A stretch of DNA of 64,000 nt. Source: a virus. Shown piece by piece: positions 1 through 64,000 of this stretch. The stretch is taken from the IMG/VR virus record IMGVR_UViG_3300027754_000042, one strand, 5' to 3'. A program made the position numbers and the translations under genes. Below the pieces are notes generated by a model. That model made no database searches. It had not been told where the DNA came from and saw nothing but the letters and a program-made list of their open reading frames with translations. Position 1 is the first letter of the stretch, and the number at the start of each line of letters is the position of its first letter.

Positions 1-755
1 TTACTGCTCGTCGTATGGCACTATCATCATCAATTGAAAGACACACCAAAGAACTAAACGTGATGACAGCTGACCCATATAATATTCTTTATTCATTGCC
101 TTATTCAGAATTGGTGCGCCGTTATCCTCAAATTAGACCAAATACTCCTGTTGCTCAAGCCTTGCAGTTTATCAAGACAGCGCAAACGGTTGCATTGTTG
201 GCTGGTATTACCGTTGACATCGTTTCGAGTATCGGATCTTACAATTTTGAGTCTGGAGGTGTTATAGATAGTGGTGCGGCTAAATCTAGCACCAGCACGA
301 CACCAGCATTACTTGATGATGCGTATGGATCTTTGAGAGAACCAACGCTACAAGATCGTACAAATCCAGCCACATTCCGTGGTGCACAAGTACCTAACCC
401 ACAAGCACCATACGATTCTAGCGTAGGTGAAGCTGGGATCTATGGGCGTGGCGGAGGCCATTTAACAGGTGAGTCATTTGAACTTACAAAATCTCAAAGA
501 GAACAGCAATTTGGTTTACCTGAACCTGTAACTGGGGCAGTATCTGAATTTGATGTTGGCGCACTTCGTTACGATGATCCACAAGCTTGGGTTGAGACTG
601 TGGAGAATAAGATTACAGAAGAAGTTGTATCTGGCAAGTCGTTCTCTGCTTCTGATGGCTATGATAGCTACACTGGTTCTGAGGGTAATTATGATTATAG
701 CGACCAACAAGGTGATAATAGTGTAGGTGAACCTTATCCTGATTATAGCGAATGA
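1..755 (+). CDS. C-terminal part of a hypothetical, probably virion or baseplate-associated, protein; 5' end lies outside the window
   Basis: The frame is open upstream of the ATG at 15 (act gct cgt cgt atg). Acidic Ser/Gly/Tyr-rich tail. Lies directly upstream of gp25. Confidence 0.5.
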   Translation, partial: TARRMALSSSIERHTKELNVMTADPYNILYSLPYSELVRRYPQIRPNTPVAQALQFIKTAQTVALLAGITVDIVSSIGSYNFESGGVIDSGAAKSSTSTTPALLDDAYGSLREPTLQDRTNPATFRGAQVPNPQAPYDSSVGEAGIYGRGGGHLTGESFELTKSQREQQFGLPEPVTGAVSEFDVGALRYDDPQAWVETVENKITEEVVSGKSFSASDGYDSYTGSEGNYDYSDQQGDNSVGEPYPDYSE

Positions 756-761
756 TAGTAT

Positions 762-791
762 CTGACCGGTTACAACATCCTTATTATACCT
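762..791. repeat. 30 bp element, copy 1 (second copy at 40928-40957)
   Basis: ctgaccggttacaacatccttattatacct vs ctgacccgatacaacatccttattatacct, 28/30 identical. Confidence 0.9.
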
Positions 792-811
792 TAAAAATAA
801 CTAAATGTCAA
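783..811 (-). promoter_or_regulatory. Perfect sigma70 promoter on the minus strand (TTGACA-17-TATAAT), antisense to the upstream late gene
   Basis: + strand tgtcaa 806-811 and attata 783-788, 17 bp spacer. Confidence 0.75.
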
Positions 812-852
812 GAGTTTTTTCGTAATAAATAACAGATAAAGGAAAAAACTTA

Positions 853-1281
853 ATGGTCAAAAAGTTACCACCATCGCTTACCAAAACGTCTTATAGGGAC
901 TTTGATCTGTCCTTTAAGAAGCACCCTGTCACGGGAAAATTGCTGGTAAAGAAAGACGATGATGCTGTTAAGCAGGCCGTTAAGAATTTGGTTCTAACAA
1001 ACAAATACGAGAGACCGTTTAGCCCAGAATTTGGGGGCGACGTTAGATCGAAACTTTTTGAGAACTTTTCGCCATTTATTCAATCCGATATGGAAACGCG
1101 AATCAACACCACGCTCAAAAATTATGAGCCTCGTGTTAAAATTATGAACGATCTTGGTATTGATACCGTAACCGTAATTCCTTACCCTGACTATAATGGT
1201 TTAAATGTTACCGTTAGATTCAAAGTAATTGCTTCATTGAGCGACGTTTCGCTAGACATTAATCTTAACAGGGTCCACTAA
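853..1281 (+). CDS. gp25: Baseplate wedge subunit gp25
   Basis: YRDFDLSF..HPVT, AVKQAVKNLVLT..YERPF.PEFG and YEPRV motifs; immediately upstream of gp6. Confidence 0.92.
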   Translation: MVKKLPPSLTKTSYRDFDLSFKKHPVTGKLLVKKDDDAVKQAVKNLVLTNKYERPFSPEFGGDVRSKLFENFSPFIQSDMETRINTTLKNYEPRVKIMNDLGIDTVTVIPYPDYNGLNVTVRFKVIASLSDVSLDINLNRVH

Positions 1282-3182
1282 TGGCTGCTAATACCGATCT
1301 CATCGTAACAGGGTTAGATTTTACCGCTATTCGCGCAAATCTACGCAATTTTCTTGCAGCTAAGCCAGAATTTACCGATTATGACTTCCAAGACTCAGCA
1401 ATGGGCACACTATTGGATTTGCTTGCATATAATACCTACTATCAAGCTTTTTATGCTAACATGGCTACCGCTGAGGGTTTTCTTGATAGCGCGCAGATTT
1501 ACGATAGTGTTGTTTCTCGTGCCAAAGCAATTGGATATCTGCCATCATCCGCACGTGGCGCGACTGCAAATCTTCAGATCATATTTACGGCTAGTGTGGC
1601 TACACCTACATTTCGTTCGATTACTGTACCAAAAAATACTCGATTTACCACAACAATCAACGGCACAGCATATATTTTTGTAACACCACAAACATATACG
1701 GTCACTGCAAATTCAACAAGTGGGTTTGCCAGTTATATAAACATTACAGAAGGCGAACCGCTCACCCATAGATATCTATTCAATCGAGCATCAAACACAT
1801 CATTCGTATTACCGAATGAAAATGTAGATACATCAAGCATTACCGTATCGGTAACGACAGCTGGGAATACGCAAACATACGTTCGCGCAGATGATATTCT
1901 GACTGTTAATTCTAGCTCAAAAGTTTATTTTGTTGAAGCTGACAAAGGATACAAATACAAAGTTTCATTTGGAGATGGTGTGTTTGGTACATACCCAATA
2001 AACTCAAGCGTCGTTAATATTTCGTATCGCGTATGCAATGGCGAAATGACTAATGGCGCCAACGATTTTAGATTGGTTGGATCTACAATTGACGGACAAG
2101 CCAGTGTTTACATAGCCTCAGTTGGACGTGCTTCCGGGGGCGCTGAAGTTGAAGGTATTGAGTCGGTTCGACGCAATGCTCCTCTCTCATACGAAACACA
2201 AAATCGAGCTGTAATTAATAACGATTACGAGCGTATTATTTTACGCGACAATCCAGATATTCAAGCGATTAGTACCTGGGGTGGTGAGGATAATTATCCG
2301 CCTATCTACGGTAAAGTTTTTGTGTGTGCTAAACCAAAAATAGGCAATATCTTTTCATCAAGTCGTAAAAATACCATCAAGATCAATCTAAAAAAATATA
2401 ACGTACAGTCTATCGACGTTGAAATGGTTGACCCTACTTATTTGTATATCATACCTAGCGTCATTGTTCGTGCTGATTTCCGAAACACAACATTAACACC
2501 AGGTGAAATTGCATCGCGTGTTGCAAATAAAATTATATCTTACGAGACAACTGGTTTGAATCTATTTGGTAAACGCTTTCGTTTTTCTAAATTTCTTGAA
2601 ACTATAGACTCGGCTGATGATTCGATAATGACATCGGATGCTAACATCCAAACAAAAAAAATGTTCATCCCGTCTTTGACTACGCCAAGCACATATACGC
2701 TGCGTTTCAATCATTCAATTCAAGGGCTAGGTGGGTATATTTCTAACATACCAGATAATATCAGTTTGGGTACAGTTACTTCATCTAAATTTACATATCA
2801 GGGGTATGAAAATTGCTACTTTGATGACAATGGGTATGGTACACTTCAAATCTATTATCCAAATCGCACTGATAATAGCGCAGAAATTCTTTCTCGTAAT
2901 TATCTATCAGTTAACGCCGGAACAGTCGATTATGAAAATGGCATAGTAACGATTACATCCTTCTTACCACAAGCATATGATGGGTCCACTATGTCTATAG
3001 TGTGTTCTCCAACAACAACAAATATTGTGCCAATTCGGAATCAAATCTTACTCATGGCACAATCAAAAATTCAAGTTATTGACGATCTGTCTGGTATTGT
3101 GGTATCATCCGTTGCAAGCGTGGAAACTATTGGGCAAACTCAAATATCTATAATTCCAGGCGGAAGGTTAAATAACTTCTAA
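1281..3182 (+). CDS. gp6: Baseplate wedge subunit gp6
   Basis: LDF..IR.NL..FL, FTDYDF, LLDLLAYNTYY, FGDGVFG, QNRAV...DY and WGGEDN.PP.YGKVF motifs; 633 aa. Confidence 0.93.
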   Translation: MAANTDLIVTGLDFTAIRANLRNFLAAKPEFTDYDFQDSAMGTLLDLLAYNTYYQAFYANMATAEGFLDSAQIYDSVVSRAKAIGYLPSSARGATANLQIIFTASVATPTFRSITVPKNTRFTTTINGTAYIFVTPQTYTVTANSTSGFASYINITEGEPLTHRYLFNRASNTSFVLPNENVDTSSITVSVTTAGNTQTYVRADDILTVNSSSKVYFVEADKGYKYKVSFGDGVFGTYPINSSVVNISYRVCNGEMTNGANDFRLVGSTIDGQASVYIASVGRASGGAEVEGIESVRRNAPLSYETQNRAVINNDYERIILRDNPDIQAISTWGGEDNYPPIYGKVFVCAKPKIGNIFSSSRKNTIKINLKKYNVQSIDVEMVDPTYLYIIPSVIVRADFRNTTLTPGEIASRVANKIISYETTGLNLFGKRFRFSKFLETIDSADDSIMTSDANIQTKKMFIPSLTTPSTYTLRFNHSIQGLGGYISNIPDNISLGTVTSSKFTYQGYENCYFDDNGYGTLQIYYPNRTDNSAEILSRNYLSVNAGTVDYENGIVTITSFLPQAYDGSTMSIVCSPTTTNIVPIRNQILLMAQSKIQVIDDLSGIVVSSVASVETIGQTQISIIPGGRLNNF

Positions 3183-6100
3183 TGGCAACATTTGCAGTAG
3201 GTATTGTAGAATTTACCGCAGTTACCGCAGACCCGGTTCTTCAATGGGGTGCTGGCGCTGCGATCACAGCGAATGTGGCCGTTTCAGAAATTGTTGGTGG
3301 CCCTGTCTGGTCGCTTTCAATTTCAGAATCTGCTCGCGCAAACAATACCACATTTATGCGATATACTGGTGCCGCGGCTATGGCCGAAAGTGTATCTATT
3401 ACCGATACCCCTGCTTCTATATCAAATATTGTTGAAACTATAACCGCGGCTGCAACTCAAAGAGCAAATGTAGTATTTTCGGCTATTATTACTTCACCAG
3501 TATCTGCAACCGATACGTTTATTCGCGTTACACCAGTTTCTATCGTAGAATCCGTAACACTTAGAGATGAACCATTTTACGAAAAACATGTTGTATCTGG
3601 TGCCGAGGAAATTTATCGTAAGATATCACCAAAAATTGAAATGCAATTCCCAGGATTCATTCGTGAAGAAGGACCTCAGTTTGTCGCATTTCTCAAAGGA
3701 TATCATCAGTTTGCTGAACAGACTGGTATGCCTATTGATGCCATTCGTGGGTTACCAGATAATCAAGACATTGATCGTTCATTAGATATGTTTGTTGAAT
3801 ATTTTAGACGCGAATTTATGCCAAACATACCAAAATATGTTGCGGCCGATCAGCGTTTGATGACAAAGTATATTAGAGAATTTTACAGAAGTCGTGGTTC
3901 GGACGATTCTTTCCGTGCTATCTTCCGTGCTATGTTCAACAAAGAAATTGACCTGTACTACCCTGGTCAAGATGTTCTTCGTGCGTCTGATGGGCGTTGG
4001 GTAAAAGAAACCATCATTCGTGTTGGTACACCATATAACACTATACCAACAAGCATGGCTGGTAACATCATTACCGGACTAACATCTGGCGCAACCGCGC
4101 GTGTAGAAAATACACAGACACTAGAAGCATCAGGCATCTTGGTATATGATTTAACAATTCAAGGCGTTGTTGGAACATTTTCTGACGGTGAAATCGTACA
4201 AGATGAATATGGTAATCGTGCTACAATCAATAACCAGCTAGGTGCTTTGACTGGTATTGATGTTTTACAAGGTGGTGCATTTCACTCGTCTGGTGGGTCG
4301 TATCACGAAAAAGGTGACGTGGTTGAAATAACCGGCGCTTCTTCTTCCGAACCAGCGTACGGAATCGTGACCGAAGTTAGCAATAAAAGCGCAGTGCAAG
4401 TTACGTTACTTAATGGTGGGGCTGGGTACACAAAAGATCACACCGTCATAACAACATCTGGCGGATCTGGTGTTGGACTCGCTATAAGAATCAATTCATG
4501 GACACAGACGGCTGTAAGTACAGCAATCAATAGTGATGCTATTGCGCCTATGGCTTTGGTTATGATTGGTACTCCAAATTATTTCGTATCTACTGGAGCC
4601 AATACGGCGACAGTATCGTCAAAATTATCTGGTAAACTAATTTTTAGCACCACGTCAAATACAATTTCTGGTATCGGCACCACATTTCAATCGCAGCTTT
4701 CAAATGATTTGTTGGTTCGAGTTGCTGGGCAAGCTAATACATTGCGCGTTCATTCTGTATTGAGCGACACATCATTTGTATCGGCATTTAGACCTTTAAA
4801 TAATCAAACATCACCAGGGGCCGATGCATATATTCGCTTGGCTGCCGCTAACGTAAATTCTACATTGGCTTCGGCATTTGCGTTCTCGACAACAGGGACA
4901 TATTCGATCAATTCGATTGCTATCATTAGCACTGGATATGATTATAAAACACTACCTACGATTACGATTACTGACGATACTACATCCGTATTGAATATCG
5001 AAGATGGTAATGGTGGATTCCTTGGACGTAATGCTGTTATTGGTATTGATAATGCACCAGGTGCTATCGTAAGCATCGACATTACCGCTGGTGGTGCCAA
5101 CTTCAATAGAAACGAACTTGCTACGATTCAAAACGTAACGCAAGGTAATAGTGTCATCATCGAATCTACGCCAGGCAATCTTGGCACCACGTGGCGCAAA
5201 ACAAAGACAACATTCAATGCTTCCGGTACACCTCAAGTTTCTGGCATCACAAAACTTCCTGGACGATACACAGATACTAAAGGTTTCCTAAGTTGGAACA
5301 ATAGACTTCAGGATAACTATTATTACCAGGAATTCTCTTATGTTGTTCGTGTTACTGAGCTTGTCGATAAGTATCGTGATATTATCAAAAATCTTGTGCA
5401 CCCTGCTGGAACAAAGATGTTTGGTACATACAATATGCGCTCAGCAGCCACAATGCCATTCACTCTTGTTGAGTCAAACTCAAATATCCAAAACGTAAGA
5501 GATAATGAGCCAGTTACGGCATTGGATAGCTTCACTGGTACGATGGTTAGCAATGGCAGCATAACATCTTCTTCAATAACACCAGCAGAAATTACCGCTG
5601 CGTATGTGTCGAAAGAAGTTGGTATATCGAATGTCGCAAATGCTAATGGCGTACCTGTTGCGATTGCTACATACCCAGGTGCAGGCACTGCTAACGTCAC
5701 AGCGACAACCACAGAAACTGCTATTGGTACATACCCAGCTGCTGGTACAGCTAACACAGCCGTTACAGATACTCCAGTTGCTATCGGTACATACCCAGCC
5801 GCGCGCACTGAAGCAGCTACCGCAAATAATACTCAGGTTGCGATTGCTACATATCCAGGCGCAGGTACTGCAAATATCGCTCTTAATACAACACAAGCGG
5901 CTGAGAAATTCCTTCTCGTATCAGGAAGATATGTCACTGTTCAATACGCCAACAGTATCGTTTCTCTATACGAATCAGTGCCAACAAGCGTATACGACGC
6001 GATTACGATTTCGATGTTCGACGACAAACCAAGATTGGTTCGTATTGCGAAAGGCACACCGTGGTTTGCAAACAACGCTCTCCGTGCAAACACTGGCACA

Positions 6101-6265
6101 ATTCAAGTCAGTGGAAACGGAACAAGCGTTATCGTTGCTACTGTTGGCAGCGGAAGCACTACGGTTTATCAAGTCAATGCGATCTTCTCGAATACGTTCT
6201 TGTCGCTTCGCACAAACTACCTACCAATCAGTTCAAACGCAACATTTGCTTATAGCGTAGGGTAA
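3182..6265 (+). CDS. Baseplate wedge initiator, gp7-like, with repetitive N- and C-terminal extensions
   Basis: QFPGFIREE, FYRSRGS..SF..IFR, LRASDGRW, LQDNYYYQEFSYV and LVHPAGTKMFG motifs typical of T4-like gp7 homologues; lies between gp6 and gp8. Confidence 0.75.
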   Translation: MATFAVGIVEFTAVTADPVLQWGAGAAITANVAVSEIVGGPVWSLSISESARANNTTFMRYTGAAAMAESVSITDTPASISNIVETITAAATQRANVVFSAIITSPVSATDTFIRVTPVSIVESVTLRDEPFYEKHVVSGAEEIYRKISPKIEMQFPGFIREEGPQFVAFLKGYHQFAEQTGMPIDAIRGLPDNQDIDRSLDMFVEYFRREFMPNIPKYVAADQRLMTKYIREFYRSRGSDDSFRAIFRAMFNKEIDLYYPGQDVLRASDGRWVKETIIRVGTPYNTIPTSMAGNIITGLTSGATARVENTQTLEASGILVYDLTIQGVVGTFSDGEIVQDEYGNRATINNQLGALTGIDVLQGGAFHSSGGSYHEKGDVVEITGASSSEPAYGIVTEVSNKSAVQVTLLNGGAGYTKDHTVITTSGGSGVGLAIRINSWTQTAVSTAINSDAIAPMALVMIGTPNYFVSTGANTATVSSKLSGKLIFSTTSNTISGIGTTFQSQLSNDLLVRVAGQANTLRVHSVLSDTSFVSAFRPLNNQTSPGADAYIRLAAANVNSTLASAFAFSTTGTYSINSIAIISTGYDYKTLPTITITDDTTSVLNIEDGNGGFLGRNAVIGIDNAPGAIVSIDITAGGANFNRNELATIQNVTQGNSVIIESTPGNLGTTWRKTKTTFNASGTPQVSGITKLPGRYTDTKGFLSWNNRLQDNYYYQEFSYVVRVTELVDKYRDIIKNLVHPAGTKMFGTYNMRSAATMPFTLVESNSNIQNVRDNEPVTALDSFTGTMVSNGSITSSSITPAEITAAYVSKEVGISNVANANGVPVAIATYPGAGTANVTATTTETAIGTYPAAGTANTAVTDTPVAIGTYPAARTEAATANNTQVAIATYPGAGTANIALNTTQAAEKFLLVSGRYVTVQYANSIVSLYESVPTSVYDAITISMFDDKPRLVRIAKGTPWFANNALRANTGTIQVSGNGTSVIVATVGSGSTTVYQVNAIFSNTFLSLRTNYLPISSNATFAYSVG
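5654..5890 (+). repeat. Four degenerate 60 bp (20 aa) tandem repeats, consensus (V/T)AI(A/G)TYP(G/A)AGTAN
   Basis: PVAIATYPGAGTAN / TAIGTYPAAGTAN / PVAIGTYPAARTEA / QVAIATYPGAGTAN at 20 aa period. Confidence 0.85.
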
Positions 6266-6268
6266 TCT

Positions 6269-6276
6269 TATAAATA
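6269..6276 (+). promoter_or_regulatory. T4-type late promoter TATAAATA
   Basis: Exact motif in the intergenic gap before the 6333 ORF; gp55 is encoded in this window. Confidence 0.8.
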
Positions 6277-6332
6277 GCAAGCTAAATAGTCGTAGTTAGA
6301 TTATTTAAAATCAATCCATAGAGGAGAGAAAA

Positions 6333-6902
6333 ATGGAAAATAAAGTTGAACCAAATACTATGGCTGACGCTTCGGTTATCCGTGGTGCTGGTGTAGGTGA
6401 AGGACTAACAGTTTCTGGTTATTACACAGTGTCCTGCGTTGATGAAAATGGTGTTGTAAAGTGGGCCGATGAGTTCTCAAATCTTGTAACCACTGTTGGT
6501 AAGAATGACCTTCTAGACAAGTATCTAGCCGGTTCTGCTTATACCGCTGCTTGGTATATGGGTCTCATTAGCTCCACATCTTACACAGCCGTAGCTGCTG
6601 GTGACACAATGTCATCTCACACAGGTTGGTTGGAAGCTGGCGCTACCTATAACCCAACATATTCACAGGCTACTCGCCCAACTCCAGCTTGGTCTGCCGC
6701 ATCTGCCGGGGCTAAGGCTACATCCGCTGCGGTTTCGTTCTCAATCACTTCTTCTGGTACTGTCAAGGGCGCATTCTTGAATTCAGTATCAACCAAGGAT
6801 GGCACAACTGGCGTTCTTTACTCTGCTGGTTTATTCACTGGTGGCGATAAGGTCGTATCAAGCGGCGACACTGTAAACGTAACCTACACAGCGAGCGCGT
6901 AA
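6333..6902 (+). CDS. Putative virion structural protein
   Basis: Late promoter, AGGAG RBS, Ser/Thr/Ala/Gly-rich beta-type sequence, inside the baseplate cluster. Confidence 0.65.
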
Positions 6903-6908
6903 GCTAAT

Positions 6909-8501
6909 ATGGCTGGTGGATTAATCACTTCTCATTTTCGTATTCACAATGCGATGCAGTTTGCTGAATCGTTTAGCGAAACTACGCCTTCGCGATATTA
7001 TTTCTTTATCGCGAAGAGCTATGAATGGGTTAATGAGGTTGATCCACCGGAACCAGTAGATACATATCAAGAAACTTACTACAATCAGTGGCGTGATATG
7101 ATGTCGGTTAAACGCATATATGCATCACAGGTTTCTCATGTAGTACCTCGTTATGATTGGACATCTGGTACGGTTTATGATGAGTGGGATGATAAGGAAA
7201 ATTTGCAAACTTATGTAAATCATTCTATTCAAGAGCATAACTATTACGCACTTACAAATGAAAATAACGTGTACAAGGTCATCGACAATAATGGATATGC
7301 TGCCTCTACGGTTAAACCAACAGGGACAGGGACATCCATTATTTCAACATCAGATGGTTATCGTTGGAAATACATGTACACCATTTCTGCTGGTGAAGCA
7401 CTGAACTTTCTTACACATGATTATATGCCAGTAAAAACATTATTGTCTAACGATAATAGTTCCCAGTGGACAGTACAGGATAATGCCGTTGAAGGATCTA
7501 TCAATAATATTATTGTTAGTAACACAGGAAGTGGTTACCTTGTAACGTCAAACACATTTGCATCTGTTACCAATTCAACTGTTATGACATTAAAAAGTAA
7601 TGCTCTTGCTGTGGACGCCGCATATACAGATTCAGCTATTTTTATTAAAGCAGGAACTGGTTCTGGGCAAATTAGATCCATCACTGATTATATGGGTGCA
7701 ACTAGAAAACTAACAGTGAATAATGCGTTTACAACTCTACCCGACACCACAAGTGAATATTATATCTCTCCTCGCGTAATTATTCGTGGTGATAGTGGTT
7801 CTTCGGTATCCACACGCGCATCCGCGTATGTGTCGAATGCTTTAGGTGGCATCGTTCGAAGCGTTACTGTAATTGCGCCAGGGTCAGGTTATACACAAGC
7901 TAATGTTGTATTCAAACGTAATCCATCATATGGTTCTGGCGCAAATGCTTATGTTATCATACCGCCAGTAGGTGGGCATGGGTCCGATCCAGTTGATGAG
8001 CTTCGTGGTTACAATATTATGATTAACGTAAATCTTGTAGGTTCGGAAGCTAACACATTTACATCGAACAACGATTTCCGAATTATTGGACTTCTTCGTG
8101 ACCCGCTTTTGGCTGGTGGTTTAGTAGCAAATGCGTCAGTTATCGACCAGTGTACCAGAATTAACGTAACAAATGTTAGCGGTGATTTTCGAGCTGACGA
8201 AGTAATTACTGGACTAACAACAGGCGCAACCGCAAGAAATGTGTATTTCGCAAATTCAAATTCAACAAGAACATCTGGCATTGTCCGTGTTATTCGTGAA
8301 ACAACAAACGGTACTGGGCAATCATTTTTGACCGGCGAAACTATTGTTGGGGCCACAACAGGCGTGACAGCTTTGGTATCATCTCGTATTGATCCGGCTA
8401 TGAAACGCAACACCGGTTTCATACTATATACTGAGTATAGAGAAAAGGTCGAACGCGCCGGCGATCAAACAGAAAATATTAAGATAGTACTCAAATTTTA
8501 A
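6909..8501 (+). CDS. gp8: Baseplate wedge subunit gp8
   Basis: VVPRYDWTSG, VYKVIDN, DGYRWKYMYTI, GGHGSDPVDEL and QTENIKIVLKF motifs. Confidence 0.88.
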   Translation: MAGGLITSHFRIHNAMQFAESFSETTPSRYYFFIAKSYEWVNEVDPPEPVDTYQETYYNQWRDMMSVKRIYASQVSHVVPRYDWTSGTVYDEWDDKENLQTYVNHSIQEHNYYALTNENNVYKVIDNNGYAASTVKPTGTGTSIISTSDGYRWKYMYTISAGEALNFLTHDYMPVKTLLSNDNSSQWTVQDNAVEGSINNIIVSNTGSGYLVTSNTFASVTNSTVMTLKSNALAVDAAYTDSAIFIKAGTGSGQIRSITDYMGATRKLTVNNAFTTLPDTTSEYYISPRVIIRGDSGSSVSTRASAYVSNALGGIVRSVTVIAPGSGYTQANVVFKRNPSYGSGANAYVIIPPVGGHGSDPVDELRGYNIMINVNLVGSEANTFTSNNDFRIIGLLRDPLLAGGLVANASVIDQCTRINVTNVSGDFRADEVITGLTTGATARNVYFANSNSTRTSGIVRVIRETTNGTGQSFLTGETIVGATTGVTALVSSRIDPAMKRNTGFILYTEYREKVERAGDQTENIKIVLKF

Positions 8502-8513
8502 TCGGAAGGTATC

Positions 8514-11500
8514 ATGGCTGGAGAAGCAAATTCCGTCACGCTCTCAACAAACTTTAACGTAGATCCATTCTACGATGATTTTGATGAGGCAAAGAACTAT
8601 CATAGAATCCTTTTTCGTCCAGGACTAGCAGTTCAGGCCCGTGAACTGACTCAAATGCAAACGATCCTGCAAAACCAGATTGATCGTTTTGCTGAACATA
8701 TTTTTAGAGAAGGTTCAACCGTTAACGGTTTTGAAATGAATTATGATGTAATGTATAATTATGTTCGTGTTCGCGACCGTTCGAGTACAGGTTCTGCTAT
8801 TTCTCCAGTTGATTTCGTAGGTAAAACAATTCAAGGCCAAACATCTGGCGTTACCGCTCTTGTTGTCAATACAAATGACGGTTCAGAAGCTAACACACCA
8901 CACACGAAAACTCTATTCATTAAGTATCAATCAGCAAGCGGTGGAACACGTTATTTTGGTAATAACGAAATTCTAATCGCTACAGACGGTAGCGGTCTTA
9001 CTGCTAATACGATTGTGGGAACAGCAACATACCCAGCCGAAGGGTATGGGTTAGCAGCAACATTCAATTCTGGCATCGTGTATGCGCGAGACCATTTCAT
9101 CCGTGTTCCAGCTCAAACTTTGATTCTCGATAAGTATGGTCGCCGCCCAAGTGTTCGTGTTGGTTTTGATATCACAGAATCAATCGTTACAGAAGTTGAT
9201 GATAGTACCCTCCTTGATCCTGCCTCTGGATCATATAACTATGCTGCCCCAGGTGCTGCTCGTCTCAAGCTTGAAGTTTCATTGAAGAAACTTGATCTCG
9301 ACGCTGCGATATCAAATACATTTGTTGAATTAATGCAGGTAAAAGATGGTATCGTTCAGTCAATTTCAAACCGTACACAGTACTCACAAATTCGTGATTA
9401 TATGGCCCAGAGAACGTCAGACGAGTCTGGAGACTATATCGTTTCTGGGCACAGTTTGTCTGTCAAAGAACATCTAAAATCGGGCAATAATCAAGGTATA
9501 TATACCGCCGCTGAAGGTGGACTTTCAACTAAGTTGTGTGTTATCGTTGCTCCAGGAAAATCATATGTAAAAGGATACGATAATCAAACAATTGTATCCT
9601 CTCGTGTCAATTTGAAAAAAGCAACTGATACTGCTTCTGTCTCTGATGCAAAAGCTCTGGTTGATTATGGTAACTATCTTCTTGTAGACAATGTTGTTGG
9701 TAAGTGGAATCTGGACGCACAGTCTCTGGTCAATCTAAAAAACGATCAGTCAAATGCTGTAAGCACACTTGCATATTCGACAACATGGCCAACTGGTGGT
9801 GCTAAGGGTACAACAATTGGTACTGCTCGCGTTAAGGGTCTTGAGTATTATACCGGTACACCTGGTGCGCCAGATGCTGTCTATAAACTGTATATAACAG
9901 ACGTAAAAATGACTGCGCCATATACGTTTCCGCAAGTTAAAGGTGTTGCGTATTCTGCAAATACACCTGGCAAAGCAGACGTTCGTTATGCGTCAGCTAA
10001 TACGCAAGATGCAGCGACAGATATTTCTGTTTTCCGTTTGCCTACAATCGCAACAAAGACACTACGCAATACTTCTGGCGTAATCAATAACGATTTCACA
10101 TTCTATAAGACATATTCACAAACAACAGACACATCTGGTGTGGCTGCAATTAATACAGGCGACGATAATCAGACGTTTGATGGCGGTGGTTCAGTATTAA
10201 GTCAATCTGGACGACGCACTGATTTCCATGCTGTAGTAACAAGTGCTGCTAATACCGTTGCCGCTGGTTCCGTGTCTATCACTTCTGGTGGTAATACTGT
10301 AACTGGTACTGCTGGTTCAGCATTCACAACTAAAATCAATAAGGGCGATGTGCTTCATATTGGTCTTGCTGGTGATCTAATTGTTAGTGCGGTCAATAGT
10401 GATACCTCGTTGAATGTTCTTGGGACTGCTGGCGCAACTGTAGTCAGTGGTAAGTACTACAAGAAATTCATATCTGGGCAGGTTGTTGATCTTGGTGGTT
10501 ATGGTGGAGACGGCGCTCGTACAGTTACCATTTCGTCGTCACCATCTCGAATTGCAACGATTGATTTGAACGAAACTTTTAATACGACAGGTGCGCCTCT
10601 AAGCATCATCGCGAAAGTTAATCAGATTGATGGACAAGAAGCTGCAAAATCAGTTATTCGTAGTCGTTTGGTTCAGATCAATGTTGGTATGGGTGGAGGC
10701 ACTTCATATGTTGCAAACACAACTGGTCCTTGGTCACTAGGTTTGTCTGATGGATTTAAGCTTGTATCCGTGCGTAAGGTTACAGGTGGAGCTCCAGCGT
10801 CATTTACAACCACAACATCTGGCACCAATGTAACAAATGATTTCGTACTCGATACTGGTATGCGTGATAACTATTATGACCATGCTCGTTTGGTAAAGAA
10901 GTCAACAAGCAGTTTATCTTTATTAAATAATGATCGTTTGCTTGTTACATTGGATCATTTCACACATAGCCATTCATCTGGTGTAGGATTCTTCTCAATC
11001 AATTCATACCCAGTGGATGATTCTCTTGCTGGTTCCGATACATCTAAGATTTACACATATGAGATCCCAATCTTTACGTCACCAACATCTGGTGTTTCTT
11101 TTGATCTTCGCGATTCGTTGGATATTCGTCCGCGCATTGCAGATACAGCCAATAGCGTTACCGCGCTCACAGGAATTTCAAAGAATCCTCTTACATCAAC
11201 AACATTCTATAACCCAACCGGTTGCTTGAAATATTCTCCAACAGGCGAAGATTTTACAACGGACGCTGATTATTATCTAAAGCGTACCGATACTGTTGCA
11301 ATCTCAAAGACAGGTCAAATTGATATTATTCATGGTGCTCCTGCTGCTAGACCATCTGCGCCTGCAGTGCCAGAAGATATGATGGCTATTGCGACAATTC
11401 AGCTTGCGCCATATCCATCTCTCCCTAATGAAATTGGACGTCGTATCAATCGTGCAGATTTAACAAATGTGATTCGTAAGATTCGCAATGAGCGTTATAC

Positions 11501-14500
11501 CATGCGCGATATCGGGACAATGCGTGATCGTATCGACCGCCTTGAGTACTACACATCTCTAAACTTGTTGGAAAAAAATTCTAAGGATCTATTAATTCCA
11601 GACGTAAATGGAAACGATAGATTTAAGAATGGTATTTTGGTTGATCCATTCAAAGGATATGCAATCGCAAATCCTTATGATAATGATTCAAAATGGACAG
11701 TTGATACCGAGAAGGGCGAGATGCGCCCATTATCATCGGTTCAGGAAGTTGTTCCGGTATATTCTGCAAATTCAGTAAATGTGGTACGCACTAACGTAAC
11801 ACCGGCTGGTGTGTCGCGTGACCAAACGATTACGATATCCGATTATGATGCGCGAGTAGCAACTATTGGGTCAACAGTAACATCTGGTGCAATTACAGGC
11901 GTCATTAGAAATGCTGTAGGTAATTTTGCAACAGATTCAACTAAAATATATCTAGAACAATGTACAGGCAACTTTACATCTGGTGGCACATGCTCACTTT
12001 ACATACCTACGCTAACACCTAATTTTAATATTACCGCGGTAGCTACCACAACTCCAGGTGATCTGGTAACACTACCATACACACATAAAATTTTGGTTGA
12101 GCAACCATGGGCTACCACAACTCGTAACTGCACTGGTACTGCATATAACTGGATGGGCACTCTTACGCTAACACCAGATAGCGATTACTGGTGCGATACG
12201 ACAACAAGACCAGACGTTAATATCAGTTTAGATATGAACACTGATAACTGGTTGTATATTGCTGGTGCATGGCCAACATCATACGATGCTTGGAAAACAA
12301 CATTTATTGGACAACCAGTATTATCAAGCCAGAGAGAAATTGATAACGGAACTATAAATGTTCCGCAGGCCGATGGTTCAACGAACATTGTCCAAAATTT
12401 CACTACAGAAAGCATCTTTACATCACCAACAATTGAAACACGTTCATATAATAAACTAAAAGCTTCTATTATTGAGAGTAAAGAAGTTGTAGGTAATTAT
12501 GTCAAAGATGTAAATGTGCAGCCATTCATGCGCTCGCGTATGATTCTTTTCAAAATTGATGGTATGAAGGCCAGCAGTCGTATATATGGATTCTTTGATG
12601 GTATTGATGTCAATGCATACATTACACCATTGACAGCAGCAGAATATGCGCGTGGTGGTAATGGTAAAGTGGGCGTTGGTATAGCATTATATACTCCACT
12701 AACATACGCTGAAGGTGCAGCACTAGTTACAAATAGCGACAGCATAGCATATGGTATTTTCCGTCTACCTAGTGATACTCGTTTGCGATTCCACACAGGC
12801 ACAAAGCGTATGCGTTTTGTTGACAATCCAACAAATAGCACAACATTTGGGCAATTTACAACATCGGCTGAAGCAGATTATTCTGCTGAAGGTTTGATGG
12901 CAGGTATTTCTGATCTAACCCTATCAACTAAGAAAGCTATTATTGCTCAGCAATTCTTGACGGAATCAAAAAATGCGGAGTTCAATTCTTCATCATTGGT
13001 TGGCGGGCAACGTGTCGTTGGTGTTATTTCAGCTCCAGCAGTTGATTCTGGAGACGCTGGAGACGGTGGTCCGGTGTGGACTTTAAATCCAGGTGATGGC
13101 GCTCCAGCGCCGCAGCAAGACGGCAATTGCGGATCAGCAAACGATCCTATCGCGCAGACAATGCTTATTTCAGCCTTGTTGACGAATCGCATACATTCTA
13201 GTGGAATGTATTTGACAAAAATTGACCTGTTCTTTGCAACCAAAGACGCAACTCTACCATTTACTTTTGAATTGCGTGAAGTTGACCCAGGAACTGGTTA
13301 CATCACATCTCGCGTTGTACCATTCTCTCGTGTTGTAATTCCTTCAGCCGATGTGAATATCAGCAGCGACGGTTCAGCTGCAACACCTATATATTTCCCA
13401 TCACCAGTTTATGTTGGTGAAGATAAAGAATATGCTATCGTCATCATTCCTGCTGCTGCAAACCCAAATTACAATGCGTTTACAGCGGTTCTTGGGCAAC
13501 CAGATTTGCGTTATGGAGTAAAAATTACTCAACAGCCAGCAGCTGGATTCTTGTTTACTTCTGCAAATCAAAGCACATGGGTACCGGTTGAAAATGAAGA
13601 TTTAAAGTTTGTTGCGTATCATGCAGTATTTGACACAACTGTATATGGAGACATCATTCTTAAAAATGAGTCACGTGATTATCTAACCGTTGCTAATACA
13701 ACAGGTGCATTCAATAGAATCGGTGAACCTGTGTTTGGTGAAGTCCATCTTGATGGTAAATTTACCAACACAGCTACCATCACTGTTGGTAATACGTCAT
13801 ACACAGGCACACACTTCGCGCATGGTCTAACTTCAAATGCTTACGGTACTATCACATACTGGAGCACAACAGGAATTCGTGTTCGTGGTGTTCCTACTGG
13901 CAGAATGTTTAAGGGTGGCGAAACGATTAAGATTCGCACAACTTCACCGACAACTGGAACTATCATTGGTGCAAATACAAGCGGTAGATTTAAGTCTGCA
14001 ACATATCCATCTGGGCGCGTAACTTATTACGATATCGTAAACTATGCAAATACCAAGCTGCATATTGCAAACACATCATATGCAAACAGTGGACCAGCTA
14101 ACAATCAAAATCGTATGTTTACAAGAAACATGACAATTGTTGGTCAAACAAATGGCTATAGTGCGCGTATTGTTTCAGTTGATAATTTGACTGCTGATAA
14201 AGTCAATTTGATTACCAATTTGATTCAGCCTTCAAATACGTCGGTATATGGTTATACTAAGTTTGCCACAAGCACAAGTGCGAGAGATACTGCATATGTT
14301 CGTGCGTTGCTGAATGATGATACGGCCTTTGATGCTCCTAGATATGTTTTGAGTCGTAGCAATGAATCAAACACTTCGTCATCATCTGCGTCTATGGCAG
14401 TCAATAAATCTGCTGAGATCATTTATAGATTAAATTCTAGAAATACTGTGGCTTCTCCAGCAATCGACTTGAGCCGTATCGCGGTTGTTACTACAAACAA

Positions 14501-15038
14501 TCTGATTAGTTCAAATGCTGAAATCGGATCATCTGAAGATTGGGTAAAATCTGGTGGTAATTCAAAGTCTCGCTATATCACTCGTCGCGTGTCACTAGCT
14601 GACGGACAAGATGCGGAAGACCTTCGTGTATATCTTTCTGGATATCAACCATCAGGCGCCCAGATTTTTGTCTATGCTAAGATTTTGAGTGGTGATGATA
14701 GTGATTTGTTCTCAGATACACGTTGGGTTCCAATGGAACGTGACGACTCGCAAGGATTTACTTTGACAACTGCATATTCAAGCAGTGTCAATAGAGATGA
14801 CTTTATTGAGTTTGTATATAATATTCCAGATTTCCCAACAACTGCAATTGCTGATACCAGTGGACGTGCAATAAATCAATACGGAGCAAATACGTCAACG
14901 GGCATCGTTGAATATCGCAATTCTGGAAAAGTTCGTTTCCAACGATTCAAGTATTTTGCGATTAAGGTGGTATTGGTTGGATCTAGTTCAAATCCACCAC
15001 GTGTTCGCGAACTTCGTGCGATTGCGCTACAGAGGTAA
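8514..15038 (+). CDS. Large virion structural protein, VrlC/DUF4815-like
   Basis: N-terminal PFYDDFDEAKNYHRILFRPG..VQARELTQMQTILQNQI; RYTMRDIG...DRIDRLEYYTSL; C-terminal PRVRELRAIAL; 2174 aa. Confidence 0.85.
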   Translation: MAGEANSVTLSTNFNVDPFYDDFDEAKNYHRILFRPGLAVQARELTQMQTILQNQIDRFAEHIFREGSTVNGFEMNYDVMYNYVRVRDRSSTGSAISPVDFVGKTIQGQTSGVTALVVNTNDGSEANTPHTKTLFIKYQSASGGTRYFGNNEILIATDGSGLTANTIVGTATYPAEGYGLAATFNSGIVYARDHFIRVPAQTLILDKYGRRPSVRVGFDITESIVTEVDDSTLLDPASGSYNYAAPGAARLKLEVSLKKLDLDAAISNTFVELMQVKDGIVQSISNRTQYSQIRDYMAQRTSDESGDYIVSGHSLSVKEHLKSGNNQGIYTAAEGGLSTKLCVIVAPGKSYVKGYDNQTIVSSRVNLKKATDTASVSDAKALVDYGNYLLVDNVVGKWNLDAQSLVNLKNDQSNAVSTLAYSTTWPTGGAKGTTIGTARVKGLEYYTGTPGAPDAVYKLYITDVKMTAPYTFPQVKGVAYSANTPGKADVRYASANTQDAATDISVFRLPTIATKTLRNTSGVINNDFTFYKTYSQTTDTSGVAAINTGDDNQTFDGGGSVLSQSGRRTDFHAVVTSAANTVAAGSVSITSGGNTVTGTAGSAFTTKINKGDVLHIGLAGDLIVSAVNSDTSLNVLGTAGATVVSGKYYKKFISGQVVDLGGYGGDGARTVTISSSPSRIATIDLNETFNTTGAPLSIIAKVNQIDGQEAAKSVIRSRLVQINVGMGGGTSYVANTTGPWSLGLSDGFKLVSVRKVTGGAPASFTTTTSGTNVTNDFVLDTGMRDNYYDHARLVKKSTSSLSLLNNDRLLVTLDHFTHSHSSGVGFFSINSYPVDDSLAGSDTSKIYTYEIPIFTSPTSGVSFDLRDSLDIRPRIADTANSVTALTGISKNPLTSTTFYNPTGCLKYSPTGEDFTTDADYYLKRTDTVAISKTGQIDIIHGAPAARPSAPAVPEDMMAIATIQLAPYPSLPNEIGRRINRADLTNVIRKIRNERYTMRDIGTMRDRIDRLEYYTSLNLLEKNSKDLLIPDVNGNDRFKNGILVDPFKGYAIANPYDNDSKWTVDTEKGEMRPLSSVQEVVPVYSANSVNVVRTNVTPAGVSRDQTITISDYDARVATIGSTVTSGAITGVIRNAVGNFATDSTKIYLEQCTGNFTSGGTCSLYIPTLTPNFNITAVATTTPGDLVTLPYTHKILVEQPWATTTRNCTGTAYNWMGTLTLTPDSDYWCDTTTRPDVNISLDMNTDNWLYIAGAWPTSYDAWKTTFIGQPVLSSQREIDNGTINVPQADGSTNIVQNFTTESIFTSPTIETRSYNKLKASIIESKEVVGNYVKDVNVQPFMRSRMILFKIDGMKASSRIYGFFDGIDVNAYITPLTAAEYARGGNGKVGVGIALYTPLTYAEGAALVTNSDSIAYGIFRLPSDTRLRFHTGTKRMRFVDNPTNSTTFGQFTTSAEADYSAEGLMAGISDLTLSTKKAIIAQQFLTESKNAEFNSSSLVGGQRVVGVISAPAVDSGDAGDGGPVWTLNPGDGAPAPQQDGNCGSANDPIAQTMLISALLTNRIHSSGMYLTKIDLFFATKDATLPFTFELREVDPGTGYITSRVVPFSRVVIPSADVNISSDGSAATPIYFPSPVYVGEDKEYAIVIIPAAANPNYNAFTAVLGQPDLRYGVKITQQPAAGFLFTSANQSTWVPVENEDLKFVAYHAVFDTTVYGDIILKNESRDYLTVANTTGAFNRIGEPVFGEVHLDGKFTNTATITVGNTSYTGTHFAHGLTSNAYGTITYWSTTGIRVRGVPTGRMFKGGETIKIRTTSPTTGTIIGANTSGRFKSATYPSGRVTYYDIVNYANTKLHIANTSYANSGPANNQNRMFTRNMTIVGQTNGYSARIVSVDNLTADKVNLITNLIQPSNTSVYGYTKFATSTSARDTAYVRALLNDDTAFDAPRYVLSRSNESNTSSSSASMAVNKSAEIIYRLNSRNTVASPAIDLSRIAVVTTNNLISSNAEIGSSEDWVKSGGNSKSRYITRRVSLADGQDAEDLRVYLSGYQPSGAQIFVYAKILSGDDSDLFSDTRWVPMERDDSQGFTLTTAYSSSVNRDDFIEFVYNIPDFPTTAIADTSGRAINQYGANTSTGIVEYRNSGKVRFQRFKYFAIKVVLVGSSSNPPRVRELRAIALQR

Positions 15039-15040
15039 AA

Positions 15041-15256
15041 ATGATAATAGCGAAGGTTAAAGATGCGCCTGGTTTGGTACGAGATATGTCAAACCAGGCG
15101 GTACTCAACACAGACATTTCTGCCCTGGAAGCTTATAAGCGCAAGAGAAATAAGCAACAGGAGATAGACGAGGTCATCTCGGATATAAATAATATGAAGT
15201 CTGATATAGATCAAATAAAATCGCTGATGCAGCGACTTTTAGACAAGATAGGATAA
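15041..15256 (+). CDS. Small coiled-coil protein of the type that follows VrlC-like genes in T4-like phages
   Basis: LVRD..NQAVLNTD N-terminus, heptad C-terminus, synteny. Confidence 0.7.
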   Translation: MIIAKVKDAPGLVRDMSNQAVLNTDISALEAYKRKRNKQQEIDEVISDINNMKSDIDQIKSLMQRLLDKIG

Positions 15257-15259
15257 TAG

Positions 15260-16369
15260 ATGGCTAAGATAGCTAACGTCGCCCTTACGGATACATTTAA
15301 CACGTGGAGAACACGAACCAACACTGTTTTGGATCGTGTAAGCCAGTTTGCTATCAATAACTCATCTCTGTATGCTAACACGCTGACATCCAACGTAGCG
15401 TTTACATCTAAAGGGCTTGCAACCTTCAACGGGCGAGCTACTGTAGGCACCAATCTTACCGTCTCTGGTAATACTACAATAACCGGTTTGACTACAATGA
15501 GTGGGCGTGCTACGGTAGGTACCAATCTAACGGTATCTGGCAACACGACTCTTGGCGGCGCAAGCAAAACTATAACAATGGGTGGTGCTGCATCTACCCT
15601 AACAATCGGTGGTGCTGGGCACACAACTAATACGTCTGGTTGGTTCGGTGTTGCGGGTCGTGCGACAGTTTCAACTAATCTGTTTGTTGGTGGTAATACT
15701 ATCATTGGTAGTGCAATTGGTGGTGGAACCAGCTCCAAGTTTTCTGTTGTTTCTGGTTCAACTTTCTTTGGTGTGGCACCATCAACATATGCTACCACAA
15801 TTTTAGGTCCTAGACCAGCAAACGATGGTTATGGAACGATAAATTATAATTGGAACGGGATTGCTTCTACCAGTTTCTGGTACTCGGATTGGGGATCAAG
15901 CACATGGACATTAAATCATTATAAGGCAGGTGTTGGTGTATCAGGAATTGAAGTTGCAAACAATGGCGCATTTACAGCAACAAAATCTGCTACAATTACC
16001 AAGAACCTCGTAGTTTCTGGTAATACTACACTAAACGGTACAATAAACGTAGCCAGCGCAAACATTCTTCAACAAACACTTGCTGATGGTGCTACAGTTA
16101 ACTGGAACGTAGCACTTGGGCAAATTGCAACTGTTACTCTTGGTGGTAACCGCACAATGGCTGCACCAACAAATCTAAAAGTAGGTACATATATTCTTCA
16201 TGTGTATCAAGACGGTACGGGTTCACGCACAATAACATGGAATGCCGTATTCAAGTGGACTGCTGCTACTGCTCCTCCATTGACTTCAGCAATCAATTCA
16301 CATGATGTTTTTTCGTTCGTTTCTGATGGTACAAATCTCTATGGTTCATTCATGCCGGATGTAAGATAA
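15260..16369 (+). CDS. Tail fibre protein
   Basis: TDTFNTWRTRTN anchor; repeated GRATVGTNLTVSGNTT shaft units; C-terminal TLADGATVNW...QDGTGSRTITW domain. Confidence 0.75.
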   Translation: MAKIANVALTDTFNTWRTRTNTVLDRVSQFAINNSSLYANTLTSNVAFTSKGLATFNGRATVGTNLTVSGNTTITGLTTMSGRATVGTNLTVSGNTTLGGASKTITMGGAASTLTIGGAGHTTNTSGWFGVAGRATVSTNLFVGGNTIIGSAIGGGTSSKFSVVSGSTFFGVAPSTYATTILGPRPANDGYGTINYNWNGIASTSFWYSDWGSSTWTLNHYKAGVGVSGIEVANNGAFTATKSATITKNLVVSGNTTLNGTINVASANILQQTLADGATVNWNVALGQIATVTLGGNRTMAAPTNLKVGTYILHVYQDGTGSRTITWNAVFKWTAATAPPLTSAINSHDVFSFVSDGTNLYGSFMPDVR

Positions 16370-16371
16370 AC

Positions 16372-17646
16372 ATGTTCACATTTCTAATGGCAAGACCAAC
16401 TAAGGTTGTTAATTTCAATAGCTCTACGAACAACGTGGATCTATATAATTCATCGAGTGCGCCTGCGTACCCGCTGAACTTGCTATGCTTTATCAATAGT
16501 AACATTGGGTCAACTTCTCCTTCAACTCCTGCATTCAAAACAGGAACAGGTTGGAAAGCTGGTACATTCCTTTATGTTAAAAATGCTGCTATTGTCACAG
16601 GTGGTACAGGAACTGCGGGCACACCGGGAAATACAGGTACTTCAGGCAACATAGGAACACCAGGCAACACGGGCGCAACGGGAGCGCCGGGCGCAGCAGG
16701 TAACGCAGGTGCAGCAGGAAATGTTGGATCAAACGGCGTTGGCGGTAACGGCGGGCAGGGCGCACCTTATAGCGGTATTAACTCAGGCGTGTCTGGTGGT
16801 GGTGGGTCTCCTGCACCTGCCGGTAACGCAGCTGGTGTACCTAATAATGGCGCAGCGGGCGGCACAGGTGTTACTGGTAATGCGGGCGGAACAGGTAATG
16901 CTGGTGGTCCTGGTGGTGCCGGCAATAACGGCGGCACAGGCGGTATTGCATTTCAAATTGATTCGGTCGCAGGACTAATAAGTGTTATCGAAAATACAAC
17001 CACATTTACTGGTGGCACCGGCGGAACATTGGGACCAGGGGGACCGGGAGGTCCAGGCGGACCCGGTGGTGTTGGTGGACCTGGTGGAGTTGGTGGACCA
17101 GGAGGTGCGGGGGGACCAGCAGCAACTGGTGGTGCAGGTGGAACTGGCGGCGGTGGCGGTGGTGGTGGTAGTCGTGCCGCACCAGGAGGAAAAGCAGACG
17201 CACCCACCGCAGGCGGTGGTGGTGGTGGCGGTGCAGGGTCTATCGGTGGAACTGGTGGTCCTACCGGCTCTTATCCTGGTTATAATTCAGGAGGTGCCGG
17301 TGGCACGGGAACTGCAAACGCTGGTGGCGCGGGCGGGGCATGGGGCGGCGCGGGTGGAGGATTGGGTTTAAGCGGTGGGGCGGGGGTCGGCGGCGGGACC
17401 TTCGCATCATCAAATAATGGATCGGGTGGCGCTGGAGGTAGTGCGGGTGCAGCAGGAACTAGTCGCCCAGCAGGCAATAACGGCGCTACCGGACCAACCG
17501 GGGCGGCGGGCGCAACGGGACCCACGGGCGCAACGGGACCGGCAGGTGCAGCGGGGTCAGCGGGCGCGCAGGGAAGCGCGGTACTTGGTAATGCGTATGT
17601 GACAAGTTGGATTAACACAGGAACAAGAAACGGACCAGTAGGATGA
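16372..17646 (+). CDS. Gly-rich gp38-like adhesin (receptor-recognition protein) with collagen-like G-X-Y runs
   Basis: N-terminal INSNIGSTSPSTPAF..G and C-terminal GSAVLGN..VTSWINTGTRNGPVG resemble T-even gp38; long GxxGxx and poly-Gly tracts; locally GC-rich. Confidence 0.65.
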   Translation: MFTFLMARPTKVVNFNSSTNNVDLYNSSSAPAYPLNLLCFINSNIGSTSPSTPAFKTGTGWKAGTFLYVKNAAIVTGGTGTAGTPGNTGTSGNIGTPGNTGATGAPGAAGNAGAAGNVGSNGVGGNGGQGAPYSGINSGVSGGGGSPAPAGNAAGVPNNGAAGGTGVTGNAGGTGNAGGPGGAGNNGGTGGIAFQIDSVAGLISVIENTTTFTGGTGGTLGPGGPGGPGGPGGVGGPGGVGGPGGAGGPAATGGAGGTGGGGGGGGSRAAPGGKADAPTAGGGGGGGAGSIGGTGGPTGSYPGYNSGGAGGTGTANAGGAGGAWGGAGGGLGLSGGAGVGGGTFASSNNGSGGAGGSAGAAGTSRPAGNNGATGPTGAAGATGPTGATGPAGAAGSAGAQGSAVLGNAYVTSWINTGTRNGPVG

Positions 17647-18080
17647 ACATTCATTACAAAATCATTGAAGTATGGCCTAATGACCATTTGTTCGTCGTTA
17701 GGTATTACACTGACAATCTGAACGAAGAAATGTTGATTTCAGCGAACGATTACAATCGTCGTGAAGATGGTTCGCCTATGCGCTGCCGTACAGACGTTGC
17801 GATTGATATGCCTATTCCTGCATTAGAAGGTAAAGAGCTAGAGAGTTTAATTCTATATAATTCTCCTATCTCATTTCTTCGTAAGATGGAAGATGTATTG
17901 AATCCTGATATTGATACATCAATGAGCGGTATTATTGATATGATTAATAAGCCAGTAACTAAAAGTACTACAGAACTTCTTGCTAAGAAGGCTGACGTAC
18001 TATCGGATGATGATATCAAGAACCTTATCGAGTCTCTATCGAAGGACAACTTTACCAACAAATCATCTAACTCAAAGTAA
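17643..18080 (+). CDS. Hypothetical protein, possibly a fibre-associated chaperone
   Basis: ATGA overlap with the adhesin gene; 145 aa. Confidence 0.55.
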   Translation: MNIHYKIIEVWPNDHLFVVRYYTDNLNEEMLISANDYNRREDGSPMRCRTDVAIDMPIPALEGKELESLILYNSPISFLRKMEDVLNPDIDTSMSGIIDMINKPVTKSTTELLAKKADVLSDDDIKNLIESLSKDNFTNKSSNSK

Positions 18081-18095
18081 AGGTGTGTACGTCTG

Positions 18096-19154
18096 ATGAT
18101 GTTTTATTATGACGATAAAAAGAACGTCTATCGTACACAGACTGACGCAATCAAGTCAGCCAAATTTTGTCATTTCTATTACCACGACGATGTTTTCAGT
18201 AAGGTCGATTGGAAAACAGAACCTACTGAAACGCTTGAACAGATATATCGCGAACGCGCACAACAAATTCGTGACCAATATGAGTATGTGATCCTTTGCT
18301 ATTCTGGTGGGTACGATTCGACAAACATTTTGGAATCGTTCTACTACAACAATATCCACATAGATGAGATATTGCTTGTTGGAGCATTCTCACAAGATTC
18401 TAGGTATGGCACCGATGAAAATCATAACGGTGATATATACCACAATGCTTTTCCAACTCTCAGAAGCATGAATTTGCCTAATACCAAAATCACTATAGCA
18501 GATTACACTGACCATTTTAATGATCCAAATAATTTCACACTTATCAAAAAGTATGGTAACGAGTGGACAAATCATATCGGTGGATTTAAAAGCGTTCACA
18601 ATCTATTTTGGTACGACCTCAAAAAATTTGTTGGTAAAAACAATAACAAGAACACATGCTATATCATGGGTTCTGATAAACCAGGTTATGAATTTGAAGA
18701 AAAAGCTATACGCTTTAACGATCTGTCGGTAAATGATTATGGTGCAAATTACCAAGACGAAAATTTCACACGAATCAATTTCTACAATGGTACCGATGAT
18801 GTGGTTATCAAGCTTATGGTAAAACAAGGGCATGTTGTTATGAAATTGGACGACATTTTTTACAAGATGTACGAAGAGCAAGAAAAGAATGCCCATCCAT
18901 TACTCAATCGAGAGCTTGCTTATTGGAATAAAACAAAACGCATAAATGAGATTATATACAATCTCAGAGCACCGATGAAATTTGAATCAACCAAGTCGAT
19001 GTATAATACACTCAGTGCCAGAGATATGTTCATGCTAAAGAGCCAAAATAGCGAGATGTATCGGATGTTCTTAGAAGGCATGAAAAACCTATCATCGTTT
19101 AGTCATATTTACAAAAAGTATTGCTTCTGGTCACAACCATACTATCTAACATGA
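18096..19154 (+). CDS. PP-loop (adenine nucleotide alpha-hydrolase-like) protein 1
   Basis: VILCYSGGYDS motif; clear paralog of 21289-22491. Confidence 0.7.
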   Translation: MMFYYDDKKNVYRTQTDAIKSAKFCHFYYHDDVFSKVDWKTEPTETLEQIYRERAQQIRDQYEYVILCYSGGYDSTNILESFYYNNIHIDEILLVGAFSQDSRYGTDENHNGDIYHNAFPTLRSMNLPNTKITIADYTDHFNDPNNFTLIKKYGNEWTNHIGGFKSVHNLFWYDLKKFVGKNNNKNTCYIMGSDKPGYEFEEKAIRFNDLSVNDYGANYQDENFTRINFYNGTDDVVIKLMVKQGHVVMKLDDIFYKMYEEQEKNAHPLLNRELAYWNKTKRINEIIYNLRAPMKFESTKSMYNTLSARDMFMLKSQNSEMYRMFLEGMKNLSSFSHIYKKYCFWSQPYYLT

Positions 19155-19618
19155 GCTACGTTCTTGTCTTTCTTCTGTGGACTTTCGTTGTCTATTGGGC
19201 GCATCGTGCGGCCCATGTGATTCCTGTTGTGCGTAAATTCCATATGGATCATCACGCGCAGGTAACCGACCAGACAATTCAAGGGTTAAACTGGAAGAAT
19301 GCGTTTCTCTTTTTTGATACCTGGGATAGCACCATAGATCAGTGGTTGACAGAAGTGATCCCAACGATTATAATATCTTTAATCACTGGGCATTGGTGGT
19401 TGCTCATTGCGTACTACATCTGGGCTGGTTTTATTCAGGAGGCCGTCGAACATAATAAACGCATCAATCTCTATCCATTCTTGACCAGTGGCAAATGGCA
19501 TCTAATTCATCACGAATACGCGACAAAGAATTATGGCGTATTCGTGCCTATTTGGGACTTAGTTTTTGGTACATGGAAAGGACTAGATGGCAACGGAAAA
19601 CAATTGGCTCCGAAGTAA
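19151..19618 (+). CDS. Fatty acid hydroxylase / sterol desaturase family membrane enzyme
   Basis: His boxes HRAAH, HMDHH, EHN, HLIHH plus NYG...WD..FGT; hydrophobic segments; ATG at 19151 overlaps the upstream stop. Confidence 0.85.
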   Translation: MSYVLVFLLWTFVVYWAHRAAHVIPVVRKFHMDHHAQVTDQTIQGLNWKNAFLFFDTWDSTIDQWLTEVIPTIIISLITGHWWLLIAYYIWAGFIQEAVEHNKRINLYPFLTSGKWHLIHHEYATKNYGVFVPIWDLVFGTWKGLDGNGKQLAPK

Positions 19619-20387
19619 TCTATCAGAAAGATTGCTCAATAACTCAACCGATTTTGTGGTACACCTAGAGACTAAACCATATAAGGTAATGAGTTTTGAC
19701 GATGCAGCCAATTATACGGCTGACATAATAGCCACTAAATCATCGAAGGTGTTTATCGGATTCAGCGGTGGTATGGATTCCGAGTTCGTGTTCAGACGTA
19801 TGATTGACCGTGGACATAATGTAATACCTGTCATAGTTAGTACGCCAATAAACAAATACGAATCTGCTTATGCTTTTCGTGTATGCAAACAATATGGTAT
19901 TGAACCTATTGTAATTGACAAAACGCCTACCGAATTGCTTACGATATTCGTTGATGATATTTTTAAAAAACTAAGTGGGTATGGACACAACTCTGCACCA
20001 GCGCTTATTGTGGGGCGATACGCAGAAGACCACGGCGGCATTATGATTATGAGCGAACATATCATTGACGACAATGATGGTAAAATGTATGTTGGTGCTA
20101 ATGAATGGGACTTCTATAATGACGTTTTAATTCATAACGATAACACGCACTATTTCTTCACATATACGCCAGAGCTATGTTGCGCTATGGTAAAAGAAAT
20201 TGCAGATGAGACAGTTCAAGATTTCAAATCGCGCATCTATAATATACCATGGAGACCAAAATTTTCATATGATTATGGGTCGGCGTATGATCTAGCATTT
20301 GTCCGTATTAGACAGCATAGACTACACACGCCAGACCCTAATCACAATTTTGGCACCAAAGAGCAGTTTTTATCATTGTTTGATTGA
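19587..20387 (+). CDS. PP-loop protein 2
   Basis: VFIGFSGGMDSE motif. Confidence 0.65.
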   Translation: MATENNWLRSNLSERLLNNSTDFVVHLETKPYKVMSFDDAANYTADIIATKSSKVFIGFSGGMDSEFVFRRMIDRGHNVIPVIVSTPINKYESAYAFRVCKQYGIEPIVIDKTPTELLTIFVDDIFKKLSGYGHNSAPALIVGRYAEDHGGIMIMSEHIIDDNDGKMYVGANEWDFYNDVLIHNDNTHYFFTYTPELCCAMVKEIADETVQDFKSRIYNIPWRPKFSYDYGSAYDLAFVRIRQHRLHTPDPNHNFGTKEQFLSLFD

Positions 20388-21299
20388 ATCTTCGTATTTC
20401 TTGACCAATTGTTTTTGTCTTGCAATTTCGGTTCGAAGAAACTGTTCGTTGTTATTACACTCAAATACCAATTTTAATTTGGCAATAACATCGCGAACGG
20501 CATCTGACGCGCAAGCTTCATGTACTGATTTTTTAATCTCGTCAATAAATTTAACATTGGCTTTGGGTGCGTATAGAAGCAATGAAGACGCATAGTTAAA
20601 ATCTTTGATGCCTAATTCAAGCCCAGTTGGCACGTTTGGGTATTGAGAATTCCTATTGGGCAATGAGATAGCCAACAATTTTAGACCAGGCGTGTCGATA
20701 GGATTTTGAACCGAGTAGTCTGCTTCACCCATAAGAATGCTCTTGGTTATTTCTCCAGGTGTTTTGTACTGAATCATTTTGACGTTGTTAATATCGTACT
20801 GTTTACGAAAGATTGCGTCGAGAAGCTTTGGTGAAACAGCTTGAACCGTGGCACCATTAAACACTTCCTTCTTTCCCTTCATATACTTAACGAATTGGTC
20901 TAATGAATCTACCTTCAAATCAGGAGAAACCATTATAGCGTTTGGTACCAAAGCAATAAGTTCAATCGGAACAAAATCAGCCTCACGATCAATTGTAGAA
21001 TTGTATATGATTGGATTGAGTGTGAAATTGGAAATTGTACCGGCTACAATAGTGTTTGCGCCTAATTTAGCTTCGGCTAATGCTTTACCATCAGCCGCTT
21101 CGCCACCAGAACCTGGAATAGTACCTAATCTAAAATCATATTTTTCATCAAGCTTTTTGTTCAACTCGGTAATGAGTGTCGCTGTAACAAAAGCTGTTGG
21201 GTCGTTAGCAGGAAATCTTGTGTATACGTTTATGCGCTCTTCGCCACATGCGCCAAATGCTGCGAGAGAAAAGCAAATCAATAGTAGTTTACGAAGCAT
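20373..21299 (-). CDS. Bug/TctC-like periplasmic solute-binding protein, divergent
   Basis: Signal peptide; IPGSGG, DFVPI, SLDQFV, YKT..EI...ILMGEAD and YPNVPT..ELG elements of the Bug family. Confidence 0.75.
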   Translation of the reverse strand: MLRKLLLICFSLAAFGACGEERINVYTRFPANDPTAFVTATLITELNKKLDEKYDFRLGTIPGSGGEAADGKALAEAKLGANTIVAGTISNFTLNPIIYNSTIDREADFVPIELIALVPNAIMVSPDLKVDSLDQFVKYMKGKKEVFNGATVQAVSPKLLDAIFRKQYDINNVKMIQYKTPGEITKSILMGEADYSVQNPIDTPGLKLLAISLPNRNSQYPNVPTGLELGIKDFNYASSLLLYAPKANVKFIDEIKKSVHEACASDAVRDVIAKLKLVFECNNNEQFLRTEIARQKQLVKKYEDSIKQ

Positions 21300-22491
21300 G
21301 ATTTAACTCCAATTTTCCGATAAGGTAAGGTTGTGATCTTAACATTGAGTAGAATTGATATTTTTTATTTATCTTTTCAAATCGTTTTTCTTTTGATTCT
21401 CTATATTCTTTCAAAAATCCTTCAGTCGTATGAGTTCCAACTACAGTCTCATACAATTTAAATTCTGGGTTTTTTGTTGTTGGTTTAGGTCCAGCATACG
21501 TCTGCGGATTCCAATCTGGATATATCATCGAACTAAAACTTCTTTCCAGCATAATAGCTGAGGAATGAATAGGTTTTACCGAGTTATGATTTTTAAGCTC
21601 TTCTCTACTTTGAGTAAAAAATTCGTAGTATTTTCTATCAGATTCTAGTCGCCTTTTAATGATATGAGATTGCTTGATTGGAATCAAAGGCATATCTCTT
21701 GACCAAAAAAAATCTTCTGTAGTATAAGTTGCTGAAAATTCGCGTAGATTGAGCGATGCTGTTGTGACCATTGTTTGGTCAGTAAAATGAAAAAATAACG
21801 AGTTGTTTTTGATATGCAAAGCAGGTTTTTCCATACCGCGCACGATGCACATAGAGTTTTTGTCTTTTGATCTTTCATAGTTGGTTGTATAAAATAATTG
21901 CCACCATTGATTGTTTGGTCCCATAGATGATGAGATTCGTGGGTATTGATGTTTGATTCTACCATTATTTCCAATGATTGTATATTTGCCTGTTGAAAGC
22001 TGATCGTGCAGAAGATCGGATGCATCAACGATAGTGATTTTTGTTTTTGGACTTAATTCCAACACTTTCTTGAGCATTGGTAAAGCAGCAAGTTCGTACT
22101 CAAGCAAAATTTGAAATTCGTTGTCTCTCAACATATCTGCTCGGTCAAGATTTTTTGTCATTTTATGAAGATTTGCAACTTGGATTTCGTCAATGAATAT
22201 ATTGTTTTTTAGAAATGACCATAGAACTTGTGTTGAATCGCTACCACCAGAGAAAGCAAGAACCACATACTTGTACTTGTCTCGTATCTGTTGGGCTCTG
22301 ATTTTGTATAGTAGACCAATATCGAAATCTGGTTCTGCCATCCAATCGCATTTTTCAAACACATCATTATTGTAATAGTATTTAAGTTTTACATCATAAT
22401 CTTGACGAATTAGCGCATAATCAAATGCGTCTTCGCGAGTAAAAAATCGTTTGTCGTCGTATACATAAAACCCACAATGCAGATGATTCAT
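21289..22491 (-). CDS. PP-loop protein 3
   Basis: RAQQIRDKYKYVVLAFSGGSDS..VL.SFLKNNIFIDEI; paralog of 18096-19154. Confidence 0.7.
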   Translation of the reverse strand: MNHLHCGFYVYDDKRFFTREDAFDYALIRQDYDVKLKYYYNNDVFEKCDWMAEPDFDIGLLYKIRAQQIRDKYKYVVLAFSGGSDSTQVLWSFLKNNIFIDEIQVANLHKMTKNLDRADMLRDNEFQILLEYELAALPMLKKVLELSPKTKITIVDASDLLHDQLSTGKYTIIGNNGRIKHQYPRISSSMGPNNQWWQLFYTTNYERSKDKNSMCIVRGMEKPALHIKNNSLFFHFTDQTMVTTASLNLREFSATYTTEDFFWSRDMPLIPIKQSHIIKRRLESDRKYYEFFTQSREELKNHNSVKPIHSSAIMLERSFSSMIYPDWNPQTYAGPKPTTKNPEFKLYETVVGTHTTEGFLKEYRESKEKRFEKINKKYQFYSMLRSQPYLIGKLELNHAS

Positions 22492-22569
22492 GTTATATGA
22501 TTTCCTTATCTTGCAATTTCATAGTCTTATATATGATAAATAGAATAAAGTCGAATAGGGAGAATTTTC

Positions 22570-23016
22570 ATGACCGACGCACCGGTAAAACTTGTATGGA
22601 TAATCACTGGCTTGGTTGATTATCATTGGAACGACATATATTTTCCGATAGATTCGCCAAATGCGCATGGTGTTGAATATGATGCTAGGGATGAGCTGCA
22701 ACGCATCGACCGTCGGGAAGGCTATTCAAAGGTCAATTTCGATCATGCGTTAATTCGTCAAGATAGAGAAACTATTGCACCAGAATTATTTGAAGGTTTT
22801 GAAGGTTGGACTAGAAGATATGCAGACGACAATACCAATTTAACCGTTGAAATTTATTTTCAAAATGCAAACTTAGCGATGGCTTACAACCAAAAAGTAA
22901 TTGAAGTCCGCGATAAACTGGAAGCAATTGAATTGAAGCCTAAGATTAATAAATACCAATTTTATTGGGCAATCCTTAACAGAAAAACAGGACAATTGTA
23001 TCTACAAAACGAGTGA
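22570..23016 (+). CDS. Hypothetical protein
   Basis: GGGAG RBS and an ATAAATA late-like motif upstream; 148 aa. Confidence 0.6.
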   Translation: MTDAPVKLVWIITGLVDYHWNDIYFPIDSPNAHGVEYDARDELQRIDRREGYSKVNFDHALIRQDRETIAPELFEGFEGWTRRYADDNTNLTVEIYFQNANLAMAYNQKVIEVRDKLEAIELKPKINKYQFYWAILNRKTGQLYLQNE

Positions 23017-23023
23017 AACGATA

Positions 23024-23644
23024 TCATTGGAACTTTGGACCAAGCACCCATACGACAATAGATAAGCGTCTACCAGATGTTACCGGCGCAACTCGATGGA
23101 TCATAAAGGAAGGGAATAGAACGGCCCTTCCTTTTACCTTTGGTACTGTGATAGGATCACTCTCGTTATTATTGTTAATTTGAAACTCACCACCCTCAAA
23201 GTCGTCATTCAGCATCAAAGTGAGTGATAGCTTACGAGGTTGAATATCTAAATTATCTGTACATTCACCCATTGCGATATCCATATGCCAATCATATCGC
23301 CCTTCTCTATCTGAATCGTATGTCGTATATTGAAATGTTGCGTAACCATTTAAATCAAACCCATAATACATCTCATTGATTGACTGAATTATGAAATTCA
23401 ACCTATCAAATATCCACGCAGTTTCTGGTGTTCTATTATGAAATGCAGTCTTGGATATCCTATGCTTTTCGACCTCAATCGGGTCAGTCGTTGACATAAT
23501 CCGACTTTGCTCAACACCTTGCGCATCACAATATTCGATGATAGTTTGGAGTTCTTCGTCGGTAAATGCGCCGTCCCAATAAGCCCAAGGTTCTGTCACT
23601 TTGGTTCGTTTATGCGGATCATTATAAATCGTTGTGTGCTTCAT
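23024..23644 (-). CDS. 2OG-Fe(II) oxygenase, prolyl-4-hydroxylase-like
   Basis: YDWHMD (HxD), RKLSLT..LNDDFEGGEF, FPSF..HRVAPVTSGRRLS.V.W. Confidence 0.9.
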   Translation of the reverse strand: MKHTTIYNDPHKRTKVTEPWAYWDGAFTDEELQTIIEYCDAQGVEQSRIMSTTDPIEVEKHRISKTAFHNRTPETAWIFDRLNFIIQSINEMYYGFDLNGYATFQYTTYDSDREGRYDWHMDIAMGECTDNLDIQPRKLSLTLMLNDDFEGGEFQINNNNESDPITVPKVKGRAVLFPSFMIHRVAPVTSGRRLSIVVWVLGPKFQ

Positions 23645-24324
23645 TAAAAGGTTCTCCAGTTACTTACGGGTTGCACACCCAATGGTTTTGCTGCTTTCTC
23701 TTTATATGTCATCAGAATATCGGCAGCAAGACATATTCGCATCTGATCTAAATCATTTGGCGTAAAACACCCAGTTTCCATCTGCTCTGATTGCCCTACT
23801 GTGTCGTGTGGTAAGTTTGAAGGGAAAACAAATAGCTGCCCTTCTTTAGGTTCTAATTGCCATGTGTATGCGTTGAATGCGTCCCAGTGTGTTGGGTTAT
23901 TAAATTTGATGCACCCAGGAAATGGTTCATATCTATGCTCATAATTATAGAAGCGTATTGGCTTTGAGAAATCTTTTGGTATGTTGATGTAATATGTGAA
24001 CGACATATGCGCGTCTCCATGACTATGCATAGGCGTTTGTCTGTTCTTGGTAATGTTCATCCAAGTTTTGACTAGATTAAATTCAAATACGTTTGGATCA
24101 ATGTATAATCTTGAGACGTATTGTCTAACCGAGTCTATAGCAAATTTGAATAGTGGTTCAAATGCAGGTTCGTGGTGAAGATTGACATGCCCAGTGTATT
24201 CATTCGAGAATCCATCTGATGACATATAATCGAAAATCTTGTCGTAGAAAACTTGCTTGAAATTGTCTTTGTCTGGATATTCAAATTCAGCTAGAAGTGT
24301 TGGAAATAAAACATGTTCTTTCAT
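23644..24324 (-). CDS. Putative 2OG-Fe(II) oxygenase, TIGR02466-like
   Basis: LFPT N-terminus, W.N...HSH, SFTYYI, P.EGQLFVFPSNLPHDT, RICLA. Confidence 0.8.
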   Translation of the reverse strand: MKEHVLFPTLLAEFEYPDKDNFKQVFYDKIFDYMSSDGFSNEYTGHVNLHHEPAFEPLFKFAIDSVRQYVSRLYIDPNVFEFNLVKTWMNITKNRQTPMHSHGDAHMSFTYYINIPKDFSKPIRFYNYEHRYEPFPGCIKFNNPTHWDAFNAYTWQLEPKEGQLFVFPSNLPHDTVGQSEQMETGCFTPNDLDQMRICLAADILMTYKEKAAKPLGVQPVSNWRTF

Positions 24325-24325
24325 A

Positions 24326-25288
24326 TCACTTCACCTTATAAATCTGTTTGAGACTATTGAGCGTTTCTATACCTACTGGAGTTTTTATCATGGTTTCCAT
24401 ATCTGCGCCGCTGATTGCATTGATATCTATGTTTGCACGGCGAGCGTCTTCCACATATTCAGCATCCACCATTGTTTTTGAGAACGCATTGCGTAGTTCA
24501 TCTATGCGTGATTTTGGTACACCAGGTGGTGCTACGAATGGGCGCAACATTATGAATTGGGATTCAAAAGCATGAAGGAGCTTTCTGTCTTTATCATCTG
24601 TTACATATTCAGCCAGTGCTGGAACTTCCTTATATTCTGGTAGACGGGCCGCACCGTTACCAAACTGGAGCGTTGGATAGATGCCACTGCCTGACTGTAA
24701 CCAGTTGGGCTTTTGCGTTTTGATACCAATTAAGCTATAGATAACCGCATCCACTTCCTTGCGCTCAAGCGCGAGACGGTTAGCACCGGTCGTTGGATAA
24801 CCACCGACAATCTTGAAATTGGTGCCAAGCATTCTGTTGACAAACAAAGCCATGTTGCCTGATGTGGCACCCTCAGCACCTACAACGAAGTCTGACCGAA
24901 ACTTCGGTTCATTGGCCCATAGAATGACAGCATCCTTGCGGCCGTCTGCTACTGATCCAATCCAGTTGAAATGATTTGGATCAAACTGGACACCTTCACC
25001 ACCTAATAGCCCTACAAACGGAATCTCTTTATAGACGATGCCGATAACGCTACCATCTCTCGGCGCAATATTGTATATGTAATTGGCTGCAACTAAGCTC
25101 GCAGCGCCTGGCATTGATTGAATTGTTATGGTAGGATTGTCTGGCAGATATTTGCCGAGGTGCCTGGATAGAATCCGAGCGTTGATATTATAGCTATCGT
25201 CATTGGAAGGAGTAATTATTTTGAGTTCACTCGCCGCAGCCGCAAGCGAGATGAAGCCAACAAAGAACATTACGATCAAACGAATCAT
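24326..25288 (-). CDS. Bug/TctC family periplasmic solute-binding protein
   Basis: Signal peptide; AR.LSRHLGKYLP.NP.I..QSMPGA.SL.AANYIYN.APRDGS, FNWIGS, GYP.....LALERKEVD, RPFVAPPGVP. Confidence 0.88.
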   Translation of the reverse strand: MIRLIVMFFVGFISLAAAASELKIITPSNDDSYNINARILSRHLGKYLPDNPTITIQSMPGAASLVAANYIYNIAPRDGSVIGIVYKEIPFVGLLGGEGVQFDPNHFNWIGSVADGRKDAVILWANEPKFRSDFVVGAEGATSGNMALFVNRMLGTNFKIVGGYPTTGANRLALERKEVDAVIYSLIGIKTQKPNWLQSGSGIYPTLQFGNGAARLPEYKEVPALAEYVTDDKDRKLLHAFESQFIMLRPFVAPPGVPKSRIDELRNAFSKTMVDAEYVEDARRANIDINAISGADMETMIKTPVGIETLNSLKQIYKVK

Positions 25289-25347
25289 AGCACTATATAG
25301 ACTAAATAGTCAAGAACATAAATAGCAGAACTAACTCGGAGTGATAA

Positions 25348-26091
25348 ATGGCTATTCCAGCATCAAGACAGGAATTCAAAGACTATATCCTGCGCCGCCT
25401 CGGAGCGCCAGTTATTGATATCAATGTGGATGACGAGCAGGTAGAGGATCGCATTGATGATGCCATCGCAAAGTATCGCGATTATCATTATGACGGTACC
25501 GAGCATGTCCTGTATAAGCACATAGTTACGTCTACCGACATTACCAATCGCTATCTTACACTCCCAGAAAGCATCGTTGGCGTAACCCGCATCTTTGATC
25601 TGGGTGATAGTTATAGCACTTCTAGCATGTTCAACGTCCGTTATCAGCTTCATCTAAACGAACTATTCAACATTACCAGTGTATCGGTTGCACCATATGT
25701 TATGGCTATGCGTCATATCGAGACACTAGAAGAAATCTTTGTTGGCAAGAAACCTATTCGTTTCAACCGTCACACCAATACGCTTCATATCGACATGGCA
25801 TGGGCTACAGACGTGCAGCTAGGATATACGATTATCGTGGATGGATATGCAAGTTTGGACCCAAACACATATACCGACGTGTGGAATGATTCGTGGCTAA
25901 AGCAGTACGCGACCGCGCTTGTGAAGCGTCAGTGGGGTGAGAATCTAAAGCTGTATGAAGGCATGCAGCTTCCTGGTGGCATCACATTCAATGGGCAGAA
26001 GATTTGGGAAGAAGCAAACGACATGATAACAACGATGGAAACATCACTCATTAACGATTATAGCTTGCCCGTTACGGATATGATCGGCTAA
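25348..26091 (+). CDS. gp13: Neck protein gp13
   Basis: LRRLGAPVIDINV...QVEDRIDDA, W..QYATALVKRQWGENL, LPGGITFNG. Confidence 0.93.
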   Translation: MAIPASRQEFKDYILRRLGAPVIDINVDDEQVEDRIDDAIAKYRDYHYDGTEHVLYKHIVTSTDITNRYLTLPESIVGVTRIFDLGDSYSTSSMFNVRYQLHLNELFNITSVSVAPYVMAMRHIETLEEIFVGKKPIRFNRHTNTLHIDMAWATDVQLGYTIIVDGYASLDPNTYTDVWNDSWLKQYATALVKRQWGENLKLYEGMQLPGGITFNGQKIWEEANDMITTMETSLINDYSLPVTDMIG

Positions 26092-26093
26092 GG

Positions 26094-26927
26094 ATGACAA
26101 CAAACAAATACTTCCGACCATTCACATACGGGCGTCAGCAGGATCTTGCTGAGGATCTTATCGTGCAAGCGATTAAGATTTATGGACTGGATATAAAGTA
26201 TTTGCCTCGCACTCTTCGCAACGTCGACCCTCTTCTAGGTGAAGACCCAACATCGACGTTTGACGACGCGGTGGATATTGAGGTCTATGTCAAGAATGTC
26301 CAGGGGTTTGAAGGTGAGGGAGATTTTCTATCCAAGTTTAATCTTCAGATCAACGACTCCATCACATTTACGATGGCTCGTAAGCGTTGGAATCAAATCA
26401 CAACCGAGAAGCTCATAACGGAAGTTGGCTATAATTATCAGGTAGAATCCGCTGATACTAACTCTTGGGGCAATACACAGTGTATTATGCTTGAAGCAGG
26501 TAATGGTAATAATTATAGCATTACGACACCACGCCCATTTGAAGGTGACTGGATCTATTTTCCACTGAATAAGAAGCTATACGAAATCAAGTTTGTTGAA
26601 CACGAAGCCATTTTCTATCAGCACGGTAAACTTTACACATATGATTTGAATTGCGAACTCGTGGATCGTATTGGTCCAGATGCTATCGCTACAGGTAACA
26701 CTGACATCGACGCTATTGGTACTCGCTATGACCAGAATATCCTTCTTTACCAGACTATGTTGGAAAACGGTACATATCTGCTAAACGAAGATGGTGGATT
26801 CATGTTAAATGAATACCGTGTAGAGGTTCAGACAATTACAGCCAATAACGAATATTTCACACAAAAATCATTAGATTATATTGATTTTAGCGAGCGCAAC
26901 CCATTCTCTGAGATTGACAGGTACTAA
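26094..26927 (+). CDS. gp14: Neck protein gp14
   Basis: IKIYG.D..YLPR, EGD.LSKF, P.EGD.IYFP, DFSERNPF. Confidence 0.92.
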   Translation: MTTNKYFRPFTYGRQQDLAEDLIVQAIKIYGLDIKYLPRTLRNVDPLLGEDPTSTFDDAVDIEVYVKNVQGFEGEGDFLSKFNLQINDSITFTMARKRWNQITTEKLITEVGYNYQVESADTNSWGNTQCIMLEAGNGNNYSITTPRPFEGDWIYFPLNKKLYEIKFVEHEAIFYQHGKLYTYDLNCELVDRIGPDAIATGNTDIDAIGTRYDQNILLYQTMLENGTYLLNEDGGFMLNEYRVEVQTITANNEYFTQKSLDYIDFSERNPFSEIDRY

Positions 26928-27799
26928 TGTTCGGATCACAGTTTTACCACCAATCACTCCGTAAATATGTTATCATGTTTGGTAACATGTTCAACGATAT
27001 CGTGGTCAAGCAGTACAACCGCGATGGAACAACCGCATCAGCGGTTATGGTGCCTATTGCGTATGGTCCAAAAGAGAAATTTTTAGTTCGTACACAGCAA
27101 GATCCTAACCTGGATCAGCAGATTTCAATTCAGTTACCTCGTCTTGCGTTTGAAATGACGACCCTCAATTATGATGGTAGTCGTCGTTTTAACAGTAAGG
27201 GTAAAAATATCGTTGTTACGACAGATAACAACAAAGCTGATTACCAGCATATGCCAGTACCGTATGATTTGACATTTAATCTCTATGCGTATGTGCGTAA
27301 TGCCGATGACGGCGCACAAATCCTTGAGCAAATTGTGCCATATTTTGGACCCGAGTGGACAAACACCGTCAAAGTTATTCCTGGTATGAATTTGTCAATT
27401 GACATTCCTACTGTATTAAACACCGTGTCGATTGAAGATACATATGATGGTAGCTTTGAGAATCGTCGTGCTATCATCTACACGCTTGATTTTACTGTCA
27501 AAGGATACTTCTACGGACCAGTTCGTCGCCAGGGCGTTATCAAACGCGCACAAGTCGATTTTGGTGTGGTTGCAAATACTGCTGGTCCTATTACGTTGGA
27601 CGATGTTGCTCGTACCCCCCGCAGTTCTCGTGTTGTTGTGACGCCAGGACTTCTTGCAAATGGATCGCCGACAACAAACAGCGCATTGTCGATACCATAC
27701 TCACAGATTTCTGCAAATTCAGCTTATGGGTTTGCATCAAATAATTTCTTCTACATTGATGGATTGAAATATAACCCAAGAACAGGTAATGATGAGTGA
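26927..27799 (+). CDS. gp15: Tail sheath stabilizer / terminator gp15
   Basis: FYH..LRKY...FG.MFN, VPIAYGPKEKF, LPRLAFE, QILEQIVPYF. Confidence 0.92.
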   Translation: MFGSQFYHQSLRKYVIMFGNMFNDIVVKQYNRDGTTASAVMVPIAYGPKEKFLVRTQQDPNLDQQISIQLPRLAFEMTTLNYDGSRRFNSKGKNIVVTTDNNKADYQHMPVPYDLTFNLYAYVRNADDGAQILEQIVPYFGPEWTNTVKVIPGMNLSIDIPTVLNTVSIEDTYDGSFENRRAIIYTLDFTVKGYFYGPVRRQGVIKRAQVDFGVVANTAGPITLDDVARTPRSSRVVVTPGLLANGSPTTNSALSIPYSQISANSAYGFASNNFFYIDGLKYNPRTGNDE

Positions 27800-28196
27800 C
27801 AAAACTATATTCGAACAGAGCATTGAATCTGCGCTAAATTTACCGATCGACTCGCCTTCTATGGTGCAGCCATTGAAACCAATTGAGGTCGATTCTGATC
27901 TTGATAGCGATTTTGCAACCGCTCGAAATAATCTCCATCAAATTATCAATCAGGGTAGCGATGCTCTGGAAGAGGCTCTTATTGTAGCCAAAACATCTGA
28001 GCACCCTCGTGCGTTTGAGGTTGTTGGTCAGTTAATCAAAACCCTTGTTGATGCTAATAAGGATCTTTTAGACATTCAGAAAAAACTAAAAGACTTGAAA
28101 AAGGTTGACGAAAAAGATGCGCCACAAACAATTAATAATTCGATTTTTGTTGGTAGCACATCTGAGCTGCAGCAACTAATCAACGGGAGAAAGTGA
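27789..28196 (+). CDS. gp16: Terminase small subunit gp16
   Basis: DF..AR.NL, EHPRAFEV, NNSIFVGSTSELQ. Confidence 0.92.
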   Translation: MMSDKTIFEQSIESALNLPIDSPSMVQPLKPIEVDSDLDSDFATARNNLHQIINQGSDALEEALIVAKTSEHPRAFEVVGQLIKTLVDANKDLLDIQKKLKDLKKVDEKDAPQTINNSIFVGSTSELQQLINGRK

Positions 28197-28342
28197 TGCT
28201 AAAGAAAATCTTACAGGATACCCTATCAAATTCTAATCTTGTTCTTCCTCCACCAGTTCAAACTGGCACTAAAAAACAACCAACAATTGAAGAGCTAAAG
28301 GCTAGAGAAGCTGCCGCACCTAAGAAGAACAAGGTAAGATGA
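28196..28342 (+). CDS. 48 aa basic hypothetical protein between gp16 and gp17 (not in the ORF track)
   Basis: MLKKILQDTLSNSNLVLPPPVQTGTKKQPTIEELKAREAAAPKKNKVR; TGATG overlap with gp16 and ATGA overlap with gp17. Confidence 0.7.
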   Translation: MLKKILQDTLSNSNLVLPPPVQTGTKKQPTIEELKAREAAAPKKNKVR

Positions 28343-29958
28343 GCAAGACATATCTTGGTAACCCAAATCTTAAACGATATGGGGTGCCTATTCAGTATAC
28401 CAAAGAGCAGGTTGAAGAGTATATAAAATGTGCAAAAGACGTTGAATATTTTGCTCGGACTTATGTTAAAATCGTCAACGTGGATCACGGCCTTATACCG
28501 TTCAATATGTGGGACTTCCAAGCGAAGATGCTCCACACGTTTGCTGACAACCGCTTTTCTATATGTAAACTGCCTCGTCAGGTTGGTAAGTCTACCACAT
28601 CTATTGCGTACATCCTTTGGCTTGTACTTTTTACGGATCAACAAAATGTTGCAATTCTAGCTAACAAAGGGTCTCTCGCTCGCGATTTATTAGCGAAGCT
28701 TCAGCTCGCATATGAATATCTTCCGATCTGGCTTCAGCAGGGAGTTGTCGTCTGGAACAAGGGCAACATCGAACTAGAGAATGGGTCGAAGGTTCTTGCT
28801 GCGGCCACGTCATCCAGTGCTATCCGCGGAGGCTCATTTAACCTTATCTTCCTTGACGAGTTCGCGCACGTCCAGCGCAATCTAGCTGATGCATTCTTTG
28901 CATCTACATACCCTACCATTTCATCTGGTAAGACGACTAAGATTATAATCGTATCTACGCCACTTGGTATGAATCATTTCTATCGCATGTGGTCAGACGC
29001 CATCGAAGGTAATAGCGAATATGCGCCAGTTGAAATTAACTGGTCGGAGGTCCCAGGGCGTGATGAAGAATGGAAAAAACAGACCATCGCTAATACTAGC
29101 GAAGAACAGTTTCGTCAGGAATTTGAGTGCGAGTTTATCGGTTCGTCTAGCACCCTCATCAACCCTATGAAGCTTCGCGAACTAACACACGTTCGCCCAC
29201 AAAAAGATAAATTTAATCTTGATTACTATGAAGCACCAGATCCAAAGAAATCTTACATTATGGTATTCGACGTGTCCGAAGGTGTAGGTGGCGACTATTC
29301 TGCGCTATCTGTCTTTGATGTGTCGCAAGTCCCATATCGGCAGGTAGCTAAATATAGGGACAAAAATGTCTCGCCACTTTTGTTCCCAGACGTAATTTAC
29401 CGATTTGCTCGCTGGTACAATAACGCATATGTTTTAGGTGAAACAAATAACATTGGGCAGCAGGTTGTCAATTCGTTGTTTATGGATCTGGAATATGAAA
29501 ATGTTATTGCTACGTTTAGTAAGAACAAAGCAATCAAGATTGGTGGTGGGTTTGCCACTAAATCGGCTTTCGGTGTGCGTACCACAAAACAGGTCAAAAA
29601 GATCGGGTGTTCGAATCTGAAGACGATTATCGAAAGCAATAAGCTATTGATAACCGACTTTGACACCATTGAAGAACTTACCACTTTTGTTGAAGACAAA
29701 GACACCTACAAAGCTGAAGAGGGCTGCCACGACGATTTGGCTATGACGTTGGTTCTTTTTGGGTGGCTCATAACGCAGACATATTTCAAAGACCTGATGA
29801 ACAGTGATATTAGGCAAAATTTAGCCCGCGAAACAATGAAAGATGTGCATGACGACTTACTTCCGGTAGGGTTTATAGACGATGGTAGACAGGAAATAGA
29901 AGCCATTGATGACCCAATTCCGACTGGAATGGGCTTCAGCGATTTCAGATTTGGGTAA
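28339..29958 (+). CDS. gp17: Terminase large subunit gp17
   Basis: YLGNPNLK, Walker A PRQVGKST, Walker B IFLDEFAH, nuclease HDDLAM. Confidence 0.97.
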   Translation: MSKTYLGNPNLKRYGVPIQYTKEQVEEYIKCAKDVEYFARTYVKIVNVDHGLIPFNMWDFQAKMLHTFADNRFSICKLPRQVGKSTTSIAYILWLVLFTDQQNVAILANKGSLARDLLAKLQLAYEYLPIWLQQGVVVWNKGNIELENGSKVLAAATSSSAIRGGSFNLIFLDEFAHVQRNLADAFFASTYPTISSGKTTKIIIVSTPLGMNHFYRMWSDAIEGNSEYAPVEINWSEVPGRDEEWKKQTIANTSEEQFRQEFECEFIGSSSTLINPMKLRELTHVRPQKDKFNLDYYEAPDPKKSYIMVFDVSEGVGGDYSALSVFDVSQVPYRQVAKYRDKNVSPLLFPDVIYRFARWYNNAYVLGETNNIGQQVVNSLFMDLEYENVIATFSKNKAIKIGGGFATKSAFGVRTTKQVKKIGCSNLKTIIESNKLLITDFDTIEELTTFVEDKDTYKAEEGCHDDLAMTLVLFGWLITQTYFKDLMNSDIRQNLARETMKDVHDDLLPVGFIDDGRQEIEAIDDPIPTGMGFSDFRFG

Positions 29959-29973
29959 CAAAAGTCTCGTTTT

Positions 29974-29981
29974 TATAAATA
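29974..29981 (+). promoter_or_regulatory. T4-type late promoter TATAAATA
   Basis: Exact motif upstream of gp18. Confidence 0.85.
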
Positions 29982-30033
29982 AAAGAACAAGAATGAATCG
30001 AAGAATACCTTCGTCTATAGAGGAGATAAGTCT

Positions 30034-31986
30034 ATGCCATTTCAAATCTCTCCCGGAGTTAACGTAAGTGAGATTGATCTTACTACGATTATTCCGGCAG
30101 TCAGCACAACAACAGGAGCTTTTGCGGGACATTACTCTTGGGGTCCTGTAGGCGTTCGCGTTCTTACTGACTCAGAAGATACGCTTGTAAATAATTTCCG
30201 CGTGCCAAACACAAACACTGCTATTGACTTCTTTACCGCTGCAAATTTTTTGTCTTACGGTAATGCGTTATATGTAGCTCGCGTGGTTCGCGATGCAAAC
30301 GCAGCAAATCGTTCAACTGATGTCACAATTGCTCGTAATTCTGTAAGTAACAACTCTCTAGCTACAAACATAATTATCAAAAACATAGATGATTATAATC
30401 AAAATTATTCAAGTGGCATTGTTTCTGCCGGATTGTGGGTGGCTAAGTACCCAGGTAACATCGGCAACACCCTTCGCGTATCTGTTTGCCTTTCATCAAA
30501 TGCTTACGAGTCTACGCTTACTGGAACCGTAGCTTTTGCTAACGGATCAACATCTGCGACAGCATCAGCAAATCAGGCTTCTCGATTGTCAGTCGGTGAT
30601 GTTTTGCTTGCTGGTCCAGATAAAACTGAAGTAATTGTTGCTGGTATTTCAGGCACTGGTACTGTAATTACTTTAAAAAATGCTTATGTTGGCAACAACA
30701 TTACACAATCTTCCGTAGTTCGTCGTTGGGAATTTCATAAGAATGTGAATGGACCACCTGGAACATCTCAAGATGCTGCTCGTCATGGTGGTAGCAATGA
30801 TGAAATGCATATTATTGTTGCCGACGAAGATGGTGTCATCACAGGTTATGCCAATACGGTTCTTGAAGTACACCAAAATATTTCAAAGGCTATTGATACG
30901 CAAAGCGAAAATGGTACAAATATTTACTTTAAGGATTATATCAATCAAAATTCTCGTTGGATTTGGTGGACTTCTAACCCAACAGGATTCCGTGCAGGCC
31001 TCGCTATTAAATCATCGGTCAACTTTAATGCCGCAACTGGAAGTACCAACAAACCAGTAAACTCTTCACTAGGTAAAGGGCGTGATGGATCACTTCCACG
31101 TGAAGCAGATTATATTAATGCATATAATCTATTCAGAAGTGCGGAAGATATTGATATTTCACTTGTTCTTGGTGGTGCATCGACACAAACACGCGCAATT
31201 CACATCATTAATAACATTGTTGAATATCGCAAGGATTGTGTAGCCGTATTATCACCACCATCGGCTTCTGTAGTAAACAACAACGCATATTCTGGTAAAG
31301 AGCAAACTGATATCATTACATTCCGCAATTTGCTACCATCAACATCTTATGCTATCATGGACTCTGGATGGAAGTATCAATATGACAAGTACAATGACGT
31401 TTATCGTTATATACCTTGTAACGGCGACGTTGCTGGTCTCATGGTTCGTACAGACAATGATCGTGATCCTTGGTGGTCTCCTGCTGGCTACAATCGCGGT
31501 GGCATTAAGAATGCTATCAAGATGGCTTATAACCCAGGTAAGGCTGATCGTGACCAGCTATACAAGAACGGTATCAATCCAATTGTGACGTTCCCAGGTC
31601 AGGGTACAATTTTATTTGGTGATAAGACAATGCTTTCAAAGCCATCAGCTTTCGACCGCATCAATGTTCGTCGTCTATTCATTGTGCTTGAAAAAGCCAT
31701 TGCAACTGCTGCTAAGTTCACATTGTTTGAATTCAACGATGCATTCACACGCGCACAGTTCAAGGCTCTAGTAGAACCATTCCTTCGTGACGTTCAGGGG
31801 CGTCGTGGTATCACGGACTTCCGTGTGGTTTGCGACGAAACAAACAACACAGGCGAAGTTATCGACCGCAATGAGTTTATTGGTGATATCTACATCAAGC
31901 CAGCTCGTTCAATTAACTTCATTCAGCTTAACTTCGTGGCAGTACGTTCAGGCGTAGATTTCACCGAAGTGGTAGGAAAGTTCTAA
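30034..31986 (+). CDS. gp18: Tail sheath protein gp18
   Basis: SPGVNVSEIDLT, W.SPAGYNRG, FDRINVRRLF, KPARSINFIQLNFVA. Confidence 0.97.
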   Translation: MPFQISPGVNVSEIDLTTIIPAVSTTTGAFAGHYSWGPVGVRVLTDSEDTLVNNFRVPNTNTAIDFFTAANFLSYGNALYVARVVRDANAANRSTDVTIARNSVSNNSLATNIIIKNIDDYNQNYSSGIVSAGLWVAKYPGNIGNTLRVSVCLSSNAYESTLTGTVAFANGSTSATASANQASRLSVGDVLLAGPDKTEVIVAGISGTGTVITLKNAYVGNNITQSSVVRRWEFHKNVNGPPGTSQDAARHGGSNDEMHIIVADEDGVITGYANTVLEVHQNISKAIDTQSENGTNIYFKDYINQNSRWIWWTSNPTGFRAGLAIKSSVNFNAATGSTNKPVNSSLGKGRDGSLPREADYINAYNLFRSAEDIDISLVLGGASTQTRAIHIINNIVEYRKDCVAVLSPPSASVVNNNAYSGKEQTDIITFRNLLPSTSYAIMDSGWKYQYDKYNDVYRYIPCNGDVAGLMVRTDNDRDPWWSPAGYNRGGIKNAIKMAYNPGKADRDQLYKNGINPIVTFPGQGTILFGDKTMLSKPSAFDRINVRRLFIVLEKAIATAAKFTLFEFNDAFTRAQFKALVEPFLRDVQGRRGITDFRVVCDETNNTGEVIDRNEFIGDIYIKPARSINFIQLNFVAVRSGVDFTEVVGKF

Positions 31987-32029
31987 TTTAGGCGAATAAA
32001 TAGAAAGAAAAGGTAGGGAGACAAATAAT

Positions 32030-32638
32030 ATGCCCTTTAATGTTAATACATTCGCTTCGCTAGGACTTCCGTATGGTGGCGCAAGAGCATCTCTTTTCGA
32101 GGTGTTCTTGACACTACCACAGGGCCTTTCAAATCCTACGGCAGAAGCACAGTTTCGATTTGTCTGTAAAGCCTCGTCGATTCCACAATCAACAGTAGGG
32201 CAAATTGAAGTGCCCTACTTCGGTCGCAAAGTTAAAATGGCTGGTAATAGAACATTTGATAATTGGACCGTAACTATTATGAACGACGAAGATTTTGAAA
32301 TGCGTCATGCGTTCGAAGAATGGTCAGCAGCAATTAATAGTCATGTAAATAATCTTCGTGACTCTGCTCTTATCTTTGAATCTGGACAGGCAGCATATCG
32401 CTCACGCGCTACTGTTCGTCACTACGCAAAGACAGGTGTATATGGTTCTGGTACAGCAGCCGGTGATGCAGCTATTCCAACACGCCAATACACATTCAAT
32501 AACATCTTCCCTCTAAACATTTCAAACATTGATCTAAACTGGGAAACAACAGACGCGATTGAAGAATTTACCGTGGAGTTCGCATACGATTATTGGACAG
32601 TTGAGGCTGATCTACTCGGCAACTTGATTGACAATTAA
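32030..32638 (+). CDS. gp19: Tail tube protein gp19
   Basis: GGAR.SLFEV, YFGRKVKMAGNRTFDNWTVTIMNDEDF, IEEFTVEFAYDYW. Confidence 0.95.
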   Translation: MPFNVNTFASLGLPYGGARASLFEVFLTLPQGLSNPTAEAQFRFVCKASSIPQSTVGQIEVPYFGRKVKMAGNRTFDNWTVTIMNDEDFEMRHAFEEWSAAINSHVNNLRDSALIFESGQAAYRSRATVRHYAKTGVYGSGTAAGDAAIPTRQYTFNNIFPLNISNIDLNWETTDAIEEFTVEFAYDYWTVEADLLGNLIDN

Positions 32639-32687
32639 GATCGCTTTAGTTTTCCTATATAATTGATTAGACCTTGAAGGAAAATAA

Positions 32688-34529
32688 ATGGCGATTGAAC
32701 TTTTTGGATTCCGTATTGGGAAAGCAGACGATGGTACTGAGGTCAAACAGGCCGAACAGATACCTTCGTTTGCTCCTCCACCAAATACCGATGGTGCGCT
32801 TGAAGTAGCGCCTGGCGGCGCATACGGCACTTACGTCGATTTCGAAGGTACTGCAAAAAGCGAAGCGGATCTAGTAACCCGCTATCGCGAAATGGCGTTG
32901 TATCCGGAAGTAGAAGCAGCCATTGATGATATCGTCAATGAAGCAATCATCACTGATGATAATGCTGAACCCGTATCGCTGGATATGGATGATTTAAAAC
33001 AACCAGAATCAATCAAAAAGAAAATTGAAGAAGAGTTCAAGACAGTCCTTGAGCTATTGGACTTTTCTAATCTTGCTTACGATATCTTCCGTCGTTGGTA
33101 TGTTGATGGGCGCATGTTCTATCACATCATGGTAGACGTAAAGAATCCACGCGCAGGTATCCAAGAACTTCGCTACATTGACCCAAGACGCATTCGCAAG
33201 ATTCGCCAGCCAATCAAGCGCACACCAATCGTTGGTACCAATGCGAAGCTTATCGTTCCACCATACGAAGAATACTTCCTTTATAACGTAGCGGGTCTTC
33301 AGTCTGGTACAGCCACACAAGGCGTAAAGATTGCTAAGGATTCTATCTGCTACACACACAGTAGCATTATGGATCATCGTAATCGTATGGTCCTTTCTCA
33401 CCTTCACAAAGCAATCAAACCACTCAATCAGTTGCGTATGTTGGAAGATGCGGTAGTTATCTATCGCCTCGCTCGCGCACCCGAGCGTCGCATTTTCTAT
33501 ATTGACGTTGGTAACTTGCCTAAAGCAAAAGCCGAGCAGTATGTCCGTGATATGATGGTTCGTCATAAGAACCGTCTTGTCTATAATGCTGAAACTGGTG
33601 ACGTACAAGATACCCGTAAGTTCATGACAATGTTGGAAGACTATTGGCTTCCCCGTCGTGAAGGTGGTCGTGGTACTGAAATTACTACACTACCAGGTGG
33701 TGAAAACCTTGGGCAGATGGACGATGTTGAATACTTCCGTAAGAAACTCTATAAGTCACTAGCCGTTCCTGTGTCTCGTCTTGAGCCAGAAGGCACATTC
33801 TCTATGGGTCGTCAAGGAGAAATTACTCGTGACGAAGTAAAATTTGCTAAGTTCATTGATCGTCTACGTCACAAGTTTGCTCATCTGTTTGACCATCTTC
33901 TAGAAATTCAGCTCGTTCTCAAGGGTGTAATGACCCGTGAAGAGTGGAAAGAATTGAAGAACGATATCCGCTATGATTTCCAACGCGATAACTATTATTC
34001 AGAAATGAAGGAACAGGAAGTTCTTAACCAGCGTCTTGCAACTCTACAAGTCGTTGATAATTACGTTGGTAAATATTATTCTGTCGAGTGGATCCGTAAG
34101 CACGTTCTTCGTCAGACTGAGGAAGAAATCAAAGAAATGGATAAACAAATTGCATCTGAACCAGATCCTCAGGCTAATGAAATGGAAATGCAGAAGCAAG
34201 ATCATCAACAGCAAATGCAAAAAACTCAGCAACAGATGGACATGCGAGACATGGAAATTAGAGGCAAAGAGTTGGATGTTAAAGCTGCTTCGCTAGGTTC
34301 TAAGAATGGTCCAGCTAATGTAAAACCGGCACCAGCAAAAACACAGAAAGTTGAGATCAAATTATCTGGTGATAAGAAAGCCTCTGTCAAGAAAGAAGAA
34401 TACGAACCGTTTGTGCCAAAGCCTCTTACCGAAGAAGATAAACGTCTTATTGAAAGAATGACTGCGGTTATGGAACACGTGGCACATGAGGACCTTGAAG
34501 AAGTGGAAGAGATCAAGGATGCCATCTAA
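32688..34529 (+). CDS. gp20: Portal protein gp20 with a Gln/Lys-rich C-terminal extension
   Basis: LFGF, YRLARAPERRIFYIDVGNLP, EDYWLPRREGGRGTEITTLPGG. Confidence 0.97.
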   Translation: MAIELFGFRIGKADDGTEVKQAEQIPSFAPPPNTDGALEVAPGGAYGTYVDFEGTAKSEADLVTRYREMALYPEVEAAIDDIVNEAIITDDNAEPVSLDMDDLKQPESIKKKIEEEFKTVLELLDFSNLAYDIFRRWYVDGRMFYHIMVDVKNPRAGIQELRYIDPRRIRKIRQPIKRTPIVGTNAKLIVPPYEEYFLYNVAGLQSGTATQGVKIAKDSICYTHSSIMDHRNRMVLSHLHKAIKPLNQLRMLEDAVVIYRLARAPERRIFYIDVGNLPKAKAEQYVRDMMVRHKNRLVYNAETGDVQDTRKFMTMLEDYWLPRREGGRGTEITTLPGGENLGQMDDVEYFRKKLYKSLAVPVSRLEPEGTFSMGRQGEITRDEVKFAKFIDRLRHKFAHLFDHLLEIQLVLKGVMTREEWKELKNDIRYDFQRDNYYSEMKEQEVLNQRLATLQVVDNYVGKYYSVEWIRKHVLRQTEEEIKEMDKQIASEPDPQANEMEMQKQDHQQQMQKTQQQMDMRDMEIRGKELDVKAASLGSKNGPANVKPAPAKTQKVEIKLSGDKKASVKKEEYEPFVPKPLTEEDKRLIERMTAVMEHVAHEDLEEVEEIKDAI

Positions 34530-34531
34530 CC

Positions 34532-35818
34532 ATGGAAGAGCTGGAAAAAGCTAAACTCCTTGCCGTTGCACAAAAGATTGCAAAATCCGAAGTTGCCGAA
34601 GTTCGCAATGAGTTAATAGAACAAATCAATAAAATTCAATCAATTACTCCTGCGTCTGGTATTCCCGGGCGGGGGATTATTGACGTTGCACTAATTGAAG
34701 AGGAGTTAGTTCTTCAATTCAACGACGGATCATTTGCAAATCTTGGGCGCATAATCGGTGAGCAAGGCATCCAAGGAATTCGCGGAGATCAAGGTTTACA
34801 AGGCAAGCAGGGTATCACTGGTGAGCAAGGTATTCAAGGTGAGCAGGGTATTCCTGGAATTCAAGGCGAGCAAGGTATTCAAGGAGATAAAGGTAACCGT
34901 GGGGATCAAGGACCTCGCGGTGAAAAGGGAGAGAAGGGAGATACCGGTGACAGAGGCGAACAAGGAATTCCTGGTAAACGCGGAGAACGCGGAGAACAAG
35001 GACCAGCAGCTATTGACGGAGCCGCTGGACGTGATGGAGCAAAAGGCGCAACAGGAGCGCGAGGGGATCAAGGTCTTCCTGGCAGAGATGGCAAAGACGG
35101 AAAGAGCGGCAAAGACGGGCTAGCAGGACCAAAAGGTGATAAGGGAGATGCAGGAGAAAAAGGTGATAAAGGTGATCCTGGCTCTGACGCAGAAGTATCT
35201 AAACTAGAAAAGAAACTAAGTGAATTTAGTGAACAGGTTGATAAGAGACTATCAAAGGTAGCTTTCAATGTGGCTGCTAAAGGCGGTCCTGCTGGTTCTG
35301 GTGAAGTTAAGCTTTATCGCTTAGACGATGTTGATTACACTAGTGTTCGCGCACCAACAAATGGGCAAGCACTTGTTTGGAATGTGTCTGTTGGGAAATG
35401 GGCAGCTGGTACTATTGCTGCTAGTAGTGGTGGTGGAAATACTGGAGGCGGTGGTACAACTAATGTCTCATCATATCTTCAAGTAGCTAATGCTAATGCA
35501 AAGTTTGCTACCAAAGCATATGCAGCAGCAAACTCGTATGTTAAATCTACATTAGCAAATACCAATTCTTATATCGCAACTAAAGCTTCGTGGTCTTCTC
35601 TTACTGCAACCAACACCGCAGTTCGCGCACTTGCAATAACAAAGCTTGCTGTTGCAAACGCATTTAGTTCGCTTACCAAGTATGCAGCAAATACAGGAAC
35701 AATTACCGTAAGAACAGATGATGTAAAAATAAACGACGCGATTCCTATCAACCCTGCTGGGCTATTGGCTATCGTTTTGCCAGACGGAACCACGGTAAAG
35801 ATTCCATATTGGACATAA
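34532..35818 (+). CDS. Collagen-like (G-X-Y repeat) virion protein
   Basis: Long continuous G-X-Y run (GEQGIQGIRGDQG...GDKGDPG) followed by GSGEVKL.RLDDV and a ANTNSYIA-type fibre tail. Confidence 0.8.
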   Translation: MEELEKAKLLAVAQKIAKSEVAEVRNELIEQINKIQSITPASGIPGRGIIDVALIEEELVLQFNDGSFANLGRIIGEQGIQGIRGDQGLQGKQGITGEQGIQGEQGIPGIQGEQGIQGDKGNRGDQGPRGEKGEKGDTGDRGEQGIPGKRGERGEQGPAAIDGAAGRDGAKGATGARGDQGLPGRDGKDGKSGKDGLAGPKGDKGDAGEKGDKGDPGSDAEVSKLEKKLSEFSEQVDKRLSKVAFNVAAKGGPAGSGEVKLYRLDDVDYTSVRAPTNGQALVWNVSVGKWAAGTIAASSGGGNTGGGGTTNVSSYLQVANANAKFATKAYAAANSYVKSTLANTNSYIATKASWSSLTATNTAVRALAITKLAVANAFSSLTKYAANTGTITVRTDDVKINDAIPINPAGLLAIVLPDGTTVKIPYWT

Positions 35819-35833
35819 ATATTCATGAGTTTT

Positions 35834-35841
35834 TATAAATA
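35834..35841 (+). promoter_or_regulatory. T4-type late promoter TATAAATA
   Basis: Exact motif, intergenic. Confidence 0.8.
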
Positions 35842-35864
35842 GATTATTATAGAAAGGTTTAATT

Positions 35865-36062
35865 ATGGAAGAGATTCAACAAGCAATTCAAGCAGCCGCT
35901 TCATCAGATGCCAACGCATTTCGCGAGCATATTGGTGCTGCATTGTCTGCAAAGATTTCAGACGCTCTTGATCTGAGACGAATCGAAATTGCGTCCAACA
36001 TGCTTGCACCTCAAGAAGAGGCTTTAGAAGATCAGGAGATCGTATCAGATGAAGACGTTTAA
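35865..36062 (+). CDS. Prohead core protein, gp67-like
   Basis: Small acidic protein between gp20 and gp21; KI.DALD.RR.EIA motif. Confidence 0.65.
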   Translation: MEEIQQAIQAAASSDANAFREHIGAALSAKISDALDLRRIEIASNMLAPQEEALEDQEIVSDEDV

Positions 36063-36627
36063 GCAACTCCGCGAAGCGGTAACAAAGAAAGATGCAGAAT
36101 CTGATGCTCTAAAGCCTCGTGCTAAGGGTGAACAAAATTTTGCAAATGCACATGCACAAACAGTAACAGATTACCCAGCAGAAGGCGATGCTTTTGAGAC
36201 CGACGACAAGATTGCAAAATCAAAGCATCATGGTGTAGGTGGTGAGCGTAGTGTTATCAAGCAGGGCACATCGGACCTAGCAGATAAGTCTGGCTTCAAG
36301 GGGCAACAAACAAAGACACGCGCAAACGCCACAAATGCGTCTAGCGATAAGACACCAATCCGTGGTCCATCATCCGTGCAAGCGTATGCGGAAGAAGTAT
36401 TCAGCGAGCGTTCTACCATCACAGAATCAAGCGAAGACACATATGAGATCGAGCTTGAAAATGGTGACGTTGTAGAGGTAAACGAAGAAACACTTGATAT
36501 CATTACCGATACTTACTCAAGACTAAATGTTGAAAATCAGGAAATGTTCCGTGATATGATTAACCAGAGCGCCGATTCATTCTCAACGATTATGGATTTC
36601 GTTGCTTCAAACGTAGAAGTGGAGTAA
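36049..36627 (+). CDS. Prohead core / internal head protein
   Basis: MKTFKQLREA N-terminus typical of T4-like head-targeted proteins; synteny. Confidence 0.6.
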   Translation: MKTFKQLREAVTKKDAESDALKPRAKGEQNFANAHAQTVTDYPAEGDAFETDDKIAKSKHHGVGGERSVIKQGTSDLADKSGFKGQQTKTRANATNASSDKTPIRGPSSVQAYAEEVFSERSTITESSEDTYEIELENGDVVEVNEETLDIITDTYSRLNVENQEMFRDMINQSADSFSTIMDFVASNVEVE

Positions 36628-36630
36628 CTC

Positions 36631-37044
36631 ATGGCTGCTAATAACGAAGGCATTATGAACAAGCAAACCAAAGGTGGTTGGATTATTGCTAAGTTTCATA
36701 ACAGCGGCGGAATCAAACCAAATGCGGTAGACGCAACGACAAACGGCACTCCAGTATGGGGTGCTAATTCTGCTGGTGAAACAGTTCGTTCAATGAATAT
36801 TATTTCAGCCGAAGTTAATTGTGGTGGTGCTAATAATGTGTATTTTGAAATCAAGCGCGGCGCAAGCATGGTTCTTGTCCTTTCTGGTCAAGCTTATCAC
36901 GATTTATCAGATAGTCGTTTGATTGACAATACAACCGCAATGTCAACGTCAAACGTGACAGTTACCAAAGTAAATACTGGTCCCGGCACTCTTATTTTAA
37001 AATTACATAAGACAGTAGCTATTTCAGGGGGCTCTGCTTACTAA
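36631..37044 (+). CDS. Hypothetical head-cluster protein
   Basis: GGAG RBS; coupled to gp21. Confidence 0.6.
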   Translation: MAANNEGIMNKQTKGGWIIAKFHNSGGIKPNAVDATTNGTPVWGANSAGETVRSMNIISAEVNCGGANNVYFEIKRGASMVLVLSGQAYHDLSDSRLIDNTTAMSTSNVTVTKVNTGPGTLILKLHKTVAISGGSAY

Positions 37045-37700
37045 TGAAGCTAATCTGTGAACTAAACGAAAGCGATATTCAAATCGTAACAGAGGCTACC
37101 GAGTCTGGTGAAAAGAACTTCTACATCGAAGGCATTTTCATGCAAGCTGGTATTCAAAACAAAAACGGTCGAGTTTATCCCGTTGATGTTGTCTCACGCG
37201 AAGTCGATAGGTACCGTGGTGCATATATCGACACTAACCGTGCATATGGTGAACTAGGCCATCCTGCAGGTCCAAACATTAATCTAGAGCGCGTATCACA
37301 CATGATAAAAGACCTTCATATGGAAGGTTCTAATGCTATTGGTCGTGCGAAGATCATGGACACACCATACGGTAAGATCGTCAAGGATCTTATGAAGGAA
37401 GGCGCCAATCTTGGTGTCTCGTCACGCGGTATGGGAACACTCACAAAGAGAAATGGTATCATGGAAGTAGGTAGCGATTTCTATCTTGCTACCGCTGCTG
37501 ATATCGTTGCTGATCCTTCTGCACCACAAGCGTTTGTTCGTGGTATCATGGAAGGCAAAGAATGGATTTGGGAAAACGGCGTTCTGCATGAACGCGAGAT
37601 TGCTGAGATTCGAGACGACATTGAAGACGGTTATGCTACCACTCGCAACAAAGAAGAGGTAATGATTGAGGCTTTTAAAAAGTTCTTATCAAAACTCTGA
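37044..37700 (+). CDS. gp21: Prohead protease gp21
   Basis: YIEGIFMQ, NKNGRVYP, GELGHP, GVSSRGMG, DIVADPSAP. Confidence 0.96.
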   Translation: MKLICELNESDIQIVTEATESGEKNFYIEGIFMQAGIQNKNGRVYPVDVVSREVDRYRGAYIDTNRAYGELGHPAGPNINLERVSHMIKDLHMEGSNAIGRAKIMDTPYGKIVKDLMKEGANLGVSSRGMGTLTKRNGIMEVGSDFYLATAADIVADPSAPQAFVRGIMEGKEWIWENGVLHEREIAEIRDDIEDGYATTRNKEEVMIEAFKKFLSKL

Positions 37701-37703
37701 TTT

Positions 37704-37711
37704 TATAAATA
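37704..37711 (+). promoter_or_regulatory. T4-type late promoter TATAAATA
   Basis: Exact motif upstream of gp22. Confidence 0.85.
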
Positions 37712-37747
37712 ACATAAGAAACATTTTTTGATAACACCTGAGGAGAA

Positions 37748-38845
37748 ATGAATATGTCAGTTCAGGACACAAATGTCGATAAGCTCGACGTACAAGAAGC
37801 AAAGAGAGCGAGCTTCGGCGTTAATGCTGAGGTTCCTGAGCCTACTGGAGCAAATGCATCACCTCCCGGTGGTTCACAGAATTCTGGTGATAGAACAAAC
37901 CCAATGCAGGGTTCTAGCGTTAAGCCATATACAAAGGTTGGTATGATTAACAATATGATCCAAGCTCTTTCAGGAATGAAGAAGGCCGAAGTATCCATGG
38001 CTTATGATTCATTCAATGGCGATAAGACAAACCCAATGCAGGGTTCATCTGTTAATCCAAAGGGTCGCATGGCTGAGTCCAAGATTGCCCGTCTAACAAA
38101 GGAAGACCTCGACGTGTCCGATGATATCAAGGCCATTTTTGAAGGCACCGACGTTTCTGCTGATTTCATTGCTCGCGCAACTGAAGTATTTGAAGCAGCC
38201 GTTCTAACCAAGGTCAATGAGCAGATTTCTGTTCTTGACGAAAGATTTGAATTGGCTCTATCCGAAGAAACAGAAAGCCTAGGCGAGTCACTAGTTGAGC
38301 GCGTAGACACATATCTTGACTATGTTGTTGAGAGTTGGATGGAAAATAATGCCGTTGCTGTAGAGCGCGGTCTAAAGGCTGAGATCGTAGAAGGTTTCAT
38401 GAAGGGTCTTAAGGATCTATTCACAGAACACTACATCGACATTCCAGATGAAGCCGTTGATGTAACCGAAGAACTAGCTGACCAGGTTGAAGTTCTCGAG
38501 GCTGTTATCAACGAAGAAATCGAAAAGAATATTGAGCTAACAGCTCAGATCAAAGAATTTGAGCGTGTAATTGCGTTCAATGAAGTTTCAGAAGGTCTTG
38601 CAGATACGCAGTACGCAAAACTACAATCGCTTTCTGAAGCAGTTGACTTCGATGACATTGAGTCATACCAGAAGAAGATTGCTACCCTTCGTGAGAGTTA
38701 CTTCCCAACAAGGGGTTCGGCCGGCCCCCTAAACGAAAGTGTAACACTCGATGAGGAACCAGTGGGCGAAGAAATCGCTGAAAAGCAGGTTCCAGGCGAA
38801 ATGGCTGCTTACATGTCTGCGATTACTCGCGGTATCAGAAAGTAA
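37748..38845 (+). CDS. gp22: Prohead scaffold protein gp22
   Basis: FEAAV, VD.YLDYVVE.W, LKDLF.EHYIDIP, LRESYF, MAAY..AI; upstream of gp23. Confidence 0.92.
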   Translation: MNMSVQDTNVDKLDVQEAKRASFGVNAEVPEPTGANASPPGGSQNSGDRTNPMQGSSVKPYTKVGMINNMIQALSGMKKAEVSMAYDSFNGDKTNPMQGSSVNPKGRMAESKIARLTKEDLDVSDDIKAIFEGTDVSADFIARATEVFEAAVLTKVNEQISVLDERFELALSEETESLGESLVERVDTYLDYVVESWMENNAVAVERGLKAEIVEGFMKGLKDLFTEHYIDIPDEAVDVTEELADQVEVLEAVINEEIEKNIELTAQIKEFERVIAFNEVSEGLADTQYAKLQSLSEAVDFDDIESYQKKIATLRESYFPTRGSAGPLNESVTLDEEPVGEEIAEKQVPGEMAAYMSAITRGIRK

Positions 38846-38885
38846 GTTTTTATAACATTAGTTGAAATCAATAAGGAGAACTAAC

Positions 38886-40277
38886 ATGCAATCTCTGAAT
38901 GAACAAGTTCAGAAAAAGTGGCAGCCAGTCCTGGAGCATAATGACCTTGCTCCAATTCAGGACGCGCATCGCCGCTCAGTAGTAGCACAGCTTCTAGAAA
39001 ATCAGGAAAAGTCTGCTCGCGAACAAGGTTTTGGATCTGGTGGTTACCAGGCTCCATCACTACTAGGTGAAACAGCTCCAACAAACGCTATGGGTGCTTC
39101 GTCATCTTCAGCCGCAGCTGGTTCTATCGACACATTTGATCCAGTGCTTATCTCATTGGTTCGTCGTTCTATGCCTAACCTAATTGCGTATGATATCTGC
39201 GGCGTTCAGCCAATGACAGGTCCAACAGGACTTATCTTTGCAATGCGTTCACGTTACACATCACAGACTGGCACAGAAGCTCTCTTCAACGAGGCTAACA
39301 CAACCTTCTCTGCATCTGCTAAGGGTAATACAGCATCTTCATTCGTTGTTGCTAACACCTCAGTACGTTCACAGTCTGGTTCTGATCCAACTGGTCGTGT
39401 TACAGCCGGTGCTGCTGGCTATAACATGTCAACAGGTATGACTACTGCTCGTGCAGAAGCTCTTGGTGACGGTCGTGGTAACGATTTCCAGGAAATGGCA
39501 TTCAGCATTGAGAAGGTTGCTGTAACCGCAGTTAGCCGCGCTCTCAAGGCAGAATACACAATGGAACTTGCACAGGATCTTAAGGCCATTCACGGTCTTG
39601 ACGCTGAGCAGGAACTATCAAACATTCTTGCTGCTGAAATCCTTGCTGAAATCAACCGTGAAGTTGTTCGTACAATCAACTACACTGCTACAGCCGGCGC
39701 TCAGGAAAACGTAACTTCAACTGGTACGTTTAACCTAGACGTTGACTCTAACGGTCGTTGGATGGTAGAAAAGTTCAAGGGGCTATTGTTCCAGATTGAA
39801 CGCGAAGCTAACCAAATTGCCAAGGCAACTCGTCGTGGTAAGGGTAACGTAATCATCTGCGGTTCTGACGTAGCTTCGGCTCTTCAGATGGCAGGCGTTC
39901 TTGATTACACTCCAGCTCTTGCAAACAATCTAAACGTGGACGACACAGGCAATACCTTCGCTGGTGTTCTTGGTGGTCGTATCAAGGTTTACATTGATCC
40001 ATACTTCTCTTCTGCATCTGGTAAGCAGTATTTCACAATCGGCTATAAGGGCTCTTCAGCATTCGACGCTGGTCTGTTCTATTGCCCATACGTACCACTT
40101 CAGATGGTTCGTGCGGTTGGTGAAAACACCTTCCAGCCAAAGATCGGCTTCAAGACTCGTTACGGAATGGTTGCAAACCCATTTGCAACGACAGATGCCA
40201 CTGGTGCTATCGGTGCGTTCGGCGATGCCCGCGCAAACCTTTACTACCGCTTTGTGCAGGTCACAAACCTTATGTAA
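38886..40277 (+). CDS. gp23: Major capsid protein gp23
   Basis: KWQPVLEH, LISLVRR.MPNLIAYDICGVQPMTGPTGLIFAMR, RALKAEYTMELAQDLKAIHGLDAE; AAGGAG RBS favours ATG 38886. Confidence 0.98.
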   Translation: MQSLNEQVQKKWQPVLEHNDLAPIQDAHRRSVVAQLLENQEKSAREQGFGSGGYQAPSLLGETAPTNAMGASSSSAAAGSIDTFDPVLISLVRRSMPNLIAYDICGVQPMTGPTGLIFAMRSRYTSQTGTEALFNEANTTFSASAKGNTASSFVVANTSVRSQSGSDPTGRVTAGAAGYNMSTGMTTARAEALGDGRGNDFQEMAFSIEKVAVTAVSRALKAEYTMELAQDLKAIHGLDAEQELSNILAAEILAEINREVVRTINYTATAGAQENVTSTGTFNLDVDSNGRWMVEKFKGLLFQIEREANQIAKATRRGKGNVIICGSDVASALQMAGVLDYTPALANNLNVDDTGNTFAGVLGGRIKVYIDPYFSSASGKQYFTIGYKGSSAFDAGLFYCPYVPLQMVRAVGENTFQPKIGFKTRYGMVANPFATTDATGAIGAFGDARANLYYRFVQVTNLM

Positions 40278-40334
40278 TAAAAACCTCGCTGATTCAAAGG
40301 CGAGGCAATACAAGACGGGTTCAAACCGCAAACT

Positions 40335-40362
40335 GGGAGGGCAGAAATGCTCTCCCTTTTTT
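40335..40362 (+). terminator. Rho-independent terminator after gp23
   Basis: gggagggca-gaaa-tgctctccc followed by tttttt. Confidence 0.88.
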
Positions 40363-40364
40363 AT

Positions 40365-40372
40365 TATAAATA
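40365..40372 (+). promoter_or_regulatory. T4-type late promoter TATAAATA for gp3
   Basis: Exact motif 5 nt before ATG 40378. Confidence 0.8.
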
Positions 40373-40377
40373 GTCGT

Positions 40378-40923
40378 ATGTCAGTATATCAGAATCAACC
40401 AGATAACATCAATATGCTCGGGCAAAATGGTTTTCAGTTTGCTATCAAGCGACTGCCAACCGTGAACTATTTTGCTCAAGCTGTTTCTATTCCAGCCATC
40501 TCTATGAATGCTATTGAGTCACCAACTCCATTTGCGTTTGTACCACGCCCAGGAGATAGATTGACTTATGATCCATTGTCTGTTACATTTAAGGTTGATG
40601 AGGATCTAAAGAACTATTTTGAAATTCAGAAGTGGCTTGTTGGTCTTGGGCACCCTGACGATCTTGGGCAGACACGCGACCTATCAAAAGACATTCGTAA
40701 TAACTCAGTTGGTTTTAGACCAGTTGGTAATGCAACAACATTCGTATCAGACGCAGTTCTTTCTGTCTTGACCAGTGCTAAGAATTTAAATATCAATATC
40801 TTCTTTTATGATTGCTTCCCAATCTCACTTACAGAACTAGCATTTACGTCTACCAATACAACAATTGATTATCTCGAAGCGACAGCGGTATTCAGATATC
40901 GTAAATATGCCCTAGACGAGTAA
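40378..40923 (+). CDS. gp3: Tail completion / tube terminator gp3-like
   Basis: F.F.I.RLP.VNYF.Q, PGD.L.YDPL.V.F.VDEDL.NY.EI..W, F..CFP.SL; true start is ATG 40378, not 39964. Confidence 0.88.
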   Translation: MSVYQNQPDNINMLGQNGFQFAIKRLPTVNYFAQAVSIPAISMNAIESPTPFAFVPRPGDRLTYDPLSVTFKVDEDLKNYFEIQKWLVGLGHPDDLGQTRDLSKDIRNNSVGFRPVGNATTFVSDAVLSVLTSAKNLNINIFFYDCFPISLTELAFTSTNTTIDYLEATAVFRYRKYALDE

Positions 40924-40927
40924 TAGA

Positions 40928-40957
40928 CTGACCCGATACAACATCCTTATTATACCT
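40928..40957. repeat. 30 bp element, copy 2
   Basis: 28/30 identical to 762-791. Confidence 0.9.
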
Positions 40958-40977
40958 CAGATATAGTCGTTTGTCAA
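40949..40977 (-). promoter_or_regulatory. Perfect sigma70 promoter on the minus strand, antisense to gp3/gp23
   Basis: + strand tgtcaa 40972-40977 and attata 40949-40954, 17 bp spacer. Confidence 0.75.
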
Positions 40978-40990
40978 TACAAATAATGCA

Positions 40991-41019
40991 TTGACAAAGC
41001 TCAAACTTAATGGTATTAT
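40991..41019 (+). promoter_or_regulatory. Sigma70-type promoter for uvsY
   Basis: TTGACA-17-TATTAT with TGn extension. Confidence 0.8.
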
Positions 41020-41025
41020 ATACAT

Positions 41026-41463
41026 ATGAAACTTGAAGATATCCTTGAGAACTGGTCAAAAGACGCGCTATATGACGATCTTAACCTAGATCGCGATAGC
41101 CTCGCAATCTCTTCCCTTCACGCCAAATATATTCAAATCTTAGCCATTGAAAGGTCGCTTCTGAGATCATGCATGGCTAAGAAAAAAGGTCTGTATAAGG
41201 ACTTGCGTGAGTATTACCTTGGTTCACTAAACAATCCCGATGACCTCGAGCGCATGAGCCGTGAACCTTTTCTTCACAAGGTGTTGAAGAATGAGGTTCA
41301 TAACTATGTGGATTCTGATAGCGAATTGATGAAGCTAGACAACCGCATCTCTATGCAGGAAGAAAAGGTAGAGACACTAACCTCAATCATCAAAGCAATT
41401 CATCAGCGTGGTTATGATATCAAGTCCGCTATTGAGTGGAGAAAGTTCACGAATGGATTCTGA
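41026..41463 (+). CDS. uvsY: Recombination mediator UvsY
   Basis: W..D, LHAKY, YY.G, PF..KVLK, IKSAIEWRKF; upstream of uvsW. Confidence 0.88.
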   Translation: MKLEDILENWSKDALYDDLNLDRDSLAISSLHAKYIQILAIERSLLRSCMAKKKGLYKDLREYYLGSLNNPDDLERMSREPFLHKVLKNEVHNYVDSDSELMKLDNRISMQEEKVETLTSIIKAIHQRGYDIKSAIEWRKFTNGF

Positions 41464-42943
41464 TATCAGATTGCACAAAGTAAATGAAGCTTTTATTAGT
41501 GTTGAGTGTGACCCTGGTATTGCAAGAGAACTGGCTGAGCATCTTACGTTTGAAGTGCCTGGTGCTAAGTATAGCCCCGCATTCAAAGCAAAACATTGGG
41601 ACGGTAAGATCCGTCTATTCAACTCTCGCAACAATCAAATCTACCACGGCCTCTCACGCGAGGTAATGCGTTGGGGGCAAGAGCATGATTACACCGTAGA
41701 GTCGGTTGATGGTTTTGACGCAACAGAAGAATTCTCACTGGCTGAAGCTAAAGAATTTGCACATTCGCTCGGGCTTCCGTTCGAACCCCACGATCATCAA
41801 CTACGCGCATTTGCTCTTGCTGTTAGGAACAAACGCTGTGTTTTGGTTTCTCCTACTGGTTCTGGTAAATCACTTATCATCTATCTTTTGACGAGGTACT
41901 ATGACTGCCGTACTCTTATTATTGTGCCAACTATTTCTTTGGTGCACCAGTTGTATTCTGATTTTGCCGACTATGGTTTTGTATCTGATGAGTTCGTTCA
42001 CCGAATTTTTGGAGGGCAAGACAAACAAACAGATAAACCAGTTGTTATCTCAACCTGGCAATCCGTTTACGAAATGGATAAAAGATTTTTCGAATCTTTT
42101 GAGTTGATTGTCGGTGACGAAGCACATCTGTTCAAAGCACAGAGCCTTACTAAGATTATGACGTCCATGGTCAATACTCAGTATCGCTTTGGTCTCACGG
42201 GTACGCTTGATGGCTCACAGGTCAATGAATTGGTACTCGAAGGTCTGTTTGGTCCAGCAACCAAGATCATCTCCTCACGCGAACTAATGGATAAAGGCAC
42301 ACTTGCTGATTTGAAAATCAAAGTTCTGGTGTTGAATCATCCTGTTGCAGAAGCAAAGAAACTAAAAGGTGGTACATATCAAGATGAAATTGCACACATT
42401 ATTTCTTTTGAACCTCGCAATAAATTCATTCGTAATCTTGCTGTATCTCTCGCGGGGAATACACTGATCCTTTATTCATATGTTGAAAAGCACGGTGCTA
42501 TTTTGTATGATATGATCGGTGAGAAAGCAGGCAATCGCAAGGTGTTTTTCGTTCACGGTGGCGTTGATGGTGAAGAGCGTGAGGCCATCCGCGCTATCGT
42601 TGAGAAGGAAAAAGATGCTATCATCGTTGCGTCCTACGGCACCTTTAGTACAGGCATAAATATCAAGAACCTACATAATGTCATATTCGCAAGCCCAACT
42701 AAAAGCCGCGTTAGAACTATGCAATCAGTCGGGCGCGGCTTGCGCGTATCGGATACCAAAGACAGTATGACACTATTTGATATTGCAGACAATCTTACTA
42801 TCGGCAATAATAAGAACTTCACATTGAACCACCTTATTGAACGTGTGAAGATGTACAACTCTGAGGGGTTTGCATATGAAATGCACACCATCAAACTAAA
42901 GGAGAGTTCTAATGACCGAAGTGTATTATTTGAAGATGAATAA
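41453..42943 (+). CDS. uvsW: SF2 DNA helicase UvsW
   Basis: WDGKIRLF, SPTGSGKS, DEAH, GLTGT, QSVGRGLR; likely start ATG 41453. Confidence 0.95.
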   Translation: MDSDIRLHKVNEAFISVECDPGIARELAEHLTFEVPGAKYSPAFKAKHWDGKIRLFNSRNNQIYHGLSREVMRWGQEHDYTVESVDGFDATEEFSLAEAKEFAHSLGLPFEPHDHQLRAFALAVRNKRCVLVSPTGSGKSLIIYLLTRYYDCRTLIIVPTISLVHQLYSDFADYGFVSDEFVHRIFGGQDKQTDKPVVISTWQSVYEMDKRFFESFELIVGDEAHLFKAQSLTKIMTSMVNTQYRFGLTGTLDGSQVNELVLEGLFGPATKIISSRELMDKGTLADLKIKVLVLNHPVAEAKKLKGGTYQDEIAHIISFEPRNKFIRNLAVSLAGNTLILYSYVEKHGAILYDMIGEKAGNRKVFFVHGGVDGEEREAIRAIVEKEKDAIIVASYGTFSTGINIKNLHNVIFASPTKSRVRTMQSVGRGLRVSDTKDSMTLFDIADNLTIGNNKNFTLNHLIERVKMYNSEGFAYEMHTIKLKESSNDRSVLFEDE

Positions 42944-43274
42944 CGGTGATGATCTCCTATGCACCTACGAAGGTGAGGACGAGGATTGTCTTTATGTTTG
43001 TCAGCCATTCGTCGTTGATGCCACACCAAATCTTGACACTGGCATATTGACAACAACTATAATGCGTTGGATTCCATTTGATTCGCTCATGGAAACCAAA
43101 ATAACTATTGACAAATGCAACGTAATGGTGTATTCTCAAGTAGAATTAGATATCGCAGAACGCTACCAACGCACCCTTATTATGCTGGAAGAGAAGCGTA
43201 AGTATGAAGCGCGCCAAGAAATGATTCGCGATATGGCCGAATCTGCAAATGGCATTAGCTTATCAATCCACTAG
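42912..43274 (+). CDS. Conserved hypothetical protein between uvsW and gp55
   Basis: AAGGAG RBS; LKM.NGDDL, RWIPF. Confidence 0.7.
   Translation: MTEVYYLKMNNGDDLLCTYEGEDEDCLYVCQPFVVDATPNLDTGILTTTIMRWIPFDSLMETKITIDKCNVMVYSQVELDIAERYQRTLIMLEEKRKYEARQEMIRDMAESANGISLSIH
43108..43136 (+). promoter_or_regulatory. Intragenic sigma70-type promoter upstream of gp55
   Basis: TTGACA-17-TATTCT. Confidence 0.5.
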
Positions 43275-43283
43275 GAGTATATT

Positions 43284-43874
43284 ATGACTGAAGAATTAGC
43301 GCCAATTACCTATGCCAAACCACCTAAGAAGAAAAAGCATTATGTGAATAATGTCGATTTGTTTGATGCCTTGGTAATTCATAGAGTTAAGGTGCAAGAG
43401 GCTAAGGAATCTGGTAAGCAATTGCCTCGCATCCCGCATTATATCGGCGAAGCGATTATGAAGATTGCGACACACCTTGCGTACAAGCCAAACTTCTCAA
43501 ACTACACATTCCGCGAGGAAATGATTTCAGATGGCATCGAGAATTGCCTGCTGTATCTGAATAACTTTGACCCTGCGAAATCTAAGAACCCATTCGCATA
43601 CTTCACACAGATTATTTACTTTGCATTCCTTCGCCGTATTCAGCGTGAGAAGCGTCACCTATATACCAAGTATGCAGCCATCGAGCAAGCAAACATTATG
43701 GGTGCTACATCTGAAAATCAAGGCGGTGATATTAGGTCTTATGATACGGACATCAAGTATGGTGAGTGGTCACAAGAACAGATGGAACGCTTTATGAAAG
43801 ACTTTGAAGATTCCAGCATTGCTAAGAAAGCTAAGGCGGCTGAAACTAAAGAAGCGAAGGTGAATCCACAATGA
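43284..43874 (+). CDS. gp55: Late-transcription sigma factor gp55
   Basis: HYVNN, YIGE..MKIA..L..KPNF.NYTFREEMISDGIENC, NPFAYFTQI.YFAFLRRI..EK. Confidence 0.96.
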   Translation: MTEELAPITYAKPPKKKKHYVNNVDLFDALVIHRVKVQEAKESGKQLPRIPHYIGEAIMKIATHLAYKPNFSNYTFREEMISDGIENCLLYLNNFDPAKSKNPFAYFTQIIYFAFLRRIQREKRHLYTKYAAIEQANIMGATSENQGGDIRSYDTDIKYGEWSQEQMERFMKDFEDSSIAKKAKAAETKEAKVNPQ

Positions 43875-44929
43875 AGATTGCACTTATCACTGATACGCAC
43901 TGGGGTGTGCGTAATGACAATTCCACATTTCTCGACAACAACAAGAAATTCTTAGATGACATTTTCTTTCCGTATCTCGATACTCATGGCATTGACACTG
44001 TTATCCATCTCGGTGATTTGGTTGACCGTCGTAAATATCTTAATATCAATACAGCTAAGCGACTACGAGAAGATTTTATTAGACCGCTACACCAAAGAGA
44101 AATCCGCCCTCATCTTATCATCGGAAATCACGATACCTATTTCAAAAATACCAACTCTGTAAATTCAATCAGAGAAATCTATGGAAATGATTTCTGTATC
44201 TATGAGTCCGCTAGAGAGGTAAAAGTTGATGGCGTTCCAATTCTTTTCATTCCATGGATCTGCGATGATAACCGCGATGAAACGCTACAGCTTATCAGCA
44301 CAACAAACGCTCAAATCTGCATGGGCCACCTCGAGCTTGCAGGTTTTGAAATGTATCGAGGTAGTCCAGTCAGCCATGGAGATGATCGTGGTTTGTTTGG
44401 TAGGTTCGACATGGTACTTAGCGGTCATTATCATCACAGGTCTTCTGCTGGGAACATTCACTACCTTGGTAGCCATGCTGAGTTTACTTGGAGCGACTAC
44501 GATGACCCCAAAGGATTCCATATCCTTGATACGGAAACTCGTGAACTGGCGTTTATAGAAAACCCATTCAAGATGTTCCGCAAAATGTGGTACAATGACA
44601 AAGACATTACCACCGAAGCTTTGCTTGACAGAGACTTTTCAAAATACGCAGGTGCGTATGTGAAGCTTATCGTGCAGGGTAAAGATAATCCTTTCGCGTT
44701 CGATTTGTTTACCACGAAACTTTATGAAGCCAATCCTATCGAAGTGGTAATCGTTGAAGACCATCGCAACATGGACACCATTGACGAGAATGACCTATTG
44801 AACGAGGCCGAAGATACCCTTACGATTTTGTCTAAGTATATTGGCACACTAGAAACAAGCGTTGACACAAAAGAGCTTGACAATCTAATGCATTCTCTAT
44901 ACAATGAAGCAATGAAAATGGAAGTTTGA
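43871..44929 (+). CDS. gp47: Recombination endonuclease gp47 (Mre11/SbcD-like)
   Basis: DTHWG, GDLVD, GNHD, GHLE, SGHYH. Confidence 0.95.
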   Translation: MKIALITDTHWGVRNDNSTFLDNNKKFLDDIFFPYLDTHGIDTVIHLGDLVDRRKYLNINTAKRLREDFIRPLHQREIRPHLIIGNHDTYFKNTNSVNSIREIYGNDFCIYESAREVKVDGVPILFIPWICDDNRDETLQLISTTNAQICMGHLELAGFEMYRGSPVSHGDDRGLFGRFDMVLSGHYHHRSSAGNIHYLGSHAEFTWSDYDDPKGFHILDTETRELAFIENPFKMFRKMWYNDKDITTEALLDRDFSKYAGAYVKLIVQGKDNPFAFDLFTTKLYEANPIEVVIVEDHRNMDTIDENDLLNEAEDTLTILSKYIGTLETSVDTKELDNLMHSLYNEAMKMEV

Positions 44930-46638
44930 TGATACATTTTACATCCGTTCGTTGGAAGAATTTTCTATCCACTGGCAACGCCTTCACAGAGATTTCACTA
45001 GATGCCAATCCATCAACGCTCATTGTTGGTGAGAATGGTGCTGGTAAATCTACTGTGTTGGATGCATTGTGCTTTTCATTGTATGGTAAGCCATTTCGTA
45101 AGATCAAAAAGGATCAGCTAGTCAACTCGGTCAATGGCCGAGATGTTATCGTTGAAGTTGAGTTTACTATTGGTGATAAGCAATATCTAATTCGGCGTGG
45201 TATCAAGCCAGCTATCTTTGAAATCATAGAGAATGGCAAGCTCCTAGATCAGGAAGCTGCTGCGCGTGATTATCAAGAGATGCTTGAGAAGAATATTCTG
45301 CGGTTGACAATGAAGTCCTTCACGCAGGTTGTCATTCTTGGTTCGTCATCGTTCGTACCATTCATGCAGCTATCAACTAACAATCGCCGTGAGGTCATTG
45401 AAGACCTGTTGGACATCCGTGTGTTCTCGTCAATGGCCTTGCTATTGAAGGATCGCGTCACGGGTGCGCGTGAGAACTACAATCTAAACGAACGCGATAT
45501 GACATCCACATCCGATTCCGTTCTTGTCCAAGAAAAGCTTCGCAAGCAGCAAGAGGATCATAAGGGTGAAAAAATCCAAGAGCGCCGTGAGCGCATTGCT
45601 GAGCTGGAACAAGCTATTGATAGTGCGATGGTCAATGCACAGGAAGAGCAAGAAACTATCGCACAGCTAACCGAGTCTACAGATGACCACGATTCTGTGA
45701 TTGAGAGGCAACGCAAGCTCCTCGCGTTAGAGAAAAGCTTGACACTAAAGAAGACTAACGCAAAGAAGTCAATCGCATTCTACCACGATAACAATGAGTG
45801 CCCAACATGCACACAGGATATCGACCAAGCAATCAAGTGTGAGAAGATAGATGAAAAAGAAAAAACAATTGCAGAGATCGAAGCTGCGCTCACTAAGCTA
45901 TCTGGAGAAATTGCAACATGCGAAGCTCGTAGAGAAGCGATTGAGCGAGTACTTCGGCAAATCCATAAACATCAATCGAGCCTCAATAGCATCCAAGCCG
46001 ATGTTCGCACAAGCCAAAAAGAAATCTCTATCTGGCAAAAAGAAATTGAAGGCCTCGAGAAAGAGACCGTCATTACCAGTCACGACGAAATCATCAAAGA
46101 CCTACAAGAGAAATATAGCAATCTCTTGGAACGCAAAAAGCATCTACTTGCACAGAGAGAAATGCACGATCTGGCAGGAATAATTCTGCGCGACTCAGGT
46201 ATCAAGTCTCGAATCATCAAGCAATATGTGCCCGTTATCAATACGCTTGTCAACAAGTACCTTGCTGCTATGGATTTCTTTGTCAAGTTCGAACTAAACG
46301 AGCAATTTGAAGAAAAGATTTTGTCACGCCATCGCGATGATTTCACATACGATTCATTTAGCGAAGGCGAAAAAATGCGTATCGACCTTTCGCTATTGTT
46401 TACATGGCGTTCCATCGCTCGTATGAAGAATAGCGTCAACACCAATCTACTTATCCTCGATGAGGTTTTTGATGCCTCGCTTGATGCTAACGGTTGTGAC
46501 GAGTTTCTGAAGCTTATACATAATGTGGAAGACACCAACATCTTCGTCATCTCTCATAAGGGCGATGTTCTACAAGATAAGTTCACAAGCACACTCCGAT
46601 TCACAAAACAGAAAAACTTTAGTAGGATGATATCATGA
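44926..46638 (+). CDS. gp46: Recombination ATPase gp46 (Rad50/SbcC-like)
   Basis: GENGAGKST, CPTC zinc hook, FSEGEK signature, LILDEVFD. Confidence 0.96.
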   Translation: MMIHFTSVRWKNFLSTGNAFTEISLDANPSTLIVGENGAGKSTVLDALCFSLYGKPFRKIKKDQLVNSVNGRDVIVEVEFTIGDKQYLIRRGIKPAIFEIIENGKLLDQEAAARDYQEMLEKNILRLTMKSFTQVVILGSSSFVPFMQLSTNNRREVIEDLLDIRVFSSMALLLKDRVTGARENYNLNERDMTSTSDSVLVQEKLRKQQEDHKGEKIQERRERIAELEQAIDSAMVNAQEEQETIAQLTESTDDHDSVIERQRKLLALEKSLTLKKTNAKKSIAFYHDNNECPTCTQDIDQAIKCEKIDEKEKTIAEIEAALTKLSGEIATCEARREAIERVLRQIHKHQSSLNSIQADVRTSQKEISIWQKEIEGLEKETVITSHDEIIKDLQEKYSNLLERKKHLLAQREMHDLAGIILRDSGIKSRIIKQYVPVINTLVNKYLAAMDFFVKFELNEQFEEKILSRHRDDFTYDSFSEGEKMRIDLSLLFTWRSIARMKNSVNTNLLILDEVFDASLDANGCDEFLKLIHNVEDTNIFVISHKGDVLQDKFTSTLRFTKQKNFSRMIS

Positions 46639-47162
46639 TTATTCCGGGCAACGATCCACGTTTGAAGCAAGTGTGTAAGCCATTCAATTTTGATGTTGGC
46701 TACACAATGGAAGATGGTAGCATCCTCTCAGCCGAGAAGCTTTTCTATCTTCTCAAAGAACAGATGATTGCTAACAAAGGTGTAGGTTTGTCTGCTTGTC
46801 AGATTGGCATTATGACACGCGCATTTGTTATTGGCAACTTTACCGACCCCGATAGTGTGATTTCTGTTTTCAATCCGCGCATCGTAACAATGAATGATGA
46901 TACTGTTGTGTATGAAGAGGGTTGCATTTCATACCCTGGTTTGTTTATGAAAGTGAAGCGCCCCAAAGAGTTTGAGGTTCGTTTCTCTGGTTGGGATGGC
47001 GTTGCTGGTACCACGATGTTCAAGGGCTACACAGCCAGAGTATTTCTCCATGAGCTAGACCATCTCGATGGCATTACCTTTCAAAGTAAGGCTAGTCGTT
47101 TTCATTTGGAACAAGCTATCAATCAATTAAAGAAAATGAATAGAATAAAGAAACATGCATAG
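46635..47162 (+). CDS. def: Peptide deformylase
   Basis: GVGLSACQIG, EGCIS, HELDHLDG. Confidence 0.93.
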   Translation: MIIPGNDPRLKQVCKPFNFDVGYTMEDGSILSAEKLFYLLKEQMIANKGVGLSACQIGIMTRAFVIGNFTDPDSVISVFNPRIVTMNDDTVVYEEGCISYPGLFMKVKRPKEFEVRFSGWDGVAGTTMFKGYTARVFLHELDHLDGITFQSKASRFHLEQAINQLKKMNRIKKHA

Positions 47163-47169
47163 AAAACGC

Positions 47170-47198
47170 TTGACAAACTCTTCAAATCTGTTTATAAT
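47170..47198 (+). promoter_or_regulatory. Perfect sigma70 promoter for the C5-MTase/cmoA-like operon
   Basis: TTGACA 47170-47175, 17 bp, TATAAT 47193-47198. Confidence 0.85.
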
Positions 47199-47212
47199 GC
47201 AAATAATAGAGA

Positions 47213-48508
47213 TTGGACAAAACATTGACAAAATATATTCCATACACAGTTGACGATATCAAAAAGTCTTCAGCCCGAGAGCTATTCACCGTCGTATCCA
47301 CTTTTGCTGGTGGTGGTGGTTCATCAACTGGCTATCGCATCGCCGGCGGTAAAGTTATTGCCATGAATGAATTTGTAGAAGAAGCCATAAAAACATATTC
47401 AACAAATTTTCCAGATACCAAGATTATCCCAGGCGATATCAAAAAGCTTACTGGGCTTGATTTTCTTCGTGAAGCAAATCTCAAGCCTGGTGAACTTGAT
47501 ATCTTCGATGGGTCACCTCCTTGCTCCGCGTTCTCTGTTGCTGGTAAACGAGAGAAGCAATGGAAGGGTGCTATAAAGAAAACCGATAGCTCGTTTGAGA
47601 TTGACGAATATGGTGAGCTAGAATTCGTCGAGGGTGAGACGTTTACGAAAACAGGCATCAAAACTTATAGTGATGGTATGGTTGTTGAAGCTATTGAAGA
47701 TTTATTCCTAGAGTTCGTTCGCATCGCAAAAGATATCAAGCCTAAGGTTATCGTTGCAGAAAACGTCAAGGGTATCACAATGGGCGAAGCGCGCAAGAAG
47801 CTTGTAGAGTTTCAGAACGCATTTGAAAACATTGAACCTGGTTATGTTGTCACGCATCACGTTTTGAGCGCCGCAAATTATGGAGTTCCGCAAGCGCGTG
47901 AGAGACTGTTCTTTGTCTGTGTGCGTAGTGATGTTGCTAGTGTGATCGGTATGAACTGGATGAATGCCGAGACAATGACAAAGCCACCCGAAACAACTCC
48001 TATCATTCGTTCTGGTGGGCGTCGTCTAAGCGAGAATAGTCAACACATCTCATTGCGCGAAGCAATTGAAGATATCGAAAATGATCCTGAAGAAATCCAG
48101 ATGCTTAAGGATTATGTGATGGGTGGCTTTCAAAAAGATTGGATCACGAAGCTTCCATTTAATCCCAAGCGTCATACCAAGCCGAGCGATACTGAGTATC
48201 GGTCATGGAATCCTACAGGTTCATGTTTCAATATGATTCGCCCTTGCCCAGAACTTCCATGCCCTACTCTAACGCAGAGAGGGCAACAGCTTTCTGTGTC
48301 TGGTGTGTTTCATTACGCAGAGAATAGAAAGTTTACCATCAAAGAGTTGAAACGAATCATGAGTCTTCCAGAAGACTACATATTGTCTGGAAACTTTGAT
48401 AAGCAAGCAGAACGAATCGGGCGCATGGTTGCTCCTAAAATGATGGGTGCGCTTGCGTCTAACATCTACAATAAAATATTGAAACCCTATAAGGAAGCTA
48501 CACAATGA
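47213..48508 (+). CDS. C5-cytosine DNA methyltransferase family enzyme, predicted carboxymethyltransferase (motif X GRMV); start codon uncertain
   Basis: Motifs I FAGGGG, IV GSPPCSAFS, VI ENVKG, VIII PQARERLF, IX R.FTIKELKRIMSLPEDY, X IGRMVAP. Confidence 0.9.
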   Translation: MDKTLTKYIPYTVDDIKKSSARELFTVVSTFAGGGGSSTGYRIAGGKVIAMNEFVEEAIKTYSTNFPDTKIIPGDIKKLTGLDFLREANLKPGELDIFDGSPPCSAFSVAGKREKQWKGAIKKTDSSFEIDEYGELEFVEGETFTKTGIKTYSDGMVVEAIEDLFLEFVRIAKDIKPKVIVAENVKGITMGEARKKLVEFQNAFENIEPGYVVTHHVLSAANYGVPQARERLFFVCVRSDVASVIGMNWMNAETMTKPPETTPIIRSGGRRLSENSQHISLREAIEDIENDPEEIQMLKDYVMGGFQKDWITKLPFNPKRHTKPSDTEYRSWNPTGSCFNMIRPCPELPCPTLTQRGQQLSVSGVFHYAENRKFTIKELKRIMSLPEDYILSGNFDKQAERIGRMVAPKMMGALASNIYNKILKPYKEATQ

Positions 48509-49197
48509 CAGGTCAGTTCACGTTCGCGACACGCGAAGAAGGCTTTGATACGCACATCGACACATCCATTCGCGGCTACAGTGATCTGTGGCAAGACGTT
48601 GTGGATATCTCCCAGTACTTTGTTGAGAATGATACCAGCGTGGTCGATATTGGTTGCTCGACAGGTAAGATGTTAAAGAGTATGATTAACCAGAACACGT
48701 TTGCACCTAACGCAATTTATACAGGTCTAGAGATTGAACCTGAGTTTTGGGGACCATACGATCAGGACGAAAAGGATTTCGACAACCTCACATATCACAA
48801 GGGTGATGCTAATGGGTATTATTTCGACAACTGTTCATATGTCACGTCCATCTTCACACTTCAGTTCATGCCGTACCATGATCGTATGCATCTAATCAGT
48901 CGCGTATTCAATGGATTGAACCCTGGTGGTGCTTTTGTCTTCGCGGAGAAGACGATGCCTGAGAATGTACGAATCCATGAAATTCGCACCTTTACCTATT
49001 ATGATTACAAGCGCCGCACGTTTACCACCGACGATATCATGGACAAGGAGCATCAGCTCCGTCATATGACCAAACCAAACACCCGTGGCGAGCTAATCAA
49101 GGTCTGTCTAGACGCCGGCTTTCAAGCGGTTGACACCTTCTGGCAGAACCACGCCTTTACAGGGTTCATTGCGTTGAAGGGAACGACACAAAAGTAA
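48505..49197 (+). CDS. cmoA: Carboxy-S-adenosyl-L-methionine synthase, CmoA-like
   Basis: FTF, FD.HI..SI.GY, DIGCSTG, FTLQF, GLNPGGA...EK, AGF....FWQ...F.GFIALK, colinear with E. coli CmoA as recalled; ATGA overlap with the MTase gene. Confidence 0.85.
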   Translation: MTGQFTFATREEGFDTHIDTSIRGYSDLWQDVVDISQYFVENDTSVVDIGCSTGKMLKSMINQNTFAPNAIYTGLEIEPEFWGPYDQDEKDFDNLTYHKGDANGYYFDNCSYVTSIFTLQFMPYHDRMHLISRVFNGLNPGGAFVFAEKTMPENVRIHEIRTFTYYDYKRRTFTTDDIMDKEHQLRHMTKPNTRGELIKVCLDAGFQAVDTFWQNHAFTGFIALKGTTQK

Positions 49198-49262
49198 CAT
49201 AAAATGTTTCAAAAATAATTGAAAAAACACCAAAATACCTGAAAATAATTGGCAAACAATTT

Positions 49263-49301
49263 CAATGGCTTAGCGGAGATGATCCCTAAGCCATTGTTTT
49301 T
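49263..49301 (+). terminator. Hairpin with T-tract closing the MTase-cmoA operon
   Basis: caatggcttag ... ctaagccattg (11 bp perfect inverted repeat) followed by ttttt. Confidence 0.7.
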
Positions 49302-49317
49302 GCTTGTTTTTCTAGCC

Positions 49318-49346
49318 TTGACAATGAGGTGGTTCTTTGCTATTAT
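49318..49346 (+). promoter_or_regulatory. Early sigma70 promoter
   Basis: TTGACA-17-TATTAT with TGn extension; A-rich upstream sequence. Confidence 0.82.
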
Positions 49347-49383
49347 AAGAATATAAGATGAATTGAAAGACGAGAGACACACC

Positions 49384-49590
49384 ATGAGCGTAGCAACAAA
49401 CCCCAACCGCCGTCAAGCCCTTCGCGAAGCAACCCAAGATGCTATTGCTCAGTTCATGCAGAACGGCGGCTATGTGACCCGTTGCGAGACTTCTACTGCT
49501 AAGGTCAAGACGTTTCGCCACTTTGCTTCCATTGCCTCGCAAGGCCGCAAATTGACCACCCTCCGCAATGCCGGCTTTGCTTCTCGCTAA
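49384..49590 (+). CDS. Small early hypothetical protein
   Basis: Follows the early promoter; MSVATNPNRR... Confidence 0.65.
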   Translation: MSVATNPNRRQALREATQDAIAQFMQNGGYVTRCETSTAKVKTFRHFASIASQGRKLTTLRNAGFASR

Positions 49591-49605
49591 TTGAAAGGTT
49601 CAACC

Positions 49606-49953
49606 ATGTTCTCCATTCGCAAGCTCGACCTCTACCTTGCCGCTATCCGCGCTGATTATGCCGCTTTCAAGTTCCGCGGCGAACATGCCAACTCTCCTTG
49701 GACCGCTGAGATGGTTGATGAATTCAACCGTACCCTGACCTACGAGATTGGTAGCCGTTATGTGAAGGTCGTCAAATACGCCGGCACACCCAACGCCTCT
49801 GTCCACTCCTTCATTTGCATGAACGATATGGGCAAATTCTGCAAGGGCGATATCCTGAAGGCCGCAAGCTGGAAGGCTCCCGCTAGGAATCATGCTCGCG
49901 GCAATGTAGTGCTCCGCGATTACCCCACCGTCCAATGGACCGGCATCATCTGA
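49606..49953 (+). CDS. Conserved early hypothetical protein
   Basis: GAAAGG RBS; G.RYVKVV, SVHSFI and KGDILKAASWKAPA..HARGNV motif seen in T4-like phages. Confidence 0.75.
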   Translation: MFSIRKLDLYLAAIRADYAAFKFRGEHANSPWTAEMVDEFNRTLTYEIGSRYVKVVKYAGTPNASVHSFICMNDMGKFCKGDILKAASWKAPARNHARGNVVLRDYPTVQWTGII

Positions 49954-49967
49954 GAAAGGTTTACACC

Positions 49968-50240
49968 ATGAGAAAAGTCCTTCGCAAGACCGTCCGCGCT
50001 TCTACCCTCACCGAGATTGCTAACCGTCTGTTGGCTTCGCCCTCGTCCACGCGGGATGAGCGGGTCGGTGTTATCGTTCTCTTGGAGTCTTCACTTCTCA
50101 CCGACGACGCCTACCGTGGCTATAACTACCTTGATGCCGAGCAGATTGGCTTTGAAGGTGTGCAGCCCGGCATTCGGCCCGAGCGTGGCGTTACCAACCA
50201 GTTTGCCGACACCGACAACACCCGCCGTGTTTACCTCTGA
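49968..50240 (+). CDS. Small early hypothetical protein
   Basis: GAAAGG RBS before ATG 49968. Confidence 0.65.
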   Translation: MRKVLRKTVRASTLTEIANRLLASPSSTRDERVGVIVLLESSLLTDDAYRGYNYLDAEQIGFEGVQPGIRPERGVTNQFADTDNTRRVYL

Positions 50241-50250
50241 GGAGAATCCT

Positions 50251-50430
50251 ATGACCCAGTTGGAACACAAAATGAACGAGGGTATTGATGCTCTCATCAA
50301 GCAACTCGAAGCCGCTAAAGATGGGCAGGGTTTCAAGTCTAAGGCGTGGGCTGTGGAGAAAGTGGCTGAGGAAGCCAAGAACTACGCCGACTATTGGAAC
50401 TACAAACTGGACGATTGGGCTTCCGACTGA
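50251..50430 (+). CDS. Small early hypothetical protein
   Basis: GAGGAG RBS before ATG 50251. Confidence 0.65.
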   Translation: MTQLEHKMNEGIDALIKQLEAAKDGQGFKSKAWAVEKVAEEAKNYADYWNYKLDDWASD

Positions 50431-50441
50431 GGAGAATTGAG

Positions 50442-50639
50442 ATGGACTTTTCTTACGCCGAAATAATGGATCAGATCCGCATGGCTGAAATGACCGGTGA
50501 TGTTGACGCCGAAGAATATTGGCATGAAATGCTGGAATGTGTCATGCAAATTGACGCGATTAACGAAGGCGATGATTATGAGGATGATGGTCAGCCATCC
50601 GAGATGCAAGAATGGCAAGATTATGACCGAGATTGCTAG
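50442..50639 (+). CDS. Small, very acidic early protein
   Basis: GAGGAG RBS; DGQPSEMQEWQDYDRDC C-terminus. Confidence 0.7.
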   Translation: MDFSYAEIMDQIRMAEMTGDVDAEEYWHEMLECVMQIDAINEGDDYEDDGQPSEMQEWQDYDRDC

Positions 50640-50668
50640 TTGACAAACCGCGCGCCATGTGGTACTAT
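50640..50668 (+). promoter_or_regulatory. Early sigma70 promoter
   Basis: TTGACA-17-TACTAT with TGn extension. Confidence 0.8.
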
Positions 50669-50692
50669 ACATAATGAATTGAGGAGAAGGTA

Positions 50693-52990
50693 ATGGCTGA
50701 GAAACTGGTATCGCCTGGCGCGCTTGACAAGTTGGCTAAACTGCTTGCGGCTGAGAACATTGCTGTGGAACATGCACCCGTGGTCACCGCGTCTTTTGAT
50801 GTTAAGAACCGCGTCCTACGTCTGCCTATGTGGCAGGAAATGACCGAAAGCTTGTACCATCTGCTGGTGCTTCACGAGGTCGGTCATGCACTGGAAACTC
50901 CGTGCGATGGCTGGAAAGGTGCTATTGACGCCGTTGAGGAATCAGACGGCCGCCGTGTGTCGCGCACATTCCAAGGCTATTTGAATGTTGTTGAGGACGC
51001 GCGGATTGAGCGTAAGATTAAGGCTAAGTTCCCCGGCTCGCGCCGTGATTTTCACGATGGCTACAAGTGGCTTTTTGAGTCGGACTTTTTCAATGTGAAG
51101 TCTACCAATCCCGATGAACTGTCAACCATTGACCGTATCAACCTTTACTTCAAGGTTGGTTCTCATATGCAGGTGCCGTTCTCGGATGAAGAACAGGTGT
51201 TTGTAAAGCGGGCTGAGGACATCCACACATGGGATGAGGCCGTCCAGCTTGCTAATGATCTCCTTGCTTTTGCCAAAGAAAAGGCGGAGCAGGAAGAGGA
51301 AGACCTGGATGAAGAAAAGCGTGACGTTTCTACCCGCACCCTTGATGATGATGACGGCGAGGAAGGTGACGATTGGGAAGATGGTGAAGATGGCGATGAA
51401 GGGTTAAAAGGCGAGTCCGATCAAGATGAAGTCGGCGATGGTAATGATGAGGACAAACCGAAGCCCTCGCGCCGTAAGTCTGGTGGTCAGATAGAAGAGG
51501 CTACCACTGATAAGGCTCTGTCTGATAAGATGCAGGATTTGGTTGATCCTACTATGCTCGGCAGGGAACTCCGTTATGTGGTGCTGCCGAAGGATATCAA
51601 TTCGGATAACTTCATTGTGAAGTATGGCGATATCCTGAAGTATGCTCAGCATGATATCAACCTCGGCAAGGTGGCCGATTATCAAGCTTTTGCCAATCGT
51701 GTGTTCTCCAAGTTCCGCAGCGACAATAACAATGCCATCAATTATATGGTCAAGGAGTTTGAAATGAAGAAGGCTGCTACGGCCTATTCCCGTAGCAAGC
51801 AATCCAAGACTGGTACCATTGATACGACAAAGATCCATAGCTATAAGTTCAGCGAGGATATCTTCCGTCGTCTCACGGTACTGCCGACCGGCAAGAACCA
51901 CGGGCTTGTCGTCTATCTCGACCTATCTGGTTCCATGTCTGGTCATATCCGCGGTGCGGTTGAACAGATGATTACCCTGGCTACTTTTTGTCGCCGTGCT
52001 AACATCCCACACCGTATCTATGGTTTCTCGACCAGCCTGGCTGGTGCAGGTTACAATCATCCTGCTACTCTGAAATACCACGATATGCGGTCTAAAATCA
52101 ATACGGAATGGCGTAACATTGACAATCGTGTTGACAAGCATTTCGTATACCCTAACACGGAACTGTCACTGCTGGAATTGTTTCACGAGGGCATGAACCT
52201 GCGTGATTTTAATTTCATGTGTTCCACATTGCTTATTTCAGGTATGATCCAGAACTATACCACATGCGATCTGGTTCCTGCTGGCTATAATAATGTGAAG
52301 CATTATGTCCGTGATGTTATCTTCAATAAATTCCGTGACCCGTTTGAGTTCCTCAGCCTTGGATCGACCCCGTTCAATGATTCCTTGATGCTTGGTCGCG
52401 ATATCATTACCAAGTTCACGAAGGAGAAGAACCTCGAGATTGTGAACATGGTAACTATCACTGACGGCGAGTCCGATCATCCATCATATATTCTGCACAA
52501 GCAGAATGGGCAACGTGGTAATTTGGCTGGTTCTAGTATCATCCACAATAACCGCACCTCGTTCCTGACCGACGAGCATAGCAGGCGCCAAATTCGTTTG
52601 AATTTTGAGCATAACCATCAATATACCTCAATGTATGCTAAACTCATCCGTGACACGATGAAGGTCAATCTTGTTGGCTTCTACATTACCAACAGTGCCC
52701 GTGACGTTACCAGCGGCGCCCAGATGGCTGGGTCAAACTGGTATGATGCTGACCTGATGGCTAAGTCTTTCCGTTCTAATCAGTACGCAATTGTGCCTGG
52801 CTTGTATGGTCACAATGAGTTCTATTATATCAAGGGCGGCAAAGACTTGCGTACCGAGAGTTCTGGCATGGGTGATATTGCTGCGGATTCTTCGAAGGGT
52901 AAACTGAAAACCGCGTTTGCCAACGCACAATCCAAGCGCGGTACGTCCCGTGTTGTGTTGGCTAAGTTTATCGACAAGATCGCCGTATAA
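50693..52990 (+). CDS. CobT-like protein: HEXXH metallopeptidase-like N-domain, acidic linker, vWA domain
   Basis: LHEVGHAL, NVVEDARIE, D/E-rich linker, MIDAS DLSGSM, TP, ITDGE. Confidence 0.85.
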   Translation: MAEKLVSPGALDKLAKLLAAENIAVEHAPVVTASFDVKNRVLRLPMWQEMTESLYHLLVLHEVGHALETPCDGWKGAIDAVEESDGRRVSRTFQGYLNVVEDARIERKIKAKFPGSRRDFHDGYKWLFESDFFNVKSTNPDELSTIDRINLYFKVGSHMQVPFSDEEQVFVKRAEDIHTWDEAVQLANDLLAFAKEKAEQEEEDLDEEKRDVSTRTLDDDDGEEGDDWEDGEDGDEGLKGESDQDEVGDGNDEDKPKPSRRKSGGQIEEATTDKALSDKMQDLVDPTMLGRELRYVVLPKDINSDNFIVKYGDILKYAQHDINLGKVADYQAFANRVFSKFRSDNNNAINYMVKEFEMKKAATAYSRSKQSKTGTIDTTKIHSYKFSEDIFRRLTVLPTGKNHGLVVYLDLSGSMSGHIRGAVEQMITLATFCRRANIPHRIYGFSTSLAGAGYNHPATLKYHDMRSKINTEWRNIDNRVDKHFVYPNTELSLLELFHEGMNLRDFNFMCSTLLISGMIQNYTTCDLVPAGYNNVKHYVRDVIFNKFRDPFEFLSLGSTPFNDSLMLGRDIITKFTKEKNLEIVNMVTITDGESDHPSYILHKQNGQRGNLAGSSIIHNNRTSFLTDEHSRRQIRLNFEHNHQYTSMYAKLIRDTMKVNLVGFYITNSARDVTSGAQMAGSNWYDADLMAKSFRSNQYAIVPGLYGHNEFYYIKGGKDLRTESSGMGDIAADSSKGKLKTAFANAQSKRGTSRVVLAKFIDKIAV

Positions 52991-53011
52991 ATACAAAGCA
53001 AAAATGAGGGG

Positions 53012-53040
53012 TTGACAAATCCCTCATTACCAACTACAAT
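53012..53040 (+). promoter_or_regulatory. Sigma70 promoter with the -35 box inside an inverted repeat
   Basis: TTGACA-17-TACAAT; aatgaggg/ccctcatt flank the -35. Confidence 0.72.
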
Positions 53041-53068
53041 GGTAACATGATGACAAAAGGAGATGGCT

Positions 53069-53221
53069 ATGTTTAAAGTATCATATACTCTCAAGGATGA
53101 AAACAAGCTTCTGTCGGACGAGACGGCCAAGTTTCGTTACCTACAGGATGCTTTCGATTTCATGCGTCGTTTGTTGGCTTCTACTGGACTTGTTGGTAAA
53201 CCCACCATCGAGCGGCTTTGA
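53069..53221 (+). CDS. 50 aa hypothetical protein (not in the ORF track)
   Basis: AGGAG RBS; MFKVSYTLKDENKLLSDETAKFRYLQDAFDFMRRLLASTGLVGKPTIERL; has its own promoter. Confidence 0.7.
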   Translation: MFKVSYTLKDENKLLSDETAKFRYLQDAFDFMRRLLASTGLVGKPTIERL

Positions 53222-53224
53222 CCA

Positions 53225-53254
53225 TTGACAATCCGACCTAATCCGTGCTATAAT
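53225..53254 (+). promoter_or_regulatory. Early sigma70 promoter
   Basis: TTGACA-18-TATAAT with TGn extension. Confidence 0.78.
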
Positions 53255-53285
53255 ACTTATATGATGATGAAAAGAGGGCGATGAA

Positions 53286-54488
53286 ATGAATACCAATCAG
53301 TCCAAGTTCCTTGAGAAAGCCATCAGCAAGTTCGGTACTGACGCAGTGGTAGCTCGTTCTGAGCTTTGCGATTTTGCTTTGGCAAGCAATTTCAAGCGGG
53401 GTTCTTATCGTTGGATTTTTAAAGACGAGTATCGTGCTAGCCATGGCAAGTACAAGCTGCCTGCCGTCTCTGGCGCTGCTAGTGTTGATACTACGTCCAT
53501 TGCTGCTATGGCGGCCGATATCGTTCCCATTCGCAAGGCTCAGCCAGTGGTTACCACTACCAAGTTCGATCCTAACGCCGTGTCGGAGCATGATTATGCT
53601 GCGGTGCCCGAGAAGGACAAGAACTATGTGCCTTTTGGCGAGTTCAAGATGATCGAAAAAATCATTGCGTCTGGCAAGTTTTTCCCTGTGTTTATTTCTG
53701 GGCATTCTGGCAACGGCAAGACTTTCATGGTTGAGCAGGCTTGCAGCAAAGCCAAACGAGCCATGATCCGTGTGCAGATGTCGCGTGAGACCGACGAGGA
53801 CGATCTGATCGGTGGTTTCCGTCTTATCAATGGCGAGACCAAGTTCATGAAAGGCCCGGTACTTCGTGCGATGGAAATCGGTGCTTTGCTTCTGATTGAC
53901 GAGGCCGACCGTGCTGATCCTGGCAAGGCTATGTGCCTCCAGGGTATCCTCGAGGGCAAGTCTTACTATGTGAAGAAGACTGGTGAGATTGTAAAGCCAG
54001 CCGATGGCTTTAATATCATGGTCACTGCAAACACCAAGGGCCGTGGCTCTGAGGATGGGCGTTATGTTGCTGCGACCATGCTTGACGATGCTTGGCTTGA
54101 GCGTTTCCCGATCACGGTCGAGCAGGAATATCCTACTGTCCAGATCGAAAAGAAGATCCTCGTCAACTATCTTGGCAAAGATTTGCCCGAGGCTGATGTT
54201 TCGTTCATCGACCATCTGACCGTCTGGTCTGAAATCATCCGCAAGACCTTTGCTGATGGTGCCATTGATGAACTCATTTCCACTCGCCGTCTGGTGCATA
54301 TCGCACAGACGTTCCTGATGCTCGGTGACCGCATGAAGGCCATCAAGTTCTGCATTAACCGTTTCGATGAAGAGACCAAGACCGCGTTCCTTGATCTCTA
54401 TAGCAAGGTTGATCCTACGATCAATCCCATCCCCGCCACTCCGGCAGTTGATGCTGCCTCGGAGAAGTCTCAGGAAATTTCTTTCTGA
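53286..54488 (+). CDS. CobS/MoxR-like AAA+ ATPase
   Basis: GHSGNGKT, ETDEDDLIGGF, LLIDEAD, ANTKGRG, FPIT.EQ.YP, ISTRRL. Confidence 0.9.
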   Translation: MNTNQSKFLEKAISKFGTDAVVARSELCDFALASNFKRGSYRWIFKDEYRASHGKYKLPAVSGAASVDTTSIAAMAADIVPIRKAQPVVTTTKFDPNAVSEHDYAAVPEKDKNYVPFGEFKMIEKIIASGKFFPVFISGHSGNGKTFMVEQACSKAKRAMIRVQMSRETDEDDLIGGFRLINGETKFMKGPVLRAMEIGALLLIDEADRADPGKAMCLQGILEGKSYYVKKTGEIVKPADGFNIMVTANTKGRGSEDGRYVAATMLDDAWLERFPITVEQEYPTVQIEKKILVNYLGKDLPEADVSFIDHLTVWSEIIRKTFADGAIDELISTRRLVHIAQTFLMLGDRMKAIKFCINRFDEETKTAFLDLYSKVDPTINPIPATPAVDAASEKSQEISF

Positions 54489-54519
54489 GATTAATATAAC
54501 CTAAATTATGGAGAAATAT

Positions 54520-54726
54520 ATGTCACAGTTGTCCTTGATTGAAAAGCACCTTCGTCGTAACAACACCGGTCCTGGTGTCACTGTCGCTAAGCTTTCTAAG
54601 CTCACTGGCATTTCTAAGGAAGGTATCTATAAGCGTGTTAGTGACCTTCGCGAAGCGCACACAATCTACAGCAACTACCGCAAGGTAAATGGCGAGCGCA
54701 AGCTTTACTATCGCATCGCTGCCTAA
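54520..54726 (+). CDS. Small HTH / winged-helix DNA-binding protein
   Basis: TVAKLSKLTGISKEGIYKRVSDLR pattern; GGAG RBS favours ATG 54520. Confidence 0.65.
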   Translation: MSQLSLIEKHLRRNNTGPGVTVAKLSKLTGISKEGIYKRVSDLREAHTIYSNYRKVNGERKLYYRIAA

Positions 54727-54736
54727 TTTATGCTAT

Positions 54737-54768
54737 ATAGGGTGGGGAGCATTCCTCACCCTATTTTT
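54737..54768 (+). terminator. Rho-independent terminator
   Basis: atagggtgggga-gcat-tcctcaccctat followed by tttt. Confidence 0.8.
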
Positions 54769-54782
54769 AATGGAGTCTAAAA

Positions 54783-55019
54783 TTGAATAACGATGAAATT
54801 CCCTACGCCCATCTTCGTGGTCTGAGTGTTACAGTTCGGAACAATGATATCAATGGTGCATTGCGCGTCCTGAAGAAGAAAATTCAAGCTGATGGTATAA
54901 TGCGAGACCTTTCTGAGCGCGAACATTACACGAAGCCTTCCATGCAACGCCGTCTGAATAAAATTCAGGCTATTCGCCGTTGGAAAAAGAAGCAGCAGGA
55001 AGCTGCTGAACAGCTTTGA
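54783..55019 (+). CDS. rpsU: Ribosomal protein bS21, phage-encoded
   Basis: VTVRNNDINGALRVLKKK...GIMRDL..REHY.KPS..RR....AIRR is the S21 signature; GGAG RBS with TTG start. Confidence 0.9.
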   Translation: MNNDEIPYAHLRGLSVTVRNNDINGALRVLKKKIQADGIMRDLSEREHYTKPSMQRRLNKIQAIRRWKKKQQEAAEQL

Positions 55020-55060
55020 ATTTCCATATATATTATTGCAATTTTTAACATGGAGTCGTT

Positions 55061-55918
55061 ATGTCCGCACTAGAAGTTTCTGTAACAATTGAAGAACTAC
55101 GCAAGCGTAAGATTTTAGTAGCCACACCTATGTACGGCGGTATGTGTGGTGGTACATATACAAAGTCAACTGCCGATCTTGCGTCCATGGCAGCACAGTA
55201 TGGCATGGATGTTCGCTTCTATTATCTCTTCAATGAATCCCTAATTACTCGTGCGCGAAATTACCTCGTGGACGAATTTCTGCGTTCTGATTGTACTCAC
55301 TTGATGTTCATCGACGCCGACATTGGTTTTGATCCGAATGATGTTATTGCATTGTCGGTCATTGCGGAAGCTGGCAGTGATAAGGAAATCGTATGTGGTC
55401 CGTATCCCAAGAAATGTATTGCTTGGGAAAAGATCAAGCGCGCGGTCGACCGTGGCTTCGCTGACAAGGATCCAGAGAACCTCGAGAAGTATGTTGGCGA
55501 TTATGTTTTCAATCCTAAGGAAGGATCTGGATCCATTGCTCTCGATCAACCAGTAGAGGTGCTTGAAGGTGGCACTGGCTTTATGATGATCCAGCGTTCT
55601 GCGTTGGAAAAGTTTGCAGCCGCTTACCCACAATACACATATCTGCCTGACCATGTGCGTACCGCACACTTTGATGGTACCCGCGAAATCATGCAGTTCT
55701 TCCAGGCTGAGATTGATCCTAAGTCTAAGCGGTACCTATCAGAAGATTATTGGTTCTGCCAGAAGATGTGGGACATCAATGTGAAGACATGGCTTTGCCC
55801 ATGGATGAAGCTTCAGCACATGGGTTCATATGTGTTTGCTGGTTCTCTTATTGATCTGGCTCAGATCGGCGCTGGTGCTACCGCTGACGTAGGTGAATTA
55901 GCTCCTCGTAAAAAGTAA
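55061..55918 (+). CDS. Glycosyltransferase-like (GT-A) protein
   Basis: VATPMYGG, NESLITRARN, HLMFIDADI (DxD), GTGFMMI, YLSEDYWFC. Confidence 0.7.
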   Translation: MSALEVSVTIEELRKRKILVATPMYGGMCGGTYTKSTADLASMAAQYGMDVRFYYLFNESLITRARNYLVDEFLRSDCTHLMFIDADIGFDPNDVIALSVIAEAGSDKEIVCGPYPKKCIAWEKIKRAVDRGFADKDPENLEKYVGDYVFNPKEGSGSIALDQPVEVLEGGTGFMMIQRSALEKFAAAYPQYTYLPDHVRTAHFDGTREIMQFFQAEIDPKSKRYLSEDYWFCQKMWDINVKTWLCPWMKLQHMGSYVFAGSLIDLAQIGAGATADVGELAPRKK

Positions 55919-55919
55919 C

Positions 55920-55948
55920 TTGACATTCGCATTCACACCTGCTATTAT
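55920..55948 (+). promoter_or_regulatory. Sigma70 promoter for gp45
   Basis: TTGACA-17-TATTAT with TGn extension. Confidence 0.8.
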
Positions 55949-55974
55949 GATTATCTTGAGTGAAGGAATATACC

Positions 55975-56646
55975 ATGAAAATCTCTAAGACCACAATCGA
56001 CGTACTAAAGAATTTTGCGACAATCAATCCCAGCATGTTGTTTTCTGCTGGCTCAGAATTGAAGACGGTCTCACCACAAAAGACCGTCTTCGCAAAGGTA
56101 AAGATCGAAGATACAATCGACACTGAATTTGGTGTCTTCGATTTGTCTCAGTTCATTAATGTTTTGAGTGACTACGAAAATCCCGATATCTCTGTCAATA
56201 ACACGTTCATCTCCATCACAAATGGAACTGGCGATATCTCAGATATCGTTCGTGCAAAGGCAGAGCTTCTTCCCAGTCTTCCTACCAAGGAAGTTACTCT
56301 ACCTTCGGTCGATGTAGCTTTTGTTCTGGAAGCAGCGAAGCTTCAAAGAGCATTGCGTCAAGCTTCGCTTCTCGTTCTGCCAGAAATTGCTCTTGTTGGT
56401 GAACATGGTAACGCATACTTCTGCGCTATTGATTCGCGCAGCGATTCCACGAATCGTTTCAAGAGCCCTGTAGGCAAGGCTGAGAAGAGTTATAAGATGA
56501 TCTTCAAGGTTGATAACCTTAAGGTCATGGGTGGTAAGGACTATGATGTGAAGGTATCTTCAAAGGGTATCGCATACTTTGCATCCACTGATGGCATCTG
56601 TCATTACTGGGTCGCAACGGAATCTGGTTCGTCTTTTGATGCCTAA
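55975..56646 (+). CDS. gp45: Sliding clamp gp45
   Basis: MKIS..TI.VLKNFATINPS, FGVFDLSQF, FKVDNLK, YWVATE. Confidence 0.93.
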   Translation: MKISKTTIDVLKNFATINPSMLFSAGSELKTVSPQKTVFAKVKIEDTIDTEFGVFDLSQFINVLSDYENPDISVNNTFISITNGTGDISDIVRAKAELLPSLPTKEVTLPSVDVAFVLEAAKLQRALRQASLLVLPEIALVGEHGNAYFCAIDSRSDSTNRFKSPVGKAEKSYKMIFKVDNLKVMGGKDYDVKVSSKGIAYFASTDGICHYWVATESGSSFDA

Positions 56647-56650
56647 TCGG

Positions 56651-56673
56651 TGGGGGCGAAAGCCCCCATCTTT
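56651..56673 (+). terminator. Rho-independent terminator
   Basis: tgggggc-gaaa-gccccca followed by tcttt. Confidence 0.75.
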
Positions 56674-56690
56674 CGTTATGGATATGTGAA

Positions 56691-57149
56691 ATGACACAAG
56701 ATAGCAAGCAGTCTAAGCTCGGCCGCGCGGGCGAGAGTATTGTGTTGAATTGGTATAGTGAACAGGGTATGAAGGTTAAGGCATCTATTGACCAATATGA
56801 TAGCTACAAAGATGCTTTGATAGATGGTAAGTGGGCAGAAGTCAAGACACAGGTTCCATTCGTCTACCGAGATTCATTTACCATAAAGCCAAATCAGTTA
56901 CGCAAATGCCAAAATGTTTGTCGATTGATTTTCGTTTCTGTACCAAACTCAAAAGAAAAACACTATAGCGCAGGAAAAGTGTATTGCATTTTTCCAGAAG
57001 ATGGGTTACAATACAATAAGTATACCACCAAAGATGGGCGTGAAATGATACTCATTCCGATCAAGCAAGATGGTATGCGTGAAATTTTTGAAATGACCGA
57101 AGAGGAACAGAAGATCCTTCAGCGATATTCTGTGTCTTCTTGGAACTGA
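56691..57149 (+). CDS. Hypothetical protein, possible PD-(D/E)XK nuclease fold
   Basis: LG..GE..V, D..KDALIDG...EVKT pattern. Confidence 0.5.
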   Translation: MTQDSKQSKLGRAGESIVLNWYSEQGMKVKASIDQYDSYKDALIDGKWAEVKTQVPFVYRDSFTIKPNQLRKCQNVCRLIFVSVPNSKEKHYSAGKVYCIFPEDGLQYNKYTTKDGREMILIPIKQDGMREIFEMTEEEQKILQRYSVSSWN

Positions 57150-57159
57150 TGGAGCCAAC

Positions 57160-58101
57160 ATGCGTGAAGAATTTCTCTGGGTAGAAAAGTATCGGCCGCA
57201 TAAGATTGCCGATTGCATTCTACCTGATGACCTGAAGCAAACATTCCAACAATTCGTAAACGACGGCAGCATTCCTAATCTGTTGCTTGCTGGCACTGCT
57301 GGTGTCGGTAAGACAACGGTCGCTCGTGCTATGCTTGACGAGATCAATGCTGACTATTTAATTATCAATGGGTCAATGAATGGTAACATTGACACACTGC
57401 GAAATGAAATTCGCAACTATGCAGGTACCGTATCATTTGGTGGAGGTCGTAAGTATGTTATCTTGGATGAGGCGGATTACCTCAACGCTAGTTCCACACA
57501 GCCCGCACTCAGAAACTTCATGGAGGAGTTCTCAAGTAACTGTGGATTTATTCTCACCTGCAATTTCAAGAACCGAATTATCCAACCACTACATTCTCGG
57601 TGCGCTGTTGTAGACTTTAAGATCCAGAAGAAGCAACTTGGTGGTCTTGCTGTTGAGTTTATGAAGCGAGCCATTTGGATCCTTGAGGCTGAGAATGTTG
57701 AGTATGATAAAGGTGCAGTCGCAGAGGTAATCAAGAAGCATCTGCCCGATTGGCGGCGTGTACTCAATGAGTTCCAGAGGTATGCTGCGCGTGGTAAGAT
57801 TGACACTGGTATCCTTGCGTCGGTCGATAATACCAATATCAGCGAACTTGTCAAGTGTTTGAAGAACCGCGAGTTTGAGAACATGCGAAAGTGGATTGGC
57901 ACTAACTCTAGCGCGGACGTGAATACTCTATTCCGTTCTCTGTATGATACCGCTTATGATATCCTAGATCAGAATTCTGTACCGCAGTTGATCCTCATTC
58001 TTGCGGACTATCAGTACAAAGCTGCTTTTGTTGTTGACCAAGAAATCAACCTTGCTGCATGTATGACGCAGATTATGATTGATTGTGAGTTCAAGTCATA
58101 G
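57160..58101 (+). CDS. gp44: Clamp loader large subunit gp44
   Basis: LWVEKYRP, GTAGVGKTT, ILDEAD, LHSRC. Confidence 0.96.
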   Translation: MREEFLWVEKYRPHKIADCILPDDLKQTFQQFVNDGSIPNLLLAGTAGVGKTTVARAMLDEINADYLIINGSMNGNIDTLRNEIRNYAGTVSFGGGRKYVILDEADYLNASSTQPALRNFMEEFSSNCGFILTCNFKNRIIQPLHSRCAVVDFKIQKKQLGGLAVEFMKRAIWILEAENVEYDKGAVAEVIKKHLPDWRRVLNEFQRYAARGKIDTGILASVDNTNISELVKCLKNREFENMRKWIGTNSSADVNTLFRSLYDTAYDILDQNSVPQLILILADYQYKAAFVVDQEINLAACMTQIMIDCEFKS

Positions 58102-58111
58102 GACAAATACG

Positions 58112-58669
58112 ATGGCAAAATACTTAGATAGATCAGCGATAGAAGACCTTGACTCTTATAGACAAGAGATATTTGCGATTAGAGAAAGAGCATATGCAAA
58201 GCATGGTATTGATATATTGGATAACGATACTCTAAGCTCCGTATCAATCTACAATTTGGTTTCTCAATATGATCCAGATTACAATATCAACTTTGCTAGA
58301 AATGGTGAAGATGCGATTTCTAATCGAATTGAAATTGAACAGAAATGTAGCAGAGTCGAAAACGATAAGAAACTGGCTTCATTTATGTTTCATGCTATGG
58401 GTAACCTTATCTATGATCGGTATATCTTTGTTGCGCGCCACAAAGACAATCTAGACCTACTCAGGATCTATGATATAAGTCAGAAAAAAAATCTGAAAAT
58501 CATTCATAAGCATTTGACGGCAGAACGAGATGCTTGGTTAGAACGAGGCAGAAAAGATCAAAGCAAAATGAAAAGGGATGTCGTTTTGCTGTCTGAGAAA
58601 ATGATGAAAGAACAACTGACAAGCTTATCTAAAATCAAGATATATACATGTGAAGTTATTAGAGGTTGA
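58112..58669 (+). CDS. Hypothetical protein, possible restriction-endonuclease-like
   Basis: AT-rich; GEDA....IEIEQK pattern; coupled to the downstream methyltransferase. Confidence 0.45.
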   Translation: MAKYLDRSAIEDLDSYRQEIFAIRERAYAKHGIDILDNDTLSSVSIYNLVSQYDPDYNINFARNGEDAISNRIEIEQKCSRVENDKKLASFMFHAMGNLIYDRYIFVARHKDNLDLLRIYDISQKKNLKIIHKHLTAERDAWLERGRKDQSKMKRDVVLLSEKMMKEQLTSLSKIKIYTCEVIRG

Positions 58670-59922
58670 CAATGGCAAATCTGATCTACACAGAAAATGA
58701 ATTTCTATCGCTGTTCAGTTTTAACAAGACAGTCAGTTTTGAAGACTTTAGCAACCAAATTTCTGTGTTGAATGGTAGCGATACCTCAGGAAATTTCGTC
58801 GTCAGGAGCGACCTTGATACATTCATCGAAAGAGTTGCAAAAAGCGATGACAGAAAAGATAGACTGAACTTATACAAAGAACAAATGTATAAGATGCTCG
58901 TTCTAGAACCAGAGGTAGCTCTTACAGAATGGTTTCGTAAGACTGCTAAAATCGCAGAACCGATTGAGCATTATTTTCAAATACCACCCGCTCAGATTTT
59001 AAATGGTGACACATTTGCTGGCCGTACATACAGCAAATATGGTCGTATCTGCAAAAACATTAATTTCGAAAAATTTTTCAGCACACGCAAACTTTACAGT
59101 AACGATTTCGAGTACACTTTTGGTTTACTAAAAGTGATGTTTGAACAATTTAAAATACGCAACAGTTTAGCCAGCCCCGCTTTCTTTGACCATATATGCA
59201 AAATTGAAAACAGTAACTATGGACAATTCTGGACCGATTTTATGATTGGTTGTAATAGGGCTAGCATTTTTAATCCAGCAACATACAAGGGCATCTTAGA
59301 CGAAATTCTTCCTGGTAAAATTTTGTTTGCTCCAGTTATGGGTTGGAATAGCTATCAGTTCGCATTTTATTCGAGCGGATTCGAGAAGTTTATCGCAACT
59401 GATGTTATACCTGAGGTTGTTGAAAACGGAAAAACATTGCACAAAGTCTGGCAAGATTTTTCAGACAAGAGTTTTTTTGGAGTAGCGGATAAGTCTGTCG
59501 ATCTATATTGTTGCCCCTCAGAAAAACTGAAGTCGATTGGATTCGAAGATACATATCGAGAGAAGGTAGATGCGGTTCTGTTTAGCCCGCCATATTATGA
59601 CCTTGAAATTTATGATAGCGAAGATCAAAGTTTTACCAATTATCCTAACTATGAAGAATGGCTAGAAAAATACTGGGAAGCTACCGTCCTTACAGCAAAG
59701 GAAGTGATGAAGCCAGATGCCAATTTTGCGTTTGTTATCTCTAACTATAGAAATAAAGCCAAACAAGAAGTGAATATCAGCGAAGATATGATGAGAGTGG
59801 TAAGCAAGCACCTGAATCTTAAAGCCAGATATAAGATTCAGTGGTCAGCTATTGGAACTGGACGGCAAGCAAAAAAAACTAGAGGCGGAAATTTTGAAGA
59901 CCTTTGGGTTTTCACAAAATAG
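58666..59922 (+). CDS. DNA amino-methyltransferase (N6-A or N4-C type)
   Basis: Motif I-like FAPVMGW before motif IV FSPPYYDLEIY; start may be ATG 58672. Confidence 0.78.
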   Translation: MTMANLIYTENEFLSLFSFNKTVSFEDFSNQISVLNGSDTSGNFVVRSDLDTFIERVAKSDDRKDRLNLYKEQMYKMLVLEPEVALTEWFRKTAKIAEPIEHYFQIPPAQILNGDTFAGRTYSKYGRICKNINFEKFFSTRKLYSNDFEYTFGLLKVMFEQFKIRNSLASPAFFDHICKIENSNYGQFWTDFMIGCNRASIFNPATYKGILDEILPGKILFAPVMGWNSYQFAFYSSGFEKFIATDVIPEVVENGKTLHKVWQDFSDKSFFGVADKSVDLYCCPSEKLKSIGFEDTYREKVDAVLFSPPYYDLEIYDSEDQSFTNYPNYEEWLEKYWEATVLTAKEVMKPDANFAFVISNYRNKAKQEVNISEDMMRVVSKHLNLKARYKIQWSAIGTGRQAKKTRGGNFEDLWVFTK

Positions 59923-59923
59923 C

Positions 59924-59952
59924 TAGACATTGAAAGTGTTTGGTGATACACT
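59924..59952 (+). promoter_or_regulatory. Sigma70-type promoter for gp62
   Basis: TAGACA-17-TACACT with TGn extension. Confidence 0.55.
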
Positions 59953-59984
59953 AATGGTTCTTCAAAAATACAAGAGAGTGTTTT

Positions 59985-60368
59985 ATGGCTAGTCCTTTTG
60001 ATTATGTAAACTCGATTATGAAGCCAAAACAACCAAACATGATGCGCGGACATGGAGAAGCAGAAGAGAAGGCTTATGTGCCTTTTCTCACTAACCGATC
60101 GCTGTCGTACCACCAAGACTGTGTACTGTATGCCAACGAGATGAACATGCGTGGGCATCTAGACAAATTACTCCAGTATGAGTATTTTATAAATATAATC
60201 AGGAAACAGAACCGTAAGTTTGCCAAGTGGCAAAAAGAAGAAAAGAACGATTCTGTCGACCTGGTTATGGAGTTCTTCGGCTATGGGCGTTCAGAAGCTA
60301 AACAAGCACTGACCGTATTGACACCCAGCCAAGTAGACCAGATCGGGTCGTTACTTGGCAAAAGGTGA
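59985..60368 (+). CDS. gp62: Clamp loader small subunit gp62
   Basis: PFDYVNSI, Y.PFL.NRSLS...D..LYANEMN, QY.Y..N.IRK..R.FAKW.K. Confidence 0.92.
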   Translation: MASPFDYVNSIMKPKQPNMMRGHGEAEEKAYVPFLTNRSLSYHQDCVLYANEMNMRGHLDKLLQYEYFINIIRKQNRKFAKWQKEEKNDSVDLVMEFFGYGRSEAKQALTVLTPSQVDQIGSLLGKR

Positions 60369-60784
60369 ACACAATGCAATCCATTATTGAATCCATGATT
60401 GAGGTACGACTAAAGACACCAGAAGATTTCCTAAAGATTCGCGAAACGCTCAGCCGCATCGGTGTCGCGTCCGCAGAAAAATCAACACTCTATCAATCTT
60501 GCCATATTTTCCACAAGCAGGGCCGCTACTATGTGGTTCACTTCAAGGAACTATTCGCGCTTGATGGCAAGCCAACCAACTTCTCTGATGATGATAAGGC
60601 TCGTCGAAACAAGATCGCTAATCTACTCGCTGAATGGGAGTTGATTGATCTCGTCGATCCTAAAGCATCGGAAGACCCTATTGCTTCATTAAATCAAATC
60701 AAAATTCTCACACACAAGGAGAAGAGTGATTGGAAACTGGAAGCTAAATACAACATCGGTAAGAACCGCGGAAAGGTCGCTTGA
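60365..60784 (+). CDS. regA: Translational repressor RegA
   Basis: DFLKIRETLSRIGVAS, LYQSCHI.HKQGRYY.VHFKELFALDG. Confidence 0.96.
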   Translation: MNTMQSIIESMIEVRLKTPEDFLKIRETLSRIGVASAEKSTLYQSCHIFHKQGRYYVVHFKELFALDGKPTNFSDDDKARRNKIANLLAEWELIDLVDPKASEDPIASLNQIKILTHKEKSDWKLEAKYNIGKNRGKVA

Positions 60785-60847
60785 TCGACGCAGCTTCTAC
60801 CCTCTTGAATTTATGTGTAGTGTTGGGGGTATATCTCCTTCGCTACA

Positions 60848-60914
60848 TATAAATAAAACCGTGATGCCCTCGGGGTCACATAATCAACCTTGCCTAATAG
60901 GAGGTCATACTATG
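60848..60914 (+). promoter_or_regulatory. Late promoter followed by a structured Hsp20 5' leader (ROSE-like)
   Basis: TATAAATA 60848-60855; hairpin gtgatgccctcggggtcac; SD-sequestering hairpin accttgcct-aat-aggaggt. Confidence 0.55.
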
Positions 60915-61367
60915 ACTAAGAACGACTACGCACAAATCCCATCTCCATTCGCATCTTTCGATCCTTTCTCTGTCGGCTTCGACAAGACATTTAAGCTGCT
61001 ATCTTCGCAGTTGGATGGCATCGGTAAGAACCTTCCTGGATATCCACCTTACAATATCAAGAAGGTCGATGATAACAAGTATGTTATCGAAATGGCTGTC
61101 GCGGGATTCGCAAAGACAGATATCGAGCTGACTCTCGATGGTGGTAAGCTAACCATCGCTGGTAAGACTAAAGACTCCAGTGATATGGATAAGGCTACCG
61201 AATTCTACTACTACAAGGGAATTGCAGAGCGTGCCTTCAATCGCACATTCACTCTTGCTGATACTGTAGTGGTAAACAATGCCGAATTGATGAACGGCAT
61301 TCTCAAGGTGTGGTTGGAAAACTTTATCCCTGAGAACCAGAAGCCTAAGAACATCAAGATCGACTAA
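60912..61367 (+). CDS. Small heat shock protein Hsp20 (IbpA-like)
   Basis: VGFD, YPPYNI, IEMAVAGF, KGIA.RAF.RTF.LA, A.L.NGIL; true start ATG 60912. Confidence 0.95.
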   Translation: MTKNDYAQIPSPFASFDPFSVGFDKTFKLLSSQLDGIGKNLPGYPPYNIKKVDDNKYVIEMAVAGFAKTDIELTLDGGKLTIAGKTKDSSDMDKATEFYYYKGIAERAFNRTFTLADTVVVNNAELMNGILKVWLENFIPENQKPKNIKID

Positions 61368-61396
61368 TTACAACCCATTGAATCCTACATCATGCA

Positions 61397-61426
61397 AGCG
61401 AGCTGGGAAACTGGCTCGCTATTATT
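61397..61426 (+). terminator. Probable terminator hairpin after Hsp20
   Basis: agcgagctgg-gaaa-ctggctcgct followed by attatt. Confidence 0.6.
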
Positions 61427-61442
61427 GTTCGGAGAAAGACAA

Positions 61443-61607
61443 ATGCAAAATATTTTTAACTTAATCGCAAAGAAAGTAGAAGACACACGCCGCTACTACA
61501 AGGCGTTGAATGAATTGAATCGTCTATCGGATAGAGAACTATCTGACATTGGATTATATCGTGGTGAAATTCCTATGGTTGCTATGACGGTACTAAATAG
61601 AAAGTAA
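61443..61607 (+). CDS. DUF1127 (YjiS-like) small protein
   Basis: RRY...LNEL.RLSDRELSDIGL.RGEI signature; GGAG RBS. Confidence 0.88.
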   Translation: MQNIFNLIAKKVEDTRRYYKALNELNRLSDRELSDIGLYRGEIPMVAMTVLNRK

Positions 61608-61624
61608 CTCAATAAGGAGTGACT

Positions 61625-62242
61625 ATGGCTATTACATTCGAACAGTTGAATGAGTTCTTCGAAGATACGGGCGAAGATGTTATTCAGAAATATGTGGAAC
61701 CTCTAAATGAGGTTATGGATTTTTATGAAATCAACACCCCTCAACGTATCTCAATGTTCCTTGCTCAGGTAGGCCATGAATCTGGTGGACTAAGAACGAT
61801 CAAGGAAAATCTAAACTATTCAGCAGATCGCTTGAAGGTAATTTTCCCTAAGTATTTTCGTGGAGTAGATACAGCACCGTTCGCTAAGAACCCACAGAAA
61901 ATTGCCAATCGTGTCTATGCTTCGCGCATGGGTAACGGTGATGAAGCATCAGGAGATGGGTATCGCTACTGCGGACGTGGGCTTATCCAATTGACAGGCA
62001 AATCAAATTATGAAGCTTTTGCCAAAGACATGGGGTGGCCACTAGAAGAAGCAACCGAGTGGTTGAGTACAGAAGAAGGAGCTGCGTGGAGTGCTGGATG
62101 GTTCTGGGACTCGCGTGAACTAAACAATTGGGCTGATAAAGGTGACGTTGTTAATGTAACTAAAAAAATCAATGGTGGTACCATTGGACTTGAAGATCGT
62201 AAATCTCATTATGCTGCTGCCCTGGAGATATTCACAGCATAA
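61625..62242 (+). CDS. Glycoside hydrolase family 19 endolysin
   Basis: FLAQVGHESGG, ENLNYS, IANRVYA.RMGNG, GRGLIQLTG..NY, TKKINGG..GL.DR. Confidence 0.92.
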   Translation: MAITFEQLNEFFEDTGEDVIQKYVEPLNEVMDFYEINTPQRISMFLAQVGHESGGLRTIKENLNYSADRLKVIFPKYFRGVDTAPFAKNPQKIANRVYASRMGNGDEASGDGYRYCGRGLIQLTGKSNYEAFAKDMGWPLEEATEWLSTEEGAAWSAGWFWDSRELNNWADKGDVVNVTKKINGGTIGLEDRKSHYAAALEIFTA

Positions 62243-62251
62243 GGAAATGCG

Positions 62252-62713
62252 ATGCCTAAATTTACAGTAGAAACGGATGAACCTAAACCAGCAATGGATC
62301 AGATTCCCCCTGCAACTAAAGGAGCAGGCGCTTCAATCCAGACTACATATATCGACTCAACCCCTAGAGCAGGTGCACCATCAGCCCCACAGTTATCCGA
62401 AGCAGCTCAGCTTGCTAAGATTGAACTGGAAAAGAAACAGTGGGAAGCAGAGAACGCAAAGCAGAATGAAGACTGGATGGTCAAGAAGTGGCGACCCGCA
62501 ATGGGTTGGTGCTACATGGTCATTTGTTGTTTAGACATGGCTATATTCCCAATCATGTGGAATGTGATTCAAGTTATGATGAAGCAACCACTAACCCAAT
62601 GGAATCCACTTACGCTGCAAGGCGCTGGTTTGTTCCATCTAGCAATGGGTGCAGTTCTTGGTATCTCTGCTTGGTCAAGAGGACAAGAGAAAATGCAAGG
62701 TGTAACAAAATAA
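62252..62713 (+). CDS. Putative holin (3TM / GTA-holin-like)
   Basis: WRPAMGW, two hydrophobic segments, LG...R..EK C-terminus; adjacent to the lysin. Confidence 0.7.
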   Translation: MPKFTVETDEPKPAMDQIPPATKGAGASIQTTYIDSTPRAGAPSAPQLSEAAQLAKIELEKKQWEAENAKQNEDWMVKKWRPAMGWCYMVICCLDMAIFPIMWNVIQVMMKQPLTQWNPLTLQGAGLFHLAMGAVLGISAWSRGQEKMQGVTK

Positions 62714-62723
62714 GGATTTTAAA

Positions 62724-63035
62724 ATGAATGATGATGTTGAAAGTGTGATGGTCGTTAGGTTTTTCACTGGCGATGAAGTGATTGGTAAAGTGAGTGCGTT
62801 TGGTCAGCATAATATTGTAATCAAAAAGCCCGCCGCTATTGTGATGCAACAGGGCACAAATGGTAAAGCCAGTATGGGCCTTCTTGATTACCTACCAATG
62901 GCAAAGAGTAAAGAGATTGTGGTTAGTTCGTCCAATATTCTCTTTGTCTATGAGCCAATGCTTGATGTTGAAAATGCTTACAACACCTCATTTGGTTCTG
63001 GATTGGTATTGCCGAAAAGCGGGTTGACATTTTGA
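62724..63035 (+). CDS. Conserved hypothetical protein upstream of gp43
   Basis: TGDEVIG and Y...FGSGL.LP motifs. Confidence 0.7.
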   Translation: MNDDVESVMVVRFFTGDEVIGKVSAFGQHNIVIKKPAAIVMQQGTNGKASMGLLDYLPMAKSKEIVVSSSNILFVYEPMLDVENAYNTSFGSGLVLPKSGLTF

Positions 63036-63052
63036 TGACGATGGTGTACTAT
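63024..63052 (+). promoter_or_regulatory. Sigma70 promoter for the DNA polymerase gene
   Basis: TTGACA-17-TACTAT. Confidence 0.78.
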
Positions 63053-63057
63053 ACACC

Positions 63058-64000
63058 ATGAGCAAATTTTACACCAATGCGATGCAGTTCGGCAACAACA
63101 TCTTGGTTCGCGGTTACGACCGCGGGCTACAGTTCAACGAAAAGATTCCCTACAAGCCCACGATGTTTGTCCAGTCAAAGCATGAGAATGCAAGCTGGAC
63201 CGACATTCGTGGGCTTTCGCTTGAGCCAATCCAATTTGAATCCATCAATGAAGCTAAGGACTTTCTCAAGCAATATGAAGACGTAACCAATTTCAATATC
63301 TTTGGTCTACAGCGGTTCGTCTACACATACCTGAATGAAGAATATCCAACCGATGTGCCATATGATCGTGACCAAATCAAGGTCGCATATCTTGATATCG
63401 AAGTAAGTTCTGAGAATGGTTTTCCTGCGGTAGAGCGAGCATCGGATACCGTCACAGCCATCACGTTGAAGAAAGGCCCGATCTTTCATGTGTTTGGTTT
63501 AAAGCCATACACACCAACACGCAATGACGTTTTCTACCATCACTGTGTCAACGAAAAAGAATTGCTCATTCGTTTTCTGAGTGAGTGGGCGCACGATGGT
63601 TATCCCGATATCGTCACTGGTTGGAATATCACATGGTTTGATATTCCTTATCTTGCCAAACGTATGACAACGGTCATTGGTGAAAGTGAAATGAAGCGCC
63701 TCTCACCATGGAAAAATGTCCGTGAGAGACGAGTTCAAATGACATTCAACAAGGTGCAGGTTGCATATGATATTGGTGGTGTGGCTACACTTGATTATCT
63801 TGAGATGTATAAGAAATTCACATACTCTCAGCAGGAATCATATCGTCTTGACCATATTGCATTCGTTGAACTTGGTGAGAAGAAACTAGACCATTCTGAA
63901 TTTGAGACACTCCACGAATTCTACATGAAAGATCATACTAAGTTTATTGACTACAATATCATCGACGTGGAACTTATCGTGAAGATGGACGATAAGATGA
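63058..64000 (+). CDS. gp43: Family B DNA polymerase gp43, 5' part, runs off the window (not in the ORF track)
   Basis: MSKFYTNAMQFGNNILVRGY..., ExoI YLDIEV, ExoII TGWNITWFDIPYL, QESYRLDHIA..ELGEKK, ExoIII YNIIDV. Confidence 0.95.
   Translation, partial: MSKFYTNAMQFGNNILVRGYDRGLQFNEKIPYKPTMFVQSKHENASWTDIRGLSLEPIQFESINEAKDFLKQYEDVTNFNIFGLQRFVYTYLNEEYPTDVPYDRDQIKVAYLDIEVSSENGFPAVERASDTVTAITLKKGPIFHVFGLKPYTPTRNDVFYHHCVNEKELLIRFLSEWAHDGYPDIVTGWNITWFDIPYLAKRMTTVIGESEMKRLSPWKNVRERRVQMTFNKVQVAYDIGGVATLDYLEMYKKFTYSQQESYRLDHIAFVELGEKKLDHSEFETLHEFYMKDHTKFIDYNIIDVELIVKMDDKM

Follow-up and report, generated by a model that had tools for sequence, protein, structure and literature searches.

A CmoX-CmoA cassette predicted to carboxymethylate DNA cytosines in a freshwater T4-like phage

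A 64,000-nt stretch of viral DNA (IMG/VR record IMGVR_UViG_3300027754_000042; hereafter the window) very probably carries the CmoX-CmoA cassette of a freshwater T4-like phage that puts 5-carboxymethylcytosine (5cxmC) into its own DNA. The cassette is a further example of an already published system, the CmoA-CmoX-CmoY system of Synechococcus phage S-B43 (Yang et al., Nat Commun 2025, December; PMC12783734), and the chemistry itself is known. The first-pass annotation of this DNA had mentioned such a report of natural phage enzymes and had doubted novelty on that ground; the report exists and the doubt was justified. New locally are the cmoX-cmoA gene order, a search that found no CmoY, and the swappable nature of the cassette. 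Taken jointly, a lineage without an amide ligase whose virions hold free, anionic 5cxmC, and a cassette that is interchangeable at a fixed slot, make up a reading that we regard as evenly balanced.

In the S-B43 pathway 5cxmC is formed and is then joined to glycine by CmoY, an AsnB-like, ATP-dependent amide ligase (PMC12783734). IMG/VR and further sources supplied the 5,615 CmoX candidates listed in the same study (PMC12783734).

The locus and its genomic setting

Gene 1, cmoX, occupies positions 47213-48508 of the plus strand and encodes 431 aa from a TTG start; in some public gene calls the start is instead a TTG at 47225 and the product has 427 aa. Gene 2, cmoA (48505-49197, plus strand, 230 aa), has a start codon that overlaps the cmoX stop codon as ATGA at 48505-48508. 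Upstream, a sigma-70-type promoter at 47170-47198 (plus strand; TTGACA, 17 nt, TATAAT) agrees with the consensus at 12 of 12 positions. Five perfect sigma-70 sites occur in the window against 0.11 expected from shuffled sequence, and these are therefore genuine early promoters. The site at 47170-47198 sits within a segment that is missing from a close relative, G006. Downstream of cmoA, a hairpin with a T-rich tail on the plus strand (49263-49312, with the stem-loop at 49263-49296) is, from its fold and its conservation, a likely intrinsic terminator. A 121-nt stretch containing the stem-loop folds at -29.6 kcal/mol (z -4.29), the stem is kept in G006 via a compensatory G-C to A-T change, and a simple terminator scan did not call it. 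Because G006 shares the hairpin and lacks cmoX and cmoA, this structure is part of the conserved backbone and lies outside the variable two-gene unit. The promoter, the ATGA coupling and the hairpin that had been described for this operon are thus all present, and only the assignment of the hairpin to the two-gene unit has to be given up.

Upstream of cmoX lie the genes for gp47, gp46 and a peptide deformylase. Downstream of cmoA come small ORFs, a 765-aa protein matching phrog_459 and an AAA_5 ATPase, followed further on by gp45, gp44, gp62, RegA, Hsp20, lysis genes and gp43. The two-gene unit is placed in the replication/recombination block of a T4-like phage, and more than ten metagenome studies of freshwater lakes have recovered the stretch. 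As had been noted before, the 64,000-nt window lacks tRNA genes and any homologue of CmoB (best tblastn E 0.72).

Gene 1 as a CmoX

Gene 1 matches PF00145 with an E value of 5.3e-51, which places it within the C5-MTase fold, and it also matches the TIGR00675 dcm model. Its best relative of solved structure is the DNA cytosine C5-carboxymethyltransferase of S-B43, SpCmoX (PDB 8YF3; E 7.6e-103), with 46% identity over 416 columns. The C5-MTase motifs listed in the first-pass annotation (PC, ENV, QxRxR and motif X) are all present, and the full set is FAGGGG (residues 31-36), SPPC (101-104), ENV (183-185), QARER (227-231) and a motif X reading IGRMVAP. Residues S101-P102-P103-C104 align with S95-C98 of SpCmoX, and the predicted catalytic cysteine of SPPC, Cys104 (codon at 47522-47524, plus strand), falls opposite SpCmoX Cys98. 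The arginine of motif X, Arg404 (codon cgc at 48422-48424, plus strand), aligns with SpCmoX Arg350 and, in the same structure search, stands opposite the asparagine of the M.HaeIII motif X 'IGNAV'. Its proposed equivalence to the usual motif X asparagine is borne out by both alignments. In the SpCmoX crystal structure the carboxymethyl group of Cx-SAM is bound by Arg350, the residue that takes the place of M.HhaI Asn304; SpCmoX takes Cx-SAM only, and its R350N mutant is inactive (PMC12783734). By analogy with this residue, Arg404 is predicted to hold the Cx-SAM carboxylate. The published operational criteria for a CmoX are SPPC together with an arginine at the Arg350 position (PMC12783734); gene 1 has both and, judged by its sequence, would be classed as a CmoX.

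The same residues hold across the family. The 24 IMG/VR loci and two cultured phages yielded 21 distinct homologues for comparison. Every one of the 21 has GRMV, SPPC (motif IV) shows no variation among the 20 with an ORF that spans it, and FAGGGG, ENV and QxRxR (motifs I, VI and VIII) are conserved wherever the ORF covers them. Against near-identical environmental copies, with few substitutions to count, both cmoX and cmoA give dN/dS of about 0.1, and the two genes are under purifying selection. In 21 of the 24 related IMG/VR loci cmoX is followed by cmoA, either immediately or after an intervening cmoY or second cmoX, and the other three end at a contig edge before cmoA could follow. Target specificity is governed by the stretch from motif VIII to motif IX, and there gene 1 carries insertions and has lower identity to SpCmoX. 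Because this region differs, the GC target of SpCmoX cannot be transferred to gene 1.

Gene 2 as a phage CmoA

Gene 2 is 48% identical to the CmoA of S-B43, SpCmoA, over 231 columns (E 2e-77). It also aligns along its full length with E. coli CmoA (4GEK; E 1e-19, residues 3-226), at 27.5% identity, and shares with it the blocks GYS, DxGCSxG, FTLQF, GLxPGG, EK and DxKR. The colinearity with CmoA that had been read from the translation is confirmed by this end-to-end alignment and by TIGR00740, the top NCBIfam match. The TIGR00740 score, 91.1 bits, is below the 193.3-bit equivalog cut-off. SpCmoA, a Cx-SAM synthase by assay (PMC12783734), likewise falls under the cut-off, with 115.6 bits against 193.3. 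The cut-off leaves out the phage clade as a whole, and the low score of gene 2 is no argument against its function, because the proven SpCmoA fails it too. Gene 2 is a carboxy-SAM synthase homologue, and Cx-SAM activity may be carried over to it from SpCmoA. The earlier suggestion that the phage encodes a natural gain-of-function transferase together with its own cofactor supply appears sound, given 46% and 48% sequence identity to SpCmoX and SpCmoA.

The question of an amide ligase

No homologue of the S-B43 ligase, SpCmoY, is found in the window (best E 0.95). The search was extended to about 155 kb of linked contigs. These are public sequences from several samples, joined by identical proteins that they share with the window or with each other; on the coordinates of the window they reach from about -56 kb to about +99 kb, or roughly nine tenths of an estimated genome of about 170 kb. 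Across the window and these contigs a CmoY-family HMM matched its two positive controls only, and the Pfam tables of the linked contigs list no Asn_synthase gene. PF00733 is absent from G001, which overlaps the left part of the window only, and from G005, while the S-B43 positive control was detected. Between gp43 and uvsX the linked relatives have only a small ORF of 71 aa, joined in some of them by a second one of 194 aa. Because no CmoY-type ligase was found in the lineage, we infer that it stops at free, un-amidated 5cxmC, a conclusion that we hold to be slightly favoured. The view of the modified base as a handle for hypermodification is, on the same search result, not supported for this phage. 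Free 5cxmC would be unprecedented in a native phage, because S-B43 virions contained the glycine amide only and free 5cxmC was absent from them (PMC12783734).

Among relatives the presence and position of cmoY vary. Related loci show the orders cmoX-cmoY-cmoA and cmoY-cmoX-cmoA, a tandem cmoX pair before cmoA, and cmoX-cmoA alone. The complete genome RN05-S and the 78% complete G002 both have cmoX and cmoA and no PF00733. G003, a relative of 75% identity, shares its synteny with the window between the deformylase and gp43; immediately behind gp43, some 17-18 kb downstream of cmoX, it has a cmoY with 47% identity to SpCmoY. The arrangement in G007 is similar, with cmoY about 17 kb distant from cmoX. 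A cmoY elsewhere in the genome is thus possible for the window's phage, as in these two relatives. The post-gp43 site of cmoY in G003 corresponds to a point just past the end of the window.

The window also encodes three proteins with an SGGxDS PP-loop motif, all on the minus strand (18096-19154, 19587-20387 and 21289-22491). Their Pfam matches are sub-threshold only. As substitutes for CmoY they are kept only within a rival explanation: their likeness to it lies at the PP-loop only, and their distribution tracks neither cmoX nor cmoY.

These proteins bear on the strongest alternative, in which 5cxmC is an intermediate and a ligase that has escaped recognition, either a PP-loop protein or a gene elsewhere, turns it into an amide or another hypermodified base. 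The glycine amide of S-B43 virions is a precedent for such tailoring. The published ligases, moreover, fall into several clusters with differing active sites (PMC12783734), and cmoY can lie some 17 kb from cmoX. The window itself offers three candidates; PF00733 weakly touches the homologue of one of them, pp2, in G007 (E 0.003), and in the Atlas the surroundings of pp2 include viral clusters in which a minority of labels read QueC or Asn_synthase. The resemblance of the PP-loop proteins to CmoY is nevertheless confined to the PP-loop (hhalign probability 2-43%), and none has a PHROG match. They also occur alongside a true ligase, since pp2 accompanies cmoX and cmoY in G007, and a pp3-like gene accompanies cmoY in G004. 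In the complete genome RN05-S, which has cmoX and cmoA, cmoY is lacking, as are those PP-loop proteins that were looked for there. G006 keeps pp2 at 87% identity and has no cmoX, a point that carries less force as the cassette swap there looks recent. With no CmoY-family match in about 155 kb of linked relatives in addition, further tailoring of the base is a tentative alternative, and free 5cxmC is the reading carried forward here.

Proposed mechanism

The mechanism proposed here builds on the homology, motifs, arginine equivalence, gene coupling and purifying selection observed at the locus, and takes its enzyme activities from those of S-B43. An early sigma-70-type promoter would drive a single transcript carrying both genes. 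CmoA would convert SAM and host prephenate to carboxy-SAM. CmoX would then flip target cytosines out of the double-stranded phage DNA, and Cys104 would attack C6. The carboxymethyl group of Cx-SAM would be moved to C5 while Arg404 holds the carboxylate of the cofactor, yielding 5-carboxymethylcytosine. The modified base would most likely shield the genome against host restriction enzymes, an anti-restriction role suggested by the protection of DNA from HhaI by SpCmoX (PMC12783734).

A phage-encoded boost to the prephenate supply was also considered. A gene about 19 kb upstream in G001, labelled 'DAHP synthase' through PF00793, is a KDO-8-phosphate synthase (NF003543, 360 bits, above cut-off), and there is therefore no link to the shikimate pathway.

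Two further explanations concern what the cassette is chiefly for. The phage CmoA could mainly drain host SAM as a counter-defence, in the manner of phage SAM lyases, with DNA carboxymethylation secondary. SAM drain has been raised as an open question for S-B43, where the kcat of SpCmoA is tenfold above that of E. coli CmoA (PMC12783734). The present data give no sign of such a drain, however, and tight coupling to an Arg-type transferase already accounts for cmoA; the idea is compatible with the main explanation, and as the chief role of the gene it is improbable. Still less credible is an ordinary SAM-dependent 5mC methyltransferase that merely neighbours a CmoA serving to increase cmo5U in host tRNA: the classical tRNA role of CmoA and the matches of gene 1 to the generic models PF00145 and TIGR00675 (dcm) would fit, but gene 1 has the motif X Asn-to-Arg change exactly as in the Cx-SAM-only SpCmoX, the two genes are translationally coupled with cmoA after cmoX in every relative whose contig is long enough, and the window has neither cmoB nor a tRNA gene. 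Carboxymethylation of the phage's own DNA by a CmoX-CmoA pair is the account that we retain.

A swappable cassette after the peptide deformylase gene

G006 (154.7 kb, estimated to be 93% complete) is 91-97% identical to the window at the nucleotide level on both flanks of the two-gene unit. Searches of this genome found no CmoX, no PF00145 and no PF00733. Homology between G006 and the window dies away over the final codons of the deformylase gene and resumes right at the cmoA stop codon. The intervening slot in G006 holds two other genes, one for a 470-aa protein with a TET-associated glycosyltransferase (TAGT) domain (PF20691, E 2.3e-43) and one for a 292-aa, class I methyltransferase-like protein. 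Neither protein is related to CmoX or CmoA, and no TET/JBP homologue was found in the window or the linked loci. The promoter, cmoX and cmoA form a swappable cassette after the peptide deformylase gene. The slot appears to hold alternative DNA-modification modules, since the TAGT-domain gene of G006 stands in exactly the same place.

The window's cassette leaves the known chemistry unchanged and adds a recurrent T4-like phage of freshwater to the range of the CmoX-CmoA system. Its natural, apparently ligase-free arrangement is a setting in which to ask whether virions contain free 5cxmC, and what effects that base may have on restriction, transcription and sequencing chemistry. The exchange with a TAGT-domain cassette between flanks of 91-97% identity is a tidy case of DNA-modification module exchange.

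Comparison with known systems

The cassette can be set beside four known systems. With the TET/TAGT (PF20691) modules of cytosine hypermodification it has in common the slot itself, which in G006 houses a TAGT-domain gene; the proteins are unrelated to CmoX and CmoA, and G006 has no TET or C5-MTase homologue. The E. coli CmoA/CmoB (b1870/b1871) pathway to tRNA cmo5U resembles it in the full-length alignment of gene 2 with CmoA, whereas the acceptor enzyme in the window is a predicted DNA cytosine transferase with no CmoB partner.

The closest likeness is to S-B43. Both phages have an Arg-type C5 transferase with SPPC, ENV, QxRxR and GRMV (46% identity) and a phage CmoA (48% identity) in a coupled unit of a T4-like phage, without cmoB. 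The gene order differs, being cmoX-cmoA in the window and cmoA-cmoY-cmoX in S-B43. The CmoX of the window is 59 residues longer than SpCmoX and has insertions both behind motif IV and within the part that sets specificity. The CmoY ligase is present in S-B43 and was not found for the window. Unlike S-B43, the window stretch comes from freshwater lake metagenomes, and its activities and end product are predicted ones.

The engineered carboxymethyltransferase M.MpeI N374K, finally, also has a basic residue in place of the motif X asparagine and uses Cx-SAM within a C5-MTase fold. The equivalence of Arg404 to the M.MpeI position runs via SpCmoX Arg350, M.HhaI Asn304 and motif X of M.HaeIII. This parallel, already present in the first-pass annotation, is the same one that Yang et al. 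drew to CmoX (PMC12783734). The window differs from the engineered enzyme in having a natural arginine rather than a lysine, and in a cofactor that would come from the phage's own cmoA.

Replacement and duplication at the cmoX-cmoA locus

The place that the promoter, cmoX (cytosine C5-carboxymethyltransferase homologue) and cmoA (carboxy-SAM synthase homologue) take up in the window (47114-49206) is a slot with different contents in the related phage genome G006 (L065:883-3109, equal to G006:C1:52882-55108), with flanks 91-97% identical to those of the window. There the slot encodes a 470-aa protein with a TAGT (TET-associated glycosyltransferase) domain and a methyltransferase-like protein of 292 aa that is unrelated to CmoX and CmoA; the G006 genome has neither a TET nor a C5-MTase homologue.

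Two further relatives that carry cmoX-cmoA, G007 and G002, also encode a Tet_JBP dioxygenase of 467-469 aa (L068:805-2214 and L069:1261-2664, respectively); in G002 a TAGT-like gene lies within about 2 kb of it (G002:C1:115788-116402). The Arg-type CmoX is the sole C5-MTase homologue in each of these genomes, so the oxygenase may act on 5-carboxymethylcytosine (5cxmC), on thymine, or on 5mC of other origin.

At five loci from marine or other sources (L017, L018, L019, L020 and L022; e.g. L020:3980-6245), two divergent cmoX paralogues stand in tandem ahead of cmoA. Both retain SPPC and GRMV, and the pairing hints that there may be two target specificities.

Other genes in the window and its relatives

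Between the replication genes gp44 and gp62 the window holds a two-gene insert (58079-59922), whose 418-aa protein partly matches a DNA methyltransferase (phrog_498, over residues 295-381) and scores weakly against N6_N4_Mtase. Near-identical relatives have a 215-aa MUG113-domain gene at this site instead. Elsewhere, at 18096-22491, three PP-loop (SGGxDS) proteins are encoded on opposite strands, two of the three being paralogous (26% identity). A fatty-acid-hydroxylase-like gene lies close by, as do TctC-like genes and two 2OG-Fe(II) oxygenases.

Outside the window, close relatives (L087, L090, L093 and L074) carry an auxiliary set unusual for T4-like phage: KDO-8-P synthase, the curli secretion genes CsgF and CsgG, a FecR-like protein, a CHASE2-guanylate cyclase, a carbamoyltransferase, ThyX, AdoMet decarboxylase and radical SAM proteins.

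The amide ligase in relatives and in a cultured cyanophage

True cmoY genes, for the AsnB-like amide ligase, occur in two relatives, G003 (L028:1498-2307, immediately after the gp43 polymerase gene) and G007 (L060:1498-2307), with 47-51% identity to SpCmoY of Synechococcus phage S-B43. Both lie about 17-18 kb downstream of cmoX-cmoA; therefore, adjacency of the ligase to the writer is not required. Synechococcus phage RN05-S (PV261924.1; L002), a cultured cyanophage with adjoining cmoA and cmoX, has no Asn_synthase-family gene anywhere in its complete 206.5-kb genome, and this isolate would offer a direct test for free 5cxmC.
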